Of a stretch of DNA of 64,000 bases, positions 1-64,000 are shown one piece after another (positions within the stretch are counted from its first letter, which is position 1; each line of letters begins with the position of its first letter). This stretch comes from a virus. A program made the position numbers and the translations under genes. The notes beneath the pieces are model-generated. The model did not search any database. It saw only the letters and a list, made by a program, of their open reading frames with translations, and was not told the origin of the DNA. The stretch is from IMG/VR virus record IMGVR_UViG_3300035698_010610, positions 26,315 to 90,314 of that record; one strand, 5' to 3'.

Positions 1-78
1 CTCCGAGCATGGATGGCGATGCGATCCGCCGCGACCGATGCATTCCGATAGATCGTGTCGAGAGACATGCGGCAACTC

Positions 79-324
79 CTACTGTCTGCCGGTGCGGCGG
101 GTACTCTCAGCAATGTCGGCTAGCCCGCGGTGCCTGATCCGCTCCAACTCCCCGGCGATCAATTCCGCTTCGTGGTTGGCGACACGGGCATCCGCCTCCA
201 GCATTTTGATCCTGGCCCGAAGGTCCGTGATCTCGTCTTGCTGGACCGCCACAGCTCTCGCAAGGCGAACCTCCTCGGCCGATCTCCGCGCTGCGTTCAT
301 CCAACGGCAAATCGCCGCCGTCAT
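79..324 (-). CDS. Hypothetical coiled-coil protein
   Basis: ORF MTAAICRW... with TGAGG RBS; heptad-like QQDEITDLRARIKMLE. Confidence 0.45.
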   Translation of the reverse strand: MTAAICRWMNAARRSAEEVRLARAVAVQQDEITDLRARIKMLEADARVANHEAELIAGELERIRHRGLADIAESTRRTGRQ

Positions 325-422
325 CCTCAACTGTAGTTGCCACATGGGGGCGTTGTAGCATGCAGGCCCGGCCGATACAAGATGAAGCATGGAGCGGGGG
401 CGAATTGCTTCCATCCAACCCG

Positions 423-431
423 TGGTATAAT
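423..431 (+). promoter_or_regulatory. Extended -10 promoter element (TGnTATAAT)
   Basis: TGGTATAAT in a divergent intergenic region upstream of the + strand block. Confidence 0.45.
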
Positions 432-520
432 TGCTTTCCAGATTGCGGCTCGACCACATCGACTACCTGGTTGTCGATGTGCCCCCTTTTTTGTCGCAAA
501 CGCCTCCACGGACTGGACTT

Positions 521-1054
521 ATGCCGCCTCGCGATGTCAAGCGAATCTTCTACCGCGCACTGGTCACGGAGCCCGAGCCGGCGAACGTCGACCTTGAATT
601 GACCGTGCTGGGCAAGGTCGCAGCAGAACCGGCCGTCGCCGCGTGGGCGGTCCCGTTCTTGAGCGTCGGGGACTTCACAGATCGGGAATGCCGCCGCCGG
701 TTTGCTGCCGTCAAACGGGAATGGAAGATGGAACCCACGAGAACCGCATCGGCCGACTCGTATGATGTTGTGATGCGGTTGCGGAGACTGACGGCCGAAC
801 GGACGGCACGTCAACTCGCATGGCGGTTCGTTCGGTCAGCACACAACATGTCGCCCGAGAAGTTCGCCGACTACGTTATCGAACGGCTCGGGCAATTCCG
901 CGAACGCCTTGGGGAATCGGGGCTGGGAGGATCGAATGGCCTACAGGTTGAACACGGGCAATCAGGCAAAGCTGCCGGAAGCACCACCGAACGCAAGGGG
1001 ACATCGGGCCCGCCACGAGCCGGGAAAGATGAACAGCCTGGAAAAGCGGTATAG
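521..1054 (+). CDS. Hypothetical protein, weak DnaB N-terminal-like similarity
   Basis: DLELTVLG...FLSVGDFTDRECRRRFAAV resembles the DnaB N-terminal helical domain; 3' end overlaps the next gene. Confidence 0.35.
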   Translation: MPPRDVKRIFYRALVTEPEPANVDLELTVLGKVAAEPAVAAWAVPFLSVGDFTDRECRRRFAAVKREWKMEPTRTASADSYDVVMRLRRLTAERTARQLAWRFVRSAHNMSPEKFADYVIERLGQFRERLGESGLGGSNGLQVEHGQSGKAAGSTTERKGTSGPPRAGKDEQPGKAV

Positions 1055-1322
1055 CGAAGAACTTGACTTGCGGTTGCTGGCTGGCGAGGTGTTATGGTGG
1101 CGGTTTGAACCGCTCAAGCTACGGCTCGCGAATGGTACGTTCTACACCGCCGACTTCCTGGTCATGCTGGCGGACCGAACGCTTGAGGTTGTTGAGGTCA
1201 AGGGCGGCCACTGGGAAGATGATGCACGGGTCAAATTCAAAGTCGCCGCAGAACAGTTCCCGATCTTCCGCTTCCGCGCCGTGCAATGGAAGGGGAAGGA
1301 ACGCACAGAGGAAGTCCGATGA
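936..1322 (+). CDS. DUF1064-like PD-(D/E)XK endonuclease
   Basis: SLEKRY...YTADFLV...VVEVKG...ARVKFKVAAEQFP; GGAGG RBS. Confidence 0.8.
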   Translation: MAYRLNTGNQAKLPEAPPNARGHRARHEPGKMNSLEKRYSEELDLRLLAGEVLWWRFEPLKLRLANGTFYTADFLVMLADRTLEVVEVKGGHWEDDARVKFKVAAEQFPIFRFRAVQWKGKERTEEVR

Positions 1323-1531
1323 GCTACACAGTCATTCCGGAGATGGCGTGTTTGCGGTGCAAAGGCCCCATCGTCGTGACTAAAAGCGGGCTCTGCTGCA
1401 CGCAATGCGACGCCCCGATAGAACTGCTTAGCCGTCGCGAATTGCAACGGCTCAAGAGGACGCACCCGGGCCGCGTTATGCGATACGGCGGTTGGCAACC
1501 ACAACCCAAACCGGAGGAACCAGAATGCTGA
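1319..1531 (+). CDS. Small Zn-ribbon protein
   Basis: CLRC...CTQC; ATGA overlap with the upstream gene. Confidence 0.5.
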   Translation: MSYTVIPEMACLRCKGPIVVTKSGLCCTQCDAPIELLSRRELQRLKRTHPGRVMRYGGWQPQPKPEEPEC

Positions 1532-1839
1532 AAGACTCTATCGACACGTTGATCGCCCAACTGCAACGACTGCGGGCTGAATTGGGCGATGCATTGCAGG
1601 CGCCGCCAGTCGTTGAGATAGAATGCGGGGCGATGCAGCAGGACGCTCCGGCGGCCGTGCAAGTCTCCCGTGCAGTGGACTTCGCCTACGCCGTCAAGCA
1701 CACGGGCAACCTGAATGTGCTTTTCAAGCAAGCCAAGGGTGCGTGCCGCGTTCTCGCGAGGGCGTATCAATCGGAAACGAAGACGACGGTGATTTGCAGG
1801 CACGCCGATCGCGTGCTACTTCAACGCCAGGGGGGATGA
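1525..1839 (+). CDS. Hypothetical protein
   Basis: GGAGG RBS, translationally coupled to neighbours. Confidence 0.55.
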   Translation: MLKDSIDTLIAQLQRLRAELGDALQAPPVVEIECGAMQQDAPAAVQVSRAVDFAYAVKHTGNLNVLFKQAKGACRVLARAYQSETKTTVICRHADRVLLQRQGG

Positions 1840-2477
1840 TTGTGCTGACAAAACTCCGTGACCGCATCATGCGTGCGGGAATGCGATGGCGACTATACCG
1901 CTGGATCACGCACCGCGTCGTTCCGAAGATCCGGCTTTCGTGGGGATACACCGGAATGAGCGAGGCCGCATTCTGGGACGGCGAATGGCATTGGCAACCC
2001 GGCGACATTATCCTGACGAGCGACCGGGCCAAACTGTCGACCAAGCTGATCCCCGGCACGTTCCCACATGCGATGCTTGCGGTCGGGAAAAAGCTCCCAG
2101 AACTCGGCGTCGGGCACGGCGGCTTCATCGCACAGATGACGAGCAAAGGCTATTCGGAAATCGGCTGGTACGAGACCTGCAAGGAGTCGGACCGCGTGCT
2201 GATCTGCCGGTGCCGCGACTGGGATTACAGGTACGTCACACGGGTCGTGGTGCCGACGTGCCGCAGCTTCGCCAACAAACAGTACGACCTGGCTTTCGAG
2301 TTGACCCGGCAATCGCTGTACTGTTCGGAGTTGATTTATCAAGCGGACCCGGAGCGGCGGCTGCAACTGAACATGACCGACGTCCTCGGGATGCCGATGG
2401 TCCTGGCTGACGATCTGCTGGCGGCCGAGAATGTCGATGTTGTTTGGGATTCGCAATGGGTAGACAAAACACCGTGA
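1836..2477 (+). CDS. YiiX/YebB-like permuted NlpC/P60 (C92) cysteine hydrolase
   Basis: QPGDIIL...FPHAML (His first) and YDLAF...LYCSELIYQA (Cys last), the permuted papain-like order. Confidence 0.8.
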   Translation: MIVLTKLRDRIMRAGMRWRLYRWITHRVVPKIRLSWGYTGMSEAAFWDGEWHWQPGDIILTSDRAKLSTKLIPGTFPHAMLAVGKKLPELGVGHGGFIAQMTSKGYSEIGWYETCKESDRVLICRCRDWDYRYVTRVVVPTCRSFANKQYDLAFELTRQSLYCSELIYQADPERRLQLNMTDVLGMPMVLADDLLAAENVDVVWDSQWVDKTP

Positions 2478-2595
2478 TGACCCGCGCCTTTACGTTGCTC
2501 GCCACCGTGCTGCTCATCGCGGTAATCTTGCTGGTGGCGTTTGCATGGAATGACGACGTGTGGTGGTAATAACCCATACAGACAGGAAGGCCGCA

Positions 2596-2982
2596 ATGGC
2601 ATACCACGGATTCAGTTCAGACGAGATTCACGGCAAGGTAATTGCAGACCTGCGAGAGTACCTCGAATGCAATGGTGTCAGTTGCGCCTGCCTCGACAGC
2701 GAGAAGACACGCCCACTGTGGGAAACGATCCGCATAGCCTGCGAGGCGGCAGCGTTTCAGACAAACTGCAAGCTGGCGGAATATTGGCGAACGTCGATCA
2801 AGGCGAACGCCGACCTCGGCATCTTGACGCTCTCGCAGGGCGACAAGATCAACAGCCTCCAGGGGGAAATCGAAACCCTGCGGCAGGCCAACGAGAAATT
2901 GACCTCCGATCTCGACAAAGCGGGCAAAGCCCGCGACGACGCCTACCGGCTGCTTGAACAGGGGAGATGCCGTGGCGACTGA
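2596..2982 (+). CDS. Hypothetical coiled-coil protein
   Basis: GGAAGG RBS; C-terminal heptads. Confidence 0.55.
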   Translation: MAYHGFSSDEIHGKVIADLREYLECNGVSCACLDSEKTRPLWETIRIACEAAAFQTNCKLAEYWRTSIKANADLGILTLSQGDKINSLQGEIETLRQANEKLTSDLDKAGKARDDAYRLLEQGRCRGD

Positions 2983-3086
2983 CCGGCGATGGGATTACTT
3001 GCGGACCTGCAATCGCTGCAATGCAACGTACGGGGCCTTGGAGCGGCGGTGCCCGAGTTGCAACGCCCAGGAATTCCGCCTGCCTG

Positions 3087-4760
3087 CTACAACTCCCATT
3101 CCGGACCGCGCGGTGACGGACGGGGCTTGTCGCCACCTTGCTCCCCGAAAATCCGTTTCACCAACGGTGACACTTCCTTCCCCTGACCCTCCTGACTGAC
3201 AGCTATCGGCGAATCCCCCATCACGATAGGCCGGTCGATCCGTGGCGGCGGCGGCTTGACCGGGGCGACCATCGCCCAGTTGGCCAGCACCACGGCGTCG
3301 GCCCGGTCCGGAGAACGGCCGATCATCTCTTCGAGCGTTTGCGCCTTGCTGTTCTTCGTCTTCTTTTTCGGCGGCAACCACAGCTTGCCCCGTTCGTCGT
3401 ACGCCAGCGGCAGCACGGTCAACTCGCCACGCAATTCGTACGAGTCCGGTGGAATGGCAAAGCATCGCGACCACGTTTCGTTGCCTTGCTCGTCGACCAC
3501 TTTCGTCCACCGTTGCGGGTTCATTGTCTCCCGCATGCGGCCGTACATCTCGCACCGGCGGTTCAGGTAAACCTTCGGCTCGCGGGCACCTTCACCGAAC
3601 CCGATTGCCCGGACGCGAAGCCCCTGGCGTTTCATCAGGTCGCTGTACTGCTTGCCCCCGGCCCCTCGGTCGAAGCAGACGTGTTTCGCTGGGATCTTGT
3701 ACCGCCGCATCTTGTCGCGGGTGATGTCCGGAATGACGGACGTGTCCCGCGTTGACATCGCCTCCACGTCCACGATGCCGAATCGGTCAATAACCGCCCA
3801 GCAGGTCAAGTCCCGCCCACCCTCCGCAACGTCAACGCCCATGAAGTACGGTCCGCGATCCAACCCGATCACGGTTTGCCACAACTCCTCGGCCGCGTCG
3901 AGCCAAGCAGGAGGGAACATCAGATACTCCCGCCCTTCGTAGAACTGGCCGTGCAGACGCATCGCCTTTTTGATCGGGTCGAGCGTCAGCTCGTAGTGCT
4001 TGTATCGCTCCCATGTCATCACCCCAGGAATCTCGCGCGGGGGTGAACCTGTGCGGCCTTGCTCTGCCCACCAGCGGCCAATCTTGACGTTCGGGCTATC
4101 ATCACCGCTGATATGCAAAACCTTGCGGGAGAACTGGCCCACGTTGTACGGATGCGGGACATCGCCAGCTTTGCAGTGCCGGTAATACCATCCGCTTGCC
4201 GACAACGGGTTGCTGACCGCAAGCAGCCTCTGCGCCTGTGACACGGCGGCGTCATAGTATTCATCAGGGACCGCTGACGCTTCGTCGAAAATAAACAGAA
4301 CACGGGGAAGGGCCTCAGTCGCCGGAAGGTGATGCCCCTGGAAATTCTCCACGGTGTTCGTGACCAGCCCGACGACGTAGTGTTCTTCGTACGGCCGGTT
4401 TCGCTCCGGGTCCATGACCTGCATCTTGAGCGTTTGCAGATGGACGCCGAGGTCGTACTTGGCGGACCGGACAAGCTGGCCGATCTCTGCCCAGAGAATG
4501 CCCGCCAGTTGCGTGTTGCTGGACGACGATGTGACGACCCGGGCTGGGAAGCGAGTGCAAAAGAACCATAGCACGATCAGGGCCGCCGCCCGGGTCTTGC
4601 CCGTTTCATGTGCAGCGTGGCAATATGTCTCCACGTTGTCGTGAACGGACTCAATGATCTCGGCCTGTTTGTCGTAGACCCGCATCGCCGGCCAGAAGTG
4701 CGAAATGAACGCGAGCGGGTCATCTACCCACCCTGCCAGCAGTTGGGCCTCATCCGGCAT
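3087..4760 (-). CDS. terL: Terminase large subunit
   Basis: Q-motif (YDKQAEII), Walker A HAAHETGKT, Walker B LFIFDEAS, motif III SNP, RNase H-like GVDVAEGGRD and C-terminal GRSPDRADA. Confidence 0.92.
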   Translation of the reverse strand: MPDEAQLLAGWVDDPLAFISHFWPAMRVYDKQAEIIESVHDNVETYCHAAHETGKTRAAALIVLWFFCTRFPARVVTSSSSNTQLAGILWAEIGQLVRSAKYDLGVHLQTLKMQVMDPERNRPYEEHYVVGLVTNTVENFQGHHLPATEALPRVLFIFDEASAVPDEYYDAAVSQAQRLLAVSNPLSASGWYYRHCKAGDVPHPYNVGQFSRKVLHISGDDSPNVKIGRWWAEQGRTGSPPREIPGVMTWERYKHYELTLDPIKKAMRLHGQFYEGREYLMFPPAWLDAAEELWQTVIGLDRGPYFMGVDVAEGGRDLTCWAVIDRFGIVDVEAMSTRDTSVIPDITRDKMRRYKIPAKHVCFDRGAGGKQYSDLMKRQGLRVRAIGFGEGAREPKVYLNRRCEMYGRMRETMNPQRWTKVVDEQGNETWSRCFAIPPDSYELRGELTVLPLAYDERGKLWLPPKKKTKNSKAQTLEEMIGRSPDRADAVVLANWAMVAPVKPPPPRIDRPIVMGDSPIAVSQEGQGKEVSPLVKRIFGEQGGDKPRPSPRGPEWEL

Positions 4761-5046
4761 GCTCGGCCTTCCATATTCCCGCCCGGCATCCCCAACACGG
4801 CCAGCCGGTCGGCGGCATCGTATTGCACAGGACGCCGCAGCGTGGGCACTTCTCGGTTTTCTCCAACTCAACGGACAGATCCCTGATCGGCGGCGCGTAC
4901 AGGGTAACAATTGTGTACTGCCCGTCGAGAACGGCTGCGATCATTTTCCGGGGCACGCCCAACGACGTCGCGATCTTCGCCCAGGGCATTCGGGTTGCTA
5001 CCTTGGACTTGATCGCCGCGACGATTTCAGGTGACAATTCCAGCAT
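4750..5046 (-). CDS. HTH plus Zn-ribbon protein
   Basis: PWAKIATSLGVPRKMIAAV (HTH) and CPRC...CWGC. Confidence 0.6.
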   Translation of the reverse strand: MLELSPEIVAAIKSKVATRMPWAKIATSLGVPRKMIAAVLDGQYTIVTLYAPPIRDLSVELEKTEKCPRCGVLCNTMPPTGWPCWGCRAGIWKAEHAG

Positions 5047-5064
5047 AGCGGCTTACTGCGATTA

Positions 5065-6036
5065 CTAGGGGTCTGTTGTAGGAGTGGCGTCTTCAAGTAT
5101 CTTCCGCATCACATCGGACTTCACTTCCGCTACTTGCCGAACCGTTACCTTCGTGCTGAATTTCCCTCGCCCATTCTCTATGGCCTTCCAGTCAATATCT
5201 TCGCGGCGCTTGAGCGGCGTGTCGAATTGCCGCCACTGGTTTTTCACGCAGTGCGCTGGGCGACCGTACCGCCGCTCTGTCGTGACAATCCCAGGCCACA
5301 TCCGCTCTAACGCCCTCGACATTTTCGCGCGGCCGTCGCCTTGATACAAGTCGTCCGTGTTCCCGCCTTTCAGCGACATCGTTTTGGCTTTCGTTGCCAT
5401 GAACGCATTCAGCAATACCGTACACCACCCGTCCGACAACACCTGCAAGCAAATGTCCGTGTCGTCGTTGTACGCCAACCGCCAGCGGTGCGGGATTTCG
5501 TTCAAGATCAGCGAGCAAGAATACACATGGACATTCAGGTAGAAGGGCGGGACGTTTATCCCTGGAACGCAGAACATCTCGTAGTTGAGGCCAGCGATTG
5601 CAACATTCTCATACCTGTCGACGAATTCTTCGCACGCCCGCAAAGCCAAAGACGGCTCGCATGGGATGCGGTTCTTCTTGTACCACATTCGGAACATGCG
5701 AATGTTGTCGTCCAATTGCCAGTGCCGCTTTTCGCCGCGGGCAAGCGACCGCTCTTTGATCCAGTTGCGGACAGCGATCAACCCGCCGTTTTCGATCTCG
5801 CGCTCTTCGCAAAACGCTTTGCGGGTTGCGTCGTTGCCAACCCACGGCAGCACAAGTAGCTCCCCGTAGTCAATATCGTCGACCCATTTCCGATAGAGTT
5901 CAACCTCCGGTTCTTCGACGACAATCACAAACGGCGTGCGGTATTTGCGCATCGTCTTGATCGTCAACGCACTCTTCGCCCGCCCCTTCGTTGGAACGTA
6001 GACCGGGTATCTTGTTGCGGGGGTGCTGCTAGCCAT
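5065..6036 (-). CDS. TET-associated (TAGT/GREB1-like) GT-A glycosyltransferase, putative DNA-base modifier
   Basis: YPVYVPTKGRA, HWQLDDNI, NVHVYSC, RW...YNDDTDICLQVL, TMSLKGGNT motifs typical of this phage family. Confidence 0.8.
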   Translation of the reverse strand: MASSTPATRYPVYVPTKGRAKSALTIKTMRKYRTPFVIVVEEPEVELYRKWVDDIDYGELLVLPWVGNDATRKAFCEEREIENGGLIAVRNWIKERSLARGEKRHWQLDDNIRMFRMWYKKNRIPCEPSLALRACEEFVDRYENVAIAGLNYEMFCVPGINVPPFYLNVHVYSCSLILNEIPHRWRLAYNDDTDICLQVLSDGWCTVLLNAFMATKAKTMSLKGGNTDDLYQGDGRAKMSRALERMWPGIVTTERRYGRPAHCVKNQWRQFDTPLKRREDIDWKAIENGRGKFSTKVTVRQVAEVKSDVMRKILEDATPTTDP

Positions 6037-6038
6037 TA

Positions 6039-6719
6039 CTACCCCTCCTCGATTACAAGCGAAGCGGGGTCGCGGCGATCCCTCGGCGGCCACCAGCACG
6101 ACATGATTTTCCCGAAGTTCTTCTGGACCTTGAGGCCCTTGGCCTTCGCGTAAGCATCACGGGCCTCCCTGGAGTCGAAGCTGATGAGAATTTGCGATTT
6201 CGATTTCTCCGCTGGATCGTAGTCGGGCATTCCCACCCATTCCGCTGCTTCATCGAAGCCCCCCACTTCGCTCGACGGGCGAGTGTTCATCACAAGGCCC
6301 GCAAGCATCTGCTCGTCAAACCCTGTGCCGAGCAACCCTATGTCGTCGACGTTCATAATTTCCTTCAGCAGGTCCGTCAATGCGCGGTCGTCAACCTCTG
6401 CCAACCGCCCGACCTCATTGTCGCCAGCAAGCAGCTTTAACGCCTTCGGGTCTTCTGGCCCAATTGCTAGCCGAACGGCATAGACTCCCTTCCATTCCAA
6501 CTTGGTAGCCGCCGCCACAACGCCGTGGCCCGCGAGGATTGTCCCGTCGTTCGCAATTGCCACGTTGCGGTACTGCCCGTGCTCTTGCAGGCTTGCCACT
6601 AGATGCTCAAGCTGGTCTTCAGGATGGCCCCTGTAGTTCTTGGGGTGGGGCTTTAGCTCTGTCAGCAAAACGAATTCCGGTTCAAACGGCCCGGCTGTTT
6701 CGGTGCCCATGCAACTCAT
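6039..6719 (-). CDS. ParB/Srx N-terminal domain protein with TAGT-associated C-terminal domain
   Basis: LKPHPKNYRGH...ILAGHGVV; C-terminal EWVGMPDY...ILISF...WWP. Confidence 0.8.
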   Translation of the reverse strand: MSCMGTETAGPFEPEFVLLTELKPHPKNYRGHPEDQLEHLVASLQEHGQYRNVAIANDGTILAGHGVVAAATKLEWKGVYAVRLAIGPEDPKALKLLAGDNEVGRLAEVDDRALTDLLKEIMNVDDIGLLGTGFDEQMLAGLVMNTRPSSEVGGFDEAAEWVGMPDYDPAEKSKSQILISFDSREARDAYAKAKGLKVQKNFGKIMSCWWPPRDRRDPASLVIEEG

Positions 6720-6850
6720 CCTTTGTAATTGCGTCGCTCGCAGGCCATCCGCTTTCGCGACTTATTCCTTTTGCGCCCGGCCTTGCGATGACCTTCCCGC
6801 TTCCGGCGACGCTTCATCAGCACGGCCCTTCAGGTGGGGTACATTCCATC

Positions 6851-7075
6851 TCACTCCTCCTCGGGGACCGGTCCGAACAAGCTGACAAGTCGGCCGAGAT
6901 ATTCGGCTCTCTCTATGTCCGCCGCCCCTTTGATTGCGCTGCCTTTCGGTCGCCGACTTGCCCACTGATTCACGAACGGAAGCAGGGCAGCCAAGGCGTC
7001 GCTCGGCGTGAGAAAGAACCGCTCGACGTGCGACCCATTGAACATCACGGACCACAGGTGCCGTTCTCTGTCCAT
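6851..7075 (-). CDS. Hypothetical protein
   Basis: Short ORF with GGGGAG RBS in a - strand operon. Confidence 0.45.
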   Translation of the reverse strand: MDRERHLWSVMFNGSHVERFFLTPSDALAALLPFVNQWASRRPKGSAIKGAADIERAEYLGRLVSLFGPVPEEE

Positions 7076-7076
7076 C

Positions 7077-7310
7077 TTACTCCCCCTCGACCGCTTCGAC
7101 GAACTCGCGCAGATTGACCGCTTCGCCGAGGTGCTTGGTTTCGACCACATCGGCCCAGCCGCCGGACCCGGTCGTCACTGCGTGCAAGGTCTTCGCCCAT
7201 TCAGCGATGGCGAGTTGCAATACGCCGATACCATCGCCGGGGACGACGAAAATGTTGGCGTGCGGCGACCCCTTGAAGATCACCGCCCATGCGTGGCTCT
7301 TGCCCATCAT
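7077..7310 (-). CDS. Hypothetical protein
   Basis: Coupled ORF in a - strand operon. Confidence 0.5.
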   Translation of the reverse strand: MMGKSHAWAVIFKGSPHANIFVVPGDGIGVLQLAIAEWAKTLHAVTTGSGGWADVVETKHLGEAVNLREFVEAVEGE

Positions 7311-7642
7311 TCAACTCCTAATGCCTTAAAAGCCCTAGTTGCCATCCAGCGGTAAACCGCCCGACGCAACCGCCACCTTGAACGCAACGGCACCCACGCA
7401 TCGATGGCACTGACGCGGAGGCGGACGCCAGGACGGAACGACCACCACCGCGTGTCGAGGCAAACAGTAATCTCGGCCTCGCCGATGTTGTCCTTCCGTT
7501 CCCGAAAAAGCGCGTTGTCGCCGCCGCCGCCAGTGTAGCCGCAGTCGCCGATCACCCGCCACTCCTCGCCTTTGGTTTCAAGCGAGTCGGCAACGTACTC
7601 CGCCAGCCACCACTGTTGATGCCGTGTCTTCAGAATTCCCAC
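7307..7642 (-). CDS. Hypothetical protein
   Basis: GTG start with GAGGTG RBS; coupled ORF. Confidence 0.5.
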   Translation of the reverse strand: MGILKTRHQQWWLAEYVADSLETKGEEWRVIGDCGYTGGGGDNALFRERKDNIGEAEITVCLDTRWWSFRPGVRLRVSAIDAWVPLRSRWRLRRAVYRWMATRAFKALGVE

Positions 7643-7658
7643 ACCAGCACCTCGCTTT

Positions 7659-7940
7659 TCACTGAGGGTCGGGGTTGCGGGCCGGCGGATCGTGCGGGCC
7701 GCCCGTAGGCTTCGGCGTTGTCTCGCGGCGGGTGTCCTGCGACACCAGCACTAACTGCTCGGAGTCGAAGGTCTGTGAATTGACCGGCTTGCCATCATGC
7801 ATAGCCGTCGGGGCCAACGTCAACCGGAAGCAGCCGTTGAGCCATTCCGTCACCGCGACCACCGTGCCCTCGAACCCGCTGATTCGATCCTTGCAAACGT
7901 CGCCGAGCGTCGCGTCACACCGTTTCCACTTAGTCGCCAT
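7659..7940 (-). CDS. Conserved phage protein
   Basis: LGD..KDRISGFEGTVVAVTEWLNGC pattern, recognised from phage hypothetical proteins. Confidence 0.7.
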   Translation of the reverse strand: MATKWKRCDATLGDVCKDRISGFEGTVVAVTEWLNGCFRLTLAPTAMHDGKPVNSQTFDSEQLVLVSQDTRRETTPKPTGGPHDPPARNPDPQ

Positions 7941-7942
7941 CG

Positions 7943-8458
7943 TTACTCCTCATCGTTCGAGTTCTTGCCTTGCGACGACTCCCAGCCGACGCCACGGACG
8001 AAACGATACCAATATTCCCCAGCACTATCAATCACCGGACGCCCGACGGCTTGAAACCCGCACGCCCGGAAGAACAGTTGCGCACCGAGCCACTGCTCGC
8101 AGACCAGAGCTGACAGGGGCTTCAGGGTATAATCCTGCATGGCGTTGAGGACCGTGCTGCCAATTCCGCGACCGTGACAGCCGGGGGCAACGCCGATCCG
8201 CCGAACCCGGGCGATCCGTTTGTACCGCCTGATAAATGCGTACGACGTGACGTGGTGCGTAAGCTCCGACCACCCGATGAAGACGAACACTCCCTTCATG
8301 CACGACAGGGCCTTGATCTGTTTCGCAGTCAACCGGTATTCGCCAAACAGCGTTTCGTCCATGTGGGCGATCTCAGGCAGCGCCCGCTGGAGTTCCTCAC
8401 CGCTGCCGATCTCGCCCGATACGTCAACGTCAGCCTTGCGTCGTCGTGCTGCTGCCAT
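7943..8458 (-). CDS. GNAT (RimI-like) acetyltransferase
   Basis: RIGVAPGCHGRGIGS acetyl-CoA motif A and AQLFFRACGF motif B. Confidence 0.8.
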   Translation of the reverse strand: MAAARRRKADVDVSGEIGSGEELQRALPEIAHMDETLFGEYRLTAKQIKALSCMKGVFVFIGWSELTHHVTSYAFIRRYKRIARVRRIGVAPGCHGRGIGSTVLNAMQDYTLKPLSALVCEQWLGAQLFFRACGFQAVGRPVIDSAGEYWYRFVRGVGWESSQGKNSNDEE

Positions 8459-8494
8459 GCGGGAACGGCGCGGGCGAGCCCCCTCTCGGTTGCA

Positions 8495-9145
8495 TCAAGC
8501 CGAGGGCTCGCCGTTGCCGCCTTCCTTTCCGTTGGAGCCGTTGGAACTGTTGGAGCCGCCGGAGCCGTTGGAGTCGGACTTCTCCCCGTTGCCTTCTCCG
8601 CTGCTTTCTCCGTTACTTTCGATGCCGTACTTCCCGGCGAGGTAGTCGTCGTCCACAACCGTCGTGCGGCGGCCTTCCTCAACCTGCCGGACGATCTGAG
8701 CGAGACCGACCGGCTGGCGACCACCCACCGCCACGTTGTTGCCGATCCCCACGTTGATCTGCGTGCCGCAATTGATCCCCGACAAGTGCTCGAACATCCG
8801 CATCAGGGCTCGACTAGCACCGTTGCGGGACCTGGCGTCGTAGCAGAAATCAATGATCGGCTTGTTCTCTGAATCGAATAGCAGGTCGCCGTGTTTGTCC
8901 CTGGCCTGCTGGCGGCGGCCGACAATTTCCATCAGGAACGTCGGCAGCTTGGTCATCACGTCCGGCGGTAGTTCCCACCCCTCAGAAACCGCTTTGGCGA
9001 TCATCTGGAGGTGCTGACGGCGGTGATGCTCGTCGATGCCGATGGGGTCGGGTGGTGCGGGGCCTTCCTCCGGGACGACACCCTGACCCTCTGAGCCAGG
9101 GAGCGAGTCGGACGGTTGTTTAGCCTCGTCGTCGGGAGATGGCAC
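8495..9145 (-). CDS. Hypothetical protein, possible terminase small subunit
   Basis: First gene of the operon ending in terL; helical core, TQINVG motif and G/S/N-rich tail. Confidence 0.4.
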   Translation of the reverse strand: MPSPDDEAKQPSDSLPGSEGQGVVPEEGPAPPDPIGIDEHHRRQHLQMIAKAVSEGWELPPDVMTKLPTFLMEIVGRRQQARDKHGDLLFDSENKPIIDFCYDARSRNGASRALMRMFEHLSGINCGTQINVGIGNNVAVGGRQPVGLAQIVRQVEEGRRTTVVDDDYLAGKYGIESNGESSGEGNGEKSDSNGSGGSNSSNGSNGKEGGNGEPSA

Positions 9146-9299
9146 GGCGATGCCTCCGGGCCGGTGGAACGCAGGCGATGCTGACCGCCTACTGCGGGCA
9201 CGGTATCACGGGGCCGGCGATGCGTCAAGCGAGGTCATCCCGCTACGGGGTGGCGTCGGTCCCGGTGTCGCGGTATCGTGTCCGAAAGGAGGGGCGGTA

Positions 9300-9599
9300 A
9301 TGGCGGGACGGAAATGTCGCAAGACGATGGCAGAAAAACACTCGCAAGGGCTAGCCGGGCACCCGCTGTTAGTGTTAGCGCGGGCGGTGCGTCGGGCCGG
9401 TGACGCGGACCGCGAAGCTAGCCTGCATGTGGAGTCTGAACCGACCGCAATGTCGATCCTGCGTGGGAGCATCGAAGAGGCTGCTTGTGCGTTGGACGAA
9501 CTGACAGCATTGCTCAATGCCGGAGTATACGATACGGTCCACAGTCACGGGCGAATGCCAGGCGATGATTACGCGGCGGCACGCCCACATAAATACTAG
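9300..9599 (+). CDS. Hypothetical protein
   Basis: AGGAGG RBS before ATG 9300. Confidence 0.45.
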   Translation: MAGRKCRKTMAEKHSQGLAGHPLLVLARAVRRAGDADREASLHVESEPTAMSILRGSIEEAACALDELTALLNAGVYDTVHSHGRMPGDDYAAARPHKY

Positions 9600-9612
9600 C
9601 CGAGGAGAAGCG

Positions 9613-10239
9613 ATGACGGCCGGGAAATTGACCATCAAGACGGCGAAACTTGGATCGCTCGTGCCAGCCCCCTACAATACGAGGCTGCACAACGAAGCAA
9701 ACCTCTCAGCGACCCGCGCCAGCCTTGAGCGGTTCGGGCAAGTGGAACCGCTCGTCACGAGGGAATTGGAGAACGGCACGTACGAAGTCGTCGGGGGTAA
9801 CGGGCGGCTTGAGGCCATGCAGTCGCTGGAGTGGGACGTGGCGAAAATCGTGGTGGTCGAGTTGACCGACCCCGAAGCCAAAGCGTTGTCGATCGCGCTG
9901 AACCGCACCGCCGAACTGGCGACGTGGGATGAATCGGCCCTTTTTCTCCAGATCACGGAAATGATTGGGGAGGGGGTGCCGTCCGAAGACCTCGGCTGGA
10001 GCGACGGCGACGTTGAGGCCCTCGCGGCGTCCGTAGACAACCCGCCCGACACGAGCGAGAACGTGGACCCGGACCCGGACACCCCGAAGGCGAAGCAGGG
10101 GAGGCCGATCAACATGACCGTCGAGCAGCGGCAAATCTTCGATCAGGCCGTGCTCAAATTGCGTCAAGTTGAGAATGAAGAATGGACTGAGGGCAAGTGC
10201 GTCGAGATGGTTTGCGCCGACTGGCTCTCGGGCCACTAG
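9613..10239 (+). CDS. ParB/Srx N-terminal domain protein
   Basis: LVPAPYNTRLH...SLERFGQVEPLV...VVGGNGRLEAM. Confidence 0.85.
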   Translation: MTAGKLTIKTAKLGSLVPAPYNTRLHNEANLSATRASLERFGQVEPLVTRELENGTYEVVGGNGRLEAMQSLEWDVAKIVVVELTDPEAKALSIALNRTAELATWDESALFLQITEMIGEGVPSEDLGWSDGDVEALAASVDNPPDTSENVDPDPDTPKAKQGRPINMTVEQRQIFDQAVLKLRQVENEEWTEGKCVEMVCADWLSGH

Positions 10240-10517
10240 CTCGCTTTTGCGGCAGCCCACAGCCGCAACAATTTCACTGCACTGAGTCCAACCGCGCACC
10301 CCATTGCTGACAGCGTGGGGAACCGGGGGACCTTCCCCGCTTCTACATCGCTCCACAGCCCCTGACTCACCCCCGCCTTTTTGGCGGCTGCCGACTGAGT
10401 CAACCCAATGCGGTTGCGGGCGCTGCGGATCGATGCACCGATTGCCGAGATCGTCGGGCGGGTCAACGGCGCACCGCGTCGCCTCTGCTTCACTGGCCTT
10501 CGCTGCTTGGTCGTCAT
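10236..10517 (-). CDS. XRE-family HTH transcriptional regulator
   Basis: IRSARNRIGLTQSAAAKKAGVSQGLWSDVEAG. Confidence 0.85.
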   Translation of the reverse strand: MTTKQRRPVKQRRRGAPLTRPTISAIGASIRSARNRIGLTQSAAAKKAGVSQGLWSDVEAGKVPRFPTLSAMGCAVGLSAVKLLRLWAAAKAS

Positions 10518-10891
10518 CGGTGCTGTCCTTGTGGTGCCGGGTAGCTCAGACCAATTGTATCCGGGCAGCCGCTGCTCAGGCTACCCCCATTCAACAGAAG
10601 CCCCGGACCTCCTGGCTTTCCGGGCCGTAGTGAAATTCCGTAATCCATTATACCCTCCACACCTCCCGCTCCAACTGCCAATTTTCAGTGTGGGGTTTTC
10701 GGCCCCGATTTTCTGCATCATTCCATGCGGCTAGGAGTGCTGGCTTTCGCGTGGAACCCCGCAGGGAGCCCTGGAGGCGGGCCAACAAGCACCGGCGGTC
10801 TTGTCAGTTTTCTTTTCTATGCCCCGTGCTTTTCCCCCTTCAGGGGTACGATTTCCCGGCTTTCTCGGATATTTTCCGGGAAATTCAACTT

Positions 10892-10934
10892 TTGACGGGT
10901 TTACATATTCCATTTTATCTCAAAACGAGATAAT
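10892..10934 (+). promoter_or_regulatory. Putative early promoter with overlapping palindromic operator
   Basis: TTGACG at 10892, AT-rich tract, perfect inverted repeat TTATCTC-N5-GAGATAA (10915-10933) overlapping GATAAT. Confidence 0.5.
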
Positions 10935-11375
10935 CTAGTCATAGTCAATGTGACTGACAACCTGCTCTTTGACAACTCGAACGGCACCGGCCAAGACAGC
11001 CTTCTGCAATCTGGCCCCTGACCAAACATCTCGGCTTGCCCTGACGGGCGTGAGAATAGTAGTCGGGCGGAAGATTAGCAACAACCCAGGCCCAGTCGGT
11101 CCCCCACTTCAAGGATGAATTGGGAAAGCAACCTCTTCGCAAAATCTCGCGAGCCCTCAAGAACGATCCCAGCAGTGGGAGTAACCGTCGGGCAAGCTCG
11201 CGGATGAGATACGCGAGACCTACTACCGCTCAACGGGAATTGAGCGGGATGGGGTATTCACCAACGAGCGGCCACAGCGCACAAATGACTCGTCGGTGAT
11301 TGCCCCATCAGGGTCGCACGGGACTGGCACCCGTGCCTGATGAGCTGCCTCGAAACCCTAACCCGGAGAGTAACA

Positions 11376-11627
11376 ATGACACGCCGAACCTTCATGGCCC
11401 GCCTGGAATCTGCCACCAACCTGATCCCGGACAGGATCACGCGGAAAAAGGATGGGACGGTCGAATGCAAGAAGTCGTACTTCTACCGCAACCGTGGACA
11501 AGACGCTCGGGACGGTGAGCGGCTGGCGGCTGCATTCCCCGAAGCCACCATCACCACCCGGGACGACTATCGGAACCACCCAGCAATATCGTACTTCGTT
11601 CACGTTCTCACCTTCCCCGTTGCCTGA
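11376..11627 (+). CDS. Hypothetical early protein
   Basis: ACCCGGAGAG leader/RBS. Confidence 0.6.
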   Translation: MTRRTFMARLESATNLIPDRITRKKDGTVECKKSYFYRNRGQDARDGERLAAAFPEATITTRDDYRNHPAISYFVHVLTFPVA

Positions 11628-11664
11628 CAATCACCTGCCCTGCCCCCTAGCCTGGAGAGAAACG

Positions 11665-12105
11665 ATGAAGACCAAACGAGCCGCCATCAGCCGCAAAGAG
11701 TTGTTCGCTGTCGCCGCCACCGAGAGCCGTCGGGCTGCCACGACGACCAAGACCGCGAAGAACATTTTCCCCAAGATCAAGACCAAGGGGGGCGGCTATA
11801 CCGTCGGCATCCGATTCATGGACGAAGCCCGCGGCGAGCGGTACTTCGACACAGAATGGAGCGTCACCGCTTGGCACGAAGCTGGTTCGTTCTCTATTCC
11901 CTGTCCTGTCTCCTATAACGGACGGATGATCTGGCAGGACCCCGCTGGCAACAGTATCGGCCGCGATATCCGCGTGGGCGACACACTGAGCTTGACAATC
12001 ACCCGCTGGTCAATGCGGGGCCGCAGCGAAACGCTTGGTCGCAGCATCACGGTCAAAGCCGTGGCGGTGGGCGACGCTGGCGACTATGTCACCATCACGT
12101 ACTAG
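11665..12105 (+). CDS. Hypothetical early protein
   Basis: GGAGAG RBS. Confidence 0.6.
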   Translation: MKTKRAAISRKELFAVAATESRRAATTTKTAKNIFPKIKTKGGGYTVGIRFMDEARGERYFDTEWSVTAWHEAGSFSIPCPVSYNGRMIWQDPAGNSIGRDIRVGDTLSLTITRWSMRGRSETLGRSITVKAVAVGDAGDYVTITY

Positions 12106-12142
12106 CTTTTACACCACGCAACCGTCTACATTGGAGAGAGCC

Positions 12143-12463
12143 GTGTCATACCCTACCGGATGCACCATTGCTGATTTCTGCCCGGTCGACAGTTGCGAAG
12201 TCCGCCTGCACCGTCACGTCCGACCTGACGGTTGGGCATACGGCTCCAGCCTGACCCCGAGCAATTGGGACCGTGCAGCTTTCTACCTGCCAACGCACAG
12301 CATTGGACCTGTCAAAGAGCTTGCTGTCAACATCATCGTAACCGGCCGCACCATCCAGCGCGACAACGGTTGCAACGTGGTCCGAGTGATGATCGAGTTC
12401 GTCGGTGACGGCGAGCCGTCCACAATCGTGCGCGGTTGGATGGACGTTGCTGACACCGTTTGA
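12143..12463 (+). CDS. Hypothetical early protein
   Basis: GGAGAG RBS, GTG start. Confidence 0.55.
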   Translation: MSYPTGCTIADFCPVDSCEVRLHRHVRPDGWAYGSSLTPSNWDRAAFYLPTHSIGPVKELAVNIIVTGRTIQRDNGCNVVRVMIEFVGDGEPSTIVRGWMDVADTV

Positions 12464-12699
12464 CTCCCTCCCTGGCCTGCCTGCGTAACCGGGCATCGCA
12501 ACCCGGCAGGCCACTTCTGCTTTACCCCCTCACCTTTCAGGGAGGAAACGATGGGCGCAATCGTCAACAGGACCGCAGAGGCCGTGCTGAAGGCCGAGTA
12601 CGATGAAGGATTGCGGGTCGCGAGGGTGATTACCCGCTGCGGTATGTTTTAACCGCAGACCTATTGCCTCCAACCTTTACCCCACGCGGGAGAACAGTC

Positions 12700-12936
12700 A
12701 TGGCACCGTACCGACAAGCAACCGTTCTGACACCGAAAACTTTTGCTCGCTTTTTGTCAACAGCCGCCCACGAGTCGCTCACGGACGAACACGCATCCAA
12801 GTTCCTCCAAAACGTCCACGAAATCTTGACCGACTACTCGATGTCGGTGCAGCTTCACGGGGACGTGCCCCCGAAAGCTCGACGCTTCGAGGACTTCGCG
12901 GACGCAGCTACTGAACACCTGGAAGATTTGATCTAG
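12700..12936 (+). CDS. Hypothetical early protein
   Basis: GGGAGA RBS. Confidence 0.55.
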   Translation: MAPYRQATVLTPKTFARFLSTAAHESLTDEHASKFLQNVHEILTDYSMSVQLHGDVPPKARRFEDFADAATEHLEDLI

Positions 12937-13010
12937 CGACCGTTCGTTTTTCTGCCCGTTCATGCAAGCTGGTGCATCGCCAGCCTGCCACCACAACAAG
13001 GGAGAGTACA

Positions 13011-13718
13011 ATGGCAAACGCAACCACCACCGACCTGCATTCTGGTGACCTCGTTGACCTCCGCCCCTCCGCCTTGGCTGCCCTGGCCCTCGACCCCAAA
13101 GCCGAGAACAACCTCAAAGCCTACGTCTCGCGGGTAGTGAAAAACGGCCGCGTAGCTGTCCGCACCGCCAACGGGGACAACATCAAACTTGACCGCAAAG
13201 ACATGCGGCCCCACGAGACGAGCATGCAGCGGGAAACCCGCCGCGTAAATGACCTGGAAGCTGCTGCCAGTGCGTGCCGCGAAGAATTGTCGGCCTGGAC
13301 GGCTACCATCGAGAAAGCCGTAGCGGATCGCCGCGAGCGGTTGGAGCAAGTCGCCGAAGGGGTGGAGTCCATCACGGAGTGGGTGAGGTGGCACGCTGAG
13401 GACGCAGTCCGAGATGAGGCTATATTGGCTCACGCCGACCGCTTCGGGCTGCTCACCGTCGTTGAGAGGGCCTTGAGGGGCGACCTGGCGTTGGTTGACG
13501 CAGGACGCAAATTCGAGGAGATCGAAACCCTGATGACCAAGCAGTTGATCGAGTCGCCGTACCGTCATTCATCGTCGTCCCACGCCTCCACTTTGACCGA
13601 AGCAATCGGCGTTGAGGCCCTGGCCAAACTCCTCCAATCGTACGGGGTCCGAGCCACCCCGCGCAGCATCATGCAATGGCACTTCTCTACTGCTGACACG
13701 ATCGCAAAAGCGTGGTAG
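13011..13718 (+). CDS. Hypothetical protein with coiled coil
   Basis: GGGAGAG RBS; 235-aa ORF. Confidence 0.7.
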   Translation: MANATTTDLHSGDLVDLRPSALAALALDPKAENNLKAYVSRVVKNGRVAVRTANGDNIKLDRKDMRPHETSMQRETRRVNDLEAAASACREELSAWTATIEKAVADRRERLEQVAEGVESITEWVRWHAEDAVRDEAILAHADRFGLLTVVERALRGDLALVDAGRKFEEIETLMTKQLIESPYRHSSSSHASTLTEAIGVEALAKLLQSYGVRATPRSIMQWHFSTADTIAKAW

Positions 13719-13794
13719 CACTTGCAGCAGCCGGGGTCGCCTACACGAGGGCGGCCCTTTCACCTACGCCTGCTGACCCCCGAACCCGGAGAGT

Positions 13795-14037
13795 ATGATG
13801 AACGATAAACTCACCTTTCAGCCGAAAGATACGACCAAGTGGGGTCACGACACCGTAGCCCTGTACCGACGCTACAATAATTTCTTCGAGGCGGTGGAGG
13901 ACCGGGACTCACTCCGCAGGCATGGATGGTTCGTTGATTCGGCTTACCCCCACGCTTACCTCACCGGCTGGGAAACCCACGCCGTCATCGCCGTCACCCA
14001 CCAAACCCCGACCCGGCGTAGTTGCGCGTCCACCTAA
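13795..14037 (+). CDS. Hypothetical early protein
   Basis: ACCCGGAGAG leader. Confidence 0.5.
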   Translation: MMNDKLTFQPKDTTKWGHDTVALYRRYNNFFEAVEDRDSLRRHGWFVDSAYPHAYLTGWETHAVIAVTHQTPTRRSCAST

Positions 14038-14068
14038 CAACACGGCTGCACAACCAAGGAGAGAAGCG

Positions 14069-14359
14069 ATGACATCCACAAGCGATGTGCGGATCGAATG
14101 CAATCGCCTAGGCCTCTCGCTGGAGGACGACAAAGACAGTCAGTGCTATCGCGCGACCGCACCGGAAGGCCGCCGATTCGAGCCTGACCTGCACGAGCTA
14201 ATCGCGGTGTATGGTGGTGGTTTCGTTGGAAACGGTGCTGCCAAGGTGGAGGCGCGGATTGACCTCCTCGGCCGCTTGCGGGACTACCGCAGCTTGGAGC
14301 CCTGCGACAATCCAGATTGCGACTGGTGCCACCCTGTTCCTGACCCGGCCGACACTTGA
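14069..14359 (+). CDS. Hypothetical protein with C-terminal CxxxxCxWC
   Basis: AGGAGAG RBS. Confidence 0.6.
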   Translation: MTSTSDVRIECNRLGLSLEDDKDSQCYRATAPEGRRFEPDLHELIAVYGGGFVGNGAAKVEARIDLLGRLRDYRSLEPCDNPDCDWCHPVPDPADT

Positions 14360-14379
14360 CCCCAAAAAGGAAAGAAGCG

Positions 14380-14688
14380 ATGCACGTCCAGACGCGATTC
14401 AAGGAAGTGCTGACAAGTCGTCGATGGCACGTCGAAATCACCTGGAAAGTCTCGGCTGAAGTGACACTACCAATGGGGCAAATCGACCTCCAGACCCTTT
14501 CGCCCATCCGTGTTGTTTGCCGAGACGTTCACGACCGCGTCCGCTGGATCGAGCCAATCGGCCCCCGTATGTCTACCGCGATGTCTCAGGGTTGTATGCG
14601 ACGGTCGCGCAATCAAGAGAAGACGTGGCTTTGCCTTTGCAAAGCCTTGTACCAGGAAGCCCGCAATCAAGAGGAGAGAAGTCGATGA
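14380..14688 (+). CDS. Hypothetical protein
   Basis: AAGGA RBS. Confidence 0.45.
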   Translation: MHVQTRFKEVLTSRRWHVEITWKVSAEVTLPMGQIDLQTLSPIRVVCRDVHDRVRWIEPIGPRMSTAMSQGCMRRSRNQEKTWLCLCKALYQEARNQEERSR

Positions 14689-14891
14689 CCACGTTCACGC
14701 CGCAGGCCGCGCACCGCCAGGGATTCCGCGACGGCGCCGCAGGCCGCCAAACCAACTGCTCGCTGGCTGGGCATCGCGACCAATGCATCGGCGACGCCTA
14801 CCTGGATGGATGGGAACTCGGATGCTCGCGACACGCTGACACGCCAGACAACCGCGAGGCCGTCGCCCGACGGATCGCCGTCACCAACTGA
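14685..14891 (+). CDS. Small Rmf/CrpP-like protein
   Basis: AHRQGFRDGAAG...C...AYLDGW pattern resembles ribosome modulation factor. Confidence 0.45.
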   Translation: MTTFTPQAAHRQGFRDGAAGRQTNCSLAGHRDQCIGDAYLDGWELGCSRHADTPDNREAVARRIAVTN

Positions 14892-14911
14892 CCCCGACCC
14901 GGAGAGAAGCA

Positions 14912-15316
14912 ATGAACGCAACCGACCCGATGACACCAGCAACCCATAACGGCATTTTCACCGTCACGTCTGCCGCCTCCGGCAGCCATCGGACATTCCG
15001 CATCAAAACGCAGAGGGACGACTCCACCTTCGCACCCGGAGAGCGGGTCGTCGCCCTACTGACCGGGGCGGACAACAGCCACGACTGTAAGGGGTTCGGG
15101 TTCATCAAACCCGACGGCCGCATCATCGTCTGGAAGAAACATCGCGGGACGGACATGGAACGGTTCGCCCGAATGCTCGAACGACTCGACGCCCACGAGG
15201 CCGCCGGGCACGTCCAGGTACAGGTTGAGGGGCGTTGCCGCCGATGTAACCGCCGCCTGACTACCCCCGAATCCGTTGCCGCCGGAATCGGCCCGGTCTG
15301 CGACGGCCGCGACTGA
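14912..15316 (+). CDS. DUF6011 Zn-finger phage protein
   Basis: GRCRRCNRRLTTPESVAAGIGPVC. Confidence 0.85.
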   Translation: MNATDPMTPATHNGIFTVTSAASGSHRTFRIKTQRDDSTFAPGERVVALLTGADNSHDCKGFGFIKPDGRIIVWKKHRGTDMERFARMLERLDAHEAAGHVQVQVEGRCRRCNRRLTTPESVAAGIGPVCDGRD

Positions 15317-15343
15317 ACCAACCGCCAACCCGGAGACTGAACA

Positions 15344-15643
15344 ATGCCACGCACATCGCTCGCTGATAACGTCGATCAACTCGGATGGATCAAGGCTAAG
15401 ATCGCCAACCTCAAACAGCGAGAGGACCAACTGAAGGCCGTCATCGTTGCGAGCGGGAAAACTGCCGCCGAGGGCAACCTATTTCGCGTCACCGTGTCGC
15501 GGTCCGAGGTCGCCGCCATCGACTGGAAGGCCATCGCAGCAAAAATGCACCCATCCGTGCAACTGATAACGGCGCACACATCGCACGCCGACCGGGACAC
15601 GGTCCGCTGCGTTGCCAAGACCGGCCGACCCGCGACCGCTTGA
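15344..15643 (+). CDS. Conserved phage protein
   Basis: VDQLGWIKAKIANLK...EGNLFRVTVS...DWKAIA. Confidence 0.7.
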   Translation: MPRTSLADNVDQLGWIKAKIANLKQREDQLKAVIVASGKTAAEGNLFRVTVSRSEVAAIDWKAIAAKMHPSVQLITAHTSHADRDTVRCVAKTGRPATA

Positions 15644-15719
15644 CCTACTCGGCTGGGTGACGGCGACCGTCCACCGTTGGGCGGTCGCCACTTTTCAACC
15701 GCAAGCCCAAGGGAGAATA

Positions 15720-16013
15720 ATGCCCATCACGTTCGACTGGACCGAGGAAATTGACACCCCCGACTTGTTCCTCAGAATCGAATACGAGATCACGGCGCAC
15801 GAGGTCGGACCGGCCGACGGCTGGGCCATCGACGAAGCGTTCGCCGTCGGCGTTGCGTCCCAACCGGCAGGCACCGACCCGGCCCCCATTCCTATCAATG
15901 ACGGCCTGAGCGGCGAACTCGGTGTTGCCCTGCTGCGGCGGGCGCGGAGGAATTGGGAGCTAGAAACCGAACTGCGGGACGCCGCCGAGCGTCATCACAA
16001 CAGCACCCTCTGA
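15720..16013 (+). CDS. Hypothetical protein
   Basis: GGGAGA RBS. Confidence 0.55.
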   Translation: MPITFDWTEEIDTPDLFLRIEYEITAHEVGPADGWAIDEAFAVGVASQPAGTDPAPIPINDGLSGELGVALLRRARRNWELETELRDAAERHHNSTL

Positions 16014-16026
16014 CCCGGAGAGATTG

Positions 16027-16281
16027 ATGATCGCCTCAACGTACGTCTACCGGTACAACGGCCACTGGCGAAACCCACTGAGCCCGGCCCGGCAATACTG
16101 CTCGCGTATCGCCGCAACTATGGCTATGCTCAATACCGCCACTGACCTGCTGGCTAGTGCCAACGAGCAACTGAACAAAGCCAACGCCAACCCTGACCCG
16201 GACGTTTTTACTGCACGGCGATTGGACGCTCGCGAATACGTTGAAGGCTCGTTTCCCGTTGACCCCGACCAAGGAGAGTGA
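16027..16281 (+). CDS. Hypothetical protein
   Basis: ACCCGGAGAG leader. Confidence 0.45.
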   Translation: MIASTYVYRYNGHWRNPLSPARQYCSRIAATMAMLNTATDLLASANEQLNKANANPDPDVFTARRLDAREYVEGSFPVDPDQGE

Positions 16282-16284
16282 GTA

Positions 16285-17856
16285 ATGAAACTGATCGACA
16301 AAGTAAAACACGCCCGCCGCGTTTCCGTGCCGCTGGTCGGGATTACAACCGCCGATCCGATGGCGACGATGCGGTCCCTGGCTAATGGCCTGCAAAACGG
16401 CCCTATCGTCGCGTGGGACTGTGTCCGTGGGTTGTGGGGCGTCAATACCGGCGGGGACGAATTGGCTGACGTCCTCAACGAAGGGGCTGCCCCCGAAGAT
16501 CGCGGCGGCTCCCCGATGGAGGTGCTGGAGTTGGGACTGCGGACGAACTCGGACGGAACACCCCGCATTCCGGCCGAGTCCATCATCGTGATTCTGCAAG
16601 CCGGTGCCTACATCGAACGGCCGGAGGTTCAGCAAGGCGTCTGGAATCTGCGAGACCTGTTCAAACAGGACCGCCGAATGCTCATCTTGATGGACGCTGG
16701 TTTGCAACTGCCCGCGTTCATCAAGGACGACATTGTCCTGATGGAAGACCCGTTGCCAGGCCCGGATGAACTGAAAGCGATCATCACGGACATTGACGCC
16801 GCTGCCAACAAATGCCCTGTTTGCGTCGGGACCAAAAAGGTCGGCGGCCTCACCTGCGAGGAGTGCAAAGGCAGGGGCGTCACGAAACGGAAACCGTTGA
16901 CCGGTCCGCAGATCAGCCACGCCATTGAGGCCGTGCGTGGGCTGCCCGCATTCTCAGCAGAACAAGCGACCGCTATGGCGCTGCGGAAGAACGGCGTCGA
17001 CATCGACCACCTGTGGGAGATAAAACGCAAACAGGTCGAGCAAACGCGAGGCTTGAGCGTCTACCGGGGCGGTGAGAAATTCGCGGCCCTCGGCGGGCTG
17101 GGTGCGATCAAAGCGCACCTGTCAGCCATTATGACGGGCCGCAAACCGCCGACATGCATCGTCTGGCTCGACGAAGTTGAGAAGACCGGCATCGCCCACA
17201 CCGGAGACACGAGTGGGGTAAACGCCGATCAGAACGGTGTCCTGTTGACTGAGATGGAAGATCACGACATCTACGGCGTCATGCTCCTCGGCGTGCCCGG
17301 GGCTGGGAAATCGGCGATCTGCAAAGCGGCCGGGGCTGAATTCGGTTGCCCGGTCATTCGCCTTGACCTGGGCGGGATGCAGGGACCGCACGTCGGCGAG
17401 TCGCAGCAATTCATCAGGCACGCCCTCAAGGTTGTCTGGGCCATCGGCGGCGACTCAACGCTATGGCTGGCCACGAGCAACTCCATCGACGGGCTCGACG
17501 CCGCGATGCGTAGCCGGTTTTGCGATACGTTCTTTTTCGACCTGCCGAGCAAAGCGGAGCGGTCTGCGATCTGGAAAGTCTGGTTGGATCTTTACCCGGA
17601 CGTTGATGGATCAGAGAAGCCGAGCGATGATGGATGGGTCGGCCGAAACATCCGGCGATGCGTCGAGAAGGCGTGGCGGATGAACGTGTCGCTAACGGAC
17701 GCGGCGAAGGCTGTCCTGCCGGTCGGACGTTTGGAAGCGGAAACCATTGACCGGCTCCGCTCCGGTGCCCATAAGCGATACCTCGACGCGACCCGCGAAG
17801 GCGTCTACGAGAAACCCCGCACTGCGACTCGGTCGCGAGCGGTTGACATAGCGTAG
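16285..17856 (+). CDS. Ycf46-like AAA+ ATPase with permuted Walker motifs and DnaJ-type Zn-finger insert
   Basis: IVWLDEVEK (17158-17184) precedes GVPGAGKS (17290-17313); ATSN sensor I, RFCDTFFFDLP; CPVCVGTK...CEECKGRG insert. Confidence 0.88.
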   Translation: MKLIDKVKHARRVSVPLVGITTADPMATMRSLANGLQNGPIVAWDCVRGLWGVNTGGDELADVLNEGAAPEDRGGSPMEVLELGLRTNSDGTPRIPAESIIVILQAGAYIERPEVQQGVWNLRDLFKQDRRMLILMDAGLQLPAFIKDDIVLMEDPLPGPDELKAIITDIDAAANKCPVCVGTKKVGGLTCEECKGRGVTKRKPLTGPQISHAIEAVRGLPAFSAEQATAMALRKNGVDIDHLWEIKRKQVEQTRGLSVYRGGEKFAALGGLGAIKAHLSAIMTGRKPPTCIVWLDEVEKTGIAHTGDTSGVNADQNGVLLTEMEDHDIYGVMLLGVPGAGKSAICKAAGAEFGCPVIRLDLGGMQGPHVGESQQFIRHALKVVWAIGGDSTLWLATSNSIDGLDAAMRSRFCDTFFFDLPSKAERSAIWKVWLDLYPDVDGSEKPSDDGWVGRNIRRCVEKAWRMNVSLTDAAKAVLPVGRLEAETIDRLRSGAHKRYLDATREGVYEKPRTATRSRAVDIA

Positions 17857-17915
17857 CCCGGGCAGGGAAGGGGCTTTTTCCTGCATCCCGCCAACAACCA
17901 ACTGGAGAAAAACCG

Positions 17916-18809
17916 ATGAGCGTTCTGAATGAAAACACCGTCGTCCTTGATGTCTGCTTCCGTCGTCCGGGGATCAGCCGCAAAGGAGCCCTCGATCGGG
18001 TAGTAACCGAGGCTGACAAAGGCATGTTGCGGCTCGGCAAACAGATCGTCGTGTCTGAGGAATATGTCGCCGTGAACGGCGTCGTTTCCAAGTTCAAGCG
18101 GTGGGTGGAGACGCGAGCCGTCCCTACAGGCGGGCTCAGGGAGGGTGCATACCGCATCCCAGTTGACTTACTCCCCAACGTCTACGCCCGGCTGGAAGAA
18201 ACGAAAGCGGCGTACGCAGTTGCTGCCGACAAATTCTGTGCAGCTTTCCCTGAGTTGAAAGCCAAAGCGAAACTGGCCCTCGCTGACCAGTACGACGAAA
18301 GCAACTACGCCAGCCCGGAACGACTCCGTGCCGCATTCCGGGTCGAGCATCGCCTGATCGACTACGGGGTGCCTGACGCTGCGAAATTGGGCGAAGCGAT
18401 CCACAACATTGAGGCCACTGCGGCCGACAAGGAGTTGCATGAAGCAGCCGAAGTCTGCAAGCTCGCCCTCCGCACTTCGATGCTTGACATTATGAAGCGG
18501 TTGCAAAGCGCTTTGACAATTCGTGCTGACGGGAAAAAGGGCACGCTGCGTGACGCAACGTACGACCAGATTACCGAATTCCTTGACTTGTTCCACAAGC
18601 GGGACATCTTCAGCGACGCCGCCACGAAAGACCTTGTTGCGAAAGCAAAGGGAGTCCTGTCCGGGACTGACGGCTTTGTTTCGGCTGATGAATTGCGGAC
18701 CAACGAGGGCTTTCGGTTGCAAGCCGCAACCACAACAAGCGAAATCGTTGCAACACTCAGTATGCTGGTTGAAACGTCAACCGCCCGTGCCATCCAATTG
18801 CCCGATTAA
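17916..18809 (+). CDS. DUF3150-like protein
   Basis: LRLGKQIV...EGAYRIP...FCAAFP...YDESNYASPERLRAAF; typical neighbour of this AAA. Confidence 0.7.
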   Translation: MSVLNENTVVLDVCFRRPGISRKGALDRVVTEADKGMLRLGKQIVVSEEYVAVNGVVSKFKRWVETRAVPTGGLREGAYRIPVDLLPNVYARLEETKAAYAVAADKFCAAFPELKAKAKLALADQYDESNYASPERLRAAFRVEHRLIDYGVPDAAKLGEAIHNIEATAADKELHEAAEVCKLALRTSMLDIMKRLQSALTIRADGKKGTLRDATYDQITEFLDLFHKRDIFSDAATKDLVAKAKGVLSGTDGFVSADELRTNEGFRLQAATTTSEIVATLSMLVETSTARAIQLPD

Positions 18810-18838
18810 CACCAAACCCCAGGAAAGCGAGGTGCGTC

Positions 18839-19297
18839 ATTTCACACGTTGCCAAAATCGACATGGCGATAAAAGACCTCGCCGCCTTTGCTAAGGCGGT
18901 GGAACTACTCGGCGGAACTTACCACCCCGCCAAGACAAAGTGGCGATGGTTCGGGACGTGGGTGCAGGACTACAACGAGGGCGACGCCGCCTACAAACAC
19001 GGTATCGACCCGAAGCGGTACGGAACCGCTGACGCTGGCGTTGTCACGATGCCCGGTTGCAATTGGGATGTCGGCATTTACAAGCACCCGACCAAGCCGG
19101 GCGTCTACGTTCCCGTGTTTGATTTCTTCACTGGCGGACACGGGCTGGTCAAGGCCCTCGGCGGGCAGGAATTGCAGGGGCTCAAAATCCGATACGCTGC
19201 GGAGGTAACAAAGAAGAAACTCCGCAAAAATGGATACAAGGTCAGGGAGTCGCAGGACAAATGCGGCCGCCCGAAACTGGTCGCCACCAAACTCTAA
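18839..19297 (+). CDS. DUF1257/Ycf35-like protein (probable ATT start)
   Basis: (M)SHVAKIDMAIKDLAAFAKAVELLG...WDVG...YAAEVTKKKLRKNGYKV; GAGGT RBS before the ATT; first ATG is at 18863. Confidence 0.75.
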   Translation: MSHVAKIDMAIKDLAAFAKAVELLGGTYHPAKTKWRWFGTWVQDYNEGDAAYKHGIDPKRYGTADAGVVTMPGCNWDVGIYKHPTKPGVYVPVFDFFTGGHGLVKALGGQELQGLKIRYAAEVTKKKLRKNGYKVRESQDKCGRPKLVATKL

Positions 19298-19313
19298 CGC
19301 GAGGACAATCAAC

Positions 19314-19499
19314 ATGGCGAAGGTCACAGTTGAATTCGACGAGAACGGCAACCCGACTATCGACGTGTCGGGGATGGACGGCAGCGGGTGCGAAGCGGAG
19401 ACCCGCGAACTTGAAGAAGCCCTCGGCACCCGAGCGGGCAATACCCGGAAGCCCGAATACCACCGGGCACCGAAGCAGCAACAACGTCGCAGTCTGTAA
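19314..19499 (+). CDS. DUF2997 protein
   Basis: VEFDENGNPTIDVSGMDGSGCEAETRELEEALG...KPEYH. Confidence 0.85.
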   Translation: MAKVTVEFDENGNPTIDVSGMDGSGCEAETRELEEALGTRAGNTRKPEYHRAPKQQQRRSL

Positions 19500-19525
19500 T
19501 ATCACCACCCACACGGGAGAGTAAG

Positions 19526-19777
19526 ATGGCGAAGGAAACCGTTCTGCACGTTACGGCCAACGGGCTCGTTCAGTTTATCTGGAACGATGAATTGTCCGTA
19601 CTGCTCGAAGAAGGGCCAGCCGAAGTTCGTCGGGTGTCGCACGTCGAATTCGATGCCAGCACCCAAGGATGGACGGCTGACCTCTCCCCGGTGAACGGCC
19701 CGACGCTCGGACCGTTCCCAACCCGCCAGGACGCCCTGGCGGCCGAAGTCGAATGGCTGCGCGCCAACGACTTTTGA
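19526..19777 (+). CDS. Conserved small protein of the AAA-DUF1257-DUF2997 cassette
   Basis: RRVSHVEFD...GWTADLSPVNGPTLGPFPTRQDALAAEVEWL. Confidence 0.8.
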   Translation: MAKETVLHVTANGLVQFIWNDELSVLLEEGPAEVRRVSHVEFDASTQGWTADLSPVNGPTLGPFPTRQDALAAEVEWLRANDF

Positions 19778-20161
19778 TCGTCCCCCGAGCAATGCCCGCC
19801 GCGTCCGTTGGGCGCGGCGGGCCGAAAGGACTCTATTGCGACACCGCCGCCAACTCTGCAATCGTCAACTGGAGGAATTGGGCATTCGCCCTACCGCCAC
19901 ATGGCAGGTCGGTGGTCTGCAACCGGGCGATGTTGTCCGGCTGTTGATCGTCGCCGAAGAAGCAGTGCCGCGTGCGATAACCGTCACCGTGACGCACGTT
20001 ATGCACCACGGCCACTACATCGTGGCCCACGCCGTTTGCAAAACGGACGGGCAAGCCGTTGAGTTCCGTTTGCCCGTTGAACGCCCTGACGAATGGGGCG
20101 TTGTCTCTTGCCGACTCGTCACCCGATCAAATACCCAATTGCACCCGTCCCGATGGAGGAG

Positions 20162-20446
20162 ATGATGGTCACAAAAGAACAATTCGCCGAGGAAGAACGC
20201 CGAGCGTCCATCGCATTTATCAACCAGCCCGAAAAGTGGCCGTTGAAATCCGGGCTGCCCATGAAGCGCCGCACCGGGGTGCCGGGAGAATTGCCCGATC
20301 ATTGCGTCATCCTGCACCCGCCGTTCGTTGCGGGCGGCCCCGCTGAACTCCATTCGTGGGCTGATGACACTTCCATTTCAAAAGAACCGGTCCACACGTA
20401 CGGCTCGGCCGCCGAATGCGTTGCCGACGGCTGGGTCGTTGACTGA
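20162..20446 (+). CDS. Conserved phage protein
   Basis: WP...LPMKRR...YGSAAECVADGWVVD. Confidence 0.65.
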   Translation: MMVTKEQFAEEERRASIAFINQPEKWPLKSGLPMKRRTGVPGELPDHCVILHPPFVAGGPAELHSWADDTSISKEPVHTYGSAAECVADGWVVD

Positions 20447-20475
20447 ACCGCAACGCCATCACGAGAGGATGGGAC

Positions 20476-20772
20476 ATGCCGCGAACACTGAAATTCAAAC
20501 GGAAATACCGCCGCTGGCTGGATGCCGACAAACAGGTGCAAGTCGAACAGATGGCCATGTTCGGCTTTTCGTACCGGGCTATGGGCGAGGTTATCCTCGG
20601 CATCCCGGCGAAGTCCGACACCAACGAGGCGAGGGCTGCGAGGCACGCCTGCATGCAGTACATTCACACCACGAGCATTCGGCTGCGGCAGTGGCGGAAC
20701 TGTGAAAGCGTCGTGGCGAAAAACACGGCGTATCGGGCCGCGAAGACTGGCCGCCGCAAGCGGCGTGCCTAA
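20476..20772 (+). CDS. Basic hypothetical protein
   Basis: GAGG RBS; R/K-rich. Confidence 0.55.
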   Translation: MPRTLKFKRKYRRWLDADKQVQVEQMAMFGFSYRAMGEVILGIPAKSDTNEARAARHACMQYIHTTSIRLRQWRNCESVVAKNTAYRAAKTGRRKRRA

Positions 20773-20783
20773 CGAATCTGGGT

Positions 20784-20830
20784 CGCCCGCTGTCGGGTTT
20801 ACGCTTGGTTGCCCGGCGGCGGGTGTTTTT
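20784..20830 (+). terminator. Intrinsic terminator
   Basis: CGCCCGCTGTCGGGT...GCCCGGCGGCGGGTG stem followed by TTTTT. Confidence 0.6.
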
Positions 20831-20847
20831 ACGAAGGGAGAATTGTA

Positions 20848-21051
20848 GTGGACAACTGCCTTTCTATCAGTACGTCGCGACCGGACTACATCGACATTTC
20901 TATTTCCGAAGAGTCCGCCGATTGCATCGTTATTTGCATTTCCGACGCAGACGCCGACATTGCCGAGGCCGCTATAAGTTCTGCCGACGCACGCACGCTG
21001 GCCGAGGGGCTTATCAAGCTTGCCGACGACGTCACAAAGGGAGAATCGTAA
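20848..21051 (+). CDS. Small acidic hypothetical protein
   Basis: GGGAG RBS, GTG start. Confidence 0.45.
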   Translation: MDNCLSISTSRPDYIDISISEESADCIVICISDADADIAEAAISSADARTLAEGLIKLADDVTKGES

Positions 21052-21236
21052 TGGGATACCACGAAAACTTTCACACGAACGCGGGTGGGTTCGCCGCTGT
21101 TGACGTTCGCGAGGACGGCGTTTTCCTCGACTGTGAAGACTGCGAGGGCGACACGTCAACGCTGTACCTTGACGCGAACGAGGCCGTCAAGTTGGCAGGC
21201 ATACCGACCCGTGCCGCTGACTCGTTGAAACCGTAA
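21051..21236 (+). CDS. Small acidic hypothetical protein
   Basis: TAATG coupling, GGGAG RBS. Confidence 0.5.
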   Translation: MGYHENFHTNAGGFAAVDVREDGVFLDCEDCEGDTSTLYLDANEAVKLAGIPTRAADSLKP

Positions 21237-21258
21237 CACCAACTGAACGGAGGCGACG

Positions 21259-21798
21259 ATGGGCAAGAGACAATGCGGAGAATGTGCAGCGTGCTGTGCG
21301 TGGACGCGGCTTGAATTCCTGCCCGACAAGCCACGCGGCGAACTGTGCCCGCACGCCCACACGGACACCGCAACGCAGGGGCGGTGTTCCATCTACGAGA
21401 CAAGGCCGTCGGTCTGCAAAGGGTTCTCCTGTTCATGGCTCGACGGCTACCTCGACAACGACGCCCGACCTGACCGGTCCGGCATGTTATTTGAGACTAT
21501 GCAATTCAGCAACGAGATCGGCCCCGTTGAACCGACAATCTTGCTCGGAATCGTAAACGACATCGACAAGGCTCGCGAATACACCGAGGAGCGGATCGGC
21601 GAGTTCGTTCGCCATGATACCGCGATCCTGCTTGCGTCTCGCGACCCGGACGGCAAAACTTTTATAGCCGGTGACAAGCGGGGAGTCGCCGTCATTGAAG
21701 CTTTTCTTCGCAACACCGCTGCCAACGGCCTGGAGGTGCGATACGCCGACGGCAATATCGAGCGCATTTCTGCCGAAGAACTCAACCGGAGAACATAA
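21259..21798 (+). CDS. YkgJ-like CxxCxxCC zinc/iron-chelating protein
   Basis: CGECAACC...CPH...CSIYETRPSVCKGFSC. Confidence 0.85.
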   Translation: MGKRQCGECAACCAWTRLEFLPDKPRGELCPHAHTDTATQGRCSIYETRPSVCKGFSCSWLDGYLDNDARPDRSGMLFETMQFSNEIGPVEPTILLGIVNDIDKAREYTEERIGEFVRHDTAILLASRDPDGKTFIAGDKRGVAVIEAFLRNTAANGLEVRYADGNIERISAEELNRRT

Positions 21799-21824
21799 CG
21801 TCCACCATCAACAGGAGAGTAAAA

Positions 21825-22769
21825 ATGAAAGCACCATGTACCGAGGATCAGCTTACCCGCGCTCTGCGATACGCCCCCACCATTCCGGACGGCATGCATC
21901 GCGGTGCTAAGGTCACCAGTGACATCGTGCAGGCTGGCACGGCCATGACAATCGTAAGCCATCGCAACTGGCTGATGAAACAGCAAGACCCGTGGAAAGT
22001 GCGGCTCGACTCCGACTTCCGCGTTGCGTCCTTGCACGCCGACGGAACCAACTGGATGAACGGCACGCCGCAGGAAATCTCGCAAATGGTCGAGCCGATG
22101 GAGATGGTGCGAAACCGAAGACTCCCCGGCAGCCGGGTTCTCGTCGGCGGGCTCGGGCTTGGCATCCTGACGCACCTAATGCACCGCTACGCAAAAGCGA
22201 CCCGCGTTGATACCGTGGAGAACGATGGCCGCGTGATTCACCTCGTCAAGGATCACGTCCTGCACGACGAGATTATTCAGGCCGACATTCACCGATTTTG
22301 CGAGACGCTGGCCGCGAACCAGTATGATTTTGCGGCGATCGACTCCTGGGCACCAACCGGCGAATCCGCATGGTACGACCGCGTTCTGCCGCTGCGAAGG
22401 GCGCTGCGAGGCAAAGTGCCGGTCGTGTGGTGCTGGGCCGAGGATGAAATGCAAGGGCAGCTTCGCTCGGCACTTGTCAAAGCGATGCTGTTTGATTTCG
22501 GCAACTACGGCGGATGGTATCGCCGGGTCCGTCCGATAGCCTCCGTGGCTGACGCTCGCGGAATCGCGCCAGCCGCCAACCGGATCGCAACCGACGATCA
22601 CGACGCAATGCTCGGAGTGCTCGGTGAAGTAAACCCGCTCACAGGGGAGCACTCAAACCCGGCGATCAACGGCCTCGTGAGCGAATTCCTCGACGTGTCG
22701 TCCGAGTCCTGGGAAGCGGTCTTCGGGGGCCTCTGGGACGCCGCAACAATGGAGGGTATGGAAACGTGA
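21825..22769 (+). CDS. Class I SAM-dependent methyltransferase (spermidine-synthase-like)
   Basis: VLVGGLGLG, VDTVEND, IIQADI, YDFAAIDSW. Confidence 0.8.
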   Translation: MKAPCTEDQLTRALRYAPTIPDGMHRGAKVTSDIVQAGTAMTIVSHRNWLMKQQDPWKVRLDSDFRVASLHADGTNWMNGTPQEISQMVEPMEMVRNRRLPGSRVLVGGLGLGILTHLMHRYAKATRVDTVENDGRVIHLVKDHVLHDEIIQADIHRFCETLAANQYDFAAIDSWAPTGESAWYDRVLPLRRALRGKVPVVWCWAEDEMQGQLRSALVKAMLFDFGNYGGWYRRVRPIASVADARGIAPAANRIATDDHDAMLGVLGEVNPLTGEHSNPAINGLVSEFLDVSSESWEAVFGGLWDAATMEGMET

Positions 22770-23194
22770 AACAACAACTGACCGACGCCTACCGCCGCAG
22801 TAGGAACCTCCAAAAGTACGCCGCGGCCATTTTCGCCCGGGTCGGTATCCACAGGGCGGACATCGTTCTGAAATGGCACGGCGGAGACGTGTTTGCCGTC
22901 CGAGTCTCCCCGGATTCGTTCACCCGGCCGCTCGGCGACTACGCGGAAATGCTGGGAGCCCTGCGAATCCGCTTTCGGCGACTACTCACCGGCACGATCC
23001 AATATGGGTCGATTTCCATTGCCGTTGCCGATGGCCGCATCAAGCGGTTGGAATGGACGCACCTATACCGACCCGGCGACCGGCTCGACGCCCTCGCCAA
23101 TCACCTTTTTTTGGCCGGAAAGCTTCGCGCTGACAGTGAACGCGGATCGGACGCGGAGCAACTCAATGCACTCTTTCGCCCGACAGGAGAATAA
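22766..23194 (+). CDS. Hypothetical protein
   Basis: GTGA overlap, operon continuity. Confidence 0.55.
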   Translation: MKQQLTDAYRRSRNLQKYAAAIFARVGIHRADIVLKWHGGDVFAVRVSPDSFTRPLGDYAEMLGALRIRFRRLLTGTIQYGSISIAVADGRIKRLEWTHLYRPGDRLDALANHLFLAGKLRADSERGSDAEQLNALFRPTGE

Positions 23195-23256
23195 CCAGCC
23201 TAGTTTTTAGGCCGCGCTCCTGCCGGTGCGGATTTTTACACCAACGAAAGAACGGT

Positions 23257-23874
23257 ATGCAAAACCCATACCTCGACTACGCCGCAGACTTCGTGCGGCA
23301 TCCCACCCCCGACGGAACCGTGCTTCGCGGAAGTGAACTGGGGGACCTTGGCGACATAATGCAAGCGCAGAGACACCGCCACCTGGCCGTCCAGAATTGG
23401 GCGTGGGCAATCCCGACGGAGCCCATTGTCCGGGCGATCGCCGAACTGTCCCCGATTATTGAGATGGGCGCGGGGACGGGCTACTGGGCATGGTGCCTGA
23501 ACCAGTGCGGAGCCGACGTGCTGGCGTTCGACCACGCGCCGCCTGGGCTCAACAGCCACAACACCCACCACCACACAACCACGCAATGGCATCCGGTGCA
23601 AGTTGGTCGCCCGTCGATCCTGCGGTGTTATTCTGACCGCACACTCATGCTGTGCTGGCCCGACTACGACAACGACTTTGCAGCCGAGTGCCTGCGCAGT
23701 CACCGGGGAACCGATCTGGTGTTTATCGGCGAGGGGCAGGGCGGCTGCACGGGAAACGATCTGTTTTTCGACCTTCTCAGTTGCAACTACAGGAACCCGG
23801 CCACGCTGTATATCCCGCAATGGGATGGCATTCACGACGCCGTTCACCTTTACAAGAGGAACCGAAACCGATGA
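23257..23874 (+). CDS. Class I SAM-dependent methyltransferase-like protein
   Basis: WAWAIP...IIEMGAGTGYWA...LMLCWP...FIGEGQGGCTG. Confidence 0.8.
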   Translation: MQNPYLDYAADFVRHPTPDGTVLRGSELGDLGDIMQAQRHRHLAVQNWAWAIPTEPIVRAIAELSPIIEMGAGTGYWAWCLNQCGADVLAFDHAPPGLNSHNTHHHTTTQWHPVQVGRPSILRCYSDRTLMLCWPDYDNDFAAECLRSHRGTDLVFIGEGQGGCTGNDLFFDLLSCNYRNPATLYIPQWDGIHDAVHLYKRNRNR

Positions 23875-24146
23875 AATCGTTCGGAATATTTTGCACTAGG
23901 ATCGTGGGGGCCGCGTCGCTACTTGTGGGGGCCGTCATCCCGCTAGGTGTTCAGTGGCTCTACTGCCACGGGCCGGACTGGACGCAACTCAAGTCGGGGC
24001 ATAGCGAGAACGAACCCGCCGCCGGGCTCTGCCTGACGGCAGCCTTGACAGTTTTCCTGTTTATCGTATTCGGCTGCTGGATGTTCGTGATCGCCAGCAA
24101 CGCATCGCCGGAGGACGACAAACAACCTCCACCGGCTGGCCGGTGA
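23871..24146 (+). CDS. Two-TM membrane protein
   Basis: Two hydrophobic segments; ATGA overlap. Confidence 0.55.
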   Translation: MKSFGIFCTRIVGAASLLVGAVIPLGVQWLYCHGPDWTQLKSGHSENEPAAGLCLTAALTVFLFIVFGCWMFVIASNASPEDDKQPPPAGR

Positions 24147-24388
24147 TGGACCAGGTACGGCTCAAACCAAACAGCGTTATAATGGACGCTTAGGAAAATG
24201 ATGACTTGGCAGGGCATCGCGGGCTTGGACCGTCCGAAGCGATGCATTGCCCCCGGCTTCGGGCCGGGACTCTCCCGTGGCGTGCGACCACGCGCCACGC
24301 CTGCGCCGAGCGAACGGTCCGGGCGGCTGGGCATCCACTCGCTGCTTCCCGGCGCAGGACCTTTTTCTCAAGCACAAAGGACCCCCCA

Positions 24389-24793
24389 ATGCGAAAGAAA
24401 CCTTACCCACCGGCAGCCCGGATTATCAACGGCATTCCGCTGTCCATGCGAACGACCGACGCCGACGGGATGAATGGGGCTTTTTGGGTTGGCAACCTGC
24501 GGTGCATCGTATCTGACGGCGGCGGCTGGGATCATGTTAGCGTGTCCCTGCCGGACCGTTGCCCGACGTGGCAGGAAATGCAACGAGCCCGAGCGTGTTT
24601 CTGGCGCGACGATGAATGGGTGGTGCAATACTCGCCCGCCGTCACGTCGCATATCAACTACCATCAGTCTTGTCTCCACTGGTGGAAACCGCAGAACGAA
24701 ACGATGCCGACGCCCCCGCCGGAATTCGTGGGGGTGCCGGAGACTGCGGCTGACCGCGACAAGCTCTATCAACGAAAGGGGCGACACCGTTGA
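24389..24793 (+). CDS. Conserved phage protein (W-D/E-HVSVS family)
   Basis: GWDHVSVSLPDRCPTWQEM...VVQYSP...HINYHQSCLHWWKP. Confidence 0.8.
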   Translation: MRKKPYPPAARIINGIPLSMRTTDADGMNGAFWVGNLRCIVSDGGGWDHVSVSLPDRCPTWQEMQRARACFWRDDEWVVQYSPAVTSHINYHQSCLHWWKPQNETMPTPPPEFVGVPETAADRDKLYQRKGRHR

Positions 24794-24835
24794 AGTGCAA
24801 TTTGAAACTGACCCGCAACCAACTGGAGGACGATC

Positions 24836-25105
24836 ATGTCCCCGCTTGAATTACAGGAAGTCATCGACCAGATCCACGCCGTCGGGCCGACTCGGGTGAT
24901 CGTTGACGATCAAGGCACGGCGATGTCGCCAACCTACGCCGCACATTGCGGCCACGACATCGCCATCGCGGTGGTCTTCATCCGTGCTGACGGGTGGTCG
25001 CTCGGCGCGGCTGCTGAACTGGAAGACGCTGCAAGATCGATATGGCCTGAGAGTTGGGTTGCGGTCTTGCGTGGTTTCCTTTTGGAATTGGAGAACCCGC
25101 GATGA
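24836..25105 (+). CDS. Hypothetical protein
   Basis: GGAGG RBS. Confidence 0.55.
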   Translation: MSPLELQEVIDQIHAVGPTRVIVDDQGTAMSPTYAAHCGHDIAIAVVFIRADGWSLGAAAELEDAARSIWPESWVAVLRGFLLELENPR

Positions 25106-25515
25106 CCGACAAAGTGACAAAAATGCAAGCCGCCGACCGTATGGCGTTCACCCTGTGGCCGCACAACTGGGCCAACCTGTTCGAGTGCTTGCACTCCGGG
25201 CTGTCTCGGATCGAGTCTTCCGGTGCGTTCTGGGCATCTGTCCAGGCGCTGGAAAGTCAGTACGACGCGGCGACCGGGGAGTCGCATGGCTGGATCGGGC
25301 GGCCGACGCCGCACGCCCTTGTCAATGACGATCTCGTCGGGGCTATCGCCGCCCTGGAATCAATCCTGGACGACATCAATGAAGGAACGCAAGTGGATGT
25401 TGAAGCAGTTCGTCTGGCGATAGAAGATCGCATTCTCAAACGATTACAGCGGGCCGCTGGCACGCTCAACCCGGCCGGGCATTACCGTGACTTTGACCGG
25501 AATAAACAGGAATAA
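25102..25515 (+). CDS. Hypothetical protein
   Basis: ATGA overlap, GGAG RBS. Confidence 0.55.
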   Translation: MTDKVTKMQAADRMAFTLWPHNWANLFECLHSGLSRIESSGAFWASVQALESQYDAATGESHGWIGRPTPHALVNDDLVGAIAALESILDDINEGTQVDVEAVRLAIEDRILKRLQRAAGTLNPAGHYRDFDRNKQE

Positions 25516-25527
25516 GGAGGCAGCTAG

Positions 25528-25833
25528 ATGGACCGGGCCTTTATGATCGACTTTTTCCTCTTCATCACGTTCGGGTCTACATTGTGCGTTGGCATCGGCC
25601 TGCGGATGGGGGCGGACGTGGCGTGGAGTCAATCGGAAATTCTCACCTCCCGCATGGCGGAAATTCTCGCCTCCAGCATAGACGGCACGCAGGATGCGGA
25701 GCGGAAGAAAGTCGCGCACTACATCGGGGCCACCCTTACACTTTACGGAGTGCTTCAAGGGGCGTCGCGTATCTGGTTCGGCGCGGCCGTTGTCACGGCC
25801 GTCGCGGGGGCCATCTATCACTTCATTTTCTAA
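25528..25833 (+). CDS. Membrane protein
   Basis: AAGGAGG RBS; hydrophobic segments. Confidence 0.6.
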   Translation: MDRAFMIDFFLFITFGSTLCVGIGLRMGADVAWSQSEILTSRMAEILASSIDGTQDAERKKVAHYIGATLTLYGVLQGASRIWFGAAVVTAVAGAIYHFIF

Positions 25834-25846
25834 GGGGGGAGTTCTG

Positions 25847-26341
25847 GTGCATTTTGACACAACGCCTTCGCCTGTCCATTGCCGGGAAACACGGGGCGTC
25901 CTGGAGAGCATCCTTGCCCAAGTGACCCGCCTCATGGGCCTGTACGGGGTGCCGTCCTCGGCGGTGTTCCTTGCTGCTGTGGACCCCGAGACCGACAAAA
26001 CGCATCTCGTAGCGCTGCCGACAAAGAAGTTGCTCAGCCCGGACGAACCCGGCGATCCGAGCAACCCGCCGATTGATGCACTCCGGGCCGTAGCGCTTCA
26101 CGCGGCAATGGTCTCCGCAGCCCCTCACGCCAACCCGGCAGGGTGGTGGTCCGGCATCCTGGTGGCGGAAGGCAGCCCAGATCAAGGGCGGGCTATTGCC
26201 CATGTTATCACGCCGGGATGTGCGTGGATGGCCGACGTCACTGCAAAATGGGACACACCCGAAGAATGCCCGAACCTCGACCGTCCCAATGCCTGGGACC
26301 GCGGCATCGTACGCTTCACTGCACCGCACAACGCGAACTAA
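25847..26341 (+). CDS. Hypothetical protein
   Basis: GGGGAG RBS, GTG start. Confidence 0.5.
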   Translation: MHFDTTPSPVHCRETRGVLESILAQVTRLMGLYGVPSSAVFLAAVDPETDKTHLVALPTKKLLSPDEPGDPSNPPIDALRAVALHAAMVSAAPHANPAGWWSGILVAEGSPDQGRAIAHVITPGCAWMADVTAKWDTPEECPNLDRPNAWDRGIVRFTAPHNAN

Positions 26342-26362
26342 GCCCACGGAAAGGTCAACTAG

Positions 26363-26824
26363 ATGGACGGGGCACAACAGCGGGCCAACGCATTCACGGA
26401 CCGCCACGACATCGCGTTCGGAGACTATCGCAAACACCTTCCAGCAAAAGCGAGGGATTTCCCGCCGCCAGAGCGGATCAAGTCCCACGCCGTGATGCGG
26501 CAATTTCACTTCCTCTGGGACCATTGCCAAGTCTGCGGCCGAGGAAGCCGCAGGCTTGGCGTCAAACTGGAGGCCCACCACATCATCGGCGGGCAGCAAG
26601 GGCGCAGCGACGAACTGTGCAACCTGCTGATGCTTTGCGACGACCATCACCGCGACGTGAAAACCCGCAAGCTGCCGCAGGGGTTGTTGATCTGGTGCAA
26701 GTGGCGAACGGACCGGTTCAACACGGACTGGGTGCGCCTTGCAATTCTGTCGCGGCGATTCCTGCCCGACCTGATTATCGACCGCGAATTAGCTGCGTCA
26801 TATTTCCGAGAACTGACACGCTAA
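26363..26824 (+). CDS. HNH endonuclease
   Basis: CQVC...EAHHIIGG...DELCNLLMLCDDHH. Confidence 0.85.
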   Translation: MDGAQQRANAFTDRHDIAFGDYRKHLPAKARDFPPPERIKSHAVMRQFHFLWDHCQVCGRGSRRLGVKLEAHHIIGGQQGRSDELCNLLMLCDDHHRDVKTRKLPQGLLIWCKWRTDRFNTDWVRLAILSRRFLPDLIIDRELAASYFRELTR

Positions 26825-26839
26825 TCGAAAGGGAAAGCC

Positions 26840-27127
26840 GTGAAACACAAAACCAACATCACCCGATTCACGTCAGCGGTTGCGGACGCCGACGGCAACA
26901 CCGATAAAATGCGAGTGGAAACCACCGGGAAGGTCTTGATCTACCCCCGGAAGCACAAAGCCGCCGCCCGTCAAATCGGCCGACTGCAAACCGAACTGAT
27001 CGAAGAGGTGAAGGAACACAACAGAACCCGGAATCGGGCCAAACACTGCACCAACTGCGCCGCCTGGAAGGATGGTGTTTGCGGAATGCTTTCCGGCAAG
27101 CAGGATCGTCACGTTACGTCCGGGTAG
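26840..27127 (+). CDS. Hypothetical protein with Cys cluster
   Basis: CTNCAAW...C. Confidence 0.5.
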   Translation: MKHKTNITRFTSAVADADGNTDKMRVETTGKVLIYPRKHKAAARQIGRLQTELIEEVKEHNRTRNRAKHCTNCAAWKDGVCGMLSGKQDRHVTSG

Positions 27128-27228
27128 ACGGGCGGGGTGCTCATTCTCAATACCACCCAGGTGCTAACGTGCGGCGATTTCGGCTGCGTGATGTTCCGCC
27201 CCCGACTTACGAAAAAGGGAGCCAAGCC

Positions 27229-27438
27229 GTGAAGCTGCAATACACGTTTACCTGCCACGCAATCGACTCCGCCAACGGAAAGTCCGCCGAACTCGATGCG
27301 GAGCAACTTGAAGACCTTGATGCATTGTTCGAGGACTACATTAGCAGGTTCATCCCGTCGGGGCTGGAAACGGCCGACGGGGGCCAGGTGATCGTGTTCG
27401 GTGTTGAACTGACCAATGACACACAAGAGACCCAATGA
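27229..27438 (+). CDS. Small acidic hypothetical protein
   Basis: GGGAG RBS, GTG start. Confidence 0.45.
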   Translation: MKLQYTFTCHAIDSANGKSAELDAEQLEDLDALFEDYISRFIPSGLETADGGQVIVFGVELTNDTQETQ

Positions 27439-28286
27439 TGGAAACCACGAAATCGGAACTACGCAACCGCGTTATCGCCCTCGCCCGTGACCTCGAAGAA
27501 CAGATCAACACGGCTGCGTTTCAAACCGAACGAGCCGACGGGCTGGCACAGGAGGTCGCTGGACTCACCACCGACCTCCGCACGCTGACGAACACCCTGT
27601 TTGAGTTGCGCCGAGCCGCCGCACAAGCAGAAGCCCAGACGAACGCTGACGCTGACCGCGACCGTGCTCGCGAACAACCGAAAGCACCGGCGCCAGAAAC
27701 CACCGGCCACGTCTCTGATGACTCCGGGGACGGCAGGCACGTCACCATCACGACCGGCCCATTCCGTTGCGTGGCGAGATACAAGCGGAAAGTCCTCGCC
27801 GAAAAGATCGGAAACATGCAGCAAGACCAGTTCCAAATCCAGGCGGCATACATCGCTTGCCAACGCCACCTGGAGATGGCCAAGCGGACCCGCGACCGAT
27901 GCAAGGCATTATACGAAGGCACGAAGGCGGCAAGATACGAAGACACCCTGAGAGCTTTTGTCACGCACGCCTACGAAGTGCCGCTGCTTGAATGGGTTCG
28001 CCAGCACCACAAGGCATACCTGGCGTGCGATCCCGGCGGCTGTGGAGTTGACTTCCGGAAAGCCATGCAATGCGTCCTCGCACTGGCAGGGGGCGCCGAC
28101 GCACGCTCGCCGCAACCCCCTGCCGAAGGCGCTTTGGATGCGCTCACTGCCACGCTGAAAGCAGCCGACGAACACCGAGACATTGCCAGCGACGTGCCGA
28201 CGCAAACGGAGGCGAAAGAAGGCGGATCGCCACACAGCGGCATCCCGTCAGCGCCGAACCCCGAAGGCCGGGAACTGGAGCGATGA
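27435..28286 (+). CDS. Coiled-coil hypothetical protein
   Basis: 283-aa ORF with heptads. Confidence 0.65.
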   Translation: MMETTKSELRNRVIALARDLEEQINTAAFQTERADGLAQEVAGLTTDLRTLTNTLFELRRAAAQAEAQTNADADRDRAREQPKAPAPETTGHVSDDSGDGRHVTITTGPFRCVARYKRKVLAEKIGNMQQDQFQIQAAYIACQRHLEMAKRTRDRCKALYEGTKAARYEDTLRAFVTHAYEVPLLEWVRQHHKAYLACDPGGCGVDFRKAMQCVLALAGGADARSPQPPAEGALDALTATLKAADEHRDIASDVPTQTEAKEGGSPHSGIPSAPNPEGRELER

Positions 28287-28353
28287 ATGGCCGACCGGGC
28301 CGCAACAACCGCTTACGTTCGAGACATTAAACACAAAAAGGATTTACACCAAC

Positions 28354-29667
28354 ATGCCCCTACCCGATTCGCTCGACTCCTCGGTGGTCCTCGACATAAC
28401 GCAGAACCGCGTCACCGTCACCACCGGCACACACCAGTCCACATTCCTCGACACGATCGAGGAGGCGGCGAACGCCGTCGCGCTGTGCCACGCAAAGGCA
28501 ATCCAACTGGAAGACACCATCCGCACGCTGACGGGACGGCGGGAGGAATTGCGGGGGCTCAACCGGCAACTCCAAGATGAAATCCGGCACCGCAAGGACA
28601 AGGCCGAGGAACTTCGCGCTGCCGTAGGGAAATCGCAGATCGCACACGGCAAAGCAACGACAATGGTTGGCCAACACAAAGAGACGATCCGCGCACTAGA
28701 AAAGCAACTGCACCCCCTCCGGGAGGCCAGGGCGCACGGCGATCCGCAGCGGTTCACCGTTGCGGTTAATCAGGACGAAAACAAAGTCAGCAATCAATAC
28801 GTGATCGATTGCGACTCGGAATTTGATGCCATGCAGATCGCCTTCGCATTAGACGGCGGCTGGGGAGCGGACGGAAACGCAACCGGGCTGCTTGAACTGG
28901 CGAGGCGGTATTGCATGACGACTCCAAACGCACAACCGGCAGCGACGATAGACTTGCTGCCCATCGACACGGTGGCTGGAGCGCTGGCGTTCGTGGACAA
29001 AGCACACAAGGGACCGCTGCGGCGATTGCACCGCCAGGCGATGGAGGTGGCTAAAACCTTGGCCGCTGCGTGTCGGCGAGGCATGGACTACCGCAAAGAA
29101 ACGGAAGCGTCGTTACAGAAGGGCGAAGCGGAAGCCAAGCGGTTGCAAGAAGTAGCCAAAATCCTGGTCGACGAAGTCAACTGGCGGAAAAACCACCACA
29201 ACGAATTCCTCAAAGAGGCCGCTGCCGACAACCAGTCGCGTGACACGGAGATCGCACGGCTGACCCGCCTTCTGGGTTTGCCGGGGCCGCGGTCCGCGAT
29301 AACAAGAGAGCTTGGCGAATGCCAACGCAACGCTGCTGAGTATTCGACGCAGCTTGCCCACGCCAAGAACGAGATCGCGACTTTGCGACACCGACTCCAG
29401 GTCGCGAACGAATTCGGGATGCAAGTCCAGCAACTACTCCAGGACTCCACTGCTTCCGTCCTGCCGCAGAAATGGGACGCGACACCGGATAACGTCATCG
29501 GTGCCTTGACCGCGACCTTATGGACTGCGGAAACCAACCGCGACCAACTGCTGGCGGCAGGGGACGCTCGCGACAAGGCAATTGACGCCGCTGACGACAT
29601 CGAGAATGACCGGGACGCCATTGCAGCCCAGCTCGCTGACGTGCAGCAAAAAGCCCGAAAGCCTTAA
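28354..29667 (+). CDS. Long coiled-coil hypothetical protein
   Basis: About 437-aa helical ORF, AAGGA RBS. Confidence 0.7.
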   Translation: MPLPDSLDSSVVLDITQNRVTVTTGTHQSTFLDTIEEAANAVALCHAKAIQLEDTIRTLTGRREELRGLNRQLQDEIRHRKDKAEELRAAVGKSQIAHGKATTMVGQHKETIRALEKQLHPLREARAHGDPQRFTVAVNQDENKVSNQYVIDCDSEFDAMQIAFALDGGWGADGNATGLLELARRYCMTTPNAQPAATIDLLPIDTVAGALAFVDKAHKGPLRRLHRQAMEVAKTLAAACRRGMDYRKETEASLQKGEAEAKRLQEVAKILVDEVNWRKNHHNEFLKEAAADNQSRDTEIARLTRLLGLPGPRSAITRELGECQRNAAEYSTQLAHAKNEIATLRHRLQVANEFGMQVQQLLQDSTASVLPQKWDATPDNVIGALTATLWTAETNRDQLLAAGDARDKAIDAADDIENDRDAIAAQLADVQQKARKP

Positions 29668-29703
29668 ACCCGATCCCAAGCCCCCTGCCGCAGGAGACCC
29701 GCC

Positions 29704-29931
29704 GTGCCGCTATACATTTTGACCGTCCAAGCAAACGCCACGAATATGGCCGAGGCCATCACCGAAGCCTTCCACGTTGCCAAGGAGTATCCCGACGGTT
29801 GCGAAGTGCGAGCCGGCCACAAAGTCCACGCCACGGTCTACCCTAGCGGGGACGTGGCGTTCCCAGCAATAGCAAGGAAAACAAGTAGTCAGCAGCAACC
29901 GCCGCAAGAGGGGAGAAGAGGGAATGAGTAA
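29704..29931 (+). CDS. Hypothetical protein
   Basis: AGGAG RBS, GTG start. Confidence 0.5.
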   Translation: MPLYILTVQANATNMAEAITEAFHVAKEYPDGCEVRAGHKVHATVYPSGDVAFPAIARKTSSQQQPPQEGRRGNE

Positions 29932-30175
29932 GGCACTATCACCGGCAGTGGTCGCTGCCCTGCGGGAATTCGCGAGCAGTCAGCAGGGTGCGTTCCCCGG
30001 GGCTATCGGCAGGAGCGGCACAGTCCTGGTGCGAGCGGGCCTGGCACGGAGGCTTGGCCTCCGCACTTACGGAGGCACCTACCGGAACGGCGAACGGCCA
30101 GACCGCTGGGTGGAATTCGAGTTGACACCCAGCGGTCAGAGGCTAACAGCGGCAACCGCCGCAGGAGGGAAGTGA
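29924..30175 (+). CDS. Winged-helix-like small protein
   Basis: LVRAGLARR...FELTPSG. Confidence 0.5.
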   Translation: MSKALSPAVVAALREFASSQQGAFPGAIGRSGTVLVRAGLARRLGLRTYGGTYRNGERPDRWVEFELTPSGQRLTAATAAGGK

Positions 30176-30176
30176 G

Positions 30177-30368
30177 ATGCCGTTCCGTGCGTATCCAGAT
30201 CCGATCTGCATGGAATGCGCACAGGAGTGTGCTATTTGGGAGATCGTCGAAACGCTTCCCAGTGGTGGAGGATGCGAACTCTGGTGCTACTGCACAAAGT
30301 GCAATGTCGAGACCTTTCACCCAGCAATAGCAGCGGCAACCGCCGCAGAAAGCGAGGCGAGCCAATGA
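30177..30368 (+). CDS. Zn-ribbon protein
   Basis: CMEC...CTKC. Confidence 0.55.
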   Translation: MPFRAYPDPICMECAQECAIWEIVETLPSGGGCELWCYCTKCNVETFHPAIAAATAAESEASQ

Positions 30369-30583
30369 AAATCGACGCGACCAAAATCGTTGTCGTGACC
30401 GTCGGATACGAGACCGTGAAGGAGTTCCGCCGGCAGTGGCCGGGATTCACGATCACGGCAATCGACGATCGCAAGGTGCTCGGATTCTGTGAGGGATGCG
30501 GCAGGGTGCTGTACGAGGTCTGCGGGTTGTGCTTTTGTAAGGAGCGGGATTCAGCAGCGGCGAAGGCCGCAGGAGGAGAGTGA
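30365..30583 (+). CDS. Zn-ribbon protein
   Basis: CEGC...CGLCFC. Confidence 0.5.
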   Translation: MKIDATKIVVVTVGYETVKEFRRQWPGFTITAIDDRKVLGFCEGCGRVLYEVCGLCFCKERDSAAAKAAGGE

Positions 30584-30801
30584 TGAACATACGATTGACC
30601 GAGAAACTCGAAACCAAACTCGACGCCTACCGGGCGATGCGGCTGGAGGAAACCGGCAAGCGACCGATGCGTGAGTCTGCCGTACGTGAGCTGCTCGAAA
30701 CGGCGTTGACTGACATTGAACCCACTCGCCCGGTAGCGGACAGACTGCGAGCTATCGAGGCGCGACTCGATAGGCTGGAAGGGGGGCACTACGATGAGTA
30801 G
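30580..30801 (+). CDS. Ribbon-helix-helix-like regulator
   Basis: MNIRLTEKLETKLDAYR...RESAVRELLETAL. Confidence 0.65.
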   Translation: MMNIRLTEKLETKLDAYRAMRLEETGKRPMRESAVRELLETALTDIEPTRPVADRLRAIEARLDRLEGGHYDE

Positions 30802-31639
30802 CGATAAGCCAATCACCCCCGAGGAGATCACCGAGGGGCTGTTCACCGCCGAGGCGGTGCGGAGGGAGTTGCTGAATATTGAGTCGGGAATTCCCTACAT
30901 GCCGGAGCCGTGTGACACGATCCGGGGGTGGCTCGTGAGCGTGAGTACCCTCCTACCCCGAGCCCTCCGCAACCTCCAGGCCGAGCGGCAGCGGGTGGCG
31001 GAACTGGAGGCCATCGTCGAGGGGATGAAAGCCGGTGTGGCCATACGCATCCTAGAGGCTGAGGTGGTGAAACTGGAGAAACGACAGAAGCAGTGGAACG
31101 ATGGGGAGCTTGACGGAATCGTAGAAGACTACGACCGCCTGCGGCAGCGGGTGGCGGAGTTGGAGGGCAAAAACGACCAACTGAAAATGCGGTGGGATCT
31201 ATTCGCCGAAACTCACCTGGAGACTGAGGCGGAAAGCATCGCGTGGGGTACGCAACTCCGCATGGCCTCGGCGCTGTACCGGCTGACATACTTGCAGAGC
31301 AGGATGGATCGCCGGATTTGCCGGTATCGGGGGCGTATAGTACGGGCAAAGGCGATTGTTCGCGAGTATGCGGAACGAGCGGAGCAGCTCCAGCAGCGGG
31401 TGGCGGACCTGGAGGCCGATGCCGCCGTTTTCAGGTTCATGCGTGCCGTGTCGTCGTCGGTTGGATCAGGGCTGGTGACCTTCCATTTCGATCGCGATCG
31501 ACTCGCCGTCCGATGGCGATTGAAAAACTGGGCGTGGGAGCGATGCGTACCGTTGAAGGAAATCGCGACCGCGCCGTGTCCTACGGGATTCGGGCAAGTG
31601 ATCGGGGAGCGGATACGCCACGAAGTCGCAAGCCGCTGA
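30794..31639 (+). CDS. Coiled-coil protein with three QRVAxLE repeats
   Basis: GCAGCGGGTGGCGGA repeated three times in frame. Confidence 0.65.
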   Translation: MSSDKPITPEEITEGLFTAEAVRRELLNIESGIPYMPEPCDTIRGWLVSVSTLLPRALRNLQAERQRVAELEAIVEGMKAGVAIRILEAEVVKLEKRQKQWNDGELDGIVEDYDRLRQRVAELEGKNDQLKMRWDLFAETHLETEAESIAWGTQLRMASALYRLTYLQSRMDRRICRYRGRIVRAKAIVREYAERAEQLQQRVADLEADAAVFRFMRAVSSSVGSGLVTFHFDRDRLAVRWRLKNWAWERCVPLKEIATAPCPTGFGQVIGERIRHEVASR

Positions 31640-31656
31640 AGCGGCAGGAGAAACCG

Positions 31657-31917
31657 ATGAACACAAGTAGCATCAGACTCTCGCCAGTCGTTGCAGATTC
31701 GCGAATGATTATGCGCGACCGCGACGACGGCGCGGCTGAGTGGCTGACTCCAGATCGCGAATGGTCGCGGAGCATTTTCGAGGCCGCCCGGTTTGAACTG
31801 AACGAACTATGGAAGTCGCGGTACTGGCTATCGCGAGAGATCAGAGCCGTAGACGCGGCGGGAGGTGGGAATGAGCGGCAACCGAAACCGACTATCATAG
31901 AGAACCCGCACGACTAA
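31657..31917 (+). CDS. Hypothetical protein
   Basis: AGGAG RBS. Confidence 0.45.
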   Translation: MNTSSIRLSPVVADSRMIMRDRDDGAAEWLTPDREWSRSIFEAARFELNELWKSRYWLSREIRAVDAAGGGNERQPKPTIIENPHD

Positions 31918-31941
31918 CCCTTCTGAATTGGAGAACCTGCT

Positions 31942-32760
31942 ATGCTTCAGACAATCATTTGCTCTCTGGCCGTGATGGCCGCCGCACAGCATGGGGCGTC
32001 GCCGATCCCTTACGTGGGCGATGAAACGAGCCTCGTTCGGCTCAAGGCAACGACCGAGAAGTATGCCAGAAAACACTTCGTGATCTGCGGCGTGATAAAG
32101 TTGTCCGATGACTATGTCGGGAGTCGTGCAACTGAGCAACGCGCTTACGATGCAATTTCACTGCACGAGTACGGGAAGGACTTAGACTCGCCTGGAAAAT
32201 ATCGCGCGATCCTGTACTGGCAGAAAGACATTGACAAGCCAGCAATGGCGGCTCTCGCGGATGCATTCGCAGCCGACACGAACGACGACGGGCTCCTAGC
32301 CCGCGTATCGGCGACACTTGGCGGAGATTGGGCAATGGAGGGGCGGCAGTACACTGGAGCATATGAACCCTGGAACATCCTTCGCGTGACGGACGTGCAG
32401 TTGATCGACGCCAGCGGCAAGAAGTGGGGACCGTGGATCATGGAAAATAGGCTGAAAAAGCTCGGGCTCAAGTACCGCGTCGAGTGGACCCCTCGCGAGT
32501 ACCTTGAGGCGGTTGCCGCAGCGAAAAGGAAACAACAAAACAAAGGTCTGGGACAACCAGCGCGGAAAGTGCGGCCAGTGGAGAAAAGGGAATTCCGCGA
32601 ATGGGTGGATGTGACCGGCAAGCACCGCGTCAAAGCCAAACTGAAAAGCATGGCGTTCGGCGTTATCAAGTTGGAACTCGAAAGCGGCGAGGTCATTTCG
32701 CTGCCGCTGGACAGGCTGAGCGCAGCCGACCAGCAGTACATTCGGAATCGGTCGCGATGA
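31942..32760 (+). CDS. Secreted protein with C-terminal SHD1 (SLA1 homology 1) domain
   Basis: N-terminal signal-like segment; REWVDVTGKHRVKAKL...VIKLELESGEVISLPLDRLSAADQQYI. Confidence 0.85.
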   Translation: MLQTIICSLAVMAAAQHGASPIPYVGDETSLVRLKATTEKYARKHFVICGVIKLSDDYVGSRATEQRAYDAISLHEYGKDLDSPGKYRAILYWQKDIDKPAMAALADAFAADTNDDGLLARVSATLGGDWAMEGRQYTGAYEPWNILRVTDVQLIDASGKKWGPWIMENRLKKLGLKYRVEWTPREYLEAVAAAKRKQQNKGLGQPARKVRPVEKREFREWVDVTGKHRVKAKLKSMAFGVIKLELESGEVISLPLDRLSAADQQYIRNRSR

Positions 32761-33112
32761 CTCCCGGAACCTGCGGCCGATGCAGCACCTAGCACCCCGC
32801 GAGTGTGGGTAGATGCCCGCGATGCGGGTGCCAGGAGTTCTGGATTCCAGCCGATCCCCCTGAAAACCGCCAGGAGCCCCGGGAATCAGCCGCTGCCGTG
32901 AGCAAACGGCCCTCAATGGATGGGAACACCCAGACCGGGACAGGCCGTTAGGCGGCGAATCTGGGGGCTGGGGATTGCTGAGCCCTGGATTGGCGGTATA
33001 TTGGGGGCTCAACAGAAAAAAAGCCGCACCGATGTTGAAGCATCGTGCGGCGTGGACTGAACGGAACACCACCGCTCATGCCGTCTGAATTCTACACAAA
33101 ATCGACTCATCC

Positions 33113-33154
33113 AAAAGCCTTTTTCTGGCATTTCCAGCCGGAAGGGGCTTTTTT
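33113..33154 (+). terminator. Intrinsic (possibly bidirectional) terminator
   Basis: AAAAGCCTTTTTCTGGC-loop-GCCGGAAGGGGCTTTTTT. Confidence 0.6.
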
Positions 33155-33189
33155 CATGCGCTTGCACCGCCCGGATGGAGGGTATCGGC

Positions 33190-33492
33190 ATGCCGCGAGA
33201 TGAGTGGAAGCGTGCCAATGACCGGACTGCCTACGGACCGGCGACCCCGAGGTCAACAAAACTGCGGAAGACCAAACGCAAGCGGCGGAAGGGGAAACGG
33301 AAACCGCGAACCGGACCCGGTGCGTGGTCTGGTTCGACCGTCCTTTGGTTCGGCAAACACAAGGGCACCCCTATCCGAGACGCGCCACCGGATTACTTGC
33401 GATGGCTGGCGGAACAAGAAGCTAGCACCCCGAACGTCGCTGCGCTGGTTGCCTGGCTGCGATCGGGCTACAACTTAAACCGGGGGCATTGA
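33190..33492 (+). CDS. DUF3820/ExoX C-terminal-like protein
   Basis: LWFGKHKGTPIRDAPPDYLRWL; GGAGG RBS. Confidence 0.75.
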   Translation: MPRDEWKRANDRTAYGPATPRSTKLRKTKRKRRKGKRKPRTGPGAWSGSTVLWFGKHKGTPIRDAPPDYLRWLAEQEASTPNVAALVAWLRSGYNLNRGH

Positions 33493-34053
33493 CCCCGACG
33501 TGATGCCCGCCGCGTGGCCCTGTGGGGCGCGGGTAGAATTGCCAGCGACTCGGGCCGCTTACGCCTCACCTTTGACAGAGGGAGGGTTCGCCCGAGAAGG
33601 TGATCGGTGGAATGATCGGAACCGGCGGGTACGTCCCGTCGCCATCGTTACCGTACCGGCAACAGGTGAGGACTCTGGCGTCGTGCGTCGGAGCGAGTGG
33701 CGGCCTGGCGCAGCAATTGGGCTGCGAGCAAAACGCGGAGCGCCGGGGGTTGTTGCGCACTGAGGCCAACCGTGGACGTTCATCGCGGCCGTGCTGCAAA
33801 CCGCCGGAACCCCATCCAAGAAAAGCAAACGGGTGCGAGCCCAGCATTACCTGTTTTCAATGCCTCCAACTTGCACAGCGCAGCATGCGTTGGTTATCAC
33901 TGAATCTGGCACATCGACAACCTGGTTGTCGATGTGGCTAACATGCGTGCTGACAAAGGTTTACGGTCATCGGGTTTGCCTCAAAACCAAACCGGGTAAA
34001 ATTTGCACTTTGGGAAATGGAAACCACGGGTGCTACACACCGGAGGCTAGCCG

Positions 34054-34986
34054 ATGACCGTATTGAAGATCACGCAAATCAAAGTCGATCAGAGCATTTT
34101 GGGACGGGCAACACTTGATGAAGGGTTGCTTGTTGAATACGAGGAATTGCGACGGACTGAGGAAGCCGTTTTCCCGCCCATCGTCGTATTCAAGGACACC
34201 GCCGAGAATTACTGGCTCGGCGACGGCAACCACCGCTTGCACGTTGAAAAGAAAATCGGCAACAACACGATAGACGTTGACCTCCGCGAAGGGTCGAAAT
34301 CAGACGCCCGATGGTTTGCTGCGGGCGCAAACCTCAACCACGGGCAGCGGCCGTCACGGGGCGACCGGTTGCACGCTATCCAGAATTTGCTGCTTGATCC
34401 TGCACACCAGAAGCGCCCGTTCGTTGCCATCGGCAAACAGTGCGGAGTATCCAAGCAGTATGTCGCCAAAGTTGCCAACGCACTCATTAAGGCTGGCAAA
34501 TTGAAGCCAGCAGCCGTCGGGAGAAAGACGGTTAAAATCACCACAGGCCAACATGCGGGAAAAACTTACGAGAAAGCATCGCCAGGGACCGGCGCGAAGG
34601 CCAAAAAAACAACAAGCCCGGCAACCGCAGCACCCAAGCCCAACGCAGCAAAGAAGAAGGACCAGCGGGGGCACGTTATTCCTGAATACCTCCTTGGCGT
34701 CTGGGCTGGCCGGTCCGTGGTGATGGACATGGTGACGGAACTGTCTGCGATCCCGGCCAAGGTGCAAAAGCTGACGGTGCATGCATCGGGTGCCGGGTCG
34801 ATGATCGAGGTCGGGACGGTGAAGGACTTGCTCGGCGAAGCCCGCACCCGCATCAAGAAGTCTGCCCCGTATGTAATTTGCTCCGACTGCCGCCCGAGCA
34901 ATCATGTGTGCAAGGGCTGCAAGCAATGCGACGGGAAGGGATGGTTGTCCGAAGACGAATATTTTGAATGGAAGCAGGAACACTAA
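34054..34986 (+). CDS. ParB-like nuclease domain, HTH and C-terminal Zn finger
   Basis: FPPIVVF...YWLGDGNHRL...GANLNHG; IGKQCGVSKQYVAKV; CSDC...CKQCDGKGW. Confidence 0.8.
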   Translation: MTVLKITQIKVDQSILGRATLDEGLLVEYEELRRTEEAVFPPIVVFKDTAENYWLGDGNHRLHVEKKIGNNTIDVDLREGSKSDARWFAAGANLNHGQRPSRGDRLHAIQNLLLDPAHQKRPFVAIGKQCGVSKQYVAKVANALIKAGKLKPAAVGRKTVKITTGQHAGKTYEKASPGTGAKAKKTTSPATAAPKPNAAKKKDQRGHVIPEYLLGVWAGRSVVMDMVTELSAIPAKVQKLTVHASGAGSMIEVGTVKDLLGEARTRIKKSAPYVICSDCRPSNHVCKGCKQCDGKGWLSEDEYFEWKQEH

Positions 34987-37900
34987 TGGCGACTCCGCAA
35001 GTTGAACTGCGGCCGTACCAGAGCGAAGCGGTCGTCAAATTATTCGAGGCGTTCCCGGACAACAACCGCATTCTTGTGTCCATGCCAACCGGTGTGGGCA
35101 AGACGGTTGTTGGGATGTACGCCGCGACGGTCTGGCCCGACGCTTGCGAGGCATTAGGGCTTCCGCCGAAAGTCTTGTGGTTGGCGCACCGCGAGGAGTT
35201 GGTTTTCCAGGCCGTCACCCAATTCCGCAACATGAGCGGCGAAGAGGCGGGCGTCGAAAAAGCGTACGACACGGTGACCAGCAGGCCGCTACTGGAACGC
35301 CCCCGCGTTGTTGCCGCGAGCATCCAGACGCTATTCTCCGAGGAGCGGCGGCTCCTGTTTGCCCCCGATGAATTCGGGTTGATCGTGATGGATGAATGCG
35401 TTGACGGCCTCGCGGCAGTAGAAACAGAACTTGGGACTATTCCACTCAGCGAAGCGGTGCGGCGTAAGGCCAAACGAGTGTTGACGCATGATGGAACATC
35501 TGCTAAGTTCGGTCGCATTGAGGCGTGGGCCAGTAAAGGCCGCCGGGCGGTGTTGCGGGTAGCGACATACGGTGGCACCATTCGCGTCACGGGGGAACAT
35601 CCAATATGGACACTGCGGGGATGGGTGGAAGCCCGGCACCTAAAGCCCGGCGACGCCGTTGTGCGTGCGGTTGCGGCGTATGGATACCGGCAGTCGACAC
35701 CAGGGGGCGACCGCGAAAGTGCGCCCCTGGTCATTCGACACCCAGAAGTCGCGAAGAATGGTCGGTTGAGTACGAAAAATTTAAGGCGTCACTGCCGCTT
35801 TGTGAGTGTGGCTGCGGCACTAGCGTTACGCCAAACGCGAGTACGCTATCACGGTTTATTAAATGGCGTGGCACGCGAAGCATTCCAAGGTATCGCAAAG
35901 GCCACGATAAGCGGCCGTCCGGGTGGGAGATCACGCTTACGCCTAACGAGCGGTCGGCGATTCTCGGGACGCTACTCGGCGACTTTAGCATCGGCTTACC
36001 GAACCCACGCAGTAAGAACCCCAGGCTATCCGGGAACCATTCAAGCAAGCAGACGGAGTGGGTTCGCCACAAGGCCGCTATCCTCCGGCGGCTGTCGCCA
36101 TCGGTTTCGTTTGCGGCCAATCCTGGGTACGGCGACCAGTTGTGTACGTTTCGGTCAAGTTGCCTCCCGTGTCTGTTGCCGATCTATGATCTCACCCGAC
36201 CGGACGGCGGCCCCAAAGTCATATCGCGGGCATGGCTTGACTCGCTGGGGCCACTGGGGCTCGCGTGGTGGATCTGCGATGACGGCAGTAGTTCCGCCGG
36301 ATGGCAGATTGCACTTCACACTGAGGGCTTTGACGACACCAGTATCAGGGCTGTGGCAATGTGGTTTCGAGCTAAATACGGCGAGGTACGGGTCGCCCAG
36401 TCACGCCGAGGCAATAAAACGGTTCACCTTCGCAAAGCGGTCGCCAGCAAGGTCGCGGCTGCCATCCGGCCGCACGTGCCGCCCTGCATGGCATATAAGC
36501 TGCGATACTGTCCTGTCGGTTGACCCTGACGGATCGCGTGAAGTCTACGACCTTGCTGTTGCCGACACGCACTGCTTTTTCGCCAATGGCATTCTCGTGC
36601 ATAATTGTCACCACGGCGTTGCCCCGGCGTGGCAAGAAGTCGCCGACTATTTCGACAAGGGGAGGCTGGTCGGGTTGACGGCTACCACGGATCGGGCCGA
36701 CGAAGTGTCGCTCGGCCAGATGTTCGGTTCAGTGCCGTTCCATTACTCCCTGCCCGATGCGATCAAAGACGGCTACCTGTCGAAGATCAAACAGGAGTAC
36801 ATCCGGGTCGAAAGCCTTGACTTTTCCGGCATCAAATTGGAAGACGGCGACCTGTCTGTGAAGGCGGTAGAGGATCGGATCAACCGCGAACAGACGATCC
36901 ATGAACTCTGTGCCCCGGTCGCCAAATTGGCGGGGGACCGGCAAACGATCATATTCACACCATCGGTCGGCTCGGCTGAGTCGGTTGCGGCGCTGATGTC
37001 GGCACGGTATAGCAAACGCGGTGCGGTCGCTGTCAGCGGTTCGACGAATCCAGACGACCGGAAAGCAGCGGTGGAAGCGTACCTCCGGGGCGACATTCAG
37101 TTTCTCGTGAATTGTGGTGTATTTCTGGAGGGCTTTGACGCCCCGAATACATCCTGCATCGTCATCGCTCGGCCGACTGCATCGCGGGCGCTGTACGCTC
37201 AGATGATCGGTCGCGGGTTGCGCGGCGGCTGGGCGTGCCCTATTGAAGGAAAAGAGGACTGCCTTGTCCTCGACTTGACTGGCAAGGCTGCGGACCACCG
37301 GTTGGTCGGCTCACCCGATTTGCTCGCTGGGAATTACGACAAAGCCGTAACGGATGAGATCAGACGGCGGATGGAGGAGAAGGGGGAGGACGGCGAACCG
37401 AACGACGTGGATGAGATCATTGCGGAGTGCGTCGCTTCGTCCGACGAGCTACGGAAAATGGCGTTCGTGAAAGTTGTTGCTGACGCCAAGCTGTCCCGGA
37501 AGACCATCGACCCGTTTTCGTTGCTGGATGTCGCCGAGGAGGCGTTGCCGGGCTGGTGGGACGCGAAACAACCACTGCCAGAACAGATCGACAAACTGGA
37601 GGCAGCGGGGATCAGACACGAGGGCGACTTCGACTACGCATCCGCCCAGAAGCTGTGCCACGAACTCGACGAACGGCGGGCAGCCGGGCTTTGCACCTAC
37701 AAACAGGCGAAGCAATTGGCGATCCGGGGTTTCGATCCGCACATGAGTTTCGACGCGGCGGGCGTTGTCCTTGACTACCTGGCAACCAGGCCGGGCGGGT
37801 TTGGAATGCAAGGCGAAGACTACAAGCGCAAGGGGTACGCGAAAAAACGCGGGCGGCTGGTGTCGTACGCCGAGGTGAAACACCTTCCCAGGTATTGCGT

Positions 37901-38078
37901 GCCGCCGGGCGTCAAGGTGGACGTGCGGGCGGGCGGCAGCGGCTGGAAGGAATTTCTTACCAAAAAGCGGACGGCATTTCACAAGCCGGACGAAACGCAG
38001 GGCGACCAGTGGTTGATCGAGCAAGGTGATTTTACACTGCGGGTCAGCAAGGATTACGTCACGGATCTGAAATCATAA
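34986..38078 (+). CDS. SF2 DEAD/DEAH-box helicase (intein-containing)
   Basis: LRPYQ, MPTGVGKT, DE|CHH after splicing, GLTAT, FLEGFDAP, YAQMIGRGLR. Confidence 0.93.
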   Translation: MATPQVELRPYQSEAVVKLFEAFPDNNRILVSMPTGVGKTVVGMYAATVWPDACEALGLPPKVLWLAHREELVFQAVTQFRNMSGEEAGVEKAYDTVTSRPLLERPRVVAASIQTLFSEERRLLFAPDEFGLIVMDECVDGLAAVETELGTIPLSEAVRRKAKRVLTHDGTSAKFGRIEAWASKGRRAVLRVATYGGTIRVTGEHPIWTLRGWVEARHLKPGDAVVRAVAAYGYRQSTPGGDRESAPLVIRHPEVAKNGRLSTKNLRRHCRFVSVAAALALRQTRVRYHGLLNGVAREAFQGIAKATISGRPGGRSRLRLTSGRRFSGRYSATLASAYRTHAVRTPGYPGTIQASRRSGFATRPLSSGGCRHRFRLRPILGTATSCVRFGQVASRVCCRSMISPDRTAAPKSYRGHGLTRWGHWGSRGGSAMTAVVPPDGRLHFTLRALTTPVSGLWQCGFELNTARYGSPSHAEAIKRFTFAKRSPARSRLPSGRTCRPAWHISCDTVLSVDPDGSREVYDLAVADTHCFFANGILVHNCHHGVAPAWQEVADYFDKGRLVGLTATTDRADEVSLGQMFGSVPFHYSLPDAIKDGYLSKIKQEYIRVESLDFSGIKLEDGDLSVKAVEDRINREQTIHELCAPVAKLAGDRQTIIFTPSVGSAESVAALMSARYSKRGAVAVSGSTNPDDRKAAVEAYLRGDIQFLVNCGVFLEGFDAPNTSCIVIARPTASRALYAQMIGRGLRGGWACPIEGKEDCLVLDLTGKAADHRLVGSPDLLAGNYDKAVTDEIRRRMEEKGEDGEPNDVDEIIAECVASSDELRKMAFVKVVADAKLSRKTIDPFSLLDVAEEALPGWWDAKQPLPEQIDKLEAAGIRHEGDFDYASAQKLCHELDERRAAGLCTYKQAKQLAIRGFDPHMSFDAAGVVLDYLATRPGGFGMQGEDYKRKGYAKKRGRLVSYAEVKHLPRYCVPPGVKVDVRAGGSGWKEFLTKKRTAFHKPDETQGDQWLIEQGDFTLRVSKDYVTDLKS
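35397..36605 (+). mobile_element. Intein (403 aa) inserted in helicase motif II
   Basis: Block A CVDG, block B RVTGEHPIW, blocks F/G VYDLAVADTHCFFANGILVHN followed by Cys+1. Confidence 0.92.
35606..36523 (+). CDS. LAGLIDADG homing endonuclease with N-terminal CxCGC repeats, encoded in an alternate frame inside the intein
   Basis: AILGTLLGDFSI, HSSKQTEWVRHK, LGPLGLAWWICDDGS, LHTEGF, IRPHVPPCMAYKL (LAGLIDADG_2/I-SceI-like); CACGC and CECGC. Confidence 0.88.
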   Translation: MDTAGMGGSPAPKARRRRCACGCGVWIPAVDTRGRPRKCAPGHSTPRSREEWSVEYEKFKASLPLCECGCGTSVTPNASTLSRFIKWRGTRSIPRYRKGHDKRPSGWEITLTPNERSAILGTLLGDFSIGLPNPRSKNPRLSGNHSSKQTEWVRHKAAILRRLSPSVSFAANPGYGDQLCTFRSSCLPCLLPIYDLTRPDGGPKVISRAWLDSLGPLGLAWWICDDGSSSAGWQIALHTEGFDDTSIRAVAMWFRAKYGEVRVAQSRRGNKTVHLRKAVASKVAAAIRPHVPPCMAYKLRYCPVG

Positions 38079-38096
38079 CCAAAGGCAGGCACTGCA

Positions 38097-38345
38097 ATGA
38101 CAAAGGCTACGCAACAGCGGGTTCCGGTAAGCGAAAAGGCCGTGTATCAGCGAATGACCCGGGCTTTGGCTCGACGCGGCCAGCAACTCTTCAGGCACCG
38201 GCGGGTGAAGGACGCCGAGCATACCGGCAGATTCTACACCGTCGACCTACGGCGGAACTGCATCGCCGATGTTGACGTTGATTTAGACAAACACGCCCGC
38301 GACCTTGGGGTGCTGAAACCCTGGGAGGAAATCCGGGTACGATGA
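38097..38345 (+). CDS. Small conserved hypothetical protein abutting array 1
   Basis: VSEKAVYQRMTRALA...GRFYTVD...DLDKHARDLGVLKPWE; stop codon is 2 nt before the first separator. Confidence 0.7.
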   Translation: MTKATQQRVPVSEKAVYQRMTRALARRGQQLFRHRRVKDAEHTGRFYTVDLRRNCIADVDVDLDKHARDLGVLKPWEEIRVR

Positions 38346-38347
38346 AC

Positions 38348-38905
38348 GGCTGTAACGGATTGGAGCGGGACGGACTGGACTGGAAAGGCAGGGAGCGGAA
38401 AGGGCAGGAAAGGAGCGGCTGTAACGGACCGGCGCGGCGTGAATTGGATTGGAAGGGGTCGGAAGGGACGGGACCGGCTGTAACGGAAGGGATCGGACAG
38501 GAACGGAAGAGACCGGAGCGGAGGGGCAAGGAAAGGATCGGACAGGCCGTAAAGGAGCGGAGTGGAAAGGATCGGATTGGATTGGAGTGGAATGGACCGG
38601 CTGGACCGGACTGGAGCGGACGGGATTAGAGCGGACCGGATCGGAATGGATCGGCTGTAACGGATCGGAGTGGAAAGGACCGGACCGGATGGGAGTGGCT
38701 CGGATTGGAGCGGCCGGACCGGCTTGAACCACCGTGCGTAACGGACTGGAACGGCTGGCCGTGGAGCGGAAAGGGCAGGAACGGCACGGCTGTAATGGAT
38801 CGGACGGGCATGGAAGGGAGCGGCTCGGAAGGGAATGGCCGTAGCGGCGTGGAAGGGAGTGGCTTGGAGCGGATTGGAATGGAGCGGAACGGAGCGGAGA
38901 GGCAG
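38348..38905 (+). repeat. Phased GGA-NN pentamer array 1 (putative guide-RNA array), 9 units
   Basis: About 92 pentamers GG(A>C/G)NN; GGC(T/C)GTA(A/G)(C/A/T) separators at 38348, 38417, 38476, 38545, 38653, 38788 and 38837. Confidence 0.92.
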
Positions 38906-38973
38906 GAGGGGCAATCGCACCCGTCAATGTTTGGCGGGGCACGGCAACTGCGTTTTACGAAAGGTTTGATACG

Positions 38974-39756
38974 ATGGCAAAGAAACCTGTGGCAAGTGGT
39001 AGCGGCAAGGGAGGCAACGGAAAAGGGCGGGTGGAAATCCAACCGCTCGACATGGACTACGTGGTCATCCGCATCGCGGGCGACTCACCACTGATGATGA
39101 ACAACAAAGCGGCCTGCGTCGAGGAGGTCAACGCCCGCTACTCATCGGTTGGCGGCGGGAAGGCGAAGGTGCCGAAGAAGGAAAAGACCATTGACTCAGT
39201 CTACCAAGGGGCTTTCTATACGCTCCCGAGCAGTCCGGGGCAACCGCCCGCGCCGAATGGACTGTACGGTATCCCCGCGAGCGGAATGAAGAAGTGCATC
39301 TGCTCCGCGATCCGTCCGGCCGGGTTCAGCGACAACACCACCATCGGCCTGATCGGCAAGAGTTTTCGCGTGCTGCCGGACGAAGGCGGGTTGATTCTCC
39401 TGCGTCACAACGGGTTCGCGATGGACACCCGCGCCGTGGCGGTCGGCACCACCGGCAAGATGCCGGAACTGCGCTATCGCCCAATTTTTCCCGAGTGGGA
39501 GTGCCACCTGCGGATTACGTTCAACCGCGCCGTGCTGTCGATTGAATCGTTGGGCAATCTCTTGCAGCATGCCGGGCAGTATATCGGCTGGGGAGAACTC
39601 CGCGCCGAGAAAAAGCAGGGCGAGTGCGGCGGGTTCGTCGTGACCGATGCCAAGCTGCCGAAGTGGGCGTCGGATGCGTACTGGAACGTCTCTGTCGACA
39701 AGATCGGTTTCCGTGTCAACGCGAAGAATCGCACGACGCGGCGGGCTAGTCGGTAA
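38974..39756 (+). CDS. RAMP/Cas7-like RNA-binding protein
   Basis: VVIRIAGDSPLMMN (beta1), YGIPASGMKKCI (cf. RAMP IPGSSLKG), RYRPIFPEWE, C-terminal G-rich loop GQYIGWGELRAEKKQGECGGF. Confidence 0.75.
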   Translation: MAKKPVASGSGKGGNGKGRVEIQPLDMDYVVIRIAGDSPLMMNNKAACVEEVNARYSSVGGGKAKVPKKEKTIDSVYQGAFYTLPSSPGQPPAPNGLYGIPASGMKKCICSAIRPAGFSDNTTIGLIGKSFRVLPDEGGLILLRHNGFAMDTRAVAVGTTGKMPELRYRPIFPEWECHLRITFNRAVLSIESLGNLLQHAGQYIGWGELRAEKKQGECGGFVVTDAKLPKWASDAYWNVSVDKIGFRVNAKNRTTRRASR

Positions 39757-39783
39757 TCACCCCACCACGGAGGACTCGCCACA

Positions 39784-40335
39784 ATGGCGAAGGCAAAGAA
39801 GAAAACGGAACTGGTCATCGGTTCGGGGTTTCACATTTCCCGCACTGAAGGCACGTCACTGATCGCGTTCATCAAGTCGCACTTCAAGGGCCGAGTGCCG
39901 AGGGGCAGTCCGGAAAAGCTGGTTGCGGCAGCCCGGCCTGCGACAAGCCCGATCCACTCGCTATTCGAGTGGAACGACAAGAAGGCGGCATTGCTGGAAC
40001 GCAAGCGGCGGGCAGAATACCTGCTGCGGGCCATTCAGCGCCGCGAGGTGGAGGTGACAGTTGGTTCCATACCGGGAAAAATCGTCACCGTCAGCCAGTC
40101 GATTGCCGTGAAACACAAGGGGCACCATGCTGTCATTTACGCGCAAGCTGGCGAACTGACGGCAACGGACATCAACTACGTTCTCGACCGCGCTCTGGTC
40201 GAGTTTCGGAGTTGGCTGAATCGTTACCGCAACTATGCCGAGTTTCGCAACCTGTTCGATCCGGTGATTGCCGAATTTGAAAAGGTGGAGGTGAAGATCG
40301 GTACATTCAGCGGGCGGCACAAAAAAACCGCCTAG
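39784..40335 (+). CDS. Conserved partner protein of the RAMP-like gene
   Basis: SPEKLVAAARPATSPIHSLFEWNDKKAA...RAEYLLRAI; C-terminal ALVEFRSWLNRYRNY; GGAGG RBS. Confidence 0.75.
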   Translation: MAKAKKKTELVIGSGFHISRTEGTSLIAFIKSHFKGRVPRGSPEKLVAAARPATSPIHSLFEWNDKKAALLERKRRAEYLLRAIQRREVEVTVGSIPGKIVTVSQSIAVKHKGHHAVIYAQAGELTATDINYVLDRALVEFRSWLNRYRNYAEFRNLFDPVIAEFEKVEVKIGTFSGRHKKTA

Positions 40336-40345
40336 TGCATTCCCC

Positions 40346-40380
40346 GCTGCCGCGCCGTGGCATTGCTGCGGCGTGGTGGC
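40346..40380 (+). other. G-U-rich RNA hairpin leading array 2
   Basis: GCTGCCGCGCCGTGGCA pairs with TGCTGCGGCGTGGTGGC using several G-U pairs, so the full stem forms only on the + strand RNA. Confidence 0.6.
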
Positions 40381-40682
40381 GGCTTTGTAATGGACCGGAG
40401 CGGAAGGGATCGGATAGGGGCGGCTCGGACCGGAATGGAGCGGAGCGGCTGTAACGGAGCGGCGTGGATCGGAGCGGCGTGGATTGGAGCGGATGGGACC
40501 GGACTGGAGCGGCTGTAAAGGAGCGGCGTGGATCGGACCGGAAGGGACAGGACTGGAGCGGCTGTAACGGAGCGGAGTGGATGGGACCGGAGAGGAGTGG
40601 ATTGGACCGGAGAGGACCGGCTGTAACGGAGCGGAATGGCCCGGAGTGGAGGGGCTCGGAGTGGAGTGGACCGGATTGGCTG
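40381..40682 (+). repeat. Phased GGA-NN pentamer array 2, 5 units
   Basis: About 50 pentamers; separators at 40381 (GGCTTTGTAAT), 40447, 40511, 40560 and 40619. Confidence 0.92.
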
Positions 40683-40697
40683 GACCGTCGCCTGGCA

Positions 40698-40754
40698 CCC
40701 GTCGTCGCTGCGGAAGGTTTGGAACACCACGACGCAGCGGCGGCGGGTTTTTTT
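40698..40754 (+). terminator. Intrinsic terminator closing array 2
   Basis: CCCGTCGTCGCTGCG...CGCAGCGGCGGCGGG followed by T7. Confidence 0.75.
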
Positions 40755-40782
40755 CAAACGTGTTTTGGGGATAATGAAGGGG

Positions 40783-41586
40783 ATGCCAAAGCACATCAGT
40801 GTCAGCCAAATATCGATGCATTCCAAGTGCGGCGAGCAATTCAGACGCCGCTACGAAGAGGGTGAAATTTGCCCGCCGGGCTTCGCGGCCTTGACCGGGA
40901 GCGGAGTTCATGCGGGCGCTGCTCACGCAATGGAGTGGAAGCGGGAGCATGGAGGGAACGTCAGCCCGGACGACGTTCGGGACGTTGCCGTGGCGGGTTT
41001 GGATGAACGCTTCGGTGCGGATGGAGCCATGCTGACTTCGGAGGAAACGGACCAGGGCGTGGCGGCATCGCTCGGAGCGGCGAGGGACCGCACCGCCGCG
41101 CTCGCTCACTTTTGGGGCTGCGTGGTTCAGCCGGAATACAACGCCCCGCAGTGGGTAGAGGAGCGATGGGAATTCGGATTGCCGAACGGGCAGACGTTGC
41201 TTGGCATCACGGACCTTGCAACGCCAGGGCTTGTGACGGATTGGAAGACCGGGCGGCGGAAATTGTCGCAGCGAGAGGCCGACACCTCATTGCAATTGAC
41301 AGCGTACGCTATCGCATACCGCCGCCGATACGGCGTGATGCCAAACGTCCGGCTCGACTGCCTCACCAGCAGGAAGCAAACCACGCGGACCGTGCTGAAC
41401 GCTTCACGGGGCATGACCCATGTTGAACAGTTCGCGGCGAGGTTGCGGGCGTTCACGAAGTCGGTAGCTTCCGGCTCGTTCGTTCCGTGCCTGCCGACGG
41501 AATGGTTCTGCTCAGAGAAATGGTGCGGGTATGCGAAGACGTGCCCCTATTACATTCCAGACCTTGAGGAAAAGGATGACGACTGA
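40783..41586 (+). CDS. PD-(D/E)XK (RecB/Cas4-like) exonuclease
   Basis: ISVSQISMHSKCG, GSGVH, LGITDL...VTDWKTG, LQLTAYA, C-terminal CSEKWCGYAKTC. Confidence 0.85.
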   Translation: MPKHISVSQISMHSKCGEQFRRRYEEGEICPPGFAALTGSGVHAGAAHAMEWKREHGGNVSPDDVRDVAVAGLDERFGADGAMLTSEETDQGVAASLGAARDRTAALAHFWGCVVQPEYNAPQWVEERWEFGLPNGQTLLGITDLATPGLVTDWKTGRRKLSQREADTSLQLTAYAIAYRRRYGVMPNVRLDCLTSRKQTTRTVLNASRGMTHVEQFAARLRAFTKSVASGSFVPCLPTEWFCSEKWCGYAKTCPYYIPDLEEKDDD

Positions 41587-42479
41587 TGGCGAAACAAGCG
41601 ACAGCGAAACCGGTAACGGCCATTGCGCTGATCGGGCGGGACCGAACGCAGGTCGGAGCGTTGTTCAACAAAGTGGCCCCGACGCTGGCCCGTATCCTAC
41701 CGGACGGCGTTGACGCCAAGCGGCTCGGCGAGATCGCCATTGTCACGCTCCGCAAAACGCCGAAACTCTCAGTCTGCACGCAGGCGAGTTTCTTCGGAGC
41801 CATCGTTGAGTGCGGCAAGCTGGGGCTTTACCCGGACGTACGGGGGCACGCTTTCCTGATCCCGCGACGGACCGGACCGATCAACCCAGCGACCAACGAG
41901 AAAACCCATGAGGCCCATTTCCAGCCCGGCTACCAGGGCCTTCTGGAATTGTGCCGCCGCAGCGGGATGCTGACGGTATTTGAATGCCGCCCCGTTTACG
42001 CAAAGGACGAGTTTTTCTACGAGTACGGAACGCAGCCGTTCATGAAACACACCCCGTTCCGCGACGGCCCGGCTGGCGAGTTGGTCGCAGCATACGCGAC
42101 GTGCATTCTGAAGGGCGCACCACGAGCGACATTCCATGTTGTCGAAGCGTGGGAGATCGAACAACTCAAACAGTCGATCAAGCCGAGGGGCGATTCCCCG
42201 TGGCTGCACCCGCTGCATCAGCAGGCGATGTGGATGAAGACGGCGGCCATCAGGTTGCTCAAATACCTGCCGTGGTCGACCGAACAGATGCAGCGTGCCG
42301 TTGCGCTCGACGAGATGGCCGACGCGAACATCGCGCAGCACCTCGGCGAGGACTACGCCGAAGCACTGGATGACTTTTCGCAAGGCGAGGCCGATGGAAT
42401 GGAGGTGACGGCGGACGACCTTGTCGATGCCGAATTCACCGCAACAAAGGACAGCAAGCCGGAGGAAGGGGCGAAATGA
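41586..42479 (+). CDS. recT: RecT family ssDNA-annealing recombinase
   Basis: PKLSVCTQASFFGAIVECGKLGL..GHAFLIP, FQPGYQGLLELCRRSG, SPW...AMWMKTAAIRLLKYLP. Confidence 0.92.
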   Translation: MAKQATAKPVTAIALIGRDRTQVGALFNKVAPTLARILPDGVDAKRLGEIAIVTLRKTPKLSVCTQASFFGAIVECGKLGLYPDVRGHAFLIPRRTGPINPATNEKTHEAHFQPGYQGLLELCRRSGMLTVFECRPVYAKDEFFYEYGTQPFMKHTPFRDGPAGELVAAYATCILKGAPRATFHVVEAWEIEQLKQSIKPRGDSPWLHPLHQQAMWMKTAAIRLLKYLPWSTEQMQRAVALDEMADANIAQHLGEDYAEALDDFSQGEADGMEVTADDLVDAEFTATKDSKPEEGAK

Positions 42480-42973
42480 ACGATGCAGACCCGCTGAACC
42501 TGTCAGCCGAAGAACTCCACGCATTGCAGGTCGTTGGACGCACGGCGAAACACAAACGCAACGACCTTGAGCCCGGCAAAGCATACCCGGTCGACCTCTG
42601 GGTTCGGATCAAAGGGTCGCTTGCCGTTGGCACCGACTCCACCTCCACCACGACGGCGAAGCCGAAACCCGAAGACTTGCTGGCCGCGATCCTGTCATCC
42701 CTGCCGGACCCCGCCCGAGCCAACCTGCTCGACGTGATGAACGGCTGGGAAGGCACCCTGCCGGAACCGGAAGAAGGCTGGCTGGCGGCGGCGAAAACGT
42801 ACGTCACCGCGTACGGGGAAACGAAGACCGGCAGCCGCAAAGGGTCAGTGCGCGGAGCGTTCGAGGTCGGCGTGATCTCGGCGGCAGAATTGACCCCACA
42901 AACCAAGGCTAAAGTGGAGAACGCGACCCGGCTAATTACGTTCGACGACGATGAGAAGAAGGCAACTGCGTGA
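42476..42973 (+). CDS. Hypothetical protein
   Basis: ATGA overlap with recT. Confidence 0.65.
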   Translation: MNDADPLNLSAEELHALQVVGRTAKHKRNDLEPGKAYPVDLWVRIKGSLAVGTDSTSTTTAKPKPEDLLAAILSSLPDPARANLLDVMNGWEGTLPEPEEGWLAAAKTYVTAYGETKTGSRKGSVRGAFEVGVISAAELTPQTKAKVENATRLITFDDDEKKATA

Positions 42974-43022
42974 CCGCCGCGTGAGCGGTCTGAGGAAACT
43001 GGCATTTGTGAAGGAGACTGCG

Positions 43023-43253
43023 ATGGCTGCAAAGATGACACTGGTTGGAGTCACGGGCGAAGGCGAGTTGGTTGTGCGAGCCCCGGCGATCAAGGCGATG
43101 GAGCAGACACTCGGCGTCGCAAGGGCGATGGCCGCGATGGGCAAGCCTGCGGAACTGAAAGCGACAGCCGACGCCGTGTCAACCAACCTCGCGAAGCTGC
43201 TTGATCTGCAAAGGCAAACCGCGAAGCCCAGCAAAGACGGCGAAGGCGAATAA
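43023..43253 (+). CDS. Hypothetical protein
   Basis: AAGGAG RBS. Confidence 0.55.
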   Translation: MAAKMTLVGVTGEGELVVRAPAIKAMEQTLGVARAMAAMGKPAELKATADAVSTNLAKLLDLQRQTAKPSKDGEGE

Positions 43254-43293
43254 TAGAGAACCGCTGGCGGATATTGCATTGCGTCTTTTCCTC

Positions 43294-43333
43294 AGCCGGG
43301 CCGTTGTCTTCTTGACGGCGGCCCGGTTTCTTT
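43294..43333 (+). terminator. Intrinsic terminator
   Basis: GCCGGGCCGTTGTC-loop-GACGGCGGCCCGGT followed by TTCTTT. Confidence 0.6.
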
Positions 43334-43349
43334 ACCCCAGAGGTGCGAC

Positions 43350-43628
43350 ATGAACAAAGAGAAAGCCGCGGAAGTTTCCGCCGAAGTGTTTGGGTCGGAA
43401 CTGGCCGTGAACATGTCTGAATTCAAGCTACTCGCGTGGGCACGCACCACGGAAATCGAACTGGTCGGGTCGGGGTGGGTGCTGCCGCATTTTCCCGACG
43501 TGATCGAGCTTTCCGGCTGCACGTTCGCGTGGGACCAGCACGCATCGGAGGGTGAGTTCGTGCGGGGCAAGGGCTACCTGACTACGGCGCGATACTTTGC
43601 TTGCGAGCCCGGCGAGCCAGGCGGCTAA
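43350..43628 (+). CDS. Hypothetical protein
   Basis: GAGGTG RBS; similar to 44098-44325 (P..I...G.TF...G....A.Y). Confidence 0.55.
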   Translation: MNKEKAAEVSAEVFGSELAVNMSEFKLLAWARTTEIELVGSGWVLPHFPDVIELSGCTFAWDQHASEGEFVRGKGYLTTARYFACEPGEPGG

Positions 43629-43705
43629 CCGGCTGGCGTTCTTTTCCTTTTGGCACCGGGTCGCCATACCCAACGGCGGCCCTTTTTCTACCTTCGGAGG
43701 TTGCT

Positions 43706-44101
43706 ATGCACTATCTGACGCAACGGCTGATCTACCGCGTTCCCTTCCACACCGGCGCTGTGTTCTTGTGCGGGGCGGTCGGGTTCCTGATGGCGATGAA
43801 CATGCGGACCTACTTCAACGGTGCTGAGTTAGGCGAAGCGCTCGTCAACCCGCTCATGTGGACACTGCTCCCGATGATGGTCTGCCTCGACCTAGTCCTT
43901 CTATTTGAGGCGGTTCTTCATCTGCACCTGATCGCCTGCAAACAATACCCGGTGCAGCCCGCCCAGGTATGGGAGCAACCGTCCCTGCCGGTCGGGGCGG
44001 TCAGGGCGGACACCGTACCGCCAGCCCCGGCACCCGCAAGGGTCGGACTCGCAAGGATCGGACCCACAGGGGTGGCACCCAGAAGGGCGGCGACGCGATG
44101 A
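43706..44101 (+). CDS. Membrane protein
   Basis: GGAGG RBS; two hydrophobic segments. Confidence 0.55.
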   Translation: MHYLTQRLIYRVPFHTGAVFLCGAVGFLMAMNMRTYFNGAELGEALVNPLMWTLLPMMVCLDLVLLFEAVLHLHLIACKQYPVQPAQVWEQPSLPVGAVRADTVPPAPAPARVGLARIGPTGVAPRRAATR

Positions 44102-44325
44102 ACGAGCAACAGTTGACAAACCATCTTTCGGGTTTAACGCTCGGCGGATGGTTTCGCGACGGGAAAATATGGCCGAACGGGGGCACCCCAGGCACTCCAG
44201 GCACCCCGCTCGATGAATGGCCCAGGGAGATCGGGTTTTGCGGCCTGGTCTTCACGCTGGAGGGAGTCGATACGGGGAAGAACATTCGGGGTCTCGGGAC
44301 GTGGCAGAGTGCCGAGTACGCTTGA
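44098..44325 (+). CDS. Hypothetical protein
   Basis: ATGA overlap. Confidence 0.5.
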   Translation: MNEQQLTNHLSGLTLGGWFRDGKIWPNGGTPGTPGTPLDEWPREIGFCGLVFTLEGVDTGKNIRGLGTWQSAEYA

Positions 44326-44330
44326 CAGAT

Positions 44331-44368
44331 ACCGGGGCGGGGGTGAAAACCCTCGCCCCGGTTTTTTT
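44331..44368 (+). terminator. Terminator at the convergence of the + and - blocks
   Basis: ACCGGGGCGGGGGT-GAAA-ACCCTCGCCCCGGT followed by a T-tract. Confidence 0.85.
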
Positions 44369-45365
44369 ATTGGCCGAGCATGTCGGCAACCGCCGCGTGG
44401 AACTTCCTTGCGTAGTCCTCTTGCGAGAACTGCCCCCTGGCGACTTTCTGCCCGAGTTCTGCTTTCGCTATCAAGTCGTCCGGTCGTGACAACCACGAAT
44501 TGACGGTATCGGCCAACTCGGCGGGCGAAGCGTTGCACGGAACGGTCGCGACCATGTCGGCGTACCCATCCGGCGCGGCGTCCGGCATGTCCCCGAGAAC
44601 AAGACACCCGGACATGGCTGCCTCGACGTATTTCGCCAACGGGTATTTGAATTTGCTACTACACACGAGGGCGATCTTCGCATCGCCGAGGAACATGGCG
44701 TATCGCGACACGGTCTTTTCGCAGTCCTGGACGCTTCGCTTTCGGTAGCCTGGGTGTTTCAACTGAACGGTGGCCTTCTGTCCGCAGGTGGCCGCGATGA
44801 CCCGTTCCCATTTCCCCCGAAGCGGATAGACGCTCGGACCGCAGTTGCCAGCCAAGAGTGCGTCGATAGATCGGCATGAATTTGCTGGCCGGTGGCCGAA
44901 CATTGTAACTTCAGCGCAATGCGGAATACACGCGATGCGAAGATCAGGCAGCAGGTCAATGGCGTGGTGAAACATCGGAACGTCCACCGCGTGATGGCAG
45001 ACGACGAGCGACGCGCTTGCCTGCACGGCTTCCTTCGCGGCCAGACTGCCCGGCCACCATGCCTCGTTGAACCGCAAGACACGAGGCACCGGGCATTCAG
45101 CGATCTTGTTCAGTCTGATTGCTTCGCGAGTCCCTAGCGGCTTGTAGCACAAGATCGCTTTCGCGCTCGGCATTACCCGTTCGATGTTGGACGCCAACGA
45201 GCCGTCGTTGCACCAGTTCGGCCACCCCGGTCCGGAGACAACAACGCGGAACAAACTGTCTGCCCGCATCATCGCCCAGATGGAATGTCGCCGCGCCGGT
45301 GACACTTTCGTGTCCCACAGTCGTTGCGGAAACGTGACCAGCAACGGTATCGGGTCAGCCTTCAT
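44367..45365 (-). CDS. GT-B glycosyltransferase (CgeB/Glyco_trans_1_2-like)
   Basis: GPGWP, YPLRGK, HPGY, YPLAKYVEAAMSGC. Confidence 0.75.
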   Translation of the reverse strand: MKADPIPLLVTFPQRLWDTKVSPARRHSIWAMMRADSLFRVVVSGPGWPNWCNDGSLASNIERVMPSAKAILCYKPLGTREAIRLNKIAECPVPRVLRFNEAWWPGSLAAKEAVQASASLVVCHHAVDVPMFHHAIDLLPDLRIACIPHCAEVTMFGHRPANSCRSIDALLAGNCGPSVYPLRGKWERVIAATCGQKATVQLKHPGYRKRSVQDCEKTVSRYAMFLGDAKIALVCSSKFKYPLAKYVEAAMSGCLVLGDMPDAAPDGYADMVATVPCNASPAELADTVNSWLSRPDDLIAKAELGQKVARGQFSQEDYARKFHAAVADMLGQ

Positions 45366-46602
45366 TCAGTTGGCCCCGCTCTTTCAAAAAGTCATGGAAC
45401 GCCCGCAGATTGTCCGTCAATTCTTCGCGGGCAAAACCACCGATGATGGAAATGTTCGCCTCCGCCTCGCTTTCGTCTGCCCGCGTCGTGTAGATGTTCG
45501 GGTTGCGTGACTCAGTCAACCTGACGTTGAACCTGCCGGGGTGTTCATGGATCGCCGTGCCGGGAAACGGGTAGAATACCGCGAGGCTGACAAGCGCCCA
45601 CGGGTGCGTTGCGGCAAACCGCTTGTTGAGCCCGAGCGTCCGTGAATTCTCCCCCGGCGTGCCCATCATCATCAGCGCACGCACGGACGGGATACCGGCG
45701 TTGTACGCGTTTGTGACGGCCTCTTCTGCCTGCCCGATGGTTGCCCCCTTCCGGAGAGTCCGCAAGACCACCGGATCAGCAGACTCGACACCGAACGACA
45801 ATTCGACGCACCCGCAGTCGCGGAGGAATTCATAGAGTTTCCGCGAGCCCGGTGCCACCCGGAGACTCGCCCGCCAGAGAATGCCCCGCCGTTTCAGCAT
45901 GCTCGCCACTGCCTCAAAACGGCCGGTCGTTGTCAAAATGTTGTCGTCGCTGATCCGAACGTCATGGATGCCCAAGGCGGCTATCTGGTCAATTTCGTCT
46001 TCGATCCGTTCCAACGGGTAGTCGTGATGGGAGAAGCATGCACCGGAGGAACAGAACGCACAGGAGAACCGGCAGCCCCGTGACGTGAGCAGCGTCGTTG
46101 ATCTGTCCGTTGCGTGCCCGGAGGCTGCCGAGTAGATGTTGCCGCCCGGGTTATCCAGCAGGCGGCGATCCGGCGGCGGGAATAAATCAAACCGCACGTC
46201 CGGCATCACGCAGATACACAGGCCGTGTTGCGGTCGATGCCCGGCGACCAGTTCCGGTATCAACTCCTCTCCGGGGCCGACACACACGGCGTCGTAGGAG
46301 TCCTCATGCAGATTATCCGAGCTGATACCGACCGGCCCGCCGACGACAACGCAGCACCCCTGTTCTCGCAGGCAACGACCCAACGTATTCAGCATCGGTG
46401 CGTCAACCAAACAGCCGCCCATCAAAACAAGTTCACCTGGCGGCACCAACTTGAGGGCGTCCCGCCACTTCATCGCCTGGGCGCTGATGACCTGCACGTC
46501 CGCGCCGAGTTGCTTCGCGTAGGTGGCCAGAGACAATAGGCCGAGGCCGGTCTGCGCGGTGGGGTCCATCAGGTAGGGGGTCGGAGGATAGAGGAAAATC
46601 AC
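45355..46602 (-). CDS. B12-binding radical SAM protein
   Basis: LGLLSLA, VVVGGP, TSRGCRFSCAFC, DDN, FGVES, GTPGE. Confidence 0.92.
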   Translation of the reverse strand: MIFLYPPTPYLMDPTAQTGLGLLSLATYAKQLGADVQVISAQAMKWRDALKLVPPGELVLMGGCLVDAPMLNTLGRCLREQGCCVVVGGPVGISSDNLHEDSYDAVCVGPGEELIPELVAGHRPQHGLCICVMPDVRFDLFPPPDRRLLDNPGGNIYSAASGHATDRSTTLLTSRGCRFSCAFCSSGACFSHHDYPLERIEDEIDQIAALGIHDVRISDDNILTTTGRFEAVASMLKRRGILWRASLRVAPGSRKLYEFLRDCGCVELSFGVESADPVVLRTLRKGATIGQAEEAVTNAYNAGIPSVRALMMMGTPGENSRTLGLNKRFAATHPWALVSLAVFYPFPGTAIHEHPGRFNVRLTESRNPNIYTTRADESEAEANISIIGGFAREELTDNLRAFHDFLKERGQLNEG

Positions 46603-47531
46603 AGGACATCCTTGATCGCGTTGTGCAGGCGGGTGGCGTAATGCTCCATCGTGTAGCTCCGGCGGATCGACGCCTGCGCCGCGTCGATCCGCTGTTGCAT
46701 TCCGACTGTGTCACGGAGCGTCCCTTCCACGGTGTCGATGATGGTTCGTTCGTCGGCGTCCACGCTGACTTCGACCAAACAGTCCCCGAAGTCACGGGCG
46801 AAGTCTGGGTCGTTCGGACGGCTGCCGATTACAACGCACCCGGCAGCCCACGCCTCCAAGTATTTCTGGTAGAAATAGCCGAACCGCCCGCAACAGGTCA
46901 AGAACAACCTCGCCCGGCTCAGTTCGTCGGCGTAGTCTTCAAGTTGCATCCAAGCAGCCGCCCGCGACCGTAGACGGTCCCCGGGATGGGGCCGAATTCC
47001 ACCAGCGATCTTTCGGTCGCGGATCAACGCGGCGAATTTCCCTCGCAGCATGTAAGTCGGGCTGCTGCACCGCCCAGCGACCAAACTGTGGATCGGCCGA
47101 TCCACGATGGGGCGGCGGTTGCCGTACAGATCCACCAACACACAATGGTGCAGCACGGCAATTCGCCCAGGCACGGCCCACCGGCCCACGTCTTGCGGAT
47201 GCGTGAACACTGTCAGGTCCGGCCGGATGTCGTCGAGCGTCTGCTGTGTCGCGGGATGATTCGCGTCGGTGAACATCAGCACCTTTGGAGCCCGGATGCC
47301 GCGAGGGTTGTGCTCCTGGTCGACGCCGTACAGGATGACGGCGTCCGGGTCGAACGGATAGCGGGTGATGTTGTCGTCGGCGCCCAGGCTCGTATCCCAG
47401 CCGTCCCAGCCCGGCCCCCAGATTTCCACAGCGTCGGCCGCATGATCGCCCAGGGCATACGCCCACATCTCGCGAACGCGGTGCGTCTTGTGGTCCCACA
47501 ACTCGCGGTCGAACAGGTAGAGAATGTTCAT
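46599..47531 (-). CDS. GT-B glycosyltransferase (CgeB-like)
   Basis: WGPGWDGW, YMLRGK, KYLEAWAAGC; paralog of 44367-45365. Confidence 0.75.
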   Translation of the reverse strand: MNILYLFDRELWDHKTHRVREMWAYALGDHAADAVEIWGPGWDGWDTSLGADDNITRYPFDPDAVILYGVDQEHNPRGIRAPKVLMFTDANHPATQQTLDDIRPDLTVFTHPQDVGRWAVPGRIAVLHHCVLVDLYGNRRPIVDRPIHSLVAGRCSSPTYMLRGKFAALIRDRKIAGGIRPHPGDRLRSRAAAWMQLEDYADELSRARLFLTCCGRFGYFYQKYLEAWAAGCVVIGSRPNDPDFARDFGDCLVEVSVDADERTIIDTVEGTLRDTVGMQQRIDAAQASIRRSYTMEHYATRLHNAIKDVL

Positions 47532-48520
47532 CACAGATCCCCCAGGATAGCCTGGAAATATTGAGGTGCAATTACCCGGTAGCCGTAATGTGCTTTGATG
47601 CTCTGTCGTAATTCTCGGCCGTATACTGCGGCGTCTTCCCTGCGGTTGGCAAGCTCATCTAAGCGGGAGATCAGCAGGCTGGCTGCCCTGGCTGCCTCTG
47701 CCTTGTTGCTGTATGCCGCCGCGATCAAACCCAGATCGTGCGGCATTCTCCAGTCGGTCACCATCCCGACATCGGTTGATACGATGGGGACACCTGATGC
47801 AGCAGCCTCGAAGACCGGCGACGGCGTGCCTTCATTGACCGACGTGCAGACGAACGCATCGAGCGAGCGATACCACGCGCCCATAACCTCGCGGCTGACT
47901 GGGTTTTCGTGATTGCGGGTATTTACCGACCAGTCCCAGTCCGGCCTTGCCTCCATCATGGGCCGCAGCACTTCGTCGTGCCCTTTGACTGTGTGGATGC
48001 CTTTGATGTTCGCGCACCACCCAACGCGGAACCGATCATCGCGCGGCCCGCGATCTCCGTCCGGCCGGAAAACGGTGTCGTTGACGCCGCTCGGAATGAG
48101 GTGCGACTCGTTCGCCATCGGCTGAACCGCCTTGAATATTTTCCGATTGACACAGATGGCCGCGTCAAACCGTTTGAGCCGTTCCCTCGCCCGCTTCGCA
48201 TTTCTCGCTTTCGTCACGATCCAGGTATTCCAGTCGTCCGGATCAAGCCGTTCATAACACGGGCCGTTGCTCGTCACCAGCGTTACCAGCCGCTTGACCT
48301 TGGCTCGCCGGTAGAGTTCAACGGGGGCCGCCGCCCACGAGAAATCGAAGACCGCATCATACTGGGCAAGCAGGTGAGGCTGTTTGCGAAACAACTTCAC
48401 CGCGTCCATGAAGACGACGCCGACATCGATGCCATCCGGTGCAAACGCCTGAAGGTCTCGCGCACGGTATCCCCAGGTCCAGCCGGGGATGTCAGCTACG
48501 AGGAGTACGCTTCGGGTCAT
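47531..48520 (-). CDS. GT4-like glycosyltransferase
   Basis: IPSGVN...F.P, KGHD, SVNEGTPSPVFEAAASGVPIVSTDVG. Confidence 0.88.
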   Translation of the reverse strand: MTRSVLLVADIPGWTWGYRARDLQAFAPDGIDVGVVFMDAVKLFRKQPHLLAQYDAVFDFSWAAAPVELYRRAKVKRLVTLVTSNGPCYERLDPDDWNTWIVTKARNAKRARERLKRFDAAICVNRKIFKAVQPMANESHLIPSGVNDTVFRPDGDRGPRDDRFRVGWCANIKGIHTVKGHDEVLRPMMEARPDWDWSVNTRNHENPVSREVMGAWYRSLDAFVCTSVNEGTPSPVFEAAASGVPIVSTDVGMVTDWRMPHDLGLIAAAYSNKAEAARAASLLISRLDELANRREDAAVYGRELRQSIKAHYGYRVIAPQYFQAILGDL

Positions 48521-49562
48521 CGCGGTGCCTTTCGAGTTTGCGGATAATCTGCCGGAATTGACCTCGCAACGACCACCCTTCGGTATAGTCCCGTGTCGCC
48601 CGTTCAGCGATGGCAGCAAACCGGGGCACGGCCGCGTCTATTGCTTTCGGATCATCGAACCGGTCAACGAGTACGCAATTGTCAGCGGTCAACGGCGGGT
48701 TGATGTTGATGGTCCCTGCCTGCTGCACGCACGGAACGCCGAGAAGGACTGACTCCAGGAACCGGCTGCATTTCCATGTGTCCCCTGGCAACCCGAGCGA
48801 CACCCGGCATTCGCTCAACCATTTGAGATATTCGCGGGGCGACAACTGCGGCAGCCCGTGCCCCGCCCATTTGAATTCGTAATGCGTGCCGAGCGTCGCA
48901 GCCAAGTCCTGCCGGACCGCCCACGGCTTCCCAACGAACCCGCCGTAACGCCTTTTCTTGGCGGCGCAATACTGCCGCCGGATCGGTGCAAGGTTGTCGT
49001 CGATGAACGCTCGCCACAACCCGTCGCGGTGAATCAAGTCAAGCACCCGCTCGTGCGGCAGCCAGGGGGCGCTGATGATCTTCCGCCGCGTGATGGGCTC
49101 GCTTTGCAATACCGCTTCGCACCATGCTCGCGGGCGGTTGTCCGTGAAGTCCCGCTGCCGCTGAACGTAGCTGATGATGGCCGCGCCGTGTCTCGCAAGG
49201 TGTGCGTCGTCTGCACACCCAAGGGATTCCTTGAAGTAGACTCGCGGCGCGAGGGCGTGAGGGATCAAAACGCAGGGCTGATTGAGGGTCGTGGCGTGCG
49301 ACATAAAATATCCGTCGATCTGCCCGAACGCGAACAGGTCTTCCTCGCCGCCTTCCAGCACATCCATACGGCCGACGGTGTCGTTCACGAATGGGATCTT
49401 GAGCACGCGGTCGAATTCCGGGTTTCGGTTGGCCGGGTTGTGGATCGTGACCGCATGCCCTTCGCTTTCGGCGATGGCCGCCATGTAAGCGAGCCGCCGC
49501 GTTTTGCGGTTGATAGCCTCTTCGTTCTCCCGCCACACCGCCAAATTGAATACCAGTCGCAT
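48492..49562 (-). CDS. GT-B-like glycosyltransferase
   Basis: [33 protein letters not shown]. Confidence 0.6.
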   Translation of the reverse strand: MRLVFNLAVWRENEEAINRKTRRLAYMAAIAESEGHAVTIHNPANRNPEFDRVLKIPFVNDTVGRMDVLEGGEEDLFAFGQIDGYFMSHATTLNQPCVLIPHALAPRVYFKESLGCADDAHLARHGAAIISYVQRQRDFTDNRPRAWCEAVLQSEPITRRKIISAPWLPHERVLDLIHRDGLWRAFIDDNLAPIRRQYCAAKKRRYGGFVGKPWAVRQDLAATLGTHYEFKWAGHGLPQLSPREYLKWLSECRVSLGLPGDTWKCSRFLESVLLGVPCVQQAGTININPPLTADNCVLVDRFDDPKAIDAAVPRFAAIAERATRDYTEGWSLRGQFRQIIRKLERHRDDPKRTPRS

Positions 49563-50581
49563 CAGGTCAAGCCCAACCGTTGGAGGAAATGGGAGAACTG
49601 CCCTTTGAGTGACCAGCCCCGGAGATACGACACGTCGGCGGATGCGACAATTGCGTCGCCCCGCGTATCCAGGGCGTGCCGGATGAAATTCCCGTCGGCG
49701 AAGTCGTCAACCATGATACAGTTGTGGGTTGTCAGCGGTTCAGATAGTGGAATTTTACCACGCATGCAAACCAGCGGAACGCCCATCAAAACCGACTCGC
49801 TATGGCGGCTGCATTTCCAGGTGTCGCCAGGGAGGTTCAAGGATGCCCGGCACGAGTCCAGCCACCGCAAATAGTCGCCAGGGGATAGCTGCTTGCCGCG
49901 AAAATCCAACCGCTCCGGTGCGTCGATCTGCGGTGTAATTTCATCCTGCGGAAAATGCCCCGCCGCCCACTCGAAGATGTAGCCCGCCCCGCACCGCTTG
50001 GATATGTCCGCGCGGTGGTTCTGCTTCTGACCACGGAAACCGATCAACCGCGTTTTGCCATCCGGTGAACGGTGCAGGTTGCGGATCGTTTCGAGGTCGT
50101 CGTCAAGGTACGCCTCGGTCAGCCCGTGCGCGTCCAGGTATTCGAGCATGACTTCATGCGGCAACCACGGCACGCTAACGATTTGATTGTCCCAAGCCCT
50201 CGCCCCGGTTGGATTCGGATTCCGCCACCAGTCCTCTTCGCGGTAGGTGTAGGACACGATCAGCGCCGCCCGTTTTGCAAGGTGCCGATCATCCCGCAAT
50301 TGCAGCCGCGACTTGAACGCAACGACCGGGCACCGCTGCCGGGTCATCTCGTTTTGGCAATGGTCGCAGAGGTACAGGTCTGCACCGCAGTCCCCGGGAC
50401 CGGCACCCGGCAGGTCTGCAATGTGGCTAAGGAACGGGTACGACTTCACGCCGTTCGTGTCTTGAATAACGACGCTGTGCCCGGCCCGCTTGGCGACTAT
50501 GGCCATATAAGCCAGCCGCCGGGTCTTGCGAATTTGCGGGCGGCCCGTGCGGGCGACGTAGAGGTTGACGGCGACCTTCAT
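49562..50581 (-). CDS. GT-B-like glycosyltransferase (paralog of 48492-49562)
   Basis: [36 protein letters not shown] and GWSL.GQF shared. Confidence 0.6.
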
Positions 50582-51105
50582 GGATTGAACTCGCGGTGCT
50601 GGTTGATAAATGGCCAGGGGTCAGTCTCCCTGAGCCGTTCCTTGTTTGCCTCGACTTTTTCGTGCGGCCATTCCCACCACGCTATCTTGAGCAGTTCCAC
50701 GATGGCATCATCGCTAAAGCGGAACTTGATGATGGCCGCCGGGTTGCCGCCGACGATGGCATACGGCGGCACGTCCTTCGTCACAACGGCCATCGACGCT
50801 ACAACGGCACCGTCGCCAAGGGTGGTGCCGGACATGATCGTCGCACCCATCCCGATCCACACATCGGAACCGATCAGCACGTCGCCGTTGCCGTAGCTTC
50901 CCGGCTCATTGATCGGTGCGCAAGCGACACGTTGATAGAAATGATTGCCGCCCAGAAATACGTTCACGTCGGATGCGATGCAGGTGTAATTGCCGATGCG
51001 ACATTTCCCGCCGTCACGCTCAAACAGCGTACGGAACCGCTGGCACACATACCCGCCCCGGCCCCGCGTATATTCCGACTTCGGCTCGATGTTCTCAGGT
51101 AGCAT
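50578..51105 (-). CDS. CatB-related hexapeptide O-acetyltransferase
   Basis: IGNYTCIA...GGNH...[16 protein letters not shown]...[22 protein letters not shown]...IAWWEWP. Confidence 0.92.
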
Positions 51106-51916
51106 TTAGTGCAGCCCTCACCTTCCGTTCCGTGGTGCCGTGCCATGTGTCCTCGTATCCGCCCCCCGCAACACTGCCATTCTGGTCGTGCAATTGTCCG
51201 ACGCGGGACGCACCCCGCATGAACGCAACGAGTTGTGAGAAGCTGCTTCGCGTGGAGCCGACTACCCAGTGCGTATCACGCAGCAAGTAGAGGTCCGCCG
51301 CCCATTTGATGATCCCCTCCTGGTCGTAGCGGTACGACTTCTGCTGCATGTGAACAGCGCCGCCGAAACACGCCTTGACGGCTCCTTCTGTTTCCTCGCA
51401 GTCGGCAGACACAACAAAATGCACGGCCGGTTGTAGCTTGCGGAGGTCCGACATTCGCCCGAGAAACCAGTCGAGCGGTTGCGTGTGTTTCTGCCGGTTG
51501 TGGTTGCGGATCACCACGCCGACAAGCGGGACGCCTTCAAGGATGTCTACCGCCGCGATGGCTTCCGCGAGAGCAGCGGTCGGCTGCAATTCGTTGAGGT
51601 AGTCGCCTATCGGACGCCTGAAATATTCCACCCATTCAGCAATGTGGCAGGTGCGATACCGGAGGTTGCCCGCACTACGCAAGTCGCTGTTCAAGGACGA
51701 TGTCCAATGTGACGTATCGCCGTGTATTTCCACATAGGGATGCTGCCAGATGTCGTCCATGTTGCACGGGAATTTGCCCGCGTCCTCCGACTCATCCAGA
51801 TGCGGCCAATGGATGATGAGTTGCCGGTCCGTTGCGCGACAAAACGCAATCGCCCCGATCACCGCACGCATCCGGCTTGCCAGCCTGCTGTTGACTTGCA
51901 GTCGTAATCTGCTCAC
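51095..51916 (-). CDS. Fucosyltransferase-like (NodZ/GT11-like) glycosyltransferase
   Basis: [20 protein letters not shown]...[12 protein letters not shown]. Confidence 0.6.
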
Positions 51917-52593
51917 CTGTAATGCCCTCGCTTTCTGCTTTGCGGCGGTGTGTCGCCATAGAAACGCTCGACGTAAACCGCTTCCGTTTCAAGTACGGCT
52001 TCCTTCAGGTCGAGCGTCCATTCCGGTTCGTCCCACAGCGTTTTGTTCGGCCACCCGATGCCGACCAAGTCCTCCTTTGACACGTCCGCGCCGATAGTCT
52101 TCGCCACCGTCGCGAGGTCGTCGAGCAATGTTTCCTGCGTGCCGACAAGGTCCACGATTTGCCAACCCGGCGGGCCGATGTAGTGTTGCGCCAAGTGCGA
52201 CAGGAACCCCGGTGCCCTGCTGACCACATTGCGGATGAACAGATCGAATTCGCCATTGTTTGGTCTGCACGCATCGAGCGGCTGACACGGATGCCATCCG
52301 CCGTCGCCCCACGCCCGCCACCGCGTCCAGCCACGCCGCTTCATCAACGCCATGTTGTATTTCCACCACGAGGCGTACCATGCCAGCGGATGCCGGACGA
52401 CGGTGAACATGTAGTCGGGGGTCGTTCGCAACTGGACCGGCAGAAGGTGGCGTTGCTCGCACCCCTTCTCCCCGACCGGGTTGTGCGTGCCGCCGTCGAT
52501 CAACCGGGCCATGCCTTCAACGACGTGGCCGCCCGTCTTCGGGATGTGGATAAACGTCGCCGTTTGCTCTTTTCCGTTGAGCCGACACGTCAT
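51913..52593 (-). CDS. Sulfotransferase family 2
   Basis: FIHIPKTGG (PAPS 5'-PSB), FTVVRHPLAWYASWW. Confidence 0.85.
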   Translation of the reverse strand: MTCRLNGKEQTATFIHIPKTGGHVVEGMARLIDGGTHNPVGEKGCEQRHLLPVQLRTTPDYMFTVVRHPLAWYASWWKYNMALMKRRGWTRWRAWGDGGWHPCQPLDACRPNNGEFDLFIRNVVSRAPGFLSHLAQHYIGPPGWQIVDLVGTQETLLDDLATVAKTIGADVSKEDLVGIGWPNKTLWDEPEWTLDLKEAVLETEAVYVERFYGDTPPQSRKRGHYR

Positions 52594-52605
52594 GCTATCC
52601 TCCTG

Positions 52606-53211
52606 TCAGGCTGCGGGCCACGCCCATGCCCGCTCGTTTGTTTCTATTTGCACGTTGCGGGTTGTGGCGAGTTCGTTCACTGCCCGCTTGACGCCACTGA
52701 GCCGCCAGTCATCCCCGACGAGTTGCACGCCCGGGAATAACTCCAAGCACGCCGTCACGTCCGCCCGCACGTCCGGGTATTCGTGGCTCGCGTCAACGTA
52801 GATCAGGTCCGGGCGCAAGCCAGCGTCAGCACACGCCAAGAGCCCACTGACGGTCAGCATTTTAAGCGGCGCGATGCGGTCCCGATGCCCCCAGCAGATC
52901 GTGCGGAAGCGGTCGAACATCCGGTCGTGGTATTTCAGATGCTCACCCGTCCGCAATTCAGGCGAGCCTTCATCGCTTTCCATCCAGTGGTCAACGCAGA
53001 CGACACGCACTCGGGGGAACCGCGTCAGCAGCATATTCGCAGACCGCCCGAGCCACGTTCCGAGTTCGATAACAGTCATCCCGTCACGGCAGTGCCGCAG
53101 TAGCATATCCCGCGTGCCGTCGGATAACCACCCTCGGTGCTTCCCGCTGTCAATGTTCGGGCACGCAGCCGGCCACAGGAACTTCGCTCGCAATTCTTCC
53201 CATGCAGTCAT
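52606..53211 (-). CDS. Class I SAM methyltransferase (Methyltransf_24-like)
   Basis: VIELGTWLGRS, VDHW, DLIYVDASHEY, GDDW. Confidence 0.88.
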   Translation of the reverse strand: MTAWEELRAKFLWPAACPNIDSGKHRGWLSDGTRDMLLRHCRDGMTVIELGTWLGRSANMLLTRFPRVRVVCVDHWMESDEGSPELRTGEHLKYHDRMFDRFRTICWGHRDRIAPLKMLTVSGLLACADAGLRPDLIYVDASHEYPDVRADVTACLELFPGVQLVGDDWRLSGVKRAVNELATTRNVQIETNERAWAWPAA

Positions 53212-53765
53212 CGTCTTGCCTCCAGGCAAAGGCTTATCAGTTGGCCGTCAATCGCCGCCTTGGATTGGTCGTCGAATTCGCAGAACGGTTTGTCTTGGAA
53301 ACCGTTGTCGTGGAATGCTATACCTGCCCTCGGGAAGCCCGCATCCTCAAACACACCCATCAGCATTGATCTGTTATACGCCATCCGGTGGTATATTGTC
53401 CCGCCGTTACACGGACGCCGACCGTACAGCGGACCGATGATGCGACGCAAAGCAACGCCGCCCTCAATATACAATTCCGCCAACTTCCCGAAGTTCGGCA
53501 CCGAGACTCGCACCGTGCCGCCGTCGCACAAATATGCCCGCCACCGCGAGAGCAAACCCACCACCTCGTCGCGGTTGAAGTATTCGAGGAAGTGCGAGGC
53601 GTAGATCATCGACGCGCTCGCCCATGCGGTCGGAAGCACCCATGCATCGTGACCGTCAAGGCCGGGAATGCTCTTGTCCGCGTCAACGTGCAGCCAATCG
53701 TTGCCGAAGAACCGCATCCCGCAGCCGACGTGGATCTTCACCGACCCATTGGGTGGTTTCGCCAT
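53208..53765 (-). CDS. Class I SAM methyltransferase (Methyltransf_11-like)
   Basis: KIHVGCG, IYASHFLEY, GGTVRVSVPN. Confidence 0.85.
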   Translation of the reverse strand: MAKPPNGSVKIHVGCGMRFFGNDWLHVDADKSIPGLDGHDAWVLPTAWASASMIYASHFLEYFNRDEVVGLLSRWRAYLCDGGTVRVSVPNFGKLAELYIEGGVALRRIIGPLYGRRPCNGGTIYHRMAYNRSMLMGVFEDAGFPRAGIAFHDNGFQDKPFCEFDDQSKAAIDGQLISLCLEARR

Positions 53766-54682
53766 TTCTTTCTCCTCGCTATCGCTTGCTCAAACACCTC
53801 GAAGAACGCGGGTGCCGTGTTGTGATACCCGTATCGGGTTTCAATTTGCTCCCTGCCAGCCACCGACATCCGACGACCAGCCCGCTTGGCTCGGCGAACC
53901 CCGCCAAGCAGATCCTTCACCGAGTCCGGTTCGATAAACACGCAATTGTTGCAATCGTCCCCCCACTGCATGATGTTCCCGCCTCGCGTACTGACAGCCA
54001 CGCATCCGCACGCCACGCCTTCACTGATCGTGTTCGGGGTTGCTTCGTAGTCTGGCGGTGCAACGCTCAAAATGTAGCGGCCGGAATTGTACCACTCGAC
54101 CATCTGCTGCGCGTTGAGCCGCGGCGACGGCGACACGATCCGGCATTCCAACTCGAAGCCGTGTGCTGCCAACCGCTCCGACGCAAAATGCAGCGTCCGC
54201 CAACCCTTCGCGAGATGCTTTGACGCCGACGAACACCACAGCGCCCTGTTCGGCCTTTCAGACCACGGGACGGTCGGACGGAATACCTCCGTGTCGACGC
54301 CGTTCGGGATGAAGGTGCAGTTGTCGGCATTGCCTCGGGTCAGCCACCCTGTCAGGTTGTTGACGATCACCGCATCGACCTTCGCCGCGAGGGTCCGCAA
54401 CATCCCTTCCCGCCTCTGTGCTGTGCAGTTGAATGACGCCACGAGCGCCGACTGCTTTGCCTGCCGTGCCCGGATGTGGTTTACCAGCGTCCAGTCCAGA
54501 AGGAAGATCACGTCGGTCGCGAGGTCCGCCGTCCCGTTCTTTACGTCTTCCCACGAATACGCTCGGACGATGTACGGTGGCTGAACGTACTTGCACAACG
54601 CCATTGCTCGACGGTGGTAAGCCCAATCGGGAACGTCGTAAATGATCGACACGGTCACGTTGCGGCCAGCAATTCCCTGCAT
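53738..54682 (-). CDS. GT4-like glycosyltransferase
   Basis: IPNGVDTEVFRP, KGW, EATPNTISEGVACGC. Confidence 0.82.
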   Translation of the reverse strand: MQGIAGRNVTVSIIYDVPDWAYHRRAMALCKYVQPPYIVRAYSWEDVKNGTADLATDVIFLLDWTLVNHIRARQAKQSALVASFNCTAQRREGMLRTLAAKVDAVIVNNLTGWLTRGNADNCTFIPNGVDTEVFRPTVPWSERPNRALWCSSASKHLAKGWRTLHFASERLAAHGFELECRIVSPSPRLNAQQMVEWYNSGRYILSVAPPDYEATPNTISEGVACGCVAVSTRGGNIMQWGDDCNNCVFIEPDSVKDLLGGVRRAKRAGRRMSVAGREQIETRYGYHNTAPAFFEVFEQAIARRKKWRNHPMGR

Positions 54683-55344
54683 CGTTTTCGCGCCTCCTGG
54701 GTCCATTGTTTATTGTGCGGCGTGTAGTGTAAAGCTGGTTCTTCGCCAGCACCGGGCAGGGCGTGGACGTTCGCCGTAAGTTCGACGTGATACCGCCCGA
54801 GCATGATCGAGAAAATGCGATCCGCCTTCCTGACGAACAGTGGGTCGGGTCCGTGTTTGGCGAGGTACGGCTTGAACGCGGGGCCGATCCATCGGCGGTC
54901 AAATACGCTGCCCCACCCGAGCATAATGTCGTTGCCGCGAGGGCCGCACGCGATCTGCGCTTGCGTTGCCACCTTGCCGTTCCGACGTTCGTAGAAAACG
55001 CCGGCCACCAACTCCTTGCCTTTGCGTTGATCGAACTCACTGAGCAGTTCCGCCCAATTGTTGACAACGTAGTCGTCGTCTTGCGTTGCGATAATGTCGC
55101 ACGCTGCCCGCTCGGCCGCCACGAACCGGCCGTATGGCCCGACGTTCCAAGGGGAGTCGTAGACGGAAACTTTTGGGCATTTCCAATTGTTGTCGTAGAC
55201 CTTGTGCGGAACTTCATGGTCGTTGTTCCAGAGAATGACCTGCGAGAACACGCCTTGCTTCCCGACCGCCTGCAATATCGGCTTGATGTTCTGGGGTCGC
55301 CGGTATGTCGGGATGACCAATGTTGCTTTAACCCCTCGTGGCAT
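54655..55344 (-). CDS. GT-A glycosyltransferase (GT2/GT64-like)
   Basis: LVIPTYRRPQN, ILWNN, ATQDDD. Confidence 0.78.
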   Translation of the reverse strand: MPRGVKATLVIPTYRRPQNIKPILQAVGKQGVFSQVILWNNDHEVPHKVYDNNWKCPKVSVYDSPWNVGPYGRFVAAERAACDIIATQDDDYVVNNWAELLSEFDQRKGKELVAGVFYERRNGKVATQAQIACGPRGNDIMLGWGSVFDRRWIGPAFKPYLAKHGPDPLFVRKADRIFSIMLGRYHVELTANVHALPGAGEEPALHYTPHNKQWTQEARKRCRELLAAT

Positions 55345-56401
55345 AGTACGCCTCCTTCGCCGCTTTGCAGACCTGCTTGATCTGCTCCGCGGCCAATCCA
55401 GGCCCGGACGGCATGAACACCGTGCATTCCGCAAATTTGCGGGTGGGCGAGTTGATGTCCTCGGCAATCGGTCCGCCGCAATATCGCGCCCACAGATTGT
55501 CGGTCAATACCGGATAAAGTTTTTCGCACACGATGTCGCGGCAACGCATCTCTGCAACGAACCGATCTGCATGCCCGCAACTCCAACACATCACCTGCGG
55601 CATCCATCCAACAGAAACGGGCAGTCCTTGGCCGCGGAGCGATGCGGTGTAGTTGGTGTAATACCGCGTCCATCGCTCATCGACTTGCGGTAGTTGCGAC
55701 CGGACCATTGCAGCCCGGATGTCGTCGAGCCGCAGGTTGTTTCCGACCTGTACAGACCTTCGGGTCTGTCGCCACCCGCAACCGCCGTGGTCGCAATAGT
55801 CACGGACAAGGCGGGCAAGCTCCGAGCTATCCGTCAGGATCGCCCCGCCTTGTCCGCACGTCACCCATTTCGTTGCTGCGAACGACAAGACGCCAGCGTG
55901 CCCCAGCAACGGTTCGCGCTTCGGTCCGAGCGAACACGCCATGTCCTCAAGCAGGAGCATCCCGTGGGGTAGCCGGTCCAAAACTTCCTCAAGCCCAGAC
56001 GTTGAACCGTTGTGGCGAATGAAGACAAGCGCGTCGTATATTGCCGGGTCAATTCCCGCGACTTCATCAGGGTCGACGTTCGCGCTTTCGTTCACCTCCA
56101 CCGTCCCGAGCCGCCACCCTTGGTCGACAGCCGCTTCGGCCGCAGCGAAGTATCCGTACCTCGGAACGCACACGGCGGGGGATTCGATGACCGGCGTGAG
56201 TGCCCGAAACAGAACGTGCAGCGCGGCGGAACCACTGACCGTACAAACGCAATGCCTGCATTCGTACCTGCTGGCAAGTGACGCCTCCAACTCGCGAACC
56301 AGAGGCCCCGGTCCGATGTGCCGGGTCGTTATCGCGCTCGTGACGGCAAGCAGCGATGCTTGTGGCAGATCAGGCGTCCACAGTGGGATCAGTTCGGGCA
56401 T
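55328..56401 (-). CDS. DegT/DnrJ/EryC1/StrS PLP aminotransferase (perosamine-synthase-like)
   Basis: SGSAALH, LLEDMACSLG, LSFAATKWVTCGQGG, GNNLRL. Confidence 0.88.
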   Translation of the reverse strand: MPELIPLWTPDLPQASLLAVTSAITTRHIGPGPLVRELEASLASRYECRHCVCTVSGSAALHVLFRALTPVIESPAVCVPRYGYFAAAEAAVDQGWRLGTVEVNESANVDPDEVAGIDPAIYDALVFIRHNGSTSGLEEVLDRLPHGMLLLEDMACSLGPKREPLLGHAGVLSFAATKWVTCGQGGAILTDSSELARLVRDYCDHGGCGWRQTRRSVQVGNNLRLDDIRAAMVRSQLPQVDERWTRYYTNYTASLRGQGLPVSVGWMPQVMCWSCGHADRFVAEMRCRDIVCEKLYPVLTDNLWARYCGGPIAEDINSPTRKFAECTVFMPSGPGLAAEQIKQVCKAAKEAYYATRG

Positions 56402-56816
56402 CGTCGATCATCTCCTTGTCGCGTTCGCGTCCTGGGTACGGGCCAACCTTGAATTCGTAGACGCACGAATCTTCATTGAGCTTGTAGGCGTGGCCGCCGT
56501 CGAGCATTAGGACCATGTCGCCAGCCCCCAGTTCGCACGAGGCGATCCTCTTGCTGTTCGTGTCGTAGAACGTGACGCCGACCCGACCCTTGATGACAAC
56601 CCACACCTCGGCCGCTTTCTGCACGCCGCGATTATGCGGCAGGTGTTTGTGTGCGCCATAGCTGCGGCCTGCGCACTCGTTGATTGTCGCCGCCTGGAGG
56701 GCCGCCGCGTGGTCGGTCAAATTGACGCGGCCGGGGCAGCGTTCCATGTCCCAGCGGCGGTTGACGATTGCGAGTAGCTTGCCGGGAGTCGCCCGGCTTT
56801 TCACTTCCCATCCCAT
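56370..56816 (-). CDS. Cupin-fold protein of sugar-nucleotide clusters
   Basis: AHKH...EVWVVIKG...GDMV...GGHAY...EFKVGPY. Confidence 0.75.
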   Translation of the reverse strand: MGWEVKSRATPGKLLAIVNRRWDMERCPGRVNLTDHAAALQAATINECAGRSYGAHKHLPHNRGVQKAAEVWVVIKGRVGVTFYDTNSKRIASCELGAGDMVLMLDGGHAYKLNEDSCVYEFKVGPYPGRERDKEMIDDARTDPTVDA

Positions 56817-57832
56817 TTCAGTACCTCCTGCCAGTGGTTGACGATCTCTTCGATGATCTCCGCGAACTGCCGCGTCGGCGTCCACCCCAGCAGTTCCTGC
56901 GACTCGGTGCTATCGCCTCGCAGAAATTTGAGTTCGTCCGGCCGCATGAACTGCGGATCTTGCTGGACGTGCAGCCGCCAGTCAAGGCCGAGGGGCCGGA
57001 ATGCCAGCGCGAGAAGGTCGCGAATCGAATGCGACGTGCCCGTTGCGATCAACCAGTCCCTCGGTGTTTCATAGTCCAAGATCAAGTCCATCGCCTGGAC
57101 ATAGTCGGCCGCGTGCCCCCAGTCCCGCTCGCTGTCCAGGTTCCCCATCCACAGCGTTCCGTCGCCTTTGCCGTTGGCGATCTCGACGGCCCGCTTGCAG
57201 ACTTTCGCCGTCACGAAATTCGATCCGCGCCGAGGCGACTCGTGATTGAACAGGACGCCGTTGCAGGCGTGCATTCCGTATGCTTGCCGGTAATGCCGGA
57301 CCAGATGAAACGCCGCGAGTTTCGCGCACCCGTACGGACTGACCGGTTGCATCGGAGTCGTGAGCCGCTGGAACCCATCGTCGTCTACCGAGTTGCCGAA
57401 CATCTCCGAAGACGACGCTTGATAGAACGACGCCTGCGGGACAACGGCACGACAGGCTTCGAGCATGTTCAGCACGCCTACCGCATTCACGTCGAACGTA
57501 AAGCGTGGCACATCAAACGACACACGAACGTGCGACTGGCTCGCCAAATTGAATACGCGGTCGGGCTTGAATTCCCGCAACGCCCGAACCAACGACGGCG
57601 GGTCGGTCAGGTCGCCGTAGGTCGTGCGGATGAGTTCTTGCTCTTCAAGGAAAGCGATCCGCGTTGACTGATGTTCCGGTGTGCTGTTGCGGCGGACGAT
57701 GCCGCACACGGCCTCCCCTTTCCCGATCAGATGTTCCGCAAGATAGCTGCCGTCTTGGCCGGCGATGCCAGTGATGAAATTGACGCGCCGCCGGTTCGTC
57801 ATTTCCACAGGCGTCTCCATTTTCGTTCCCAT
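56801..57832 (-). CDS. gmd: GDP-mannose 4,6-dehydratase
   Basis: FITGIAGQDGSYLAE, NLASQSHVRVSF, YQASSSEMFG, SPYGCAK, LFNHESPRRG, RDWGHA; start codon uncertain (57802-57832). Confidence 0.95.
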   Translation of the reverse strand: MGTKMETPVEMTNRRRVNFITGIAGQDGSYLAEHLIGKGEAVCGIVRRNSTPEHQSTRIAFLEEQELIRTTYGDLTDPPSLVRALREFKPDRVFNLASQSHVRVSFDVPRFTFDVNAVGVLNMLEACRAVVPQASFYQASSSEMFGNSVDDDGFQRLTTPMQPVSPYGCAKLAAFHLVRHYRQAYGMHACNGVLFNHESPRRGSNFVTAKVCKRAVEIANGKGDGTLWMGNLDSERDWGHAADYVQAMDLILDYETPRDWLIATGTSHSIRDLLALAFRPLGLDWRLHVQQDPQFMRPDELKFLRGDSTESQELLGWTPTRQFAEIIEEIVNHWQEVLKWDGK

Positions 57833-57992
57833 TTCCTTCTTCTCCTTTGGCTGCTTTCCTGCGACCCAAACAACGTTCGCATGGGCCATGAATATCTTAC
57901 CGCCAAGAACACAGCGAGTTGCAGCGACTCTACTGCCGCCCGCAATGTCCGCATTTGGCCCGTCAGGGTTTCCTGCTGGTCGCAAGGCATCG

Positions 57993-58367
57993 CTATTCCT
58001 CCAGGGTAATGCGCCGGGTCGAGTTGACCGGGCTCTGCGGTTTCGGTGACAACGGCCCGTCAGCCCCCGCGCTGCCCATGACAACCGGCGGCCTCCATGA
58101 CGGAAGGCTATGGCTTGCCGCCCAACTGTATTTGATCGCGTCGATGAGGTCATCATGCAATGGCGACGGCACGGCCGATTGAACGGGAGGTATCTTCCTG
58201 GCGGCCTCTGCGAAGTTCTGCATCGCCTTCGCGGCTTCAGCCGCAGTGGCGCTCGTTGACCGCACCGCCTTGCTCATCAGGTCCACTGCGGTCGTTACAT
58301 TGCTTGTTGAAAACGTGCCGCCCGGTTTCGCGGGATCAACTCCAGACACATGTACTTTCAGTGTCAT
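57993..58367 (-). CDS. Hypothetical protein
   Basis: ORF in operon, ends RRITLEE. Confidence 0.5.
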   Translation of the reverse strand: MTLKVHVSGVDPAKPGGTFSTSNVTTAVDLMSKAVRSTSATAAEAAKAMQNFAEAARKIPPVQSAVPSPLHDDLIDAIKYSWAASHSLPSWRPPVVMGSAGADGPLSPKPQSPVNSTRRITLEE

Positions 58368-58369
58368 TG

Positions 58370-59002
58370 CTATTCCTCAAGGCTGATTCTCCGCTGCGCC
58401 GACATCGGCGATGGAGGTTTGATTTTGACGGGCGGCTTGTAGACCCCGGTGCGGATGTCCTCAGTCAGGTTCCCGGTCGTCGTGTATTTTGCGGGTATCG
58501 TAAGGTGCTTCAACGGCTTCGGCTTCGGCTCTGGTGCTGGCGCTTCGACGCCGAACTGCGGAAGGAAATTCCCGATATCCATAAGGTGCCCCGGTGTCGG
58601 TGTCAGCCACCCGCAGGCAAGGGACCGAAGCCGCAGCGTGGCAGTGCAATACGCCGAATCAAACCCGGTGTTTATGCTGTACTCCGAAGCGACGAAATTG
58701 CCGGTCACGCCGTTCAGTTGGGTGGAGTCTTGGAAATCCACGGCCACGGCCTGCCCGAGCAGTCCCTCAAGCGCGACCTCCCATCCGACGTTGTGCCACG
58801 GCACGAGAATATCAAGGTCGATGGTGATCGTCGGTGCCAGCAAGAGAGGGCTGGCGATGCCGTTCGGTGAATACATCGACACGTCCGGTTGCTCGGTGTC
58901 CAAAGCGGCGCTTTCGATCTCGGCTGCGAACAACGTGGGGAGCGCACCCGAATTCAGACGGCATCGAAGCGTTTGCGATTGGACAATGTGCGATGCCATC
59001 AT
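58370..59002 (-). CDS. Hypothetical protein
   Basis: GGAGG RBS, ATGA overlap; ends RRISLEE. Confidence 0.55.
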   Translation of the reverse strand: MMASHIVQSQTLRCRLNSGALPTLFAAEIESAALDTEQPDVSMYSPNGIASPLLLAPTITIDLDILVPWHNVGWEVALEGLLGQAVAVDFQDSTQLNGVTGNFVASEYSINTGFDSAYCTATLRLRSLACGWLTPTPGHLMDIGNFLPQFGVEAPAPEPKPKPLKHLTIPAKYTTTGNLTEDIRTGVYKPPVKIKPPSPMSAQRRISLEE

Positions 59003-59706
59003 TTCCTCCAGCACGCGAAGACCGGGGAGCGTCGCCAAATTTCAATCAATCCGGACGCTTGCGACGCCGCTTGCATTACCCGTTGATAAACGTATTGGTC
59101 GCGGTCCGTGCCGGTTGCGTTGTCGTAGATAATGATGCTGCCGCCATCGATCAACCGCGACCGCATCCAGATAAACGCCTCGGCCCACGCTTCGGCCAAC
59201 TCCTCGCAGAACCGCCACCGCTGGGCCTTCGCGTCATGGTTGACGTGATGCGGCTCGCCCGTCAGGAAATTCGAGTACGACTGCGCCCACGAGCCCTGCG
59301 AGTTGAACAGGGCGACGCTATTCTCGCCAGGGAAGTCGCCGCCAACCAGCGATTGCCAGCCGGTATAGGAAACCGGAAGCCGTTGCCGGTGGTGCATTAG
59401 CCGCGAGAGGTTCCAATAGTCATCGCCCATTCCATCCTCACCGCTCGGCGGTTCGACGCCCATCACCGGACACCCGGAGTGGAGACAGAGTTCAAGGAAT
59501 TCGCCGGGGCCGGGGCCGATGTCGAACACCACGCCCGGCGTCCCGTTCTTCACGAATGGGCACACGGCCTCGATGTAGTCCGCCTTGGCCTTCAGTCTCG
59601 CGGCGCGGTTGTATTTCTTCCGCATGTACGAGGTCGATGCCGCCTCCTCATAGTCACTGAGCCACTGCCGGGATGGAATTTCAAGCAGATCGAGTTCTGG
59701 GGTCAT
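58999..59706 (-). CDS. Class I SAM methyltransferase
   Basis: VFDIGPGPGEFL...GVE...LIDGGSIII. Confidence 0.75.
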   Translation of the reverse strand: MTPELDLLEIPSRQWLSDYEEAASTSYMRKKYNRAARLKAKADYIEAVCPFVKNGTPGVVFDIGPGPGEFLELCLHSGCPVMGVEPPSGEDGMGDDYWNLSRLMHHRQRLPVSYTGWQSLVGGDFPGENSVALFNSQGSWAQSYSNFLTGEPHHVNHDAKAQRWRFCEELAEAWAEAFIWMRSRLIDGGSIIIYDNATGTDRDQYVYQRVMQAASQASGLIEIWRRSPVFACWRK

Positions 59707-60421
59707 AGCCGATCAATTCTAGCATGGCTTTCCGAGCTTCCGTGACCCGGGCACGGTGCCCTGGTTCGCGATAAATTGCCTCATCCCCCGTCGCGCCCGG
59801 CAGGAGTTCAAAGTCAGCGGGGATGATCTCGTGCCGCCGCCGGAGCCCTATTGAGAATACCCGATCTGCTTTTGACTCCAATAGGCCATCGACCCCATGC
59901 ACGGAAACCCACGGCCGAAACGCCTCGTCGATCCACCTCCGATCGAACGCCGCCCCCCACCCCAGCAGCACCTCCTGAGCGTCACCCCAAACCAGCGAGC
60001 GGTGCAGCTTGGCGTGTCCAGGCGGCATAGCGGCAACGATCCGCAATGGGTCGCGGCAGAAGGCGGCGAGGATCGCATCCCAGTTGCGTGGCTCGTTGTC
60101 GTCGTCGCAGGTCAGAATCAGATCGTTGCGAGCAATTCGGGCGGCCTCGAACCGCCCCCAAGTCCGGGCGTTTCGTGGCGACTGAATCACGCGGACCTCC
60201 TGACGCCCCCACGGGCCGACCGGCAGGACGCCGGAATTGTCCCAGATCAACACCTCGTCGACCGCCGGGATTGCCAGCAGCCCCCTGGCAATCTGGGCAA
60301 GATTTGCGGGCCGAGCCCAATTGAGGAGCACGCCCGTCACCCCGGAACCTGCTAGGGTCGAAGGAAACCCGTTCATCTTGGCCGCCCTTGCGTTCAAATG
60401 GTCCGGTTGAATATCCAACAC
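59681..60421 (-). CDS. GT-A glycosyltransferase (paralog of 54655-55344)
   Basis: LNWARPAN, IWDN, TCDDD, LGWGAAFDRRWI, KADRVFSI. Confidence 0.75.
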   Translation of the reverse strand: MLDIQPDHLNARAAKMNGFPSTLAGSGVTGVLLNWARPANLAQIARGLLAIPAVDEVLIWDNSGVLPVGPWGRQEVRVIQSPRNARTWGRFEAARIARNDLILTCDDDNEPRNWDAILAAFCRDPLRIVAAMPPGHAKLHRSLVWGDAQEVLLGWGAAFDRRWIDEAFRPWVSVHGVDGLLESKADRVFSIGLRRRHEIIPADFELLPGATGDEAIYREPGHRARVTEARKAMLELIGYDPRTRSA

Positions 60422-60450
60422 GGGAACCCGTTCGAGCTGTCAAACAGCGT

Positions 60451-61137
60451 TTACGGGCGTTCTGACGGGGGGAACGATAACCACTTCCCCGCCCGGCGGG
60501 CTGGCGTCTTGGCGTTCCAGTCTCGCCGCCGGGTGGAGGCGTCCCCGATGTGCTCCACGAAACCGGGGCAGTGCTGAACCCACGGGAGTTGTTTTTCCCG
60601 GCAGAACCGGCCGAGCCATATCTCCGTCATGGCCAACGCCCCTCGGCCTGGACGTGCCAGCAAGAGGCGGCGAGCAGATGCGGCTGGCAGGACAATTGCC
60701 AAGGCGCCGTAGCATCGTCGAGGCAGATCGTCGCCAACAATTTCAAACCAGCCTCTCGGCCGATCCCGCTGCGTAAATTCTGAGGTGTAAAGCGACAGGA
60801 CGCCCGGCTGTTTGCCAACCGTCGGCCATAGCTGCGGCTCCAGCCACGCCCGCAGGTCGCGGCAAACGTAGATGTCGTCCTGGAAGATCAGGTAAGCGTC
60901 TGCGGCTGGCCGCTTTGCAACCATCTCGCCTACTGCTCGGAAGAAGTTGGGCCATGGCCCCTTGGCGACCGTGCTTTCGCTCGCACGATGCGTTGCCGGG
61001 ACCGGGGAGCCCGGCTCACTGTAAACCGTTGGCGATTCCCAACCCGCCGCAGCGATAGACTGTAGAGTTGTAGGCAGGTAATTGGCACCATCGCGAAGCG
61101 ACGTTGTAACGCCAACTGACCAACGAAAGCGGCCCAT
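60451..61137 (-). CDS. GT-A glycosyltransferase
   Basis: YLPTTLQSI, YLIFQDD, YGALAI, FVEHIG. Confidence 0.7.
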   Translation of the reverse strand: MGRFRWSVGVTTSLRDGANYLPTTLQSIAAAGWESPTVYSEPGSPVPATHRASESTVAKGPWPNFFRAVGEMVAKRPAADAYLIFQDDIYVCRDLRAWLEPQLWPTVGKQPGVLSLYTSEFTQRDRPRGWFEIVGDDLPRRCYGALAIVLPAASARRLLLARPGRGALAMTEIWLGRFCREKQLPWVQHCPGFVEHIGDASTRRRDWNAKTPARRAGKWLSFPPSERP

Positions 61138-61141
61138 CGGT

Positions 61142-61786
61142 TCACGGTTCTCCTCCAAAATGATACTGCCCTCGCTCAATTGTCGGCGCGTCGTGCTCGG
61201 CAACGAGCGACGCCGCATGGTCATCGTAGAGTTCCGCAGACGATCCGCCCTGCGTGCTGTTGAGGTGGCTCAAGTTCCGCAACCGCTCCAGGTCAACCGG
61301 CAGGTCATCCTCCATTCGCTCCAAGCGTATCACGTCACCGACCTCCGTACCATCCGCCCACTGCCACCACTCGTGCTGCGGGCGGGTGAAGTCGAACCGC
61401 AGCCGCTTCCGGTGAGCCTTTCCAGCAACCGCCAACGCCACCCACTCGCAGGACGGTGGCCAGTCGCATCGCTCTCGCAGGAACCGCCAGATGGAGGCGT
61501 ACCGATCCCACGGGTTGCGGATGATGATGAACGGCCGCGACCGCTCGAATAGAGATCGCGGCACGAAGTCTCGCTTGACCAACTCGCGGGGCTGGTAATG
61601 ATGGCAGGCCAAGATCGGTCCACCGTCGAGCGGATATTGCGTGATGACTGGCTTGGCGGCGCTGTACGGTTCACGGATCAGGATGTCCTGACCACGAGAA
61701 GCGAGGCGAGTATGCAGCGACGTTCCGCCAGTCCGTGGTATCCACACCCAAAGCCTACGACCACCGGCCATCAGGACAGCCCCCAT
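61142..61786 (-). CDS. Sulfotransferase family 2
   Basis: WIPRTGGTS, IIRNPWDRYASIW, PQHEW, IRLE, HLN. Confidence 0.82.
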   Translation of the reverse strand: MGAVLMAGGRRLWVWIPRTGGTSLHTRLASRGQDILIREPYSAAKPVITQYPLDGGPILACHHYQPRELVKRDFVPRSLFERSRPFIIIRNPWDRYASIWRFLRERCDWPPSCEWVALAVAGKAHRKRLRFDFTRPQHEWWQWADGTEVGDVIRLERMEDDLPVDLERLRNLSHLNSTQGGSSAELYDDHAASLVAEHDAPTIERGQYHFGGEP

Positions 61787-62320
61787 CTATCTGCGGGTTT
61801 GGGGTTCGTGCTTCGCCCACCCGCCGTGAGCGACAGTAAAGCCCGCGTTGAGTACCTTCATGCTGAACGCAGAGCAAATGCAGCCTCGAATGTTGCACCC
61901 GTCGTCCGTGTAATCCCAAGCAAACCACGGAGGCTTGATACGCTCCAGAACGGAACGGTGGCACCGCCACAACGCACAGTGCATCGACGACGCCGGACCC
62001 CATGTCGTTTCATGTGAGAATTCACCTTCGTATTCGCAGCCGACAACGTCGGCGTCGATTTCCAGGAACGGCGCGGTCTGCCTCGGGTTCGGCCGAATGT
62101 CGTTGTCAGCAAAAATGAACTGCTCCGCGTTCGTCTTCAACGCGACGTGCTTGATCCCGTAGTTGTACGCGCAGCAGATGTCGCGAAACATGCCCGTGTG
62201 CGTTCGCACCCTTTCCCGGGGAATCCCGACAGCGTGCAACCACTCGATCAGGTCAAGTGTGACCAGATTGTTCGGGTACGCGAGAATGACGGCGATGGTT
62301 TTCTCGGGGTCAAACCGCAT
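61787..62320 (-). CDS. Small GT-A-like protein
   Basis: CAYN...FIFADNDI...ADVVG...VLERIKPPWF. Confidence 0.6.
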   Translation of the reverse strand: MRFDPEKTIAVILAYPNNLVTLDLIEWLHAVGIPRERVRTHTGMFRDICCAYNYGIKHVALKTNAEQFIFADNDIRPNPRQTAPFLEIDADVVGCEYEGEFSHETTWGPASSMHCALWRCHRSVLERIKPPWFAWDYTDDGCNIRGCICSAFSMKVLNAGFTVAHGGWAKHEPQTRR

Positions 62321-63994
62321 TTACTCGAACCTCTCGATGATGAAAAGGGCATAGAAGTTTGGCCTGTTGTCCGTCAGGTCGTGCGTGTCGTGCGCCTTGA
62401 AGTCGGCATCCCCGCCAGCGGAGTCAATGCCGTCAGTCGTCGATCCAGTAACCCACATCCATACTTGCGTTCCGGCTTCCTCTACGACCGAAACCGCGCA
62501 CGACCCGTCGTGGTGGTGCGCAGTGTGGTCTACGTGGTCGGTGTGATTGTTGGTGGCACCCGTTCCGTCCTTCCCGTGATAATCGTATCCGCCCGTGGCG
62601 GCTAGGGCATATTCATTCTCCCTCGCCCCTTCCGTCCAGACGCCAGCGCCGACGGGGAATTTACCTTTGAGTGCCGCTAACACCCGCCACCCCTCGGGGA
62701 TGCTCGCCTCCGAGGCGTTCCACATTTTCACCGTGCCGATTTTGTCGTCCATGTAATCGGTCACGCAGACGCGGATCAGCACGTCGCTTTCGTCCTTCGA
62801 CCAGAGGTAGCCGATGACTGCGTCTGCAAAGATGCACGGGTCGCCCGACATCCCGTTGGCGTCGTGCGGAAGCTGAACGTAGAATGCGTCGCCCGTTACA
62901 CCGGTGCCGTCTGCGTCGCAGTTCTTGCAGGACACTTGACTCCCGGACCAGTCGGATTGCGCTTTCGCCCATCGTATCAGCGGTGTACTGTAGTCCGAGT
63001 CGCAAGTGTAAGCTCCGCATTCAGATTCCTCGTAGGCGATCACGTCGCCAGTGGCAACGGAATGCGTAAACCAGTCGCGCTCCGGCAACACCACGTCGAT
63101 GGTCGTTTCTGTGTCCGGGCTGGCCCCGAGGCAGTCGTCACATGGATTGATCTGAACCCACGGACAATCATGCGACACGTCTGCGTCGGCAGACGCCTGC
63201 GTGGCTTTACCCCATTGCACCGTGCCGCCGGGTGCCCCGCAGAGGAAGACGTACCTCCCCAGCCTGTCGTCCCACTGCGCTTTGAACTTGTCCCCGGCGG
63301 AACCGCTAAATTTGTAATTCGCGGCAGCCGCCTCGTTGTAAACCGTAATCGGCGACGAATAGGATGCAAGCGGATTGTAGCCGTCCCAGTAACGATCGAC
63401 GGTGCAAGACTGGCTTGCGTCTGTCGTCGCCATGTCGTAACTGAGCGTCACCTTGATGAACTGGGCAATCATGTCCATCTCGACGATTTCCCAGCGGCGG
63501 GAGTCAGGCATGTACTTGGCGAAACCGTCGGCCCCCGTTTGCCCGCCGAGCGTCGCTGGTTTGCTGAATTTGCCGAGCATGTCCCAAACGGTGAATTCGA
63601 CTTCCGGCTTCCCCGTCCCCGACGTTTCATAAACCGCGCCATCGCCGTAAAGCAGTTTCGCAGTCGCGGAACCATCTAGCGACAAGGCCGCTGTCAACTC
63701 GAATCGCCACAAGTCCATTGGCGGCGTTATCATCTCCCATCGACCGGTCTGCGGGTTCAGCCCGGCATAGACTCGCGAACCGATCCCGTGCGGGAAAATG
63801 CCCCCTCCGATCCCGGCCGTGTCGTGGATGTTCGTGGGATGATAGAGCGTTGCGGTGCGCGGGCCGGAGCTGCCGTCAAGTGTGTATTTCCAATCGCCGT
63901 GCAGCAGGAGTGCTTTTGCGTTCTCTGCCCGCATGCAGTCGGGGTTGTCCGCGTCAACAATTGCACCGACCCCAATCGTGCCCGGCCGCTTCAT
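62321..63994 (-). CDS. Tail fibre/receptor-binding-like virion protein with collar-like C-terminus
   Basis: IGTVKMW...IPEGW...LKGKFPVGAG...TGG...NRPNFYALFIIER; ORF may be affected by the window edge. Confidence 0.65.
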   Translation of the reverse strand: MKRPGTIGVGAIVDADNPDCMRAENAKALLLHGDWKYTLDGSSGPRTATLYHPTNIHDTAGIGGGIFPHGIGSRVYAGLNPQTGRWEMITPPMDLWRFELTAALSLDGSATAKLLYGDGAVYETSGTGKPEVEFTVWDMLGKFSKPATLGGQTGADGFAKYMPDSRRWEIVEMDMIAQFIKVTLSYDMATTDASQSCTVDRYWDGYNPLASYSSPITVYNEAAAANYKFSGSAGDKFKAQWDDRLGRYVFLCGAPGGTVQWGKATQASADADVSHDCPWVQINPCDDCLGASPDTETTIDVVLPERDWFTHSVATGDVIAYEESECGAYTCDSDYSTPLIRWAKAQSDWSGSQVSCKNCDADGTGVTGDAFYVQLPHDANGMSGDPCIFADAVIGYLWSKDESDVLIRVCVTDYMDDKIGTVKMWNASEASIPEGWRVLAALKGKFPVGAGVWTEGARENEYALAATGGYDYHGKDGTGATNNHTDHVDHTAHHHDGSCAVSVVEEAGTQVWMWVTGSTTDGIDSAGGDADFKAHDTHDLTDNRPNFYALFIIERFE

Positions 63995-64000
63995 GGCCTC

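What the first reader, a model, noticed from the sequence alone, without database searches (positions are those of the whole stretch)
38097..40754. Candidate phage RNA-guided system: RAMP/Cas7-like gene and partner flanked by phased GGA-NN pentamer arrays
Seen: two non-coding arrays (38348-38905 and 40381-40682) bracket exactly two genes. Both are runs of pentamers with invariant GG, a mostly-A third base and two freely variable bases (e.g. GGATT GGAGC GGGAC GGACT GGACT GGAAA...). A 9-nt separator, GGCTGTAAC, cuts them into units of 8-12 pentamers (14 units, about 140 pentamers), and no two units are the same. Array 2 has a leader hairpin and a terminator. Knowledge: the 260-aa gene has RAMP hallmarks (I.G.SPL strand, IPASGMKK, C-terminal G-rich loop), and Cas7-type RAMPs polymerise along guide RNA with a fixed nucleotide period. 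Inference: each unit is a guide RNA, with GGA as the per-subunit handle and NN as the specificity code. No Cas1, Cas2, Cas3 or canonical CRISPR array is in the window. From memory, this resembles recently reported viral RAMP plus GGY/NN repeat (VIPR-type) systems, which needs checking; the GGA handle and this separator would then be a distinct variant.
Basis: partly seen in the sequence, partly recalled or inferred. Interest (0 to 1): 0.97.

Follow-up and report, generated by a model that had tools for sequence, protein, structure and literature searches.

The report
Phage VIPR system with GGA guides
A salt-lake phage carries a VIPR system, the CRISPR-related RNA-guided DNA silencer first described in 2026, with about 14 guide RNAs written in GGA-NN five-base units instead of the published GG-pyrimidine-NN, so it is real but belongs to a known kind.

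Summary
Two same-strand arrays of GG-phased pentamers (38348-38905, 40381-40682) bracket a 260-aa gene and a 183-aa gene, far beyond chance.

This is a VIPR system, a kind published in 2026 preprints.
- The 260-aa protein models as a single-domain Cas7-like RAMP.
- Its family profile hits the solved SUSP1 Vipr protein.
- All 8 of 8 related loci carry pentamer arrays on the gene's strand.
- The 183-aa partner is found in 6 of 6 close loci.
- The host record is a complete 90-kb tailed-phage genome without Cas1 or Cas2.

What differs from the studied systems is the third repeat base and the unit boundary. The third base is A, with some C. The close protein clade uses GGA and the distant relatives use GGY. 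Units are joined by a 9-nt GGCTGTAAC-type separator instead of a structured 3' tail.

Not shown here: expression, RNA binding and targets. Six public pattern scans gave no target.

This scan has met GGA-type VIPRs before on other DNA: 95 notes in at least 76 genomes.

Verdict: a variant member of a known kind, of moderate interest.

The parts
38097..38345 (+). 82-aa ORF whose stop lies 2 nt before the first separator. Whether it belongs to the system is doubtful.
   Evidence: ORF listed. No Pfam or PHROG family. No tblastn match in the 8 related loci. It leaves no room for a promoter of its own in front of array 1.
38348..38905 (+). vrRNA array 1: 8 clean units of 8-12 GGA-NN pentamers, plus an irregular stretch at 38712-38796. 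Each unit is preceded by a GGCTGTAAC-type separator.
38974..39756 (+). vipr: a 260-aa single-RRM RAMP (Cas7-like) with a thumb hairpin (about residues 152-168) and a glycine-rich loop (about 201-221).
   Evidence: Model. Foldseek and VIA-align matches to CRISPR RAMPs. Profile match to SUSP1 Vipr 36pp_D at E 3.1e-5. phrog_4652 at 1.4e-11. 59 homologues. 3,055 representatives at E <= 0.001.
39784..40335 (+). 183-aa accessory gene (vap-like partner) of unknown fold.
   Evidence: tblastn matches downstream of vipr in 6 of 6 close loci, E 5e-22 to 6e-5. Alignment A2. phrog_15946 at 2e-11. No Pfam family.
40344..40382 (+). 18-bp hairpin between the partner gene and array 2. Its 3' arm runs into the first separator. 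It may be an attenuator/terminator or an RNA end-protecting or processing element.
   Evidence: One search lists it as terminator-like.: -37.5 kcal/mol, z -4.66, 0 of 200 shuffles as stable.
40381..40682 (+). vrRNA array 2: 5 units of 8-11 GGA-NN pentamers.
40697..40754 (+). Hairpin followed by a run of seven T: the likely intrinsic terminator of the locus.
   Evidence: hairpin at 40697-40748, z -2.99, 2 of 200 shuffles as stable. T run at 40748-40754 read. The consensus scan does not list it.

Best explanation
This is a VIPR (Viral Interference Programmable Repeat) system of a tailed phage from salt lakes.

Proposed working, by homology with the studied SUSP1 system:
1. The locus is transcribed on the + strand, probably with the upstream helicase and 82-aa genes, and ends at the hairpin plus T run after array 2.
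2. The two arrays are cut at or near the GGCTGTAAC-type separators into about 14 vrRNAs of 8-12 pentamers.
3. One Vipr protomer binds each pentamer. The filament buries the GGA handle and presents the two variable bases.
4. The presented dinucleotides pair with double-stranded DNA in which every third base is skipped (NNxNNx...). This blocks transcription of a competing phage, satellite or prophage.
5. The 183-aa partner is this clade's accessory (vap-like) protein.

Shown here: the arrays, the RAMP fold, sequence homology to a solved Vipr, conservation of the array-vipr-partner module, and the phage setting.

Inferred: transcription, processing, one protomer per pentamer, the skip rule, DNA as the target, and silencing of rivals.
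For: Protein:
- Profile match to 'SUSP1 Vipr protein' at E 3.1e-5; single sequence E 0.0083.
- Model pLDDT 81.3, pTM 0.77.
- All 50 Foldseek rows listed are CRISPR RAMP entries, 10 of them at E <= 0.001.
- VIA-align gives Z 8.6-10.0 over residues 24-227. 47 of the 50 rows are named CRISPR effectors and 3 have uninformative titles.

Arrays:
- Period-5 signal far above shuffles.
- 8 of 8 related loci have same-strand pentamer arrays beside the gene.
- Unit sizes of 8-12 pentamers compare with the published 9-16 repeats.

Module: the partner is conserved in 6 of 6 close loci.

Setting:
- The record is a virus genome with direct terminal repeats, rated 100% complete.
- It has a major head protein, a large terminase and a tape measure.
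- Cas1 and Cas2 are absent and there is no CRISPR-like repeat.

Code: the variable dinucleotides resemble the complement of codon positions 1-2 (+15.6 nats over background; the other five registers are negative; 10 of 13 units). In 8 of 8 relatives a positions-1-2 register, sense or antisense, fits best. This agrees with the published skipping of the wobble base.
Against: - No target was found. There is no self-match above shuffled guides at skips 0-3 in the 90-kb genome.
- Four guides gave 0 exact matches in 6 public scans.
- The handle is GGA, with 12% GGC. In SUSP1 and P. fulva the third-base pocket excludes purines, and GGY>GGA was one of the substitutions tested there. The RNA contacts must therefore differ.
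- There is no structured 3' tail like the type II pseudoknot, only a 9-nt separator.
- The codon-register signal is compositional. A preference for a pyrimidine just before GG could produce it.
Confidence: 0.85

Rival explanations
1. It is the same family but with a different code or target. The GGA clade may read its target with another spacing, or act mainly on RNA, since most guides look antisense to coding strands.
For: - No target was found under the 1-nt skip rule.
- Handle and boundary differ from the studied systems.
- The dinucleotide make-up favours the complement of the coding strand in the window and in 6 of 8 relatives.
- The structural paper lists SUSP1 complexes formed with an ssRNA target (legends seen).
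Against: - The core G-loop and thumb positions are invariant across the GGA and GGY clades: P101, V155, R167, R169, W175, G201, G205, E208, R210, G219.
- The best-fitting registers are positions 1-2, as the published wobble-skipping code predicts.
- A failed target search in public collections is expected for an uncultured salt-lake phage.
Confidence: 0.1
2. It is a decaying or idle locus. The arrays are relics that are no longer processed or used.
For: - 23 of 133 pentamers depart from GGA.
- There is an irregular stretch at 38712-38796 and there are truncated separators.
- No RNA run holds the locus, which says nothing either way.
Against: - Both genes are intact. Vipr keeps all 37 columns that are invariant in 25 homologues.
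- Fragments from four other salt-lake runs of 2017-2018 showed no differing letters where they covered the locus.
- The paper notes that internal degeneracy of vrRNAs is frequent.
Confidence: 0.03
3. The pentamer tracts are protein-coding or generic tandem repeats. Long ORFs cross them on both strands. The link to the RAMP gene would then be coincidental.
For: - ORFs of 95-382 aa overlap the arrays.
- A database protein, P0059, starts inside such an array.
Against: - The period is 5, not 3.
- The fixed positions are GGA, the other two vary freely, and the pattern is kept across loci that share no NN content.
- 8 of 8 homologue loci have the arrays next to the gene on its strand.
- GGANN units can form a stop only with NN = TA, so open frames are expected.
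Confidence: 0.01
4. It is a minimal CRISPR-Cas effector module (type III/IV-like Cas7) with an aberrant array.
For: The fold matches Csm3, Cmr, Csf2 and Cas7-11.
Against: - There are no CRISPR repeats and no Cas1 or Cas2.
- Sequence homology is to Vipr, not to any Cas family. Pfam gives no family and the PDB profile search gives only Vipr.
Confidence: 0.01

Closest known systems
Type II VIPR of Escherichia phage SUSP1 and the P. fulva prophage (bioRxiv 10.64898/2026.04.26.720920 and 10.64898/2026.04.26.720927; PDB 36pp)
   Same: - A small stand-alone RAMP plus one accessory gene.
- Guide arrays upstream and downstream on the same strand.
- 5-nt repeats with a fixed GG and two variable bases.
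- A phage setting and no cas genes.
- Sequence homology in the thumb, beta-strand and G-loop part.
   Different: - The third base is A (83%) or C (12%), never T, whereas the SUSP1 pocket excludes purines.
- There is no ~30-nt structured tail or pseudoknot, only a 9-nt separator.
- Units are about 49-69 nt rather than about 100 nt.
- The protein is 260 aa against 202 aa. It has a clade-specific RAEKKQGECGGF segment and a C-terminal extension.
- The partner is of a different, unassigned family.
VIPR 'staggered' vrRNA arrays (same paper, text and legend of fig. S18). Likely examples seen here: Gordonia phages ODay and UmaThurman, Cyanophage Cy-LDV1.
   Same: - Units abut one another without a long tail.
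- A junction that breaks the 5-nt phase by one base. A 4-nt GGCA occurs in those phages. The truncated GGCT junctions at 38599 and 40678 here are the same kind.
   Different: - Most junctions here carry five more bases (GTAAC), giving a conserved 9-mer GG[C/A][T/C]GTA[A/G]N. This was seen at 75 boundaries in the window and 5 loci.
- The handle is GGA, not GGY.
- Protein identity to those phages is only 22-27%.
- Which published type this clade falls in could not be read. The figures are images and the supplements are closed.
Non-canonical VIPR repeat units reported with a genomic language model (bioRxiv 10.64898/2026.10.21.760802)
   Same: 5-nt arrays beside Vipr-like folds whose fixed trinucleotide is not GGY.
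   Different: The passages I read name GAC, CAC, WGT and TGH. GGA, GGR, GGN and GGH do not occur in that text. Its fig. S10 is an image and may list more.
Class 1 CRISPR backbone subunits (Cas7 family: Csm3, Cmr4, type VII Cas7, Cas7-11)
   Same: RRM core, thumb and glycine-rich loop. Z 9-10 with about 145-165 aligned residues. In those systems protomers polymerise along a guide with a fixed period (established knowledge).
   Different: - The period is 5 nt with 2 paired bases, instead of 6 nt with 5 paired.
- There are no repeat-spacer array, no adaptation genes and no large or small subunits.
- Sequence identity is 9-15%.

Membership tests
VIPR system | Vipr protein: a minimal single-RRM RAMP with thumb and G-loop, homologous to described Viprs. 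| tested here: met
   Profile match to SUSP1 Vipr 36pp_D at E 3.1e-5. Model and RAMP matches with Z up to 10.0.
VIPR system | Tandem 5-nt repeats with fixed GG(Y) and variable NN, next to vipr on its strand. | tested here: met
   The period-5 arrays are confirmed. The fixed trinucleotide is GGA/GGC rather than GGY. The paper allows 'a related consensus' and names NNNGG, YNNNG and NNNNG.
VIPR system | Minimal locus: vipr plus one accessory (vap) gene, with no cas genes and no CRISPR array. | tested here: met
   The two-gene unit is conserved in 6 of 6 close loci. Cas1 and Cas2 are absent from the 90-kb genome. TRF finds no CRISPR-like array in the window. Other cas families were not searched one by one.
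VIPR system | Mostly viral or proviral setting. | tested here: met
   Virus record with terminal repeats, rated 100% complete. Head, terminase and tape-measure genes. Exonuclease and RecT lie next door.
VIPR system | vrRNAs are expressed, processed and bound by Vipr. | not testable with these tools
   Needs small-RNA sequencing and pull-down.
VIPR system | Targets match the NN code with one skipped base (NNx), mostly in rival mobile elements. | tested here: inconclusive
   No target was found. The NN make-up fits codon positions 1-2, which is only compositional support.
VIPR type II (SUSP1-like) | Each repeat tract is followed by an invariable structured 3' tail (a pseudoknot in the SUSP1 clade). 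| tested here: not met
   Units are separated by 9 nt, or by 4 nt at two junctions. Rfam finds no structured family.
VIPR type II (SUSP1-like) | Pyrimidine at repeat position 3. | tested here: not met
   110 of 133 pentamers have A and none has T.
VIPR with staggered arrays | Adjacent vrRNAs overlap by 1 nt, the end of one marking the start of the next (legend of fig. S18). | tested here: inconclusive
   Two GGCT-G junctions fit this. The other 11 junctions carry the longer separator. The figure itself could not be seen.
CRISPR-Cas class 1 | Repeat-spacer array and cas operon (adaptation genes or multi-subunit effector). | tested here: not met
   Pfam assigns no Cas family to the 260-aa protein.

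The most novel reading that the evidence does not exclude
The GGA clade is a naturally orthogonal branch of VIPR with three distinguishing features.
1. Its Vipr has a third-base pocket that accepts A (and, in this phage, C) where the studied proteins exclude purines. The clade-specific RAEKKQGECGGF loop may form that pocket.
2. Its guides mature at a short GTAAC-type separator, by a route different from the tail-capped type II RNAs.
3. Its guides are biased to pair with the coding strand at codon positions 1-2.

If so, GGA- and GGY-type proteins could be used side by side without cross-talk. The separator would be a new minimal processing signal.
Probability: 0.3. Interest if true: 0.6.

Novelty: new variant of a known kind. 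Interest (0 to 1): 0.35.

Why it matters
VIPR is a very recent addition to RNA-guided systems, and only GGY-type, tail-capped guides have been studied at the bench.

A well-preserved natural locus adds three things:
- It shows that the handle contact is evolvable. The locus has 14 guides, a GGA (sometimes GGC) handle and a 9-nt boundary. The handle type follows the protein clade: 7 GGA loci against 5 GGY loci.
- It points to a concrete loop to test for that contact.
- It offers a candidate second, non-cross-reacting guide format for tool building.

It does not change the picture of what VIPR is. The authors' own survey of 667 systems may already contain this clade.

Tried and rejected
Target search
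- The 13 clean guides were scored against the phage's own 90-kb genome at 0-3 skipped bases. None beat shuffled guides; the mean excess was -0.1 to +0.25 bases.
- Four guides were written as NNx patterns and scanned. A1 and B2 went through viral contigs, A9 and A3 through metagenome contigs, and A3 and A9 through viral contigs. All 6 scans gave 0 matches. Only exact matches are found there, and 9 of the 13 guides were not scanned.
- 54 guides from 5 related loci were scored against this genome. 0 of 54 exceeded the shuffles by 2 or more bases.
- I looked for sibling phages through the major head protein and found none in viral contigs.
No host was inferred, and there are no tRNA genes.

Expression
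- No RNA holder is listed among the 15 runs, all salt-lake DNA runs.
- The contigs of X2, X3, X4 and X7 that were laid cover fragments only and show no differing letters.

Partner protein
- It has no Pfam family.
- phmmer and a profile search of PDB gave nothing below E 0.5.
- The word-based homologue search found only itself and one protein at 77% identity.
- The model is mediocre (pLDDT 67.6).
- VIA-align wide matched only the C-terminal helical hairpin (Z <= 8.0). Foldseek gave nothing at E <= 0.001. The N-terminal half was therefore not tested on its own.
- The joint fold of Vipr with the partner gave no verdict.

Other checks
- Rfam gave no match in 37500-41500.
- The promoter scan found one weak site inside the partner gene, no more than shuffles give.
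- The actinohivin matches rest on a short low-complexity stretch (residues 55-89) and were set aside.
Reading NNx as codons, I found no unit with G-K-[ST]. The nearest, A3, reads ..P-A-G-K/N-K/N-S.. (one search list). I do not support that note.
- P0044 is KKM16646.1 / A0A0F9HMZ7, which is not one of the paper's five seed accessions.

Limits on the literature
- The supplementary files and figures of the papers were not seen. They may already show this clade, its type and a GGA logo.
Full report
**What is in the sequence**

On the + strand the window reads, in order:
- a 1036-aa helicase-like ORF (34968-38078);
- an 82-aa ORF (38097-38345);
- a 558-nt non-coding tract (38348-38905);
- a 260-aa gene (38974-39756);
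- a 183-aa gene (39784-40335);
- a strong hairpin (40344-40382);
- a 302-nt non-coding tract (40381-40682);
- a hairpin followed by seven T (40697-40754);
- a PD-(D/E)XK exonuclease gene and a RecT gene.

Both tracts are chains of five-base units that begin with GG.
- Identity at lag 5 is 0.55 and 0.57, against 0.16-0.24 at lags 2-3.
- GG-to-GG at distance 5 occurs 85 and 50 times. In 500 dinucleotide-preserving shuffles the figures are 23.8 +/- 4.2 and 12.8 +/- 2.9.
- Nothing else in the 64-kb window, or in the 90-kb genome, comes close.
- In 13 cleanly phased units there are 133 pentamers: 110 GGA, 16 GGC, 4 GGG and 3 with a broken GG. Positions 4 and 5 use all bases.

Units hold 8-12 pentamers and all differ. 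They are set apart by GGCTGTAAC (7 exact copies) or near variants. 11 boundaries fit GGNNGTANN. Two boundaries are a bare GGCT (38599, 40678), and one stretch (38712-38796) is irregular.

**The protein**
- Pfam has no family for the 260-aa protein. PHROGs gives an unnamed family, phrog_4652, at 1.4e-11.
- Against all PDB sequences, the single sequence weakly hits 'SUSP1 Vipr protein' (36pp_D, E 0.0083). A profile of 25 homologues hits it at E 3.1e-5 over the thumb-to-G-loop part, and nothing else is below E 1.
- The AlphaFold2 model has pLDDT 81.3 and pTM 0.77. By Foldseek it matches only CRISPR RAMP entries in the 50 rows listed.
- By VIA-align it reaches Z 8.6-10.0 to Csm3, type III-D and type VII Cas7 and Cas7-11 over residues 24-227.
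- It is thus a single-domain Cas7-like RAMP that is related by sequence to a solved Vipr.
- The family is large: 3,055 representatives at E <= 0.001, 948 at <= 1e-10 and 18 at <= 1e-30.

**Relatives**
- Scans with the family alignment gave 7 viral loci and 1 locus in a Spongiibacteraceae MAG. All 8 carry GG-phased pentamer arrays next to the gene on its strand.
- The six close loci (41-50% identity) use GGA (A at position 3 in 76-98% of units). Five of them (L001-L004 and L008, not L005) have the same kind of 9-nt separator, GG[C/A][T/C]GTA[A/G]N. Separator-to-separator spacings are mostly of the form 5n+4, and 49-69 nt is the commonest range.
- The two distant loci use GGC or GGY.
- Named phages with 22-27% identical proteins (Gordonia phages ODay and UmaThurman, Cyanophage Cy-LDV1) have GGC/GGT arrays whose units are joined by a 4-nt GGCA.
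- So the handle type follows the protein clade: 7 GGA loci, counting the window, against 5 GGY loci.
- The 183-aa partner has tblastn matches just downstream of the vipr-array pair in 6 of 6 close loci and in neither distant one. In those loci the order is array-vipr-array-partner; here it is array-vipr-partner-array.

**What is known**

The library holds four preprints of 2026.
- For the founding paper (10.64898/2026.04.26.720920) I read the whole Results, methods sections 18 and 20, and passages including the supplementary legends. It defines VIPR as follows: a small RAMP (Vipr) and an accessory gene (vap); vrRNAs of 9-16 YNNGG repeats followed by a structured tail; recognition of double-stranded DNA by the NN bases with one skipped base, usually the codon wobble; and silencing of rival phages and satellites. 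It names seven types, 'related' repeat consensuses (NNNGG, YNNNG, NNNNG), staggered arrays whose vrRNAs overlap by 1 nt, and hammerhead-separated arrays.
- For the structural paper (10.64898/2026.04.26.720927) I read the abstract, sections 5 and 6, and passages. It shows one protomer per repeat, and a third-base pocket that sterically excludes purines in both SUSP1 and P. fulva.
- For the third paper (10.64898/2026.10.15.759431) I read the abstract and section 17. It gives the guide-scanning method that I copied.
- For the fourth paper (10.64898/2026.10.21.760802) I read passages only. It reports 21 clusters with non-GGY units and names GAC, CAC, WGT and TGH.
- 'GGA' occurs once in these four texts, as a GGY>GGA substitution tested in SUSP1.
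- A full-text search for 'vrRNA' found 6 papers, of which 4 were listed.
- Figures and supplements were not available. I cannot tell whether this clade's logo or type is already shown there.

**Membership**

The locus meets the defining features that can be tested by computation:
- a Vipr-homologous minimal RAMP;
- same-strand 5-nt arrays with a fixed GG and variable NN;
- a two-gene unit;
- no Cas1 or Cas2 and no CRISPR-like repeat;
- a viral setting. The record has terminal repeats and is rated 100% complete, with head, terminase and tape-measure genes.

It does not meet two type II features, a pyrimidine at position 3 and a structured 3' tail.

Its bare GGCT-G junctions look like the 1-nt-overlap 'staggered' junction, and like the GGCA junctions of the Gordonia phages. 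Most junctions, however, carry the extra GTAAC. This comparison rests on a figure legend and on my own reading of the loci.

**Mechanism**

By homology, I take each unit to be a guide. On it, 8-12 Vipr protomers bury the GGA and present NN to DNA that is read as NNx.

Two pieces of indirect support:
- The core columns are invariant across the GGA and GGY clades: P101, V155, R167, R169, W175, G201, G205, E208, R210 and G219.
- The NN make-up fits the complement of codon positions 1-2 of this phage's genes. It scores +15.6 nats over background, while the other five registers are negative, and 10 of 13 units fit this way. A positions-1-2 register is best in 8 of 8 relatives scored with their own genes, antisense in 6 and sense in 2.

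That second signal is compositional. It could also come from a liking for a pyrimidine before GG.

The segment after the conserved E-x-R differs between clades. It reads RAEKKQGECGGF in the GGA clade and is shorter and different in the GGY clades. I suggest, as inference only, that it shapes the third-base pocket.

Array 1 starts 2 nt after the stop of the 82-aa ORF, so it is probably co-transcribed with upstream genes. The hairpin before array 2 may attenuate transcription or protect an RNA end.

**What failed**
- No target was found in the phage's own genome, in four guides scanned through public viral and metagenome collections, or with relatives' guides against this phage.
- No RNA data exist for the locus. 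The same phage occurs, without visible change, in several salt-lake runs of 2017-2019.
- The partner's fold remains unassigned.
- The joint fold gave no verdict.

**Verdict**

The kind is known, having been published in 2026. This scan's own notes already hold many GGA-type VIPRs on other DNA: 95 notes in at least 76 genomes. Those are unchecked notes and I do not count them as support.

The locus is a tidy, complete example of a variant with a GGA/GGC handle, a 9-nt separator and its own accessory family. Interest is moderate. Its value lies in handle specificity and guide maturation, not in a new principle.

Noticed in passing
window 34968-38078 (nested ORF 35606-36523): The 1036-aa helicase-like ORF upstream has a long Arg/Ser/Gly-rich middle part. 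A 305-aa ORF lies in another frame inside it.
   Followed up: no
window 38234-38920 (-), 39961-41109 (-); protein P0059: Long ORFs run across the arrays on both strands because GGANN units almost never form stop codons. The database protein P0059 begins with about 70 residues translated from such an array. Gene callers will mis-annotate these tracts.
   Followed up: partly
L010 (Gordonia phage UmaThurman NC_031249.1) 3088-3452; L009 3100-3306; L011 3121-3317 and 3899-4081: In named phage records the GGY pentamer arrays sit right after a 'hypothetical protein' that is a Vipr homologue. In UmaThurman the annotated CDS gp40 (locus 3125-3448) lies on top of the array.
   Followed up: partly
window 38917 and 40695 (also 20141 and 61895): The same 9-mer, GCACCCGTC, follows the last unit of both arrays and forms the 5' arm of a hairpin there. 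It occurs four times in the window, all on the + strand.
   Followed up: partly
window 39655-39756 (Vipr residues 228-260): This protein and its five closest aligned homologues (P0002, P0003, P0005, P0007, P0009) have a C-terminal extension of about 35 residues with a conserved P-x-W-[AT]-[ST]-D..W motif. The other 19 aligned homologues lack it. The model gives it a small beta-hairpin at low confidence.
   Followed up: no
runs X2 and X3 laid on window 38850-38906 and 40471-40503: Contigs from other salt-lake samples match only a few pentamers and then continue with different GGANN units (loose ends). Other GGA-type arrays therefore live in the same habitat.
   Followed up: no
window 40456-40559: Units B2 and B3 start with the same three pentamers, and two of the three recur inside B2. 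This suggests duplication and divergence of guides, or related targets.
   Followed up: no

What the first reader, a model, noticed from the sequence alone, without database searches (positions are those of the whole stretch)
38357..40677. Variable dinucleotides read like codon positions 1-2 of protein-coding targets; one unit spells a Walker A motif
Seen: I extracted NN from each unit, reverse-complemented it and inserted one skipped base (NNx), which gives protein-like strings (choosing among ambiguous residues). 40569-40618 gives GGx TCx GGx AAx ACx TCx GGx CAx ACx GCx = G-S-G-K/N-T-S-G-H/Q-T-A (P-loop GSGKT). 40392-40446 gives AA(I/M)G(E/D)AY(D/E)LAG; 38797-38836 gives (I/M)L(E/D)AL(I/M)R(E/D); 38554-38598 gives G(I/M)T(K/N)(K/N)(E/D)(L/F)TA; 38426-38475 gives GRL(D/E)L(K/N)(K/N)TAG. 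Hand counts of NN are strand-asymmetric (about 15 TC vs 3 GA, about 17 CC vs 2 GG, about 25 GC), as expected if the complements are Ala/Gly/Asp/Glu codon starts. Inference: gapped recognition that skips the wobble base would make targeting robust to synonymous escape, for example against competing phages. The decoding is post hoc and could be chance.
Basis: inference. Interest (0 to 1): 0.88.

Follow-up and report, generated by a model that had tools for sequence, protein, structure and literature searches.

The report
Phage VIPR guide arrays, GGA type
The five-base repeats are guide RNAs of a phage VIPR system, a CRISPR-like DNA-silencing weapon first described in 2026; their variable letters do resemble the first two letters of codons, but the "Walker A" reading is not supported.

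Summary
The sequence is as described. Fourteen units of 8-12 GG[A]NN pentamers, separated by a 9-nt GGCTGTAAC, form two + strand arrays around two genes of a complete 90-kb salt-lake phage.

Here the complement of NN fits codon positions 1-2 better than any other phase or strand. The same phase wins in 13 of 14 related arrays.

No natural target was found. The "Walker A" string is weak. One of its two exact gapped matches is in frame, but in an AMP-binding enzyme, and two hits is about chance.

Departures from the published type: GGA instead of GGY, and no structured tail.

The scan has found VIPR loci on other DNA before. Verdict: new member of a known kind.

The parts
38348..38905 (+). vrRNA array 1. 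It holds nine units: U1 38357-38416, U2 38426-38475, U3 38485-38544, U4 38554-38598, U5 38608-38652, U6 38662-38711, U7 38743-38787 (after a degenerate stretch 38712-38742), U8 38797-38836, U9 38846-38905. Each unit has 8-12 GG[A]NN pentamers. Each is preceded by a 9-nt separator, GGCTGTAAC or a variant (GGCCGTAAA, GGCTGGACC, GGCTGTAAT, GGCCGTAGC).
38974..39756 (+). vipr candidate, 260 aa, a Cas7-like RAMP. The thumb hairpin includes R169. The G-loop is around E208-F221.
39784..40335 (+). vap-like accessory gene, 183 aa, fold unknown.
   Evidence: tblastn finds relatives in 9 related loci; in the two loci I read it lies downstream of the vipr homologue. No Pfam family. phrog_15946, unknown function. 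AF2 pLDDT 72.6, no PDB match with E <= 0.001.
40344..40382 (+). 18-pair hairpin between the vap stop codon and array 2.
40388..40686 (+). vrRNA array 2. It holds five units: U10 40392-40446, U11 40456-40510, U12 40520-40559, U13 40569-40618 (the 'Walker A' unit), U14 40628-40677. It starts with GGCTTTGTAAT and ends with GGCTGGACC.
40697..40755 (+). Intrinsic terminator on the + strand: hairpin 40697-40748 followed by U7.
   Evidence: -40.1 kcal/mol, z -2.39

Best explanation
The region is a phage VIPR (Viral Interference Programmable Repeat) locus. Its parts are a vipr gene (38974-39756), a vap-like gene (39784-40335), and two co-oriented arrays that encode 9 + 5 guide RNAs (vrRNAs).

By homology with the SUSP1 system, one Vipr protomer binds each pentamer. 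The constant GGA is flipped out and held by the thumb and G-loop. The two variable bases are presented for pairing with a DNA strand in which every third base is skipped. A guide of n pentamers therefore reads 2n bases over 3n-1 bp.

The skipped base falls on the codon wobble position of protein-coding targets, most likely in competing mobile elements. Binding silences transcription.

Shown here: the repeat anatomy, the RAMP fold, homology to SUSP1 Vipr, the conserved synteny, the + strand terminator, and the codon-1-2-like composition of the complement of NN.

Inferred: transcription and processing of the units, the one-base skip in this GGA-type clade, and the identity of the targets.
For: Anatomy: 141 phased pentamers in 14 units, with unit lengths stepping by 5 and not by 3.

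Protein: the model resembles Cas7/Csm3 only. hhalign of 27 homologues against SUSP1 agp039 gives 94.6%, E 7.3e-8. agp039 carries 9 of the 10 residues named in the cryo-EM paper at the stated numbers. SUSP1 R138, D177 and R179 align with window R169, E208 and R210; these are invariant among the 27 homologues.

SUSP1's own GGTNN arrays flank its gene in the same way.

The same architecture occurs in other IMG/VR phages. A blind pattern scan found arrays that sit next to Vipr homologues.

A + strand terminator follows array 2.

NN composition: phase 1-2 of the complementary strand is the best of 8 models in the window. Phase 1-2 is also best in pooled relatives, in 13 of 14 loci.

In 38 of 64 exact 8-NN core matches in IMG/VR the gap falls on codon position 3 of the longest open frame. 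After I collapsed look-alike hits by hand this is 23 of 41, against one third expected.

There is no self-target: the best own-genome matches equal those of shuffles.

The depletion of NN = GG and GA is not a rule of the clade. GGAGA and GGAGG are among the commonest pentamers in L107, and GGAGA in L070 and L065.

There is no excess of adjacent identical NN (8 against 11.5 +/- 3.2) or of repeated 3-NN words (4 against 4.3), so slippage does not explain the strings.
Against: Position 3 is A in 117 of 141 pentamers and never T. In SUSP1 the pocket for that base is reported to exclude purines. A GGY>GGA construct is listed among the substitutions tested, and the text says that perturbing GGY abolished silencing. 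RNA recognition must therefore differ here.

There is no structured tail, only 9 nt between guides.

No natural target was found. The local database of 1.4 Mb shows no excess over shuffles at skip 0, 1 or 2. One 9-NN scan gave 0 hits. Three 8-NN core scans gave 16, 24 and 24 loci with at most 4 of 8, 4 of 6 and 4 of 8 flanking bases matching, which is chance level. One 10-NN metagenome scan gave 2 hits, about the number I expect by chance.

The composition signal is small, about 0.035-0.07 bit per NN over the alternatives. Units within a locus show no bimodality of strand preference (z 0.17).

The wobble placement of chance hits follows from the same composition, so it is not independent evidence.
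Confidence: 0.85

Rival explanations
1. It is a VIPR locus, but the codon-like look of NN comes from constraints of the RNA or of Vipr binding, for example a preference for a pyrimidine before GG or avoidance of G runs. On this view it does not come from coding targets, and the decoded peptides are chance.
For: Position 5 is 74% pyrimidine in the window. The likelihood margins are modest. No target was found.
Against: The bias is not constant in the clade. Position 5 pyrimidine content ranges from about 46% to 74% across loci (my percentages from the counts). The favoured strand flips between loci: the window scores +19.9 bits and L009 +40.1, while L070 scores -14.3 and L107 -9.2. GG and GA are common NN in relatives. 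Phase 1-2 beats the phase-averaged coding model in 13 of 14 loci.
Confidence: 0.1
2. It is a VIPR locus whose GGA-type Vipr uses a different target spacing, skipping 0, 2 or 3 bases, so the codon reading does not apply.
For: The position-3 pocket and the G-loop differ from SUSP1: there is a 5-residue insertion, W178 is replaced by L209 and C173 by I204. The skip length has been measured only for type II systems.
Against: With any skip other than 1 (mod 3) the NN of one guide would cycle through codon phases. Yet the fixed phase 1-2 model beats the phase average by 9.3 bits in the window and 51.4 bits in relatives.
Confidence: 0.04
3. The arrays are protein-coding. Candidates are the + strand ORF 38342-38629, whose ATG overlaps the upstream TGA, or the long - strand ORFs; either would give G-x-[DE]-[RW]-x or S-x-P-x-x pentapeptide repeats.
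For: Open frames of 95-382 aa cross the arrays on both strands.
Against: (NNTCC)n cannot contain a stop codon, and (GGANN)n almost cannot, so these frames are open by construction. Unit lengths differ by multiples of 5 (49, 54, 59, 64, 69), which would shift the frame. In relatives GG and the period are conserved while NN is free.
Confidence: 0.01

Closest known systems
VIPR type II of Escherichia phage SUSP1 (Vipr + vap1 + vrRNAs; bioRxiv 10.64898/2026.04.26.720920 and 10.64898/2026.04.26.720927)
   Same: A small RAMP protein homologous to the window's 260-aa protein. Arrays of GG-N-NN pentamers on the coding strand on both sides of the genes. A second small gene. A phage carrier. Guides of 9-16 repeats there and 8-12 here.
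   Different: The constant triplet is GGA here (A 117, C 19, G 5, T 0 of 141) and GGY there. Guides are separated by 9 nt here, against a roughly 40-nt tail with a pseudoknot there. There are 14 guides here and 4 there. Vipr is 260 aa with a 5-residue G-loop insertion here, 195 aa there. The accessory protein here has no detectable similarity to a known fold.
Other VIPR types and non-canonical arrays: 'staggered arrays with overlapping vrRNAs' and NNNGG/YNNNG/NNNNG repeats (720920); GAC/NN, CAC/NN, WGT/NN, TGH/NN (bioRxiv 10.64898/2026.10.21.760802, passages)
   Same: Tail-less arrays in which one guide ends where the next begins, and constant triplets other than GGY next to Vipr-like folds.
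   Different: GGA/NN is not named in any text I could read. A full-text search for GGANN, ANNGG, NNGGA and GGMNN found no VIPR paper.
Cas7 backbone of class 1 CRISPR effectors (Csm3, Cmr4, Cas7-11, type VII Cas7)
   Different: The period is 5 nt with 2 paired bases, against 6 nt with 5 paired. In the stretch I read there is no CRISPR repeat-spacer array, and the genes I screened (34968-42973) are a helicase, a nuclease, RecT and hypotheticals.

Membership tests
VIPR system | Vipr protein with the RAMP fold (RRM core, G-loop, thumb) | tested here: met
VIPR system | Sequence homology to an experimentally studied Vipr | tested here: met
   hhalign of A1 against SUSP1 agp039: 94.6%, E 7.3e-8, 66 columns. 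MAFFT gives 26% identity with 18 columns invariant. agp039 carries H17, K33, E71, M72, R138, C173, D177, W178 and R179 as numbered in the cryo-EM paper; position 175 is V, not T.
VIPR system | Residues that hold G1 and G2 of the repeat (SUSP1 R138, D177, W178) | tested here: inconclusive
   R138 aligns with R169 and D177 with E208, both invariant in 27 homologues. W178 aligns with L209, so it is not kept. This rests on alignment only.
VIPR system | Tandem pentamers with constant GG and hypervariable NN, 9-16 per guide | tested here: met
   14 units of 8-12 pentamers. GG is present in 137 of 141. All 16 NN occur. Relatives have mostly 8-17 per run (range 6-22; L064 is one unbroken run of 44).
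VIPR system | Pyrimidine at repeat position 3 (GGY) | tested here: not met
   A 117, C 19, G 5, T 0. A also dominates in 12 of the 13 related loci tabulated before the script stopped. The paper allows 'a related consensus' and NNNGG repeats, so this bears on the type and not on the family.
VIPR system | Invariant structured 3' tail (type II) | tested here: not met
   Only a 9-nt separator lies between guides. The paper describes tail-less staggered arrays in other types.
VIPR system | Adjacent accessory (vap) gene | tested here: met
   The 183-aa gene has relatives in 9 related loci by tblastn. In L013 and L116, which I read, it lies downstream of the vipr homologue. Its function is not established.
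VIPR system | Guides match natural targets with a one-base skip on the wobble position | tested here: inconclusive
   No credible target was found in the searches I could run. Composition favours phase 1-2.
VIPR system | No self-targeting | tested here: met
   With the arrays masked, the best own-genome one-base-skip matches are 0.67-0.81 of NN bases. Shuffled guides give means of 0.68-0.81.
VIPR system | vrRNAs are expressed and co-purify with Vipr | not testable with these tools
   No RNA run holds the stretch. This needs the bench.
CRISPR-Cas class 1 | Repeat-spacer array with repeats of about 25-40 nt, plus cas1/cas2 or other cas genes | tested here: not met
   Tandem Repeats Finder on 36000-43000 lists only rows that lie inside the two arrays. 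I gave seven ORFs between 34968 and 42973 to Pfam or PHROGs: they are a helicase, a nuclease, RecT and hypotheticals. The rest of the genome was not screened for cas genes.

The most novel reading that the evidence does not exclude
This could be an undescribed VIPR subtype in three respects. First, the constant triplet is GGA, a purine at a position where the solved SUSP1 pocket sterically excludes purines. Second, guides are capped by only 9 nt (GG-N-N-G-TA-R-N) instead of a structured tail, which implies a different way of ending the filament and processing the array. Third, in this phage nearly all guides read antisense to coding strands, which would allow mRNA as well as DNA to be bound.
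Probability: 0.3. Interest if true: 0.55.

Novelty: new member of a known kind. Interest (0 to 1): 0.35.

Why it matters
The locus adds a 14-guide VIPR system from a complete salt-lake phage to a family known only since 2026.

It shows from composition alone that the wobble-skipping codon register appears to hold in a clade whose repeat scaffold is GGA rather than GGY.

That scaffold is a natural counterpart of the GGY>GGA construct listed among the substitutions tested in SUSP1, where the text says that perturbing GGY abolished silencing. The clade is therefore a ready-made test of how Vipr reads the third repeat base, and of how tail-less arrays are cut into guides.

Tried and rejected
Ideas held before the literature search, all from my own recall and dropped once VIPR fitted:
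- A TRAP-like ring protein binding triplets at 5-nt spacing.
- A CsrA sponge of GGA motifs.
- A Shine-Dalgarno decoy.
- An R-loop replication origin (GC skew 0.31 in the 38001-39000 window).
- Centromere-like iterons.

Rfam gave no match with E <= 1 in 37500-41500.

Target searches that led nowhere:
- The window's 14 guides against 1.4 Mb of fetched loci plus the phage genome. Skips 0, 1 and 2 equal shuffled guides. Skip 3 finds only the arrays themselves.
- 103 guides of 14 related arrays against the same database. The mismatch distributions for skips 0, 1 and 2 and for shuffles are alike.
- U13 with 9 NN in IMG/VR: 0 hits.
- 8-NN cores of U1, U10 and U9 in IMG/VR: 16, 24 and 24 loci, none extending beyond chance.
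- U13 with 10 NN in JGI metagenomes: 2 hits. No other guide matches those two contigs.
- My chance expectations (about 20 hits for 16 fixed bases in IMG/VR, about 1-2 for 20 fixed bases in the metagenome set) rest on guessed database sizes.

Other steps without result:
- Per-unit strand bimodality: none (z 0.17).
- The search for related loci with the single 260-aa protein in IMG/VR found nothing. With the alignment it found 7 loci in IMG/VR and 1 in genomes, a Spongiibacteraceae MAG contig.
- tblastn against GenBank phages found only distant relatives, in 5 Gordonia phage records and one cyanophage.
- The vap-like protein has no Pfam family, no PDB fold match with E <= 0.001, and only 2 word-index homologues.
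- No RNA holder is listed for the stretch.
- Contigs of three other salt-lake runs cover parts of the arrays with no differences. Parts without cover say nothing.
- Supplementary files and figures of the four preprints were not visible. They may already show a GGA-type logo, the staggered array layout, and this clade's type number.
Full report
WHAT IS THERE.

The window is part of a complete 90,314-bp IMG/VR phage record with direct terminal repeats. The stretch occurs in salt-lake metagenomes.

Between a helicase gene with an intein (34968-38078) and a PD-(D/E)XK exonuclease / RecT pair (40783-42479) lie the following features, all on the + strand:
- a small ORF (38097-38345)
- array 1 (38348-38905)
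- a 260-aa gene (38974-39756)
- a 183-aa gene (39784-40335)
- an 18-pair hairpin (40344-40382)
- array 2 (40388-40686)
- an intrinsic terminator (hairpin 40697-48, then U7; -40.1 kcal/mol)

The arrays are strictly phased pentamers, GG-[A]-N-N. They fall into 14 units of 8-12 pentamers, separated by a 9-nt motif, GGCTGTAAC or close variants. Unit-plus-separator lengths are 49, 54, 59, 64 and 69 nt, so they step by 5 and not by 3.

Long open frames cross the arrays on both strands. They are open by construction, because (NNTCC)n cannot hold a stop codon.

CHECK OF THE OBSERVATION.

I parsed 141 pentamers; 137 begin with GG. Position 3 is A 117, C 19, G 5, T 0. Position 4 is nearly even. Position 5 is C 63, T 41, G 20, A 17.

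The NN counts are GC 25, CC 15, TC 15, GA 3, GG 2. The strand asymmetry is significant (chi-square 23.9, 6 df, my arithmetic).

I then asked whether NN looks like a particular codon phase. With dinucleotide frequencies from 79 long ORFs of the phage itself, 'reverse complement of NN = codon positions 1-2' scores -522.3 bits. The other scores are uniform -548.0, genome dinucleotides -543.3, and the five other phase/strand models -549.0 to -576.2.

A second model let each unit choose its strand and took codon statistics from 328 ORFs of the phage and related loci. For the window, phase 1-2 scores -532.5, phase 2-3 -541.1, phase 3-1 -558.4 and the phase average -541.8.

For 14 related arrays (1081 NN after trimming constant end pentamers), the scores are -4286.5, -4324.3, -4451.3 and -4337.9. 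Phase 1-2 beats the phase average in 13 of 14 loci.

The signal is real but small per dinucleotide. It is what a fixed three-base target register predicts. Any skip other than one base (mod 3) would mix the phases.

- G-run avoidance is not a rule of the clade. GGAGA and GGAGG are among the commonest pentamers in L107, and GGAGA in L070 and L065.
- Slippage leaves no trace. There are 8 adjacent identical NN against 11.5 +/- 3.2 in shuffles, and 4 repeated 3-NN words against 4.3.

THE WALKER A UNIT.

U13 (40569-40618) does decode to G-S-G-[KN]-T-S-G-[HQ]-T-A. A GxGK[ST]-compatible string arises in 1.8% of 5000 NN shuffles and GK[ST] in 19-21%. The motif was picked after the fact, and the first glycine of a true GxxxxGK[ST] would lie outside the guide.

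Nine NN of the gapped pattern have no match in IMG/VR. All ten have two matches in the JGI metagenome collection.

One match (L184) is in frame and reads GSGKTSGHTA. The gene is an AMP-binding (adenylate-forming) enzyme (PF00501, E 3e-35) on a 69% GC contig.

The other match (L183) has the gap on codon position 1, in a bactofilin/hexapeptide-like protein.

Two hits is about what I expect by chance for 20 fixed bases in a collection of that size. This is a rough inference, because the size is guessed. The string therefore does not mark a P-loop gene, and I do not regard either hit as a target.

WHAT IT IS.

A blind scan of IMG/VR for the separator plus repeats, and for eight phased GGA triplets, found large diverse arrays of the same kind. 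By tblastn they sit next to homologues of the 260-aa protein.

In the loci I read, the order is the same: protein, array, 183-aa homologue, array. GG and the period are conserved and NN is free. The separator is lineage-specific but always one base short of two pentamers: GGCTG-TA[AG]T, GGCCG-TAAA, GGACG-TAAC, GGCGG-TAGC, GGCAG-GCGC.

A full-text search for 'pentanucleotide repeats', 'phage' and 'GGA' led to the bioRxiv preprint 10.64898/2026.04.26.720920. It describes VIPR systems:
- The parts are a minimal RAMP protein (Vipr), an accessory gene (vap), and vrRNAs made of 9-16 GGY/NN pentamers.
- The NN bases pair with double-stranded DNA while one target base in three is skipped.
- The skipped base usually falls on the codon wobble position.
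- The natural targets lie in competing phages and satellites.

The companion cryo-EM preprint 10.64898/2026.04.26.720927 shows one protomer per pentamer. The thumb and G-loop sequester GGY, and a pocket takes the single skipped target base.

A third preprint, 10.64898/2026.10.15.759431, argues that the wobble register blocks escape by synonymous mutation (passages).

MEMBERSHIP.

I located the SUSP1 locus in GenBank record NC_028808. agp039 (195 aa) and agp038 are flanked by GGTNN arrays with hairpin tails on their coding strand.

agp039 carries H17, K33, E71, M72, R138, C173, D177, W178 and R179 at the numbers used in the cryo-EM paper. It is therefore the studied Vipr.

The profile of the window's family aligns to it with 94.6% probability (E 7.3e-8). 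MAFFT agrees over the thumb and G-loop. The correspondences are:
- R138 with R169, D177 with E208, R179 with R210. All three are invariant in the 27 homologues.
- W178 with L209, C173 with I204, V175 with W206.
- The G-loop here carries five extra residues.

The 183-aa gene has relatives in 9 related loci. In the two I read it lies downstream of the vipr homologue. It has no recognisable family or fold.

None of the guides matches the phage's own genome better than shuffled guides do.

DIFFERENCES FROM THE PUBLISHED TYPE.

Position 3 is a purine. In SUSP1 that base sits in a pocket said to exclude purines. GGY>GGA is listed among the substitutions tested, and the text says that perturbing GGY abolished silencing.

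In 12 of the 13 related loci tabulated before the script stopped, A dominates position 3. The distant L141 (25% identity) uses GGC.

There is no structured tail. The papers mention 'staggered arrays with overlapping vrRNAs', NNNGG-type repeats, and other non-canonical triplets such as GAC/NN. GGA/NN is not named in the text I could read or search. The figures and supplements that would settle this were closed.

TARGETS.

Exact-match scans were the only large-scale search open to me, and I could scan 4 of the 14 guides. None gave a credible target.

Of 64 exact 8-NN core matches in IMG/VR, 38 have the gap on position 3 of the longest open frame. After I collapsed hits with identical flanks by hand this is 23 of 41, about p 0.002 against one third (my arithmetic). 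This follows from the same composition signal, so it is not independent.

The small local database shows nothing.

Contigs of three other salt-lake runs, dated 2017-2018, carry parts of both arrays without a single difference. The guides were therefore stable over those samples.

VERDICT.

The reading 'NN = codon positions 1-2, wobble skipped, aimed at rival phages' is the published VIPR mechanism. Here it is backed by membership tests and by composition, but not by a found target. The Walker A claim is not supported.

The scan has met VIPR loci on other DNA several times. I file this as a new member of a known kind, with a GGA scaffold and tail-less separators that deserve a look in the closed supplements.

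Noticed in passing
window 38342-38629: A 95-aa + strand ORF starts with an ATG that overlaps the TGA of the upstream gene (ATGA) and runs through four and a half guide units. Long - strand ORFs (228, 219, 382 aa) also cross the arrays. They are most likely artefacts of a repeat that cannot encode stop codons.
   Followed up: partly
separators in the window (for example 38348-38356) versus L134 (SUSP1) 27860-27880 and 29160-29185, - strand: The 9-nt separators of this clade share G-TA-R (GGCTGTAAC, GGCTGTAGT, GGCGGTAGC). The SUSP1 tails begin with similar letters after the last pentamer. The separator may be a tail cut down to its first bases. The resemblance is weak.
   Followed up: no
L009 10420-10490 (- strand), between the array and the next gene: An A/C-rich tandem repeat of about 11 nt fills the gap between the end of the guide array and the ribosome-binding site of the downstream gene. 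Shorter A/C-rich leaders stand at the same place in L116 and L070.
   Followed up: no
run X1, loose ends at window 38694, 38812 and 40584: Short contigs of the source salt-lake run carry other GGANN arrays with a different separator. At least one more VIPR-bearing phage therefore lives in the same lake.
   Followed up: no
L141 4103-4822: A distant homologue of the 260-aa protein (25% identity) sits next to a GGC-type (GGY) array. The third repeat base thus tracks the protein lineage.
   Followed up: partly
IMG/VR loci L018-L133: Many viral contigs hold short runs of 8-10 pentamers made only of GGAAG, GGAAA and GGAGA, or pure (GGAAT)n and (GGATT)n repeats. I did not check whether any of these are guides.
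   Followed up: no
window: orientation of the guides: In this phage and in L009, L136 and L137 the guides favour pairing with the coding strand (+19.9, +40.1, +31.3 and +14.8 bits). L070, L107 and L135 favour the other strand (-14.3, -9.2, -8.8 bits).
   Followed up: partly
window 34968-38078: The upstream helicase gene is interrupted by an intein (Pfam Intein_splicing, residues 185-546). A long overlapping ORF lies in another frame at 35606-36523.
   Followed up: no

What the first reader, a model, noticed from the sequence alone, without database searches (positions are those of the whole stretch)
38348..40627. Conserved 9-nt separator defines unit boundaries like a mini CRISPR repeat
Seen: GGCTGTAAC occurs exactly at 38348, 38417, 38476, 38653, 40447, 40560 and 40619. 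Variants are GGCCGTAAA (38545), GGCTGTAAT (38788), GGCCGTAGC (38837), GGCTGTAAA (40511) and GGCTTTGTAAT (40381). It breaks the 5-nt phase by one base. It is usually preceded by GGA(G/C)C, and the four internal copies in array 2 are all followed by GGAGC. Inference: a processing site or filament boundary that yields individual guides; the 183-aa partner protein is a candidate processing or capping factor.
Basis: partly seen in the sequence, partly recalled or inferred. Interest (0 to 1): 0.7.

Follow-up and report, generated by a model that had tools for sequence, protein, structure and literature searches.

The report
Guide boundaries in phage VIPR arrays
The 9-letter motif marks where one guide RNA ends and the next begins in a phage VIPR system, a CRISPR-like DNA-silencing system first described in 2026, so it is real and conserved but belongs to a known kind.

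Summary
GGCTGTAAC occurs 7 times, all at the stated coordinates, against 0.22 expected.

The motif punctuates two same-strand arrays of GGA-NN pentamers. These flank a 260-aa gene and a 183-aa gene in a 90-kb phage record.

The 260-aa protein is a Vipr-type RAMP. Its model matches Csm3/Cas7 (Z 10.7), and its family profile hits the solved SUSP1 Vipr (PDB 36pp, E 3.9e-5; hhalign 93.9%). The locus is therefore a VIPR system (bioRxiv 10.64898/2026.04.26.720920).

In 21 related loci, 118 nine-nt phase breaks defined by GG spacing alone give the consensus GGCYGTARH (G5 117/118, A7 116/118). There are 134 breaks of -1 and 3 of +1. Units are mostly 9-12 pentamers.

I read the separator as one defective repeat. 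It would end each Vipr filament and act as a minimal 3' tail, as in the preprint's "staggered arrays". Cleavage there is inferred, not shown. A processing role for the 183-aa protein has no support.

Differences from the studied type II are GGA instead of GGY and 9 nt instead of a ~40-nt tail. This scan has already reported VIPR loci, including GGA variants, on other DNA.

The parts
38348..38914 (+). vrRNA array 1: GGA-NN pentamers in about 8-9 units. Separators lie at 38348, 38417, 38476, 38545, 38653, 38788 and 38837. Shorter 4-mer breaks (GGCT, GGCC, GGCA) lie at about 38599, 38707 and 38900. There is an irregular stretch at 38712-38742.
38348..38356 (+). Separator GGCTGTAAC, first element of array 1. 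It starts 2 nt after the stop codon of the 82-aa ORF.
38417..38425 (+). Separator GGCTGTAAC
38476..38484 (+). Separator GGCTGTAAC
38545..38553 (+). Separator variant GGCCGTAAA
38653..38661 (+). Separator GGCTGTAAC
38788..38796 (+). Separator variant GGCTGTAAT
38837..38845 (+). Separator variant GGCCGTAGC
38974..39756 (+). vipr: 260-aa RAMP (Cas7/Csm3-like) protein, homologous to SUSP1 Vipr over the thumb and G-loop.
39784..40335 (+). 183-aa accessory gene (vap-like by position). Conserved next to vipr in related loci. Fold and function unknown.
40344..40382 (+). 18-bp GC-rich hairpin between the accessory gene and array 2 (z -4.6). Its 3' foot runs into the GTAAT that precedes the first pentamer.
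40381..40686 (+). vrRNA array 2: 5 units. The 11-nt variant GGCTTTGTAAT is at 40381. Separators lie at 40447, 40511, 40560 and 40619.
40447..40455 (+). Separator GGCTGTAAC
40511..40519 (+). Separator variant GGCTGTAAA
40560..40568 (+). Separator GGCTGTAAC
40619..40627 (+). Separator GGCTGTAAC
40697..40755 (+). Long hairpin followed by a run of 7 T: the likely intrinsic terminator of the vipr-vap-array 2 transcript.

Best explanation
The stretch is a phage VIPR locus: vipr (260 aa), an accessory gene (183 aa), and two arrays of guide RNAs (vrRNAs) written as GGA-NN pentamers.

In the published mechanism, one Vipr protomer binds each repeat. It buries the GG plus the third base and presents the two variable bases, which pair with target DNA with one base skipped.

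The 9-nt separator GGCYGTARY is the boundary between successive guides. It is best parsed as one defective repeat. In the N3-NN-GG register it reads C-YG-UA instead of A-NN-GG, and it overlaps the first repeat of the next guide (A-RY-GG) by the conserved A. That overlap produces the -1 phase shift.

The defective repeat lacks the GG and has the wrong third base, and the next GG is out of register. A Vipr filament therefore cannot continue across it, so every unit assembles its own filament of about 9-12 protomers (inferred).

The separator plus the biased pentamer before it (GGA-A-Y) would act as a minimal 3' tail. The exposed UARY linker is the likely place where the array transcript is cut or trimmed into single guides (inferred, not shown).

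Shown here: anatomy, conservation, phase rule and protein homology. Inferred: filament termination and cleavage.
For: (1) Protein.
- The AF2 model (pLDDT 80) matches only RAMPs at the top of Foldseek (31 hits at E<=1e-3).
- VIA Z is 10.7 over 160 residues to Csm3.
- The family profile hits PDB 36pp_D 'SUSP1 Vipr protein' at E 3.9e-5.
- hhalign to SUSP1 Vipr gives probability 93.9%, E 1.6e-7.
- In that alignment R138/D177/R179 of SUSP1, which are RNA contacts, align to R169/E208/R210, which are invariant in our family.

(2) Arrays.
- 27 of 34 related loci have arrays of 12 or more tokens, all on the gene strand and none on the opposite strand.
- 3 more loci start an array at the contig edge.
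- Of 1947 pentamers, position 3 is A in 1884, and NN uses all bases.

(3) Separator.
- 118 nine-nt breaks in 21 loci were defined only by GG phasing. Counts: C3 97, Y4 114, G5 117, T6 99, A7 116, R8 102, non-G9 114.
- There are 134 breaks of -1 (118 nine-nt plus 16 four-nt, 13 of the 16 starting GGC) against 3 breaks of +1.
- Units between separators peak at 9-12 pentamers. Published vrRNAs have 9-16 repeats.
- Conservation is asymmetric. The pentamer 5' of the separator is biased (A 81/129, non-G 126/129), while NN 3' of it carries 0.02-0.05 bit. This is as expected for a 3' tail followed by a fresh guide.
- Separators are more alike within a locus (0.84) than between loci (0.65).

(4) Literature. 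The preprint describes 'staggered arrays' whose vrRNAs come from 1-nt overlapping positions, so that the end of one marks the start of the next. I saw the text and the legend of fig. S18 only.

(5) Transcription on the + strand is supported by a hairpin plus T7 terminator after array 2.
Against: - No RNA data. No RNA run was listed for the stretch, so neither transcription nor cleavage at the separator is shown.
- No target was found for any unit, so guide function is untested here. In held loci the real units scored no better than shuffled ones. Five exact 1-nt-skip patterns gave 0 hits in IMG/VR.
- The third base is A, not the pyrimidine that the SUSP1 pocket requires. The preprint's fig. 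S12B legend lists GGY>GGA among the substitutions tested in SUSP1, and its text says that perturbing GGY motifs abolished silencing. The RNA contacts here must therefore differ.
- SUSP1 W178 and C173 align to L209 and I204.
- Arrays often begin with a separator, so a 5'-handle role cannot be excluded.
- Some loci use non-GTAA forms (GGCTGCATT, GGCTGAAAC, GGAAGCAAT) or the 4-mer GGCA alone. The phase break may therefore matter more than the GTAA letters.
- I could not see fig. S17 or S18.
Confidence: 0.75

Rival explanations
1. The separators only reset the register. The array is never cut and works as one long transcript carrying several Vipr filaments like beads on a string, with each filament reading its own target.
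For: - No processing enzyme is evident in the locus.
- The 4-mer breaks (GGCT, GGCA, GGCC; 16 cases) leave almost no linker to cut.
- One terminator follows the whole of array 2.
Against: - In the studied VIPR systems the vrRNAs are discrete RNAs of about 100 nt that co-purify with Vipr.
- The preprint's legend speaks of 'individual processed vrRNAs' in staggered arrays.
- The conserved G-T-A-R letters go beyond what a mere 1-nt deletion would need.
Confidence: 0.17
2. The separator is a CRISPR-repeat-like recognition site for a dedicated endonuclease. That enzyme would be the 183-aa partner or Vipr itself acting like Cas6.
For: - The 183-aa gene is found next to vipr and its arrays in 16 of the 37 loci searched (14 of them relatives from metagenomes, viral contigs or a MAG, some of which are duplicate contigs), including the distant Gordonia phage ODay.
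- Separators are locus-specific (within-locus identity 0.84, between-locus 0.65), as expected if a cognate protein reads them.
- Vipr is a RAMP, and Cas6 and Csm3 are RAMP nucleases.
Against: - The 183-aa protein has no Pfam hit.
- Its model is middling (pLDDT 68) and has no fold match at E<=1e-3.
- It is unrelated to SUSP1 vap1.
- Published vap proteins are described as DNA-interacting, not RNA-processing.
- Within-locus similarity can also come from unit duplication.
- A 9-nt unstructured site is unlike Cas6 substrates (recalled knowledge).
Confidence: 0.06
3. The arrays are not guide RNAs. They could be DNA iterons or an origin in the replication module, a repeat-protein gene, or a GGA-rich sponge for a host RNA-binding protein such as CsrA. 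The 9-mer would then be a by-product.
For: - The arrays sit between helicase and exonuclease/RecT genes.
- GGA is the CsrA core motif (recalled).
- The repeats carry few stop codons, so long ORFs appear on both strands.
Against: - There is a strict 5-nt period with only 2 variable bases, and arrays lie only on the vipr strand.
- They are linked to a Vipr homologue in 27-30 of 34 loci whatever the neighbouring genes.
- A 5-nt period cannot be kept by selection on one reading frame, and unit lengths are not multiples of 3.
- There is no Rfam family.
Confidence: 0.02

Closest known systems
VIPR systems with 'staggered' vrRNA arrays (bioRxiv 10.64898/2026.04.26.720920; text and legend of fig. S18 only; type not stated in what I could read)
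   Same: - A Vipr RAMP gene plus an accessory gene in a phage.
- Arrays of pentanucleotide repeats with a fixed GG and variable NN.
- Successive guides abut with a 1-nt overlap, so that the end of one marks the start of the next. This is exactly what the -1 phase break of the 9-mer gives when it is parsed as CYGUA overlapping ARYGG.
   Different: I could not see the figure, so I do not know whether the published staggered arrays carry the GGCYGTARY motif or the GGA core. According to the text, the staggered architecture was not among those confirmed by small-RNA sequencing.
Type II VIPR of Escherichia phage SUSP1 (NC_028808.2; Vipr structure PDB 36pp)
   Same: - A homologous Vipr.
- Two-gene operon flanked by upstream and downstream guide arrays on the same strand.
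- Guides of about 10-12 repeats followed by an invariant 3' element.
- The SUSP1 tails begin GG(T/C)AGT(A/T)AG (4 guides), which resembles the separator GGCYGTAR.
   Different: - SUSP1 repeats are GGY-NN and its pocket excludes purines. Here the third base is A in 1884 of 1947 pentamers.
- Each SUSP1 guide has a tail of about 40 nt with a pseudoknot, plus leader sequence. Here there are only 9 nt between guides.
- The accessory proteins are unrelated.
- This Vipr is larger (260 aa against 195 aa) and has a longer G-loop.
CRISPR arrays with Class 1 Cas7 backbones
   Same: - A RAMP protein that polymerises on a guide RNA.
- An array of variable units separated by a conserved short element.
- Fold match to Csm3/Cas7.
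   Different: - No cas1/cas2 or other cas genes were seen among the eight ORFs of 34054-42973 that I scanned.
- The 'repeat' is 9 nt and unstructured.
- The 'spacer' is itself a 5-nt repeat with only 2 informative bases per unit.
- The period is 5 nt, not 6.

Membership tests
VIPR system (Vipr + vrRNA) | A Vipr protein: a minimal RAMP with an RRM core, thumb and G-loop, homologous to the described Vipr proteins | tested here: met
   - The profile of 22 family members hits PDB 36pp_D 'SUSP1 Vipr protein' at E 3.9e-5.
- hhalign to SUSP1 Vipr gives probability 93.9%.
- The top fold matches are Csm3/Cas7/Cmr/gRAMP, with Z up to 10.7.
VIPR system (Vipr + vrRNA) | Flanking same-strand tandem pentanucleotide repeats with conserved GG and hypervariable NN, 9-16 repeats per guide | tested here: met
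   - 1947 pentamers were counted across the window and the related loci. GG was fixed by the parser, position 3 is A in 1884, and positions 4 and 5 use all four bases.
- Units are mostly 9-12 pentamers.
- Window units have 8-12 pentamers.
VIPR system (Vipr + vrRNA) | Third repeat base is a pyrimidine (GGY), as in the studied types | tested here: not met
   Position 3 is A in 1884 of 1947 pentamers and C or T in 41. The preprint allows 'a related consensus' and names NNNGG, YNNNG and NNNNG. An A-specific core is not named in the text I read.
VIPR system (Vipr + vrRNA) | Adjacent accessory (vap) gene; mostly viral or proviral location | tested here: met
   - Relatives of the 183-aa gene lie next to vipr in 16 of the 37 loci searched, 14 of them related loci that include duplicate contigs.
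- It is not homologous to SUSP1 vap1.
- The record is a virus record of 90,314 nt with phage replication and recombination genes.
VIPR system (Vipr + vrRNA) | vrRNAs are expressed as discrete small RNAs and bind Vipr | not testable with these tools
   No RNA run was listed. This needs small-RNA sequencing and a pull-down.
VIPR system (Vipr + vrRNA) | NN dinucleotides match DNA targets with a 1-nt skip | tested here: inconclusive
   - 152 units were scanned against 394 kb of held sequence. Best match fractions equalled those of shuffled units for skips 0-3.
- 5 exact window-unit patterns gave 0 hits in IMG/VR.
- Mismatch-tolerant searches of large collections were not possible.
VIPR 'staggered array' architecture | Successive vrRNAs derive from positions overlapping by 1 nt; no long tail or ribozyme between them | tested here: met
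   Every separator shifts the GG phase by -1. Across loci there are 134 breaks of -1 and 3 of +1. No ribozyme or other Rfam family is present. I read only the figure legend, so the match to the published drawing is not verified.
Type II VIPR (SUSP1 clade) | About 40-nt conserved 3' tail with a pseudoknot after each repeat tract | tested here: not met
   Only 9 nt lie between units. SUSP1 guides read for comparison have long tails.
CRISPR-Cas | Repeats of 23 nt or more separating contiguous spacers, with cas1/cas2 adaptation genes | tested here: not met
   The separator is 9 nt and the units are themselves 5-nt repeats. No cas family other than the RAMP fold was found in the neighbouring genes that I scanned.

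The most novel reading that the evidence does not exclude
This clade is a distinct VIPR subtype in two respects.

First, the Vipr pocket has switched from pyrimidine to adenine at repeat position 3.

Second, the whole 3' tail has shrunk to one defective, phase-shifted repeat (GGCYGUARY). That repeat would be a self-sufficient stop signal for filament growth, so a single transcript would sort itself into many guide filaments without a structured tail, a ribozyme or a dedicated nuclease.

The similar start of the SUSP1 tails (GGYAGUAG) would then mean that this short stop repeat is the ancestral, universal terminator of VIPR guides.
Probability: 0.3. Interest if true: 0.55.

Novelty: new member of a known kind. 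Interest (0 to 1): 0.3.

Why it matters
VIPR is a newly described RNA-guided DNA-recognition system and a proposed ancestor of the CRISPR RAMPs. This locus adds little to the concept.

It does give a clean comparative definition of the most compact guide boundary: one 9-nt element (118 nine-nt breaks in 21 loci) that always shifts the register by -1.

It also gives a natural GGA code. The preprint's SUSP1 fig. S12B legend lists GGY>GGA among the substitutions tested, and its text says that perturbing the GGY motifs abolished silencing.

Both points are useful for two purposes. One is automatic calling of vrRNAs in metagenomes. The other is the design of multiplexed guide arrays without long tails, if experiments confirm that the boundary is self-delimiting.

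Tried and rejected
Coding repeats: rejected. The period is 5 nt, and units of 40, 50, 55 and 62 nt are not multiples of 3. The long ORFs over the arrays on both strands follow from the stop-poor repeat.

Known RNA families: none at gathering thresholds in the whole window.

DNA iterons, an origin, or a CsrA or Shine-Dalgarno sponge: considered at the start. I dropped them once the linkage to a Vipr homologue on the same strand was seen in the related loci.

RNA evidence: no RNA holder was listed for window 38300-40760.

Targets:
- 152 units against 393,868 positions of held loci plus the 90-kb record, with the arrays masked, for skips 0-3. Real and shuffled units were indistinguishable and none reached 0.9. 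L004, L013, L014, L021 and L022 (duplicates) and L035-L037 (named phages) were dropped before that count.
- Five exact 1-nt-skip patterns from window units gave 0 hits in IMG/VR.
- Unit 40569, read on the reverse strand, spells G-S-G-K/N-T, a Walker A-like string. I found no matching gene.

The 183-aa protein:
- The word-based homologue search found only itself and one relative.
- No Pfam family at E<=0.1 in 10 of 12 members, and two isolated weak hits in the others.
- The AF2 model has pLDDT 68, and Foldseek against the PDB gave no match at E<=1e-3.
- hhalign to SUSP1 vap1 gave probability 0.25%.

The first single-sequence scan of viral contigs found no relative. The alignment-based scan found 4.

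Supplementary figures S17 and S18 of the preprint, which may already show this GGA logo and this separator, could not be seen.

Literature searches: only.
Full report
**Observation.** The + strand of window 38348-38914 and 40381-40686 is built almost wholly of 5-nt units that start with GG, mostly GGA-NN. GGCTGTAAC occurs exactly 7 times in the 64-kb window. All copies are in these two stretches, on the + strand and at the coordinates given. Dinucleotide-preserving shuffles give a mean of 0.22 matches. Each copy is 9 nt between in-phase GG positions, so the 5-nt register moves by -1. The four internal copies of array 2 are followed by GGAGC. The claim 'usually preceded by GGA(G/C)C' holds for 6 of 12 copies. 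Tandem Repeats Finder sees the same periodicity, with periods of 5, 10 and 15 and a 49-nt super-period in array 2.

**Surroundings.** The window is part of a 90,314-nt virus record. The arrays flank two genes on the same strand:
- a 260-aa gene at 38974-39756 (phrog_4652, no Pfam family);
- a 183-aa gene at 39784-40335 (phrog_15946, no Pfam family).

The genes around them are a ParB-like gene, an intein-bearing helicase, a PD-(D/E)XK exonuclease and RecT. An 18-bp hairpin at 40344-40382 (z -4.6) precedes array 2. A long hairpin with a run of seven T (40697-40755) follows it, which fits transcription of the + strand. No Rfam family reaches its gathering threshold in the window.

**What it is.** The 260-aa protein has 59 homologues, of which 22 were aligned as A1. 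One homologue carries an N-terminal 'extension' that is simply a translated GGA-NN array.

Its AlphaFold model (pLDDT 80.3) matches RAMP proteins only among the top Foldseek hits: Csm3, Cmr, Cas7, gRAMP and type VII Cas7, with 31 matches at E<=1e-3. A second look gives Z 10.7, rmsd 3.8 Å and 160 aligned residues to Csm3.

[quoted passage not shown] I read:
- the abstract and outline;
- all of Results;
- the Discussion;
- methods sections 18, 20 and 26;
- passages including the legends of the supplementary figures.

I could not see the figures or the supplementary files.

The preprint describes VIPR systems. These consist of a small RAMP (Vipr), an accessory gene (vap), and vrRNAs of 9-16 YNNGG repeats whose NN dinucleotides pair with DNA while skipping one base. 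They are mostly carried by phages. There are seven types, and the array architectures include 'staggered arrays with overlapping vrRNAs'.

The companion structure preprint (10.64898/2026.04.26.720927) shows one Vipr protomer per repeat in a helical filament. G1 and G2 are held by one protomer, and base 3 sits in a pocket of the neighbouring protomer. I read its abstract, Results section 5 and some passages. Of a third preprint (10.64898/2026.10.15.759431) I saw the abstract and passages. It gave the SUSP1 accession.

**Direct tests of membership.**
- The A1 profile hits the solved chain 36pp_D 'SUSP1 Vipr protein' at E 3.9e-5.
- hhalign of A1 against the SUSP1 gene (read from NC_028808.2) gives probability 93.9% and E 1.6e-7 over the thumb and G-loop.
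- In that alignment SUSP1 R138, D177 and R179, which are RNA contacts, correspond to R169, E208 and R210. These are invariant in A1. SUSP1 W178 and C173 correspond to L209 and I204.
- tblastn against deposited phages finds distant relatives in Gordonia phages, Pseudomonas phage LESphi2 and a cyanophage. Two of these flanks, read, carry GGY-type pentamer repeats.

The window's clade is therefore a branch of the Vipr family that uses GGA.

**Comparative anatomy of the separator.** Related loci came from three sources: viral contigs (L001-L004), a Spongiibacteraceae MAG (L005) and metagenomes (L006-L034).

| Loci | Result |
|---|---|
| 27 of 34 | Array of 12 or more tokens. All arrays lie on the vipr strand and none on the opposite strand |
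| 3 | An array starts at the contig edge |
| 3 | No downstream sequence to test |
| 1 (L008) | No array in 1.8 kb downstream, and only 80 nt upstream |

After dropping two duplicate loci, 1947 pentamers have A at position 3 in 1884 cases, with all bases used at positions 4 and 5. Units between separators peak at 9-12 pentamers.

I then defined breaks only by GG spacing, with nothing required of positions 3-9. After dropping five duplicate loci and three named phages, 21 loci give 118 nine-nt breaks:

| Position | Count of 118 |
|---|---|
| 3 | C 97 |
| 4 | pyrimidine 114 |
| 5 | G 117 |
| 6 | T 99 |
| 7 | A 116 |
| 8 | purine 102 |
| 9 | not G 114 |

There are also 16 four-nt breaks, 13 of them GGCT, GGCA or GGCC, and only 3 six-nt (+1) breaks. 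The register shift is thus almost always -1, and the consensus is GGCYGTARH.

Each locus has its own flavour: GGACGTAAC in L002, GGCTGCATT in L026, GGCTGAAAC in L028 and mostly the bare 4-mer GGCA in L032. Identity is 0.84 within a locus and 0.65 between loci.

Conservation is one-sided. The pentamer before the separator is biased to GGA-A-Y, and in L003 two pentamers are fixed. The dinucleotides after the separator are unbiased.

**Mechanism.** In the register used by the preprint (N3-NN-GG), the separator is a single defective repeat, C-YG-UA. It overlaps the next repeat, A-RY-GG, by the conserved A. [quoted passage not shown]

Vipr protomers hold GG and pass base 3 to the neighbouring protomer. 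A repeat without GG, with C instead of A and followed by an out-of-register GG, should stop filament growth. I therefore read the separator, together with the biased pentamer before it, as a minimal 3' tail and filament terminator. I read the UARY linker as the probable trimming site. These last steps are inference. No RNA run was available.

The four SUSP1 guides I read start their long tails with GG(T/C)AGT(A/T)AG. This resembles the separator and suggests a shared stop element, but with n=4 it is only a lead.

**The partner protein.** Relatives of the 183-aa protein lie next to vipr in 16 of the 37 loci searched. Fourteen are related metagenomic, viral or MAG loci, some of them duplicate contigs, and one is Gordonia phage ODay. 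In the related loci the gene usually follows the downstream array, whereas in the window it precedes array 2. By position it is the accessory gene of this clade.

It is unrelated to SUSP1 vap1 and has no Pfam family. Its model has pLDDT 68 and no fold match at E<=1e-3. Nothing points to RNA processing.

**Targets.** No target was found. Held loci gave no signal above shuffled units, and five exact patterns gave no hit in IMG/VR. One unit (40569), read on the reverse strand, spells G-S-G-K/N-T. This fits the published habit of aiming at codon positions 1-2 of conserved motifs, but no match was found.

**Verdict.** The interpretation as a guide boundary is supported. The CRISPR-repeat analogy is loose, and the processing role of the 183-aa protein is unsupported.

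The system is a member of the VIPR family published in 2026. The differences from the studied type II are the GGA core and the 9-nt tail. This scan has already reported VIPR loci on other DNA, several of them GGA variants with staggered arrays: 62 findings in at least 52 genomes. The novelty is therefore modest.

Noticed in passing
window 34968-38078: The helicase gene carries an intein (Pfam Intein_splicing, residues 185-546). A 305-aa ORF at 35606-36523 lies in another frame over the same DNA. I did not test this.
   Followed up: no
L003 4063-4150: Directly after the long vrRNA array of this related viral contig comes a second, unrelated tandem repeat of about 12 nt (AACCGACAACAA-like, about 6 copies), just before the accessory gene.
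   Followed up: no
L037 (Escherichia phage SUSP1) 27500-28030 and 29062-29510, minus strand: The four SUSP1 guides begin their invariant tails with GG(T/C)AGT(A/T)AG. This resembles the 9-nt separator GGCYGTAR of the window's clade and may be a shared stop element.
   Followed up: partly
window 39082-39084 (residue D37 of the 260-aa protein): A nearly invariant Asp follows strand 1 in the motif G-D-x-P-L. From memory, Csm3 has its catalytic Asp in a similar loop. SUSP1 Vipr has Thr at that position. Whether this clade cuts RNA was not tested.
   Followed up: no
window 40569-40618: The variable dinucleotides of this unit, read on the reverse strand as codon positions 1-2, spell G-S-G-K/N-T-S-G, a Walker A-like string. 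No matching gene was found.
   Followed up: partly
L036 (Gordonia phage ODay) 3110-3320; L035 (Pseudomonas phage LESphi2) 2030-2500: These deposited phages carry distant Vipr homologues annotated as hypothetical proteins. Next to them are GGY-NN pentamer tracts with 4-mer phase breaks. They are probably unannotated VIPR loci.
   Followed up: partly
window 38097-38345: An 82-aa ORF ends 2 nt before array 1. It has no family and no relative in the related loci. Its role is unknown.
   Followed up: partly
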